From contig JBLWVX010000018.1 of NCBI GenBank assembly GCA_048268245.1, forward strand, positions 30,362 to 52,097: 21,736 nt of DNA. The letters run 5' to 3'. Source of the stretch: Arcobacteraceae bacterium. Its GTDB lineage: Bacteria > Campylobacterota > Campylobacteria > Campylobacterales > Arcobacteraceae. Both the position numbers and the translations under genes were made by a program. Numbering within the stretch: the stretch's first letter is position 1; every line of letters starts with the position of its first letter. Below the pieces are notes generated by a model. The model was not told the origin of the DNA. It worked only from the letters and a program-made list of their open reading frames with translations, and ran no database searches. Shown piece by piece: positions 1-21,736 of the stretch.

Positions 1-139
1 AACAGATTTCCATTCTACATTAGGTTATAACAAACCTATGAATGTGTATCTTTCTGAGATTGAAAATGTAGCTTAAAATAATAGGTAAAATTGGAATTAA
101 ATTTTATTAAAACTTTTCTTGACTTTTAGTGGCATTATA
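1..139 (+). mobile_element. Right end of an IS3-family insertion sequence (transposase C-terminus plus right terminal inverted repeat)
   Basis: Frame 2 (2..76) reads TDFHSTLGYNKPMNVYLSEIENVA*, resembling the IS3-family C-terminal motif R-x-H-S-x-L-G-Y-x-x-P. It is followed by ...TTTTCTTGACTTTTAGTGGCATTATA (ends 139), similar to IS3-type ends I recall. The DUF488-like homology stops exactly at this point. Confidence 0.7.
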
Positions 140-362
140 CTTTTATCTTCATATCTTGCAGCCAACAGATTACCCATAAATATGTAGCATATTTTATTCT
201 ATTTTAAGTAATATTTAAGATTTTCATATTATATTGGGAAGCAAATTTACTATAAGGTGTACTTCTTATATCGATAATAGTATTTATGCTATTTATTTTC
301 AATAGTGAAATAAAATCATCCATTTCATATATTTAATGTCCTACAGTATGAAGCTGTTTCAA
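140..362 (-). pseudogene. DUF488-family pseudogene, 5' part, truncated by the IS
   Basis: From TTG at 362: KQLHTVGH*IYEMDDFISLLKINSINTIIDIRSTPYSKFASQYN, frameshift, ENLKYYLK*NKICYIFMGNLLAARYEDK. This fits DUF488 motifs (TIGHS, DVRSxPYS, YxxMGxxLGAR). Stops at 333-335 and 199-201. Confidence 0.75.
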
Positions 363-384
363 AAAGTTTTCTTTCTTTAGTAAT

Positions 385-418
385 TTATCTAAATTATCTA
401 AATTATCTAAATTATCTA
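385..418. repeat. 9-bp tandem repeat (TTATCTAAA)x3 plus TTATCTA
   Basis: Read directly at 385-393, 394-402, 403-411 and partially at 412-418. Confidence 0.95.
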
Positions 419-451
419 TATTTTGAAATTAAATTATATGGTTAATTTAGT

Positions 452-493
452 AACTAAGGTTTCATTAAGCGGCATTTCACTTACTTGTTAGAT
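452..493 (-). other. Degenerate, shortened attC-like integron recombination site
   Basis: Minus strand: ATCTAAC (RYYYAAC inverse core) AAG TAAGTG AAATGC CGCTTA ATGAAAC CTTAGTT (degenerate GTTRRRY). It overlaps the 3' end of the 477..902 gene. At about 42 bp it is shorter than typical attC sites. Confidence 0.5.
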
Positions 494-902
494 TACCCCT
501 TAACATAAAATACGCACTGGCTATAAACGGTACTACCAATAATAACGTAGTGACTATATCTGCCACTGTATGATACTGTTGATATAACATTAATAAAAAA
601 TATACCAACAAACTTATGGTTACCCAATACCTAAAACCAACCAATATTTGAATAGCGATTACTAAGCTAACTGACAAAGCTGTATGCGTACTATAGTCAA
701 GACCAACTCCAGCATACCAACCAAAATACTTATCTAGTGCCATAAAGCCATAACTAAAAATTAAGAAAATCACTAAAAGGACACTTGATTTCAATATTTT
801 TGTTTTACCTATATTCTTAGCATTAACTACAGATAAAAAAATAAAACAAATAAGAAGGCCTGGGACATAGGAATCAGCTATTGAATCTAATATTTCATAC
901 AT
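477..902 (-). CDS. Small multi-pass membrane protein with PAP2-like motifs; probable integron cassette gene
   Basis: Several hydrophobic segments. DYSTHTA and YHTVADI resemble PAP2 C2/C3 motifs. The ORF ends NLTSK* over CTAAC, which is typical of cassette ORFs. Confidence 0.65.
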   Translation of the reverse strand: MYEILDSIADSYVPGLLICFIFLSVVNAKNIGKTKILKSSVLLVIFLIFSYGFMALDKYFGWYAGVGLDYSTHTALSVSLVIAIQILVGFRYWVTISLLVYFLLMLYQQYHTVADIVTTLLLVVPFIASAYFMLRGNLTSK

Positions 903-921
903 TTACTACCTACCTATGACT

Positions 922-946
922 GTAATCTACCTATTTATTGAATAGG
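922..946 (-). other. Putative 5' cassette boundary (core site, possible attI crossover)
   Basis: Minus strand GGTAGATTAC (931->922) matches 9/10 the reverse complement of the inverse-core region GTAATCTAAC (496->487). An adjacent small inverted repeat CCTATT/AATAGG lies at 930-946. Confidence 0.5.
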
Positions 947-1184
947 CATTCTATAAATAAAGTACTTAAATTTACCTTATTTATTATATATTCTTAAAAG
1001 AGCCTACTTTAAGGATATTCTTAAAAATATATTACAAGATGCAATATTTTTTCTATATGTTTTTATTATAAATTATAATTTTTATGTATATTTTATGTTG
1101 TTATTTAGTACTTTAATATACATAATGTATGTTGAAAGTGAAAAACCTTACGTTAAATAACATTTCTATAATTTAGGAAATATT

Positions 1185-1409
1185 ATGGGTAAAAAACTAT
1201 TTGATATAATGAGGGGCAAATATACGTATTAAAGATATTGACTTTGCATTTGATAAACTTTATATTTGGGATAGTAAATCTTTAAAAGATAGAGCCTTGT
1301 CTCTTCCATTAAAAATAAAAGGTGAACTTAAAATTCAAGAAGTGCTGAACAAAGATGACATCATGTTTTAATATAACTTTAAGTAGAAATATTAAAAATA
1401 AAACTGTAG
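1185..1409 (+). pseudogene. intI: Heavily deleted integron integrase (IntI) remnant
   Basis: RBS AGGA 1175-1178 and ATG 1185. Collinear fragments in different frames: MGKKLFDIMRGK; NIRIKDIDFAFDKLYIWDSKSLKDRALSLP (1219 onward; tyrosine-recombinase LRxKDIDF...KxxKDR); RSAEQR*HHVL (1338-1370; integron-specific DPRSG..RRHH insert); ITLSRNIK (1373 onward). Confidence 0.8.
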
Positions 1410-1516
1410 AAAGCGATATATTTTATTTAGATTATACTAAATTTAGATGAAGATGTACTAAAAGTACCTCAAATCTAAATTTAATGCAAGATGAATAAAA
1501 GCTATCGCTTTTATTC
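1410..1516 (-). terminator. Nested inverted repeats at the guaA 3' end (terminator or REP-like hairpins)
   Basis: Perfect stem GAATAAAAGC/GCTTTTATTC (1493-1502/1507-1516) spans the guaA stop. Perfect arms TAAATTTAGAT/ATCTAAATTTA (1438-1448/1473-1483). Outer arms AAAGCGATA/TATCGCTTT (1410-1418/1503-1511). Confidence 0.6.
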
Positions 1517-3046
1517 CCACTCGATAGTTGCTGGTGGCTTTGAAGAAATATCATAAACAACTCTATTGATTCCATCAACTTCGTTGATGATTCTTCTTGA
1601 AATTGTTTCTAAGATATCATGAGGGATATGAGCAAATGTTGCTGTCATACCATCTGTTGCTTCAACGATTCTAACACAAACTGTGTTATCGTAAGTTCTG
1701 TTATCACCCATAACACCTACTGATTTTACGTTTAGTAAAACTGTAAATGCTTGCCATGTTTTGTCATATAGTCCAGTAGCATGTAATACGTCTAACATAA
1801 TAGTATCAGCTTTTCTTAAAAGCTCTAAGTCAGGCTTATTTACATCTCCCATAACTCTAATAGCAAGTCCTGGTCCAGGGAAAGGATGTCTACCAATCAT
1901 ATCTTTTGGAAGTCCAAGCTCTAATCCTAAAAGTCTTACTTCATCTTTGAAGATTTCTCTTAAAGGCTCGATTAACTCAAAAGTCATCCAATCAGGTAAT
2001 CCACCTACATTGTGGTGAGATTTGATAGTCTTAGATGGTCCTTTTACAGATACAGACTCAATAACATCTGTATATAAAGTACCTTGTGCTAAGAACTCAA
2101 TACCATCGTGTTTTTTAGCTTCTACATCAAATACTTCGATGAAAGTCTCACCGATGATTTTTCTTTTTGTTTCAGGGTCAGTAACCCCTGCTAATCTTGA
2201 AAGGAAAGTTTCACTAGCGTCAACTGTAATTAAGTCAACACCTCTTGATTTAAACATAGCTTCAACTTGTTCTCTTTCGTTTGCTCTTAAAAGTCCATTG
2301 TCAACAAATACAGGGATTAGTTGGTCACCAATAGCTTCTGCTAATAATGTAGCAACAACAGAAGAGTCAACTCCACCTGATACACCACATAATACTTTTT
2401 TAGATCCTACTTGGTCTTGGATTTTTTTGATTTGCTCTTTTGCAAATGAACCCATATTCCATGTTGATTCACAACCACAAATATGTTTTGCGAAGTTTTT
2501 AAGAAGCTTTGATCCCTCATCTGAGTGGTAAACTTCTGGGTGGAATTGGAATGCATAAATTAATCTATCCATATCAGCAATCGCTGCATAAGGTGAGTTT
2601 TCAGAAGTTGCGATTTTTTCAAATCCTGCAGGAATATTCTCAACTCTATCTCCGTGAGACATCCATACAGTTTGACCATCAGTTGTATCTTTGAAAATAT
2701 CAGATTCTTTCTCAAAGTTAAGTTTTGCTTTTCCATACTCATGATGATCAGCTGGAATTACTGAACCACCAAAGTGTTGAGAAATAAGCTGCATACCATA
2801 ACAAATACCTAGAATTGGAAGTCCAAGTTCAAATACTGTTGCATCTGGGTGATAAGAATCTTCTGCGTAAACTGAAGCTGGACCACCTGAAAGGATGATT
2901 CCTTTTGGAGTTCTTGCCATAATATCTTCGATACTCTCACTATAAGGTACTATCTCAGAATATACACCAGATTCTCTAAGCTTTCTAGCAATAATTTGTG
3001 TATATTGACTACCAAAATCTAAAACTACTATTGGTACATGTTTCAT
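1511..3046 (-). CDS. guaA: GMP synthase (glutamine-hydrolyzing)
   Basis: [35 protein letters not shown] and the C-terminus KPPATIEWE. Confidence 0.99.
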
Positions 3047-3093
3047 ATTTTTATATCCTCTATGTGATTAAATAAAATCATTAATAAGAGCAG

Positions 3094-3099
3094 ATTATA
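3094..3099 (-). promoter_or_regulatory. Candidate sigma70 -10 box for guaA
   Basis: TATAAT on the minus strand about 48 bp upstream of the ATG and downstream of the nhaD terminator. Confidence 0.45.
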
Positions 3100-3141
3100 T
3101 CCAAGTAGAGGTAAATTTATAGTTAAGTGAATTTTTTAAGT

Positions 3142-3180
3142 AAAAAAAAAGCTACCAAGATAAAATCTTGATAGCTTTTT
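3142..3180 (-). terminator. Intrinsic terminator after nhaD
   Basis: Minus strand GCTATCAAGAT-TTT-ATCTTGGTAGC followed by T9. Confidence 0.85.
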
Positions 3181-3200
3181 AAAGAAGTCAAAATAAGTTA

Positions 3201-4586
3201 TTAAGCACCTATTCCAAACATTTGGAATTGAATATACCATACTAAACAAGAGATAATATATCCTACTAAGATAGTCCAAGCATATTTCATATGTGCACCG
3301 AATGTATAAATTCCGTGTAATTTACCCATTACTCCAACACCAGCTGCTGAACCAAATGAAATTAATGATCCACCAACACCTGCTGTTAACACAACTAACA
3401 TCCATTGTGAGTGATCCATTGGTGGGTTTGCTTTTAATACAGCAGACATTACTGGAATATTATCAACAATCGCAGATAAGAAACCAACACCAATATTAGA
3501 CCATGTAGGACCTAATACATTTGGATCATAAACTACTGCTGCTAATGCTAGCCAACCAATAAAGTATAATGCACCAACTGCAGCTAAAATACCGAAGAAG
3601 AACATTAATGTATTATTTTCAATTTTTGCAATTGAATGGAAAATATTGAAGTGCTCAGAACCATACTTTTTCTTAAGTCCATAAGAATAAACTTTAAGAA
3701 CAGCAAGACCAAACATCATACCCCACATTGCTGGTAGATGTAATACTTGGTGAGATAATACTGCTGTTGCAATTGTAAAGATACCTAAGAACATTACAAC
3801 TTTAGCACCCTCAGCCATTTCAGGTTTTTTCTCTTTTTCAGCATCAAAGAAAGGAACTTCTTCAGGAACAAATTTAGATAGAATAAATGCTGTTGCTAAG
3901 TACCCAAGTAATGAAGCTGGTAATAAGAATAAGAAGTCAGCAAAAGTACCTTTTCCTGCTGTCCAAGCCATAAGTGTAGTAATATCACCAAATGGAGACC
4001 ATGCACCACCAGCATTTGCTGCAACAACAATATTAATTGCACCAGGAACTAAGAAGTCTTTTCTTTCTCTCTCAATTGTAACTAAAACAGTAGCTAAAAT
4101 AAGTGCTGTAGTTAAGTTATCAGCAATTGGTGAAAGGAAGAATGCAATAAATCCAGTTACCCAAAATAGTTTTCTATATGTATATCCCTTTGTTACAAGG
4201 TTATATTTAAGTCTATCAAACACCCCCATGTGAATTAACGACTCAATATATGTCATAGCAACAAATAAGAAGAAGAAAATACCTGCAATTTCTAAAATTA
4301 AGTGATTTACTTCACTTTGTAATAATCCAATATCTAAACCGTTTAACGCATAATAAATAGCGATTAAAATAAACATAAATGTACCTATAAATAAAGCAGG
4401 TTTTGCCTTATCGATTTCGTACTTTTCCTCTGCCGCAACAAAGTAGTAACCTATTGCGAAAATAAATAAACACGCAAATCCAACCCATGTCATTGTTAGA
4501 TCTGGTGTTTCAGCTGTACTTACTGCACCACCACCAGCATAAAGCGCTGCTGAAGTAAAAAGTAAAGTCAGTAAAACTTTCAACAT
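3201..4586 (-). CDS. nhaD: Na+/H+ antiporter, NhaD family
   Basis: KAKPAL, SPIADNLTTAL, AANAGGAWSPFGDITT, SAIVDNIP, GGSLISFGSAAGV; many transmembrane helices. Confidence 0.95.
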   Translation of the reverse strand: MLKVLLTLLFTSAALYAGGGAVSTAETPDLTMTWVGFACLFIFAIGYYFVAAEEKYEIDKAKPALFIGTFMFILIAIYYALNGLDIGLLQSEVNHLILEIAGIFFFLFVAMTYIESLIHMGVFDRLKYNLVTKGYTYRKLFWVTGFIAFFLSPIADNLTTALILATVLVTIERERKDFLVPGAINIVVAANAGGAWSPFGDITTLMAWTAGKGTFADFLFLLPASLLGYLATAFILSKFVPEEVPFFDAEKEKKPEMAEGAKVVMFLGIFTIATAVLSHQVLHLPAMWGMMFGLAVLKVYSYGLKKKYGSEHFNIFHSIAKIENNTLMFFFGILAAVGALYFIGWLALAAVVYDPNVLGPTWSNIGVGFLSAIVDNIPVMSAVLKANPPMDHSQWMLVVLTAGVGGSLISFGSAAGVGVMGKLHGIYTFGAHMKYAWTILVGYIISCLVWYIQFQMFGIGA

Positions 4587-6037
4587 TAATTCTCCTTGAT
4601 ATAGTGTGCTCCAAGAGATTTCTCCCTATTTAGAGCAGATGTTAAAATAGATTTTGCCGTAAGCAACCTTAAAAAAAGCAGTCTACCCACATCCTCTTGC
4701 AGATATTTTTCAACTAAGTTTAAGGTTTCCTTGATTTTTTTAGGGTTTCTTACAATTGACGCACTATCCCACATCGACTTTCGTAAACAATTCTTGATTT
4801 CTTTATCAATTTCCTTGTTTCTTACATATGATTTTATATCTTTCGTATAATTTTCATATGATATTTTAAAATTATTTTTTATTGAATCCTCAACTGAAAT
4901 TGATGAAAAGACAACACCTTCAAGTAATGAATTTGAAGCTAATCTATTTGCACCATGCACTCCCGTACAAGCTGCTTCACCAATAGCATATAAGTTTTTC
5001 ATACCTTTAACTTTTGCATCAAGAGTTGTCTCTATTCCACCCATACTATAGTGAAAAGCTGGAGAAATTGGTACCTTATCATAAGGTAATTCATAACCTA
5101 ACTCTTTTAAATTTGCATAGATATTTGGAAATCTTTTTTGAAAGGCTTCTTTTTCAAAGTTTTCAAAAGATAGATATATTTTAGAACCAGTTTTTTTATG
5201 ATAATCAAAGATTGATCTACTTACTATATCTCTAGGAGCTAATTCTCCATCTTTGTGATAAGTAAATAAAAATCTATTATCTTGCTCATCAACTATAAAA
5301 GCACCCTCACCTCTTAAAGCTTCACTTAAAAGTGGCTTTCTAGCAAAGTGTGTACCTTTTACAACTGTTGGGTGAAACTGCATCATTTCCATATCTTTTA
5401 AAGATAAACCTTTTTCTAAAATAATACCTTGTATTTCACCAGCAATTGCTGTAGAGTTTGTATGGTATCTATAAATAGAACCCACTCCACCACTTGCAAT
5501 AATTGTATTGTGGGCATATGCTACTTTTTGTTCAGTTTCATTTATAAAATACTGAACTCCATAACAAATATCATCTTGAATAAGTAAATCATTTACAACT
5601 GTGTTATTTACTATTTCATGTTTACATTGAGATAATAAGAAAGTATGTATCATTCTTCCTGTTGCATCACCATCTGCATGTAAAATTCTACTTCTACTAT
5701 GAGCTGCTTCTTTTGTATAAGCTAGCTTTCCTTTTGAATTTAAATCAAACTGTAAACCTGCATTTATCAAGCTTTTTACAGCTTCTTGTGATTTAGCACT
5801 TAAAAGTTCAACTGCATTTTTGTCATTGTGATTAACACCTGCTGTAAGAGTATCTTGAATATGATCTTTTATATCATCATCATTTACAGCACTAGCTATT
5901 CCACCTTGTGCCCAATAAGTATTACAATCAATTGGCTCTTTTTTACATAGTATTAAAACTTTTTTATCTTCAGGAATTAATCTTGCAGCATTTAATCCTG
6001 CTATTCCTGTACCTATAATAATATAATCATAAACCAT
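4586..6037 (-). CDS. nadB: L-aspartate oxidase
   Basis: GxGxAG FAD motif, WAQGGIA, EAAHSRSRILH, MQFHPT, LLSEALRGEG, ELAPRD, HYSMGG, GVHGANRLASNSLLEG. Confidence 0.96.
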   Translation of the reverse strand: MVYDYIIIGTGIAGLNAARLIPEDKKVLILCKKEPIDCNTYWAQGGIASAVNDDDIKDHIQDTLTAGVNHNDKNAVELLSAKSQEAVKSLINAGLQFDLNSKGKLAYTKEAAHSRSRILHADGDATGRMIHTFLLSQCKHEIVNNTVVNDLLIQDDICYGVQYFINETEQKVAYAHNTIIASGGVGSIYRYHTNSTAIAGEIQGIILEKGLSLKDMEMMQFHPTVVKGTHFARKPLLSEALRGEGAFIVDEQDNRFLFTYHKDGELAPRDIVSRSIFDYHKKTGSKIYLSFENFEKEAFQKRFPNIYANLKELGYELPYDKVPISPAFHYSMGGIETTLDAKVKGMKNLYAIGEAACTGVHGANRLASNSLLEGVVFSSISVEDSIKNNFKISYENYTKDIKSYVRNKEIDKEIKNCLRKSMWDSASIVRNPKKIKETLNLVEKYLQEDVGRLLFLRLLTAKSILTSALNREKSLGAHYIKEN

Positions 6038-6165
6038 TAGTTTTTTTCTTCTTTTAGATTTTGAGATTTTTCACTATCATTTATATAAATTGGATCTCCT
6101 TTGTATCCACATCCATTAAAAGATAATATAAATCCTGCTATAATAAAGTAAATTAAACATTTCAT
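6037..6165 (-). CDS. Small lipoprotein (42 aa), YifL/LptM-like; start moved to ATG 6165
   Basis: MKCLIYFIIAGFILSFNG-C-GYKGDPIY is a signal peptide with lipobox and a CGxKG motif. The longer 6279 start would overlap the divergent gene. Confidence 0.65.
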   Translation of the reverse strand: MKCLIYFIIAGFILSFNGCGYKGDPIYINDSEKSQNLKEEKN

Positions 6166-6254
6166 ATTTTTTGTTACATCCTGTGTACAATATAATTTGC
6201 TTAATGCTACTAAAGAAATACTAATAAAAACCTTATTAAAGGGGACATACACCC

Positions 6255-6833
6255 ATGCAAGAAAAAGAACTTTTAACATTTAAACAAGAACTTAAAAAGA
6301 ATTTTTTCACTTTTGAAGATAAAAAAGTAAACAGAAATATACCAAATTATAGTACTTTCAAAACAACAAATAATGTACTTACTAATATAGCAAATAAAAA
6401 AGAGTTCTCAGAAGTTAGAAAAAGATATAGAGTTCACAATTTTTTAGAAAAAATACTTATCAAAAAAATATTAAACTATATACTTTTTGCATTTTATAGA
6501 AATGAAAAACTTTCAATAGCAGTTTTACACCCTGTTGCACAAAGTGAATTAAACTATCAAAAAAAGATGATTATAGATTATGCAAAAATGGTTCCAGATT
6601 TTAAAGATATAAAAGAAGTTGCTGTTTTCAGATATGATAAATTATACTCTTTTAGTAAAAACTTTGACAAAAAAAGCTTTGATGAGTTCACTTCACCATT
6701 TAAAGAGAAAAAACAAGATGAACCTGAACCATTTTACAATGAAAGAGCCCATGGCATTTTTCAAAATAGCATAAAAGATGAAAAGCTACATGCAAAACTT
6801 GAAGAAATAAGAGAGATTATAAAAAACTCTTAA
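6255..6833 (+). CDS. Hypothetical protein, possibly DciA/DUF721-like
   Basis: 192-aa ORF with a GGGG RBS-like sequence upstream. LSIAVLHPVAQSELNYQKKMII resembles the DciA core. The function is tentative. Confidence 0.5.
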   Translation: MQEKELLTFKQELKKNFFTFEDKKVNRNIPNYSTFKTTNNVLTNIANKKEFSEVRKRYRVHNFLEKILIKKILNYILFAFYRNEKLSIAVLHPVAQSELNYQKKMIIDYAKMVPDFKDIKEVAVFRYDKLYSFSKNFDKKSFDEFTSPFKEKKQDEPEPFYNERAHGIFQNSIKDEKLHAKLEEIREIIKNS

Positions 6834-7410
6834 GTAAGGCTTCTCTTCTTTTGTAATCAGGGCAATAAATCTCAACTAAATCCCAAAACTTTTTTGAGTG
6901 GTTTTTATGTTTTATATGAGCTAATTCATGTATAACTACATACTCCATAACTTCAATAGGAAATTTACAAAGTTGAGTGTTGAAGTTTAGTCCATTTTTA
7001 TGATTACATGAGCCCCAAGTATTTTTGTTTTTTCTATATTTTATTGAAGTTGGATATAGATTCATTCTTTTTGAGTGTTTATCAACTAAATATGGAATAT
7101 ACTCTTTTGCAAGATTTTTATAATAAGTATCTAAATCTTTCACTTTATAATCAGTTTTTTTTTGAACTTTTCCAAAGTATAAAAACTCATCATCTTCTAA
7201 ACTATTTTTTTCTAGCTTTTGCAAACCTGACAAAATCCAGTCTTTCTTTTTTTCTATTAGATTTAATGCGTCAAACTTTGTGAAGTAGCTATTTGCCTTA
7301 ATTTGAATACTATTTTGTGAGGTTACTCTAAGATAACAATGCTTCATTCTTTTTTTATTTAAAAGTTCAACATTTACAGTTAAAGAATCAATATTTATTT
7401 CAAATTTCAC
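6817..7410 (-). CDS. M48/YgjP (DUF45)-family zinc-dependent hydrolase
   Basis: WGSCN and EYVVIHELAHIKHKNHSKKFW (HExxH). GTG start. Confidence 0.9.
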   Translation of the reverse strand: MKFEINIDSLTVNVELLNKKRMKHCYLRVTSQNSIQIKANSYFTKFDALNLIEKKKDWILSGLQKLEKNSLEDDEFLYFGKVQKKTDYKVKDLDTYYKNLAKEYIPYLVDKHSKRMNLYPTSIKYRKNKNTWGSCNHKNGLNFNTQLCKFPIEVMEYVVIHELAHIKHKNHSKKFWDLVEIYCPDYKRREALLKSFL

Positions 7411-7446
7411 ACTATACCTTAAGTATTATTTTTGTATAATCTGCGA

Positions 7447-7455
7447 ATTATATCA
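7447..7455 (-). promoter_or_regulatory. Extended -10 promoter candidate for the YgjP-like gene
   Basis: TGaTATAAT on the minus strand. Plus-strand TATAAT boxes at 7435-7440 and 7462-7467 could serve the divergent aminotransferase. Confidence 0.5.
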
Positions 7456-7494
7456 TAAAAATATAATGTAAATTATATGTGAGGAAGAAGATTT

Positions 7495-8664
7495 ATGAAA
7501 ATTGCAAAGAGAATGGAGAATCTGTCTCCATCGGTTACTATGGCAATTACTGCCTTAGGAAGAGAGCTTAAAGCTCAAGGTAAAGATATATTAAGTTTTA
7601 GTGCAGGTGAGCCTGACTTCAATACACCTGATGTTATTAAACAATCAGCTATTAAAGCTATCGAAGATGGTCACACTAAATATACTGCAGTAGAAGGAAT
7701 TACCGAAACCAAACAAGCAATTATCAATAAACTTAACAGAGATCATGGTTTAGAGTATTCATTAGAACACATTGTTGTTAGTAATGGAGCTAAACACTCT
7801 TTATTTAACCTTTTCCAATTACTAATTGAAGAAGGTGATGAAGTAATTATTCCTGCTCCTTATTGGGTTACATACCCTGAGCAAGTAAAATACTCTGATG
7901 GTGTTCCAGTATTTATTGAAACAGATGATACAACTTCATTTAAAGTAACAGCCGAGCAAGTAAAAGCAGCTATTACTGATAAAACTAGAGTATTATTATT
8001 AAACTCACCATCAAACCCTACAGGTGCTGTATACACTAAAGAAGAGTTATTAGCAATTGGTGAAGTTTTAAAAGGTACTGATATTTTAGTATTCTCTGAT
8101 GAGATGTATGAAAAAATCATGTACAATGGTGAAGAATTCACAGCAGCAGCAAGCGTTAGTGATGATATGTTTGAAAGAACTGTAACTATTAATGGTTTAA
8201 GTAAATCAGTTGCTATGACTGGTTGGAGATTTGGATATATCGCAACTCCAAAAACTGAACTTGTAAAAGCTATGATTAAACTTCAAGGTCAAGTTACATC
8301 AAATGTAAACTCTATTACTCAATATGCTGCAATTACAGCACTTGAAGGTCATGCAGATGCTGATATCGAAATGATGAGAAAAGCCTTTGAAGAAAGAAAA
8401 GATATTGCTGTAAAATCTTTCAATGATATTGAAGGAATTTCTTGTATTGAACCACAAGGAGCATTTTACTTATTTGTAAATATCAAAGAAATTACAGATA
8501 ATTCTATGAAATTTTGTGAGCAACTTTTAGAAGACAAAGGTGTTGCTGTTGTTCCTGGACTTGCATTTGGTACAGAAGGGTATTTTAGATTCTCTTTTGC
8601 AACTGACTTAGTAAGTATTCAAGAGGGAATTAGAAGAATCAAAGATTTTGTAGAAAATAAATAA
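7495..8664 (+). CDS. aspC: Class I PLP-dependent aminotransferase (probable aspartate aminotransferase)
   Basis: GEPDF, GAKHSL, NSPSNPTG, SDEMY and GLSKSVAMTGWRFGY with the PLP lysine. Confidence 0.9.
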   Translation: MKIAKRMENLSPSVTMAITALGRELKAQGKDILSFSAGEPDFNTPDVIKQSAIKAIEDGHTKYTAVEGITETKQAIINKLNRDHGLEYSLEHIVVSNGAKHSLFNLFQLLIEEGDEVIIPAPYWVTYPEQVKYSDGVPVFIETDDTTSFKVTAEQVKAAITDKTRVLLLNSPSNPTGAVYTKEELLAIGEVLKGTDILVFSDEMYEKIMYNGEEFTAAASVSDDMFERTVTINGLSKSVAMTGWRFGYIATPKTELVKAMIKLQGQVTSNVNSITQYAAITALEGHADADIEMMRKAFEERKDIAVKSFNDIEGISCIEPQGAFYLFVNIKEITDNSMKFCEQLLEDKGVAVVPGLAFGTEGYFRFSFATDLVSIQEGIRRIKDFVENK

Positions 8665-8668
8665 TATT

Positions 8669-9550
8669 ATGACTTTACAAAAAAAAGCAACAGTAGTTTC
8701 AACTTCTGTTGCGGCACTTCTTACACTTATGAAACTTGTAATAGGTATTGCAAGTGGATCTGTAGCAGTTCTTGCTTCTGCTGTTGACTCTGTACTTGAT
8801 ATGTTCGTATCAATTTTCAACTATTTTGCTATTTCAAACTCTGAAAAACCAGCTGATAAAACTTTTAACTATGGAAGAGGAAAAGTTGAAGCCCTAGCTT
8901 CTGTAATAGAAGGTACTATTATTACAATATCAGGTCTTTTCTTACTTTATCAAGCAGGAAGAAAAGCTATTGATGGTTCTGTATCACAATATATGGACAT
9001 ATCTATAGTTGTGATGATTTTATCAATGTTTATTACAATTTTCTTAGTAATGTTTTTAAATAAAATTGCTAAAAAAACAAACTCTATGGTAATCAAAGCA
9101 GATGCCTTACACTATAAAACAGATGTATACTCAAATGCAGCTGTATTAATATCACTTTTATTAATAAGCTTTACAGGATATGAAATAATTGATGTTATTG
9201 TAGGTGGAGCTATTGCTTTATTTATTATTTACTCTGCTTATGAGCTTATTCATGATGGAGTTTTAGTTTTACTTGATAGAGCTGTTGATGATGAAATTGT
9301 TTTAGGAATTGAAAAAGTTATCAGAAACAATGATAGAGTAAATACTTATCACTTACTAAAAACAAGAGAAGCAGGACATCAAACATTTGTAGAAGTACAC
9401 CTTGTTTTTGATTGTATTATTACTCTTATGGATGCTCACAGAGCAAGTGATGATATCGAAAGAAGAATAAAAAACCTTGATGAAAAAAGAGATTGGGTTA
9501 TAAATATTCATATGGATCCATATGATGACTTCACAATGGATGAGAAATAA
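8669..9550 (+). CDS. Cation diffusion facilitator transporter (FieF-like)
   Basis: SAVDSVLD, NYGRGKVEAL, ADALHYKTD and C-terminal IHMDP. Confidence 0.92.
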   Translation: MTLQKKATVVSTSVAALLTLMKLVIGIASGSVAVLASAVDSVLDMFVSIFNYFAISNSEKPADKTFNYGRGKVEALASVIEGTIITISGLFLLYQAGRKAIDGSVSQYMDISIVVMILSMFITIFLVMFLNKIAKKTNSMVIKADALHYKTDVYSNAAVLISLLLISFTGYEIIDVIVGGAIALFIIYSAYELIHDGVLVLLDRAVDDEIVLGIEKVIRNNDRVNTYHLLKTREAGHQTFVEVHLVFDCIITLMDAHRASDDIERRIKNLDEKRDWVINIHMDPYDDFTMDEK

Positions 9551-9551
9551 A

Positions 9552-9989
9552 ATGAAACTTGTATTTAGTATTTTTTTGATACTTTTTACAAATACCCTAC
9601 TTTCAAATGAAATAAACTTTCAAACTGCAAAACTATATAAAGATGACATAAGTGCCCAACAAGCATATAACATGCAACAAGACGGTGCTTTATTAATTGA
9701 TGTTAGAACAAAAAGAGAATTCAATACCCTAAGAGCAAAAAACTCAACTAATATTCCTATATTTTATGAAAAAAATAAGCAAAGGGTTTTTAATAAAAAC
9801 TTTCCAAAAGAAATCTATTTATTTGCAAATAAAGATATAAACAAAAAAATAATCCTTATCTGTAGAAGTGGTTCAAGAACAAAACTAGCCTCAAATCTAC
9901 TAGCTTATCAAGGCTTCAAAAATATTTACAATGTGAAATATGGCTTTGATTTTGACTGGATTAAACAAAAACTTCCAACTGAAAAATAA
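9552..9989 (+). CDS. Exported single-domain rhodanese (sulfurtransferase); start moved to ATG 9552
   Basis: Signal-peptide-like MKLVFSIFLILFTNTLLS, LIDVRT, active loop ICRSGSRT. This start lies 1 bp after the upstream stop. Confidence 0.85.
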   Translation: MKLVFSIFLILFTNTLLSNEINFQTAKLYKDDISAQQAYNMQQDGALLIDVRTKREFNTLRAKNSTNIPIFYEKNKQRVFNKNFPKEIYLFANKDINKKIILICRSGSRTKLASNLLAYQGFKNIYNVKYGFDFDWIKQKLPTEK

Positions 9990-10000
9990 AAGGAAATACT

Positions 10001-12346
10001 ATGAATTTTATAAAGGTTCTTGGAGCTAGTGGTAGCCGAACAAAAGATAAGGGAACTACTTGTTTTCAAATATATAAAGATATTTTAATTGATGCTGGAA
10101 ATATTATAAGTGCTTTAGGTGAAGAAGCACAAAATATAAATCATATTTTTCTAACACACTCTCATAGTGACCATATAATAGATTTACCTTTTGTAGTTGA
10201 AAGTTTTTTTGAAAAAAGAGATAGACCTTTGACTATATATGGTTCAAAGCAAACATTAGATGCTATAAAAGCACATACTTTTAACAATCATATTTGGCCA
10301 GACTTTTCAAAAATAAATCTGATAAACTCTGATGAAAAAGCAATAGTATATAAACAAATAGATGAAGAAGAAACAATAAGTATTAATGATTATAATATAA
10401 CTGCTATAAAGGCTTTACATACACAAGGGTCATATGGATATGAAGTTATAAAAAATGATGAATTCGGTTATATCGTAAGTGGAGACACTACTTATAATGA
10501 AGAACTAATTCAAAGAATAAATAAAAATACAAAAATAAAATCTTTAATTTTAGAGTGTTCTTTTCCTAATAGAATGAGTAAATTGACAAAAGAGTCTTAT
10601 CATCTAAATGTAGAAATGATAGAAAAAATGCTTAAAAAAAACACAAGAGATGATTTACAAGTTTTTCTTTATCATTTAAAACCTATATATTTTGAAGAAA
10701 TAAAAAAAGAAATTAGTGTATCAAATATATTTAAAAATGGTGGGAAAATATTAGAGGATGAAGATACTATACATATCCAAACATCCCATGTAAAATCAAA
10801 TAGTATAAACCATCAAAAATTTGAAAAAATAATGGAAATAAATTTAGAGCTTTCAAGCCAGCTTAATAAAAACAAACTTTTTGAAATGATTTTAAGCTTA
10901 ACAAGAGAGCTTACGGGAAGTGAAGCTGGAACACTATACTTACTTTCAGAAGATAAAAAACATTTAGATTTTGCAGTAGTTCAAAATAAGCTTCTTAAAA
11001 TTGAGTTGGGTGGAACAAAAAATAAAATAGAATGGCCAAACTTACCACTTTATATAAATAAAAATGAAAACTTAAATATGGTTGCAACAACATGTGCATT
11101 GAAAAATGAAATAATCAATATTGAAGATGTTTATGATGAAGAATTATATGATTTTTCAGGAACAAAAGAATTTGATAAAAATACAGGTTATAACTCAAAA
11201 TCTATGCTTGTAATTCCATTACAAAACCATGAAAAAGATGTAGTTGGAGTACTTCAACTAATCAATAAAAAAGATGAAGAAAACAATTCTATAGCTTTTG
11301 ATAAAGAAGACGAAAAGATTTTAACTGCACTAGCCTCACAAGCAGCAATGGCTCTTACAAATACTTTACTTATTAACAGTCTAGAAGAATTTATAAACAG
11401 CTTTGTAGAGACTATTGGTCATGCAATTGATGCTAAATCACCACATACCTTACATCATATAGAAAATGTTGAAAAAATTGCACTTCTTTTAGCAAATGCA
11501 ATAAATGATGATCAAACAATTTATAAAAATGTGACATATTCAAAAAACGACTTCCGACAAATAAAACTTGCAGCTTGGCTACATGATATTGGTAAAATTT
11601 CAATGCCAGAATCAATAATAGAAAAAGCAACTAAACTTTATGCTATTACAGATAGAATTGAAGCAATCAAGGAAAGGTTTGAGATTTTAAAAAGAGATAT
11701 AGAAATTTCTTATTTAAAAAATGAAATCCCAAAAAAAGAGTTTGAAGAAAAATATGTTTCAATAGAAGAAGACTTAAAGTTTTTAGAAAAAACAAATATC
11801 GGTGGTGAGTTTTTAGATGATGAAAGTATTGAACGTTTAAATGAGATTGCAAAGCTTACTTACATAAAAGATGGTAAACAAATACCTTTATTATCAGAAG
11901 ATGAAATAAAACATTTATCTATAAGAAAAGGTACATTAACAAGTGAAGAAAAAGACATAATGAATAGTCACGCAAGATTATCTCTTGAAATGCTATCAAA
12001 ACTACCTTTCCCTAAAAAATACAATAAAGTATTAGATATTGCAGTAAATCATCATGAGAAATTAAATGGTAAAGGTTATCCTAGAGGTCTAAAAGATGAA
12101 GACTTAACTTTAGAAGATAGAATTATGATACTTGCAGATATTTTTGAAGCTCTAACTTCAAGTGATAGACCATACAAAGACGGAAAGAAATTATCAGAAG
12201 TATTTAAAATCTTATCATTTATGGCAAAAGACTACGAAATAGACCCAGATCTTCTTAGGTTTTTCCATGAACATCAAATATTAAAAGATTATTCTAAAGA
12301 CAATCTAAAAACATACCAAACAGATAATAGTGAGTTAATTTATTAA
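10001..12346 (+). CDS. MBL-fold (class II cNMP PDE-like) + GAF + HD-GYP phosphodiesterase
   Basis: THSHSDH, SGDT, ECSFPN and YHLKP in the N-terminal domain. GAF motifs FDKNTGY and GVLQLINK. WLHDIGK, HHEKLNGKGYP and DRPYK. Confidence 0.9.
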   Translation: MNFIKVLGASGSRTKDKGTTCFQIYKDILIDAGNIISALGEEAQNINHIFLTHSHSDHIIDLPFVVESFFEKRDRPLTIYGSKQTLDAIKAHTFNNHIWPDFSKINLINSDEKAIVYKQIDEEETISINDYNITAIKALHTQGSYGYEVIKNDEFGYIVSGDTTYNEELIQRINKNTKIKSLILECSFPNRMSKLTKESYHLNVEMIEKMLKKNTRDDLQVFLYHLKPIYFEEIKKEISVSNIFKNGGKILEDEDTIHIQTSHVKSNSINHQKFEKIMEINLELSSQLNKNKLFEMILSLTRELTGSEAGTLYLLSEDKKHLDFAVVQNKLLKIELGGTKNKIEWPNLPLYINKNENLNMVATTCALKNEIINIEDVYDEELYDFSGTKEFDKNTGYNSKSMLVIPLQNHEKDVVGVLQLINKKDEENNSIAFDKEDEKILTALASQAAMALTNTLLINSLEEFINSFVETIGHAIDAKSPHTLHHIENVEKIALLLANAINDDQTIYKNVTYSKNDFRQIKLAAWLHDIGKISMPESIIEKATKLYAITDRIEAIKERFEILKRDIEISYLKNEIPKKEFEEKYVSIEEDLKFLEKTNIGGEFLDDESIERLNEIAKLTYIKDGKQIPLLSEDEIKHLSIRKGTLTSEEKDIMNSHARLSLEMLSKLPFPKKYNKVLDIAVNHHEKLNGKGYPRGLKDEDLTLEDRIMILADIFEALTSSDRPYKDGKKLSEVFKILSFMAKDYEIDPDLLRFFHEHQILKDYSKDNLKTYQTDNSELIY

Positions 12347-12410
12347 AATCAGTAACTAAGCCATTTTTTGTTAATATATCCTTTATTACTAAAGGATTTT
12401 TAATAAATAC

Positions 12411-14360
12411 ATGGCACTAATAGACTTACAAAACATAAACAAACAATACGATATTAAAACAATTTTAAAAGATGCAAACTTTACTTTAACTCAAGGTCAA
12501 AGAATTGCTGTTATTGGTCAAAATGGACAAGGAAAATCTACACTTTTTAAAATCATTATGAATCAAGTAGAACCTGATAGCGGAATAATTTCAATAGATA
12601 AATCTTTAAAGATTGAAATGCTTGATCAACAACCAAAATTTAAATCTGGTATAAATGTAAGACAAGCTATTGAAGAACAATTAACAGAAATCAAAGAAGC
12701 TAAAAAAGAGTATGAAGACATAACTTTAAAAGTTGCTACTGATTATGAAAATCAAGAGCTTCTAAAAAGACAAAGTCAACTTGCAACATTTATTGATTTT
12801 CACAATGCATGGGATTTAGACAATACTATTGAAAGAGTATTAAAAGAGTTTCAACTAAAACAGTATGAGTTCAAAGATGTAAACCTTTTAAGTGGTGGAG
12901 AGCAAAGAAGAGTTAGTCTTGCTGGACTTTTACTTAAAAAGCCTGATGTACTTTTACTAGATGAGCCTACCAACCACCTTGATGTATACATGGTAGAGTT
13001 TTTAGAGAGTTTACTTCTAAAAAACAACTTTACTTTACTTTTTATCTCACACGATAGATATTTTATAGATAATATTGCCACATCAATCGTAGAAGTTGAA
13101 GGTGGAACTCTAAAAAGATTTAATGGTGGATATTCTTCATACTTAGAGCAAAAACAACAAATGCTTGAAAACCTACAAAAAGACCATGAAAATCTTATTA
13201 GATTAGTAAAAAGAGAAGCTCACTGGATGCAAAGGGGAGTTACTGCTAGAAGAAAAAGAAATGAAAGAAGAAAAGCAGAATACTTTGATTTAAAGAAAAA
13301 AGCTAAGTCAAACCCAGCAGCAATTAGAAAGATGAGCTTAGAACTACAAAGAGAACAAAAAGCATTTAATAGTGAAGAGAAACAGCAAAATAAAAAGAAA
13401 ATGCTTTATGAATTAGATGATATTTGCAAGAAACTTGGAGACAAAGAGCTTATAAGAGACTTTACAACTAGAATTTTACAAAAAGATACTATTGCTATTG
13501 TAGGTCCAAATGGAAGTGGAAAATCAACTCTACTTAAAATCTTTATGGAGAAAATGCTTGTTGATAGTGGTAAATTCAAAAAAGGTGACTTTAACATAGG
13601 ATACTTTGACCAACAAAGAGAAATGCTTGATGATAATAAAAATCTAATGGAAACATTCTGTCCAAATGGTGGAGATAGAGTAGTTCTTAATGATGGAAGA
13701 AATTTACATGTTTATGGTTATTTAAAAAACTTTTTATTCCCAAGAGAATACTTAGACAAAAAGATTGGTGTTTTAAGTGGTGGAGAGAAAAACAGAGTTG
13801 CCCTAGCCTTACTTTTTACAAAAGATGTAGATTGTTTAATCTTAGATGAGCCTACAAATGATTTAGATATTCCAACTATCAATATTTTGGAAGAGTATTT
13901 ACAAAACTTCCAAGGAGCACTTATTTTTGTATCTCATGATAGATATTTTGTAGATAAGATAGCAAAAAAATTATTTGTATTTAAAGGTAATGCACAAGTT
14001 GAAGAAAGCTTCCAGCCATATACTGAATACTTAGAAATAGAAAAAGAAATTAGAGATTTAGAAGAGCTTGAAAAAAATACAGCAAAACAAGAAACAGTAG
14101 CAAAACCTAAAAATTCACAGAAAAAACAAACAAAACTTTCATATAAAGACCAAAGAGATTATGATAGTTTACCCCAAGAAATAGAAGCACTTGAAGAAAA
14201 AATTGAAGAGATAAACAACTGCCTTGCAGACCCTAAATGTTATGAACAAAAAGGAATAGTAGCAGTATCAAAAGAGCTTGAAGAAACAGAAGCTATTTAT
14301 GAACAAAAAGTTGAAAGATATTTAGAGCTTGAAGAGTTGATTGAAAGCTTTAATTCATAA
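12411..14360 (+). CDS. uup: ABC-F family ATPase, Uup-like
   Basis: Two ABC domains (GQNGQGKST and GPNGSGKST; LSGGE and LDEPTN twice), no transmembrane domain, and a KLSYKDQR coiled-coil C-terminal domain. Confidence 0.85.
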   Translation: MALIDLQNINKQYDIKTILKDANFTLTQGQRIAVIGQNGQGKSTLFKIIMNQVEPDSGIISIDKSLKIEMLDQQPKFKSGINVRQAIEEQLTEIKEAKKEYEDITLKVATDYENQELLKRQSQLATFIDFHNAWDLDNTIERVLKEFQLKQYEFKDVNLLSGGEQRRVSLAGLLLKKPDVLLLDEPTNHLDVYMVEFLESLLLKNNFTLLFISHDRYFIDNIATSIVEVEGGTLKRFNGGYSSYLEQKQQMLENLQKDHENLIRLVKREAHWMQRGVTARRKRNERRKAEYFDLKKKAKSNPAAIRKMSLELQREQKAFNSEEKQQNKKKMLYELDDICKKLGDKELIRDFTTRILQKDTIAIVGPNGSGKSTLLKIFMEKMLVDSGKFKKGDFNIGYFDQQREMLDDNKNLMETFCPNGGDRVVLNDGRNLHVYGYLKNFLFPREYLDKKIGVLSGGEKNRVALALLFTKDVDCLILDEPTNDLDIPTINILEEYLQNFQGALIFVSHDRYFVDKIAKKLFVFKGNAQVEESFQPYTEYLEIEKEIRDLEELEKNTAKQETVAKPKNSQKKQTKLSYKDQRDYDSLPQEIEALEEKIEEINNCLADPKCYEQKGIVAVSKELEETEAIYEQKVERYLELEELIESFNS

Positions 14361-14408
14361 AAAGATATAATTATTAAAATTTTGATTATTGAAAAATAAA
14401 GGAATGTA

Positions 14409-14852
14409 ATGAGTTTAAAACAGCAACTTAAAGATGACGTAAAAACTGCAATGAGAGAAAAAAATGTTGTAAAAAGAGACTCTATTAGAGCTATTAATAC
14501 AATGATTAAACAAATTGAAGTTGATGAAAGAAAAGAATTAACTGATGAAGATATAATCAAATTAATTCAAAAAGGTATCAAACAAAGACAAGAAGCTGTA
14601 ACTCAATATAAAGATGCTTCAAGGGATGATTTAGCAGAAAAAGAGCAAGAACAAATTGATATTTTTAGTGAATATTTACCTAAACAACTAAGTGATGAAG
14701 AACTTGAAAATGGTCTAAAAGAGATTATTGAGCAAGTAAGTGCTACATCAATGAAAGATATTGGTAAAATCATGGGACAAGCAACAAAGAAATTTGCAGG
14801 TGTTGCAGATGGAAAAAGAATAAACGAAACTACAAAAAAACTTTTATCATAG
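14409..14852 (+). CDS. GatB/YqeY domain protein
   Basis: LKDDVKTAM, YLPKQLS, MKDIGKIMG and ADGK. Confidence 0.93.
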   Translation: MSLKQQLKDDVKTAMREKNVVKRDSIRAINTMIKQIEVDERKELTDEDIIKLIQKGIKQRQEAVTQYKDASRDDLAEKEQEQIDIFSEYLPKQLSDEELENGLKEIIEQVSATSMKDIGKIMGQATKKFAGVADGKRINETTKKLLS

Positions 14853-14870
14853 ATTTAAATAAGGCCAAAA

Positions 14871-15995
14871 ATGGAAATAAATGACTTTTTAGATGATTTA
14901 ACACAAAGAGAACAAAGTGAAGTTAAATTAAATCATATAGATACATTTCCCAAACTAGTATCACTTTTACTAAAAAGAGTATCAAAAGAAAATGTTGCAC
15001 CATTAGCAACTTTATTAAAACAGTCTGTTTTACCATCTATTTGTATTGAAATAGATGATGAAATAGAACATCTTTTTATAAAAATAGATGCTAATCCTAG
15101 AATTCTATTCGAAAAAGAAATACAAGAAAAAATTGAAGACTTTATCTTTAAAAGATTTGAAGCTGACAAGAAACTTGTAGTTGAAAAAACTTCTGATATA
15201 TCTCAAGTAATTACTCTTATGGAACAATACTTAAATGATGCTATTTCAAGTAGTGGTAACGGTTCTAAAAATGTACTAACAATCAAAGAAAAGATTGAAG
15301 CCATTGATCTTTCAAAAAATGGTATTGCAGAACTAGGCGACCTTCAAAAACAATTAGTAAGTGCAGCTTCATCTATTGAAAATGAAATGAATACAGTAAG
15401 TACTAAACTTAAAACAGGAAAATCAAAAGTTGAAGAACTTGAAGATAAAGTAAAAACTTTAGAAGAAGAGTTAAAAAAATCTAGAAATGAAAGTATGAAA
15501 GACCACCTAACAGGTCTTCTTACAAGACGAGCTTATGAAGAAGAAGTAAAAAGAATTGATAGCAATTATAAACGCAGTGGAAGTGAATATGCAGTTGTAT
15601 TCTTTGATATAGATCATTTCAAAAAAATCAATGATACTTATGGTCATGACTGTGGAGATGTTATTTTAAAAACATTTGCAAAAATTTTAGAAAAAGCTAC
15701 AAGAGATCATGATATTGTATCAAGATATGGTGGAGAAGAGTTTGTAGCTTTAGTACATTTCAATCTAACGAGAGAACTTCTTCAATACCTAAAAAGAGTA
15801 AAACAAATAGTAACTTCAAATAACTTTGTATATAAAGAACATAAAATCAAAGTTACATTCTCAGCAGGAGTTACTTTTAGAAGTAGCTATTCTTGCTATG
15901 AAAATGCTATACAAAAAGCAGATATGCTACTTTATCAAGCAAAAGAAAATGGTAGAAATCAAATAAAATTAGAAGATGGTAGGACTATAAAGTAG
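14871..15995 (+). CDS. Diguanylate cyclase (coiled coil + GGDEF)
   Basis: DHLTGL, DIDHFKKINDTYGH and RYGGEEF. I-site RxxD (RDHD) lies five residues upstream of GGEEF. Confidence 0.93.
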   Translation: MEINDFLDDLTQREQSEVKLNHIDTFPKLVSLLLKRVSKENVAPLATLLKQSVLPSICIEIDDEIEHLFIKIDANPRILFEKEIQEKIEDFIFKRFEADKKLVVEKTSDISQVITLMEQYLNDAISSSGNGSKNVLTIKEKIEAIDLSKNGIAELGDLQKQLVSAASSIENEMNTVSTKLKTGKSKVEELEDKVKTLEEELKKSRNESMKDHLTGLLTRRAYEEEVKRIDSNYKRSGSEYAVVFFDIDHFKKINDTYGHDCGDVILKTFAKILEKATRDHDIVSRYGGEEFVALVHFNLTRELLQYLKRVKQIVTSNNFVYKEHKIKVTFSAGVTFRSSYSCYENAIQKADMLLYQAKENGRNQIKLEDGRTIK

Positions 15996-16039
15996 TAAAT
16001 ATTATTTTTTATAGTTACTGTAAAAGTGATAAAATAACT

Positions 16040-16069
16040 AAAAGCTTAAGTTTTAGAACTTAAGCTTTT
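16040..16069. terminator. Bidirectional intrinsic terminator
   Basis: Perfect 13-bp inverted repeat AAAAGCTTAAGTT-TTAG-AACTTAAGCTTTT between convergent genes. Confidence 0.88.
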
Positions 16070-16096
16070 GTTTAATAAGTTCTCAACACTTATTTA

Positions 16097-16507
16097 TTAG
16101 TTCATTGAGTAACCAATGTTAGAATGGTTCTTAATTAAATCGTAGTAAGTTTTATCTCTTAAAGTTTTAACTTTATTTCTTAATGTAAATCTTGTCATGT
16201 TTTTACCTTTCCAAGCTACATTGTGAATTGTTTCAATAGGAACAATTTCACCTCTATTTTCTAATAATAAAGAGAATAAAGCCTCTTCTATTCTTGTAAG
16301 TTTAACTTCATCGTTAAAACTATTGAATAGTTTTGAATTAGCTTTATTATAGTAAAAACCATTATCTAATTGAACAATACTATTAATATCTTTATCAATT
16401 AATTTACTTACATATTCATCTAAAGAGACATCTAACTTTTGAATTTTACTTTTTAACTTTTCATTATTTTCATCTGTGACAGAGATGCTGATGTTTAAAT
16501 TTTCCAT
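16097..16507 (-). CDS. OmpR-type winged-helix protein without a receiver domain; N-terminus ribbon-helix-helix-like
   Basis: C-terminal KLTRIEEALFSLLLENRGEIV...W...LRNKVKTLRDK...IGY. N-terminal NISISVTDE...SLDEYVSKLI. RBS AAGGA. Confidence 0.75.
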   Translation of the reverse strand: MENLNISISVTDENNEKLKSKIQKLDVSLDEYVSKLIDKDINSIVQLDNGFYYNKANSKLFNSFNDEVKLTRIEEALFSLLLENRGEIVPIETIHNVAWKGKNMTRFTLRNKVKTLRDKTYYDLIKNHSNIGYSMN

Positions 16508-16883
16508 ACATTATCCTTTATCTTTATTTTTTCTAAAATTATAATAACATTTTTCTGTGTAATAACTATGTATAAAGCATTATATATTAATAAAGAAATA
16601 AATATATGATATTTTTTAAATAATATAAACCTAATTTAGGTCATTTTACTAATTAAACTATGCAAAAAAACATACAATTTCCAAGAAAAATGTTAAAAAA
16701 CTAGCATAAAATAACACAAAAATTTATCATTTAAGTATTTTGTAACTTATTGACACATTTGTAGCATTTTTAGCTATTTTGAAAGAAGTATAGCTATTTT
16801 TGCTATAAAACACACTAAAAAAAACGTGATTTTCCTGTTTTTTTCTTAATTTTATAAAAAAATTGTTCTTTTATTATATATAG

Positions 16884-16927
16884 TAAAAAAAATTACATAT
16901 AGCCATAATTCTATTATATGGCTACAT
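16884..16927 (-). terminator. Probable terminator of the ectoine operon
   Basis: TAGCCATA/TATGGCTA stem (16900-16907/16917-16924) just after the aspartokinase stop, with a T-rich tail on the minus strand. Confidence 0.65.
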
Positions 16928-16934
16928 TTTTTTG

Positions 16935-18302
16935 TTAGTTAGTTAAAAGTTTTGAATATAAAGTTTCTAAAGCAGCATCTGCAACATTTTGAGATACACC
17001 AATATGAAGTGATACTTTTGATGGACTCATATCAAACATATCAAAAGAGATATTATTCTCTTTTAAAGCAGTTATTGCATCAACTATTGCAAAAGTATTT
17101 TGTTTTAAACCAATTCCAACTAAAGTTATCACAGATAAGTTGTAAGCTACATAAATATTTCTAGTTTTAAGTCTTCTCTCAATCTCTCTTCTAAACTTAT
17201 TTATATTACCTTTTAAGTCTTCTTGATCAACTAATATAGCAATATCATCTTTATCCGTAGGATAATGATAACTGTTAATTCCAAACTCTCCAAAGATTTT
17301 AAGTAATTCAGCAGTAAAACCTATTTCATCTGCAAGCATATCTTTTTGAAGATGAATTGAAGCCATATTATCAAGCTTTGCAATACCAACTAAATCTTCC
17401 ATTGGAACTCTTTCATTTAAAATAATTGTTCCTTCATGCTCTGGATTATTTGTATTTCTAATATTAATAGGTATTTTACTTTTTTTACAATTTAGCATTG
17501 CATCAAAGTGAAATACATTAAAACCTTTTGAACTTAAAAGCCTTAACTCTTTAAATGTAAGTCTTGGAATTACATTTGCATCACTAATAACTCTTGGGTC
17601 AACTTCATAAACACCATTTGTATCAGTCCAATTCTCATATATATCTGCATCTAAAGCGTAGGCTAACTCTCCACCTGTCAAGTCAGAACCACCTCTACTC
17701 ATAACAGCAACTTCTTTATCTTTTGTAATTCCATAAAATCCAGGAACTAAATACATTTCATCTTTTTCAAATTTAAACTTTGATGCAATATTACAATGAG
17801 TTTGTTTTTGCACCTTTCCATCTGTATAATCGCTACTTAAAATAAACCCAAACTCTTCTGGAAGCATAAGTTTTACATTTAATCCATTTTTCTTCATATA
17901 TTCAGTAATTATTTTTGCATTATAGTGTTCACCTCTTGATAAAAAGTAAGCCTCTTTTTTTCCATCTTTTAATGTACTACTTGTTAAATCTTCTTCAAGT
18001 TTTTTTAAAACTATTTTTTTATCTATATTCAAATCATCACATAACTTATCAAACTTAGTTAGTATTGCAGTAAAACTCTGCTCTGTAGTAATCTCAATTT
18101 TTTGTTCACAAAAATGTTTACCATTAGTTGCTAAATTTAATAAATGATCTGTGATTTTCTCATTATGATTATCATCTCTTCCTGGTGCTGATACAACTAT
18201 TACTCTTCTGTCTTCATCACTTTTTACAATGTTAAAAACTTTTTTTATCTGGGAGGCATCTTTTACTGAACTACCTCCAAATTTACAAACTTTAATATTC
18301 AT
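16935..18302 (-). CDS. ask: Aspartate kinase associated with the ectoine operon
   Basis: KFGGSS, VVSAPG, SRGE, SRGGSDLTG, ENWTD, VDPR, NTNNP and a C-terminal ACT-like region. Confidence 0.93.
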   Translation of the reverse strand: MNIKVCKFGGSSVKDASQIKKVFNIVKSDEDRRVIVVSAPGRDDNHNEKITDHLLNLATNGKHFCEQKIEITTEQSFTAILTKFDKLCDDLNIDKKIVLKKLEEDLTSSTLKDGKKEAYFLSRGEHYNAKIITEYMKKNGLNVKLMLPEEFGFILSSDYTDGKVQKQTHCNIASKFKFEKDEMYLVPGFYGITKDKEVAVMSRGGSDLTGGELAYALDADIYENWTDTNGVYEVDPRVISDANVIPRLTFKELRLLSSKGFNVFHFDAMLNCKKSKIPINIRNTNNPEHEGTIILNERVPMEDLVGIAKLDNMASIHLQKDMLADEIGFTAELLKIFGEFGINSYHYPTDKDDIAILVDQEDLKGNINKFRREIERRLKTRNIYVAYNLSVITLVGIGLKQNTFAIVDAITALKENNISFDMFDMSPSKVSLHIGVSQNVADAALETLYSKLLTN

Positions 18303-18314
18303 TCTAACGTTTCC

Positions 18315-18509
18315 TTATTTTATGTTCTTTTTTAAATCATATAAAGAGGCGTTTAACTTTTTTACTGCATTTGACATCTCTTCGGCTATTACTGAAAACT
18401 TTTTACCATCTTCACCAGATTCTGACGCTTCAATTCTTGCATTTATTGAAATCAACCTCATTTCATTGCTTACTTTGTCTAGTTCATTTTTATTTAACTT
18501 AGACCACCT
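18315..18509 (-). CDS. Tiny ORF resembling only the chemoreceptor (MCP) signalling hairpin tip; start uncertain
   Basis: Open frame of 64 sense codons: ...SKLNKNELDKVSNEMRLISINARIEASESGEDGKKFSVIAEEMSNAVKKLNASLYDLKKNIK*. It aligns by eye with [27 protein letters not shown]. The only in-frame ATG before the motif is at 18461 (48 aa). Not in the ORF track. Confidence 0.7.
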   Translation of the reverse strand, partial: RWSKLNKNELDKVSNEMRLISINARIEASESGEDGKKFSVIAEEMSNAVKKLNASLYDLKKNIK

Positions 18510-18522
18510 TTACTCTTAAGTT

Positions 18523-19170
18523 TTATGTTACTTGGTAGCCCCTATGTCTTATAGTACTTATAAAGTTATCTTCAAATGTATTTTTAATACCTTTTCTTAT
18601 AATATTTATATTTACTTCTACTACATTTTTTACAACCCACTCAGGGTCATCCCAAATTACATCTAATATCTCATCTTTTGAGATTGATGATCTGTGTCTA
18701 TTTTTTATTAAATACATTAAAATACTAAAAGGCTTACCTTTCATAACTAGTTTATTGTTGTTATGGTCAGTCACAGAGTTTTCTAAAGTATCAATCCAAT
18801 ATTTATTTTTGAACATAAATCTTCTTTGAAAATTTTCTCTATGTATTGATTCAAGTTTTGCTAAAATTAGCTCATTATTAGCAGGTTCTTTTATAATCGA
18901 TAAAGCTCCATACCTTAAAAGATTTTTTTCAAACTTCTTTTCATTCTTATTTGTAAGTATTACTACAGCAGTTAGTCTTGGATTTACATGCTTTAATATT
19001 TGCCTTAGATTATTATATGAGTCACTTTTTATAATAATCAGATTATAATATCTAACCTCACAATGATAAATTGCATCTTCCATATCAGTTGCCCTATCAC
19101 AAATGTAAAGTTCATCATTTTCAAGTTTGTTTATCAAACTTTCATTAATATATAAAGATAGTAATCGCAT
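18523..19170 (-). CDS. Atypical OmpR-family response regulator, HsrA/HP1043/Campylobacter CosR-like paralog
   Basis: KGKPF, SKDEILDVIWDDPEWVVKNVVEVNINIIR and TIRHRGY match the HP1043-type DNA-binding domain. The receiver domain is degenerate. Confidence 0.8.
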   Translation of the reverse strand: MRLLSLYINESLINKLENDELYICDRATDMEDAIYHCEVRYYNLIIIKSDSYNNLRQILKHVNPRLTAVVILTNKNEKKFEKNLLRYGALSIIKEPANNELILAKLESIHRENFQRRFMFKNKYWIDTLENSVTDHNNNKLVMKGKPFSILMYLIKNRHRSSISKDEILDVIWDDPEWVVKNVVEVNINIIRKGIKNTFEDNFISTIRHRGYQVT

Positions 19171-19173
19171 GGC

Positions 19174-19476
19174 TTATAAATAAATCCTTTTTTTATTGTT
19201 TTCATCAAAAATCAAAGTTAAAACTTCCCTATCTAATAAAAGTGACTCAAGAGTTTTTACATCGATAAAAGACTCTTTTTTAAAATAGTCTTTTATTTGT
19301 TTAAAAGCATCATCAATATTAGAATCATCAGAGAACTCTAATATCAATGAATTATCACTTAAAACAACTTTTTGATTTTGAACTCTACACTTTTTAAAAC
19401 TACTAATAAATTTAAAAAAAAGAAGCTTTGATTCTCTTGGTATATTTAAATAGTTTTTTATGTATATAAAGTTCAT
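19174..19476 (-). CDS. Hypothetical protein (100 aa)
   Basis: 3-bp gaps to both neighbours. RBS-like GAGG in the end of ectC. No motif recognised. Confidence 0.7.
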   Translation of the reverse strand: MNFIYIKNYLNIPRESKLLFFKFISSFKKCRVQNQKVVLSDNSLILEFSDDSNIDDAFKQIKDYFKKESFIDVKTLESLLLDREVLTLIFDENNKKRIYL

Positions 19477-19479
19477 GAT

Positions 19480-19875
19480 TTAGTCCTCTAAAGGATATAC
19501 TCCATTTTCATCATGATGTTCTGTTCCTTTAATAGGAGGGTTGAATACACAAATAAGTCTCATATCTTCACTCCCTCCATATAAATTATGATCATCATGA
19601 TTATTAAGAGCATACATCACACCATCATAAATTTCATGAACCTCACCTGTTGCAAGATCTTCAATTTTTCCATTACCAGCTACACAATATACAGCTTCTA
19701 AATGGTTTTGGTAGTGAATATGAGTTTTAGTATTTGCTTTTATAATAGTTTCATGAAAGGAAAATCCCATTCCTTCATCTTTTAAAAGCATTCTTCTACT
19801 AACCCATTGTCCACCATGAGCAAACACTTCTCGCTCACTTCCCATTACATCTTTTTTTATATCTTTTACAATCAT
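19480..19875 (-). CDS. ectC: L-ectoine synthase
   Basis: WVSRRMLL, GMGFSFHET, HYQNHLEAVYC, CVFNPP and HDENGVY. Confidence 0.98.
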   Translation of the reverse strand: MIVKDIKKDVMGSEREVFAHGGQWVSRRMLLKDEGMGFSFHETIIKANTKTHIHYQNHLEAVYCVAGNGKIEDLATGEVHEIYDGVMYALNNHDDHNLYGGSEDMRLICVFNPPIKGTEHHDENGVYPLED

Positions 19876-19876
19876 C

Positions 19877-21157
19877 TTAAAACTCTCCCGATAACTTTTC
19901 TTTTTTCTGTGCCATTAATCTATCTACAGCTTTTTCAAATCTATTTAATCCTTCAACTAAAGTATTTTCATCAATAATTAATGGTGGTAAAAATTTAACA
20001 ATTTGATCTTCACTACCACAAGTTTCTATAATAAGTTTTTCCTCAAATGCCATAGAAGATAAATCACTTGCTATTGAATTGTCACCTTTTATATCAAAAG
20101 CATAAGCTAAACCTCTACCTCTTACAGTAACATCTAATTCATCTTTATGTTTATCTGCAATTTTTTCTAGTTTCTCTTTTATGATTTTTTCTTTATATTT
20201 AACTGCATTTGATAAATCATCATTTTGCCAATACTGCTCAATAGCAACTTTTGCAGCAACAAAAGCTAAGTTATTACCTCTAAATGTTCCTGTATGTTCA
20301 CCCGGTTTCCATTGATCTAAATCAGGTTTTAATAGTACAAGTGCCATAGGTAAACCGCCACCAACAGACTTTGACATAGTTACAATATCAGGATTGATTC
20401 CTGCAAATTCAAATGAAAAGAACTCACCACTTCTACCATTACCAACTTGAATATCATCAATAATTAATAAAATATCATACTCTCTACAAATTGATTCTAG
20501 TTCTTGTAACCACTCTTTAGAGGCAACATTAATACCACCCTCACCTTGAATAGTTTCAACAATGACAGCTGCAGGAATATCTAGACCACTACTACTATCT
20601 TCTAAAAACTTTCTAAAGAAAGTCATAGTATTCATATCTCCAAAATAACCATCAAATGGCATAAATGTAGCATTTGATCTACTAATATAACTCTCATCTC
20701 TATAATCATTGTTTCCTGTTACAGAAGATGAACCTTGAGTTAAACCATGAAAACCATTTGTAAAAGATACGACATTTGATCTACCCTTTACTAGTCTTGC
20801 TAATTTAAGAGCTGTTTCAACTGCATTTGTTCCTGTAGGTCCTGTAAATTGAACCTTATAATCTAAGTTTCTAGGAACTAAAATAGTATCTTGAAAGGTT
20901 TGTAAAAAATCTTTTTTAGCACTTGTTGCCATGTCAAGACCATGAACAACACCATCTTTTTGGATATATTCAATTAAAGCTTTACTAATATGATCATTAT
21001 TATGTCCATAATTTAATGTACCAGCACCAGCAAAAAAATCGATAAATTCTTCACCTTGTTCATTTGTTAAAACCGCACCCTTTGATGTTTCAAAAATGGT
21101 TGGGAAACTTCTTATATAACCTCTTACTTCTGACTCTAAATTTTCAAAAATTCTCAT
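19877..21157 (-). CDS. ectB: Diaminobutyrate-2-oxoglutarate transaminase
   Basis: ESEVRGYIRSFP, DFFAGAGTLNYGHN, GPTGTNAVE, DDIQVG and GEHTGTFRGNN. Confidence 0.98.
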   Translation of the reverse strand: MRIFENLESEVRGYIRSFPTIFETSKGAVLTNEQGEEFIDFFAGAGTLNYGHNNDHISKALIEYIQKDGVVHGLDMATSAKKDFLQTFQDTILVPRNLDYKVQFTGPTGTNAVETALKLARLVKGRSNVVSFTNGFHGLTQGSSSVTGNNDYRDESYISRSNATFMPFDGYFGDMNTMTFFRKFLEDSSSGLDIPAAVIVETIQGEGGINVASKEWLQELESICREYDILLIIDDIQVGNGRSGEFFSFEFAGINPDIVTMSKSVGGGLPMALVLLKPDLDQWKPGEHTGTFRGNNLAFVAAKVAIEQYWQNDDLSNAVKYKEKIIKEKLEKIADKHKDELDVTVRGRGLAYAFDIKGDNSIASDLSSMAFEEKLIIETCGSEDQIVKFLPPLIIDENTLVEGLNRFEKAVDRLMAQKKEKLSGEF

Positions 21158-21195
21158 TGTGTATCTTTCCTTGATTTTATTTGTATTATTTTAAT

Positions 21196-21735
21196 TTATT
21201 TAAAGGGTCCTATTTTATACAGAACCTCTTCTTCATGTTGGTATTCAAAATCATCTGCTGTGAAAAACTCTGCACTTTTCATATTTGTTTTAAAATGCTC
21301 TGCTAATTTTTCAAAAACTCTAATTGAAGCATTATTACTAGGAGATACAGTTGTATGTAAATAATTAATACCTAACTCTTCTCTTTGAATTATTTCCATT
21401 ATAAGTCTTCTAGCAAGATCATTTCCTCTAAAGTTATCATCAACAGCTACCTGCCAGATAAATAGTGTATCTGCTTCATTTGGAATTATATACCCAGAAA
21501 CAAAACCTATAACCTTATCTTCATAAGTAGCAACTGAACATAAATCTTGAAAGTGTGTTGATTGTAAAAGATATAAATATTCAGAGTTTACATCTAATAC
21601 CTTTGTACTTTCTACAAGCTTATGAATTTTTTTTCCATCTTCTTTTTTTTTGTCAAGATTTGGCTGTATCTTTTCAAGTACTTCTGTTGCTGTTACAATA
21701 TCAGGATCTACATTTGCATAAATATAGAAGTTTTT
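21196..21735 (-). CDS. ectA: Diaminobutyrate acetyltransferase; frame open to the window end, native start missing
   Basis: In-frame extension beyond the track's ORF reads KKEDGKKIHKLVESTKVLDVNSEYLYLL...GFVSGY...DTLFIWQVAVDDNFRG...TTVSPSNNAS. EctA similarity ends at about 21651. Confidence 0.93.
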   Translation of the reverse strand, partial: KNFYIYANVDPDIVTATEVLEKIQPNLDKKKEDGKKIHKLVESTKVLDVNSEYLYLLQSTHFQDLCSVATYEDKVIGFVSGYIIPNEADTLFIWQVAVDDNFRGNDLARRLIMEIIQREELGINYLHTTVSPSNNASIRVFEKLAEHFKTNMKSAEFFTADDFEYQHEEEVLYKIGPFK

Positions 21736-21736
21736 T

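Follow-up and report, generated by a model that had tools for sequence, protein, structure and literature searches.

Three added genes in an Arcobacteraceae ectoine operon are probably separate passengers, one of them a candidate osmolyte-gene regulator lacking a phosphorylation site

We found three additional genes lodged between ectC and the aspartate kinase gene in the ectoine operon of an Arcobacteraceae bacterium, and we lean, if only slightly, toward the explanation that they are separate passengers in one operon and not a fixed module. One encodes a 215-aa regulator (RR215) which, judging from its sequence and its neighbours, most likely controls osmolyte genes; the others are a 100-aa open reading frame (orf100) and the remnant of a small chemoreceptor-tip gene (mini-MCP). 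The first-pass annotation of this DNA had described the trio as a three-gene module. We surveyed 184 genomes of the same family, 75 of which carry ectC. An RR215-like gene adjoins ectC in 41 of these 75 genomes, orf100 in 37 and mini-MCP in 5; all three adjoin it in 5/75, which are the same 5 genomes that carry mini-MCP. RR215 occurs without orf100 and orf100 without RR215 among the ectC genomes, and orf100 remains 3' of ectC where RR215 lies upstream of ectA. Thus the tight, co-oriented arrangement in one operon stands, but the three reading frames are not co-conserved as a unit near ectC.

The window, that is the whole stretch of DNA analysed, spans 21,736 nucleotides and includes the following features.

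21196 to >21735, minus strand: ectA, L-2,4-diaminobutyrate acetyltransferase (GNAT domain, PF00583, E 2.6e-14)
19877 to 21157, minus strand: ectB, diaminobutyrate aminotransferase (PF00202, E 9.7e-78)
19480 to 19875, minus strand: ectC, ectoine synthase (PF06339, 185.3 bits)
19174 to 19476, minus strand: orf100, 100-aa ORF between ectC and RR215
18523 to 19170, minus strand: RR215, 215-aa regulator (Trans_reg_C match)
18315 to 18491, minus strand: mini-MCP remnant, a 48-aa ORF (18315-18461) plus 10 upstream in-frame homologous codons
16935 to 18302, minus strand: ask, aspartate kinase of the ect cluster and final gene of the operon (AA_kinase E 2.5e-37 and ACT_9; aspartate kinase NCBIfam models)
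16885 to 16927, minus strand: 11-bp hairpin followed by a U8 run, directly after ask (-14.9 kcal/mol, z -4.2)

Read along the minus strand, the order is ectA-ectB-ectC-orf100-RR215-miniMCP-ask with all genes co-oriented, and the presence of ectA, ectB and ectC together with a cluster-specific aspartate kinase identifies the locus as an ectABC-ask operon. From ectC onward (ectC/orf100/RR215/48-aa ORF/ask) the gaps are 3, 3, 61 and 12 bp; the distance from RR215 to the 48-aa ORF is 61 bp when measured to its sole start codon and 13 bp when measured to its stop-bounded frame. The co-orientation and spacing reported earlier (3, 3, 13 or more, and 12 bp) were therefore reproduced, as was the placement of a terminator only after ask: a consensus scan returned no terminator-like site within the operon, and the hairpin at about 16927-16885 follows the last gene. 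This hairpin was missed by the consensus scan because it has a 9-nt loop and a U-run starting 5 nt past the stem; together with the U8 run it is likely the intrinsic terminator of the operon. Gene spacing and the terminator-like hairpin suggest that ectABC-orf100-RR215-miniMCP'-ask forms one transcription unit. An Rfam scan of 15900-21736 yielded no RNA family at E<=0.1. The contig stops at the window end and cuts the 5' end of ectA, so the ectA promoter lies outside the window.

The description of RR215 as HP1043-like was borne out, the closest solved structures being 8uvx/8uuz (E 3e-26) and 2hqr, which is HP1043 itself (E 9e-20). RR215 possesses a winged-helix DNA-binding domain (Trans_reg_C, PF00486, residues 141-213, 49.5 bits against a cut-off of 26.2), and its receiver scores only 17.4 bits against the Response_reg cut-off of 30.2 (PF00072). 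In alignments to the solved structures, Lys47 occupies the phospho-acceptor position and four residues are deleted from the beta3-alpha3 loop. Across 32 RR215 orthologues the acceptor column contains K/R/Q/Y/D/E/N/T/F and a conserved N-terminal acidic pair is absent; RR215 lacks a phospho-acceptor, which supports the earlier interpretation in part, and there is also no histidine kinase gene within the operon. On sequence grounds we classify RR215 as an orphan OmpR/PhoB-type winged-helix regulator with a degenerate (pseudo-)receiver. Since the receiver fold is kept but the phospho-chemistry is wholly lost, the protein is most likely a constitutive dimer that would not be switched by a kinase.

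Both architecture and lack of a phospho-acceptor liken RR215 to HP1043 (HsrA) of Helicobacter pylori and CosR of Campylobacter jejuni, two atypical regulators of the OmpR family which share the OmpR-type winged helix and the degenerate receiver. In contrast to these stand-alone global regulators, RR215 sits inside osmolyte gene clusters, carries the four-residue beta3-alpha3 deletion and differs at positions 193, 194, 196 and 197. Out of the HP1043 residues listed as needed for DNA binding in the sections covered of PMC8345958, RR215 retains I188, N189, R192, T206, R208 and R210 and differs by Q193K, K194G, D196K, K197N and R209H; because the changes at 193, 194, 196 and 197 fall in the recognition helix, its target sequence may differ from that of HP1043. 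All 60 relatives searched have an RR215 match, and those with an RR215 orthologue also have a second match (~35% identity) elsewhere in the genome, which in one congener (G001) is a canonical CosR-like regulator with an adjacent kinase gene. Unlike RR215, the congeners' own CosR-like gene has the canonical Asp and a neighbouring histidine kinase. RR215 forms its own clade in the tree, and the sequence comparisons identify it as a paralogue, not an orthologue, of CosR/HsrA (HP1043).

The linkage of RR215 to ect genes extends far beyond this genome. With orthologues defined by E<=1e-50 and linkage by a distance within 3.5 kb of ectC, the gene is ect-linked in 39 of the 45 genomes with an orthologue, and it takes three different positions within ect clusters. 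The copies in G144 and G146, which are away from ect, adjoin proVWX, and the one in G035 precedes proB; in the tree these are nested inside the ect-linked clade. Because the off-ect copies adjoin proVWX or proB, RR215 is most likely an osmolyte-gene regulator, and its regulon would be that of osmolyte supply. The RR215-like gene next to proB is directly preceded by a PAS histidine kinase gene, which counts against the kinase independence suggested in the first-pass annotation, at least in that lineage. Counting against the favoured explanation as a whole, 34 of the 75 ect clusters have no RR215. In most clusters, whether RR215 is present or not, ectA is preceded by a conserved MerR-type gene (113 aa) that is missing from this genus; its product could be the main ect regulator in clusters outside this genus. 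The idea that the MerR-type gene and RR215 are mutually exclusive was rejected, as the MerR-type gene is found upstream of ectA in 20 RR215-bearing loci.

As the window's own copy lies past the contig end, the ectA promoter was studied in relatives. A TTAAG-N6-TTAAG direct repeat (<=1 mismatch) occurs at -115..-85 from the ectA ATG in 19/31 loci, compared with 0.15 on average and at most 2 in shuffled controls, and is followed, after 7-9 bp, by an extended -10 element. The HP1043 consensus, as given in the portion of PMC5253667 covered here, consists of a TTTAAG repeat, two copies spaced by 11 bp, at -35. The ectA-promoter repeat equals it, with the same spacing and position, and is the candidate target of RR215. 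We infer that RR215 binds this repeat, which takes the place of the -35 element of the ectA promoter, and that it would activate the ect operon and hence its own gene in a positive feedback. Within the window TTAAG-N6-TTAAG was found 5 times against 8.25 expected, with none inside the operon. The RR215-proV intergenic regions have one clear TTAAG half-site only and were not counted as support.

An alternative is that RR215 acts as an EctR-like repressor at TGTAAA/TTTACA boxes located 3' of the -10 element and 5' of the ectA ribosome-binding site, the TTAAG box being left to the housekeeping CosR orthologue. A TGTAAA-N3-TTTACA palindrome with further repeats is indeed conserved downstream of the -10 element in most loci, and the known ect-linked EctR is a repressor according to the parts of PMC5924519 covered. 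In the 10 RR215-less clusters examined, moreover, the TTAAG box also precedes ectA, with its second half degenerate, so a housekeeping CosR orthologue could read it. Yet the TGTAAA boxes occur to the same degree where RR215 is absent, RR215 retains most HP1043 DNA-contact residues, and HP1043-type sites located at -35 are characteristic of activators in the covered sections of PMC8345958 and PMC5253667; we therefore judge repression through these boxes unlikely. In the window itself TGTAAA-N3-TTTACA has two one-mismatch matches, both outside the operon.

The resemblance to EctR, the MarR-type repressor of methylotrophs, and to the MarR-type CosR of Vibrio is one of gene linkage to ect (PMC5924519, in the parts covered). 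The fold of RR215 is unrelated and has no MarR domain; searched against Pfam, neither RR215 nor orf100 nor the 136-aa protein matched a MarR family. EctR is encoded upstream of ectA, divergently or separately, whereas RR215 lies inside the operon. In the same portions of that review, the main one on the subject, ectR is found only in Alpha-, Beta- and Gammaproteobacteria and the MarR-type EctR is the only cluster-linked ect regulator named. According to the first-pass annotation, an HP1043-like regulator plus a chemoreceptor fragment is not known to have been described in this position, and likewise our literature search, which took in parts of PMC5924519, PMC5495459 and PMC10336517, found no printed description of an RR215-type ect-linked regulator.

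The product of orf100 has no Pfam or NCBIfam family above cut-off, and the protein family it belongs to is confined to the Arcobacteraceae. The AF2 model of orf100 (pLDDT 94) places residues 1-76 in a beta-alpha-beta-beta-alpha-beta topology and residues 77-100 in a C-terminal beta-sheet extension. The best structural matches of the model, 3l76_B (Z 9.6, rmsd 1.9 over 73 residues), 6mx1_B and 5yei_D (Z 8.6), are all aspartate kinase ACT domains, although the ACT-like fold is common and Z scores of 8.6-9.6 exceed the usual background of 7-8 by a modest margin. A Foldseek search of the PDB yielded no hit at E<=0.001, and an Atlas look-up gave no usable match. The model thus presents orf100 as a stand-alone ACT-like ferredoxin-fold protein, with a topology over residues 1-76 like that of aspartate kinase ACT domains, and set apart from ACT domain proteins by its stand-alone state, its extra C-terminal beta-sheet and the lack of any match to the ACT Pfam models. 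In an alignment of 24 sequences N8 and Y9 are invariant and L10 is near-invariant; these residues lie in the beta1-alpha1 loop. ACT domains bind ligands in the corresponding loop. The protein would accordingly be a small-molecule-binding regulatory subunit whose partner may be the neighbouring regulator or Ask.

If the partner were metabolic, orf100 would be unrelated to RR215 and would tune precursor flow, for example as an ACT-type partner of Ask or EctC. The identity of the top three structural matches as regulatory ACT domains of aspartate kinases agrees with this, as do the constant location of orf100 3' of ectC even where RR215 is upstream or absent (G024 and G181-183 have orf100 without RR215 in their ect clusters) and the presence of ask in every orf100-bearing ect cluster fetched. 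On the other hand, many ask-bearing clusters lack orf100, and 25 of the 62 orf100-like copies lie outside ect clusters. Of 12 such loci scanned, 8 are beside two-component genes, and the copy follows an ArsR-type gene in one (L066) and in a thirteenth locus (L068); no aspartate kinase was found beside any of these copies (the 12 scanned loci and L068). A purely metabolic role is accordingly a doubtful proposition.

The third gene had been described earlier as a tiny ORF resembling the tip of a methyl-accepting chemotaxis protein. The kinship to receptor tips proved correct but the ORF is not the whole gene, because homology extends upstream of its ATG, over 10 in-frame codons, and the original start codon has been deleted. 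The deletion junction is at 18483-18488, where the contig of a related strain has 37 extra bases containing the start codon plus the first 9 codons. Sequence comparison therefore identifies the 48-aa ORF as a recently 5'-deleted allele of a gene for a chemoreceptor-tip helical hairpin, whose intact relatives measure 66-69 aa. Family members (48-69 aa) match only profile positions 33-96 of 172 in MCPsignal. Against a cut-off of 34.6 bits, the 48-aa ORF reaches 26.9 and the intact alleles found in this genus 23.6-31.1, all below it; the genus-g11 copies lie above it at 43.9-44.1 bits. The mini-MCP model is a two-helix hairpin (pLDDT 90.8), and alignment to the cell's own receptor tips is gapless, with the hairpin core and the G-E-x-G-K/R-x-F turn kept. 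Mini-MCP shares the hairpin tip with MCPs (PF00015), but it is a protein of only 66-69 residues, with arms of about 4 heptads each, that lacks methylation helices, HAMP and any membrane or sensor part. The possibility that it recently split off from a resident receptor gene was rejected, since it shows only 29-36% identity to all resident receptors. The resident tips are almost identical to one another.

Mini-MCP is present in 5/184 genomes, always just before ask and always within an ect cluster. Among intact copies dN/dS is 0.03-0.14, indicating purifying selection, and only a 3' stub is left in the closest congener; the intact gene is real and under selection in a few relatives but is decaying in this genus, and the copy in this strain probably has no function. 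That it ties into chemotaxis here, as first supposed, is doubtful because the fragment is a deletion allele and the closest congener keeps the 3' stub.

A further reading has two parts. In the first, orf100 would take up a small molecule, either an osmolyte or a precursor (ectoine, aspartate, diaminobutyrate or K-glutamate), and attach to the RR215 pseudo-receiver, where it would stand in for a histidine kinase as the input of an OmpR-type regulator; the two would make up a phosphorylation-free sensor-regulator pair, and orf100 paralogues would assist ordinary two-component and ArsR regulators in the same way. Separately, mini-MCP in its intact 66-69-aa form would serve as a natural decoy consisting of the receptor tip alone; co-produced with the enzymes of ectoine synthesis, it would enter the chemoreceptor array or titrate it and so weaken chemotaxis when salt is high. 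That both parts hold together strikes us as rather improbable. Our assessment is similarly guarded, and a shade more so, for the original proposal of a dedicated co-functional module coupling osmotic stress and ectoine synthesis to transcription and chemotaxis or motility. The trio is tightly packed within one operon and recurs with unchanged order in a second genus (G152, G165, G174), and mini-MCP is confined to ect clusters in all five genomes. Against this stand the rarity of the full trio among ectC genomes, the occurrence of each gene without the others, the loss of the mini-MCP start in this strain with only a stub in the closest congener, and an identity of just 29-33% between mini-MCP and the cell's own near-invariant receptor tips; we consider such a module very unlikely. 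Least probable of all is that the genes are neutral hitch-hikers in a recombining cluster, none affecting ectoine synthesis: the ectC-to-ask region is fluid (ectD present, absent or fragmented; mini-MCP intact, truncated or a stub) and identity along the cluster is mosaic (ectB 99% and RR215 80% to G002), but RR215 and orf100 are intact, constant in length and conserved in at least 8 genera, RR215 has repeatedly been re-linked to other osmolyte loci, and intact mini-MCP is under purifying selection.

Overall, the explanation of separate passengers in one ectoine operon, with RR215 as the probable osmolyte-gene regulator, bears on how ect genes sense salt. Campylobacterota appear to show a solution different from the MarR-type EctR: a CosR/HP1043-type regulator without a phosphorylation site that is built into the ect operon and re-used at proVWX and proB in relatives. 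RR215 is thereby a defined candidate for the control of osmolyte genes in this marine, shellfish-associated group, and would offer a second natural example, beside HP1043 and CosR, for the study of control through a pseudo-receiver. The operon also reveals two unannotated small families, namely ACT-like 100-mers encoded near transcription regulators and receptor-tip mini-proteins confined to ect clusters.

The genes of the ectoine cluster and those that follow it are arranged in the window as follows:

21735 downward, minus strand: ectA (GNAT), its 5' end lost at the contig end
19877-21157, minus strand: ectB
19480-19875, minus strand: ectC
19174-19476, minus strand: orf100, a 100-aa ORF
18523-19170, minus strand: RR215, a 215-aa regulator
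18315-18461, minus strand: mini-MCP, a 48-aa chemoreceptor-tip ORF
16935-18302, minus strand: ask
16097-16507, minus strand: 136-aa protein with a Trans_reg_C winged helix only (E 1.6e-7)
14871-15995, plus strand: GGDEF diguanylate cyclase with a long coiled-coil N-terminus, converging on the 136-aa gene

Every gene from 21735 down to 16935 lies on the minus strand, and the gaps from ectC to ask are, in operon order, 3, 3, 61 and 12 bp. Counted by the stop-bounded frame, the third of these, before the 48-aa ORF, is 13 bp, which is the figure used in the first-pass annotation; gene order, orientation and gaps otherwise agreed with it. Its statement that no terminator precedes the end of ask also held: a consensus scan found no terminator-like site inside the ectA-ask stretch, and an 11-bp hairpin with eight U (-14.9 kcal/mol, z -4.2) stands directly past the ask stop codon. 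The simplest reading is a single transcription unit from ectA to ask, whose genes would be co-transcribed.

The first-pass annotation had taken the three ORFs between ectC and ask for one dedicated, possibly kinase-independent module linking osmotic stress and ectoine synthesis to transcription and chemotaxis or motility. We surveyed all 184 genomes available for the family and found ectC in 75, an RR215-like gene (E<=1e-29) in 51, orf100-like genes in 46 (62 copies) and mini-MCP (E<=1e-8) in 5. Among the 75 ectC genomes, an RR215-like gene lies within 3.5 kb of ectC in 41 and orf100 within 1 kb in 37; both are near ectC in 32, orf100 without RR215 in 5, RR215 without orf100 in 9 and neither in 29. 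At a stricter threshold (E<=1e-50), RR215 orthologues occur in 45 genomes and adjoin ectC in 39; two genomes (G126, G144) carry ectC at another place and four have no detected ectC. In two of those four (G159, G163) the orthologue and orf100 stand at a contig start, and ectC may be lost only through the contig cut. The commonest arrangement in the fetched loci is ectABC-orf100-RR215-(ectD)-(mini-MCP)-ask. Also present are RR215-ectABC-orf100-(ectD)-ask, in four genomes that all belong to a single genus, and ectABC-RR215-ask. A 36%-identical regulator, placed on the CosR side of the tree, is divergent from ectABC in another genus. All three genes come together in only 5/75 genomes (the window's own G000, its congener G004, and G152, G165 and G174 of a second genus, g11). 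By these cross-tabulated coordinates and varied arrangements, the three ORFs do not make up a fixed module and are separate passengers; RR215 and orf100 both have a strong link to ect clusters, each on its own. What stands of the earlier interpretation is an ect-linked, HP1043-like and phosphorylation-blind regulator; the single module does not stand, and in this strain the chemoreceptor piece is an allele in decay.

The mini-MCP family is small, with only five clusters of 48-69 aa in a collection of 5.8 billion proteins. It lies immediately upstream of ask in all five genomes that have one, and intact copies measure 66-69 aa (68-69 aa in three species of the second genus). Estimates of dN/dS within that genus were 0.03 (8 synonymous versus 1 non-synonymous change), 0.10 and 0.14, and 0.10 between the window and G004, where dS is saturated; the intact gene is real and under purifying selection. 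The second-genus proteins score above the MCPsignal cut-off (~44 bits, matching positions 33-96 of the 172 in the profile), and the 66-aa protein is modelled as a two-helix hairpin (H3-32 and H34-65, pLDDT 90.8). Its gap-free alignment with the receptor tips encoded in the genome itself shows only 29-33% identity, whereas those tips are nearly identical among themselves. In the window 64 codons run without a stop, of which the sole start codon leaves 48; of the N-terminal arm, the predicted product keeps only 14 residues. Between 18488 and 18483, a junction at which six bases are repeated, a contig from a related strain (X11, 95-99% alike) holds 37 extra bases. On the minus strand these contribute an ATG followed by codons for QESVLTVY, and the 66-aa database protein has this N-terminus. 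The window's deletion is also present in two near-identical strains (X1, X5). The 48-aa ORF is almost certainly a truncated allele. The copy in the window's strain is broken by the 37-base deletion; that intact versions act on the chemotaxis array seems unlikely. Within the genus the gene is intact in G004, reduced to its last ~55 bp before ask in the closest congener, G001, and missing from G002 and G003 (gap ~35 bp) and from G005: it is under loss. A further metagenome contig (X9, depth 42), from a relative further removed, has other content at this position; at 18303-18671, 367 bases from the ask start to the 3' part of RR215 are replaced by 170 others, and further on 690 bases are exchanged for 686.

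For orf100, no Pfam or NCBIfam family scored above cut-off. A word-indexed search returned 8 clusters, all of 100 aa, whose named members are "hypothetical protein" (Arcobacter sp., Campylobacterota bacterium), and searching 1.84 billion proteins with a profile of 24 orthologues gave 56 representatives, 42 of them at E<=1e-10; their length is 57-130 aa and none is a fusion. The AlphaFold model (pLDDT 94, pTM 0.85) runs beta-alpha-beta-beta-alpha-beta and then four further strands. Foldseek gave no match at E<=0.001; an exhaustive aligner placed 3l76_B on top (Z 9.6, rmsd 1.9 over 73 residues), followed by 6mx1_B and 5yei_D (both Z 8.6, against a usual background of 7-8), all three being ACT domains of aspartate kinases. 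ACT domains bind ligands at the beta1-alpha1 loop, which in orf100 holds invariant N8 and Y9 and near-invariant L10. Outside ect clusters lie 25 of the 62 copies. Among 12 such loci scanned, the copy directly follows an OmpR-type regulator and HAMP kinase pair in five, follows regulator-kinase-SecF in two, is divergent from a regulator-kinase pair in one, comes after an ArsR-type gene, facing a hybrid kinase, in one, and in the remaining three stands beside a BCCT transporter, a GGDEF-EAL gene or msrA/msrB. A thirteenth (L068) repeats the ArsR arrangement with a copy that has no ATG, GTG or TTG start. Several of these are one orthologous locus in sister species, leaving roughly four independent associations. 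Since copies outside ect adjoin regulator genes, a regulator-associated rather than purely metabolic role is favoured, not settled; that orf100 is a ligand-binding regulatory partner is a tentative idea, which we would bet against. The order regulator-kinase-orf100-like-accC recurs in L065, L069 and L072-L074, and paralogues also lie beside two-component operons (L071, L075) or directly after an ArsR-type gene (L066, L068).

Other regulators accompany these clusters. The 136-aa gene shares the strand of ask, 427 bp further downstream, and has promoter-like sites of its own together with a terminator-like hairpin (16069-16040). Its product is 88-98% identical within the genus, more conserved than RR215 or orf100, and a 34%-identical homologue lies upstream of ectA in G033. 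In most ect clusters of the family a MerR-family gene (112-115 aa, PF13411 above cut-off; 60-98% identity between genera) lies directly upstream of ectA, with or without RR215 (L026-28, L037-44, L046, L049-52, L055-58, L061, L064, L078-83, L085-87), and in G144 and G146 one also stands beside proVWX. This gene seems to encode a widespread osmolyte-cluster regulator that is as yet undescribed. Neither the window nor the fetched loci of its genus contained it, and in that genus the 136-aa protein may be a further ect-linked regulator. Another GGDEF paralogue flanks the far side of ectA in 5/5 congeners.

The RR215-ask stretch is a hotspot of gain and loss. An ectoine hydroxylase gene, ectD (TIGR02408, 324 bits, slightly below the cut-off of 336.5), lies there in G004 and G005 (L024 5706-6587, L025 6993-7874), but not in the window or in G001, G002 or G003; G171 and G168 retain only broken pieces of it (L049 9092-9322, L050 9172-9618). 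The window's ectB is 99% identical to that of G002 (L023) and 94% to that of G001 (L021); its orf100 and RR215 are closer to G001 (96% identity) than to G002 (79-80%), a mosaic that suggests between-species recombination inside the cluster.

Pfam recognises Trans_reg_C clearly in RR215 (49.5 bits) but places the receiver below threshold (17.4 bits versus 30.2). Its closest solved structures are 8uvx/8uuz (E 3e-26), which we take to be Campylobacter CosR (the entry title reads only "DNA-binding response regulator"), and 2hqr (E 9e-20). In alignments to these, which bear out the HP1043-like assignment of the first reading, Lys47 replaces the acceptor Asp and the beta3-alpha3 loop is four residues shorter. 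Across 32 orthologues the acceptor column varies (K, R, Q, Y, D, E, N, T or F), no N-terminal acidic pair is present and the K-P motif has not conserved its Lys, so that the domain is a pseudo-receiver; (near-)invariant instead are D25, D32, Y35, H36, R40, Y42, N43 and an H-R-E-N-F motif at 110-114. The 2hqr structure is HP1043 (PMC8345958). The DNA-binding domains are in register, and RR215 retains I188, N189, R192, T206, R208 and R210, at which mutation weakened or abolished HP1043 binding (PMC8345958), but differs at 193, 194, 196, 197 and 209. RR215 is HP1043-like, phosphorylation-blind and truly ect-linked.

RR215 is a paralogue of CosR/HsrA and not its orthologue: congeners have a second gene of ~35% identity elsewhere, and in a maximum-likelihood tree of 34 sequences a 100/99 branch divides the RR215 clade (31 rows) from the second gene of G001. 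That gene encodes a regulator of 227 aa whose receiver is canonical, and a histidine kinase gene comes next. The other four congeners also have a match ~35% identical to RR215. G000 lacks this regulator, its kinase and the neighbouring gene, all present in G001 (L089, G001:C1:499500-503500); searching G000 for the region gave a best protein match of 34% identity, and a 3-kb DNA query only two short chance matches (~45 bp). As G000 is a draft of 57 contigs, the absence may be an assembly gap.

The ectA promoter lies beyond the window and was therefore examined in relatives. TTAAG-N6-TTAAG (<=1 mismatch, coding strand) occurs at -115 to -85 from the ectA ATG in 19/31 loci, a count that overstates independence because the loci are related; composition-matched shuffled controls gave a mean of 0.15 (maximum 2), and 30-bp bins elsewhere in these sequences held 0-4. 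The box is conserved between genera, its flanks are not, and it ends 7-9 bp from an extended -10 element. It corresponds to the HP1043 motif, described as two coding-strand TTTAAG repeats, the second less conserved, with a 5-bp spacer in place of the -35 element (PMC5253667). All ten RR215-less clusters examined also carry the box before ectA, with a weaker second half, so RR215, where present, is held only as the natural candidate reader; activation by RR215 through the box is conceivable, at a little under an even chance. Between the -10 and the ectA ribosome-binding site, TGTAAA/TTTACA boxes (a TGTAAA-N3-TTTACA palindrome and more TGTAAA repeats ~21 bp apart) are conserved across the family (L021-L058, L063-L087), independent of RR215 or the MerR-type gene.

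In the sections consulted, the main review names the MarR-type repressor EctR as sole cluster-linked ect regulator, in 97/510 ectoine producers, all within the Alpha-, Beta- and Gammaproteobacteria, with Epsilonproteobacteria only as rare ectC holders (PMC5924519); the corresponding parts of two Arcobacter genome papers give ectABC or the pathway only (PMC5495459, PMC10336517). We found no description of orf100, RR215 or mini-MCP in ect clusters in full texts, supplements aside, and the ect-linked HP1043-like regulator appears new to the literature.

RR215 copies away from ect point to its function. One is divergent from proV-proW-proX in G144 and G146 (ProV 504.6 bits versus cut-off 444; ProX 394.6 versus 215), with a corresponding locus in G126 that has no transporter; in G035 an RR215-like gene has a PAS histidine kinase gene on one side and proB on the other (TIGR01027, 202.7 bits versus 186). 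These copies form single clades nested within ect-linked ones in the maximum-likelihood tree, so the relocations are secondary, each time to another osmolyte system. Because each move ended at such a system, the strongest indirect evidence here, RR215 would control osmolyte supply, and it is probably a transcription regulator of osmolyte genes. If the absence of the CosR-like gene from the window's assembly is real, RR215 would also be the strain's only CosR-like protein.
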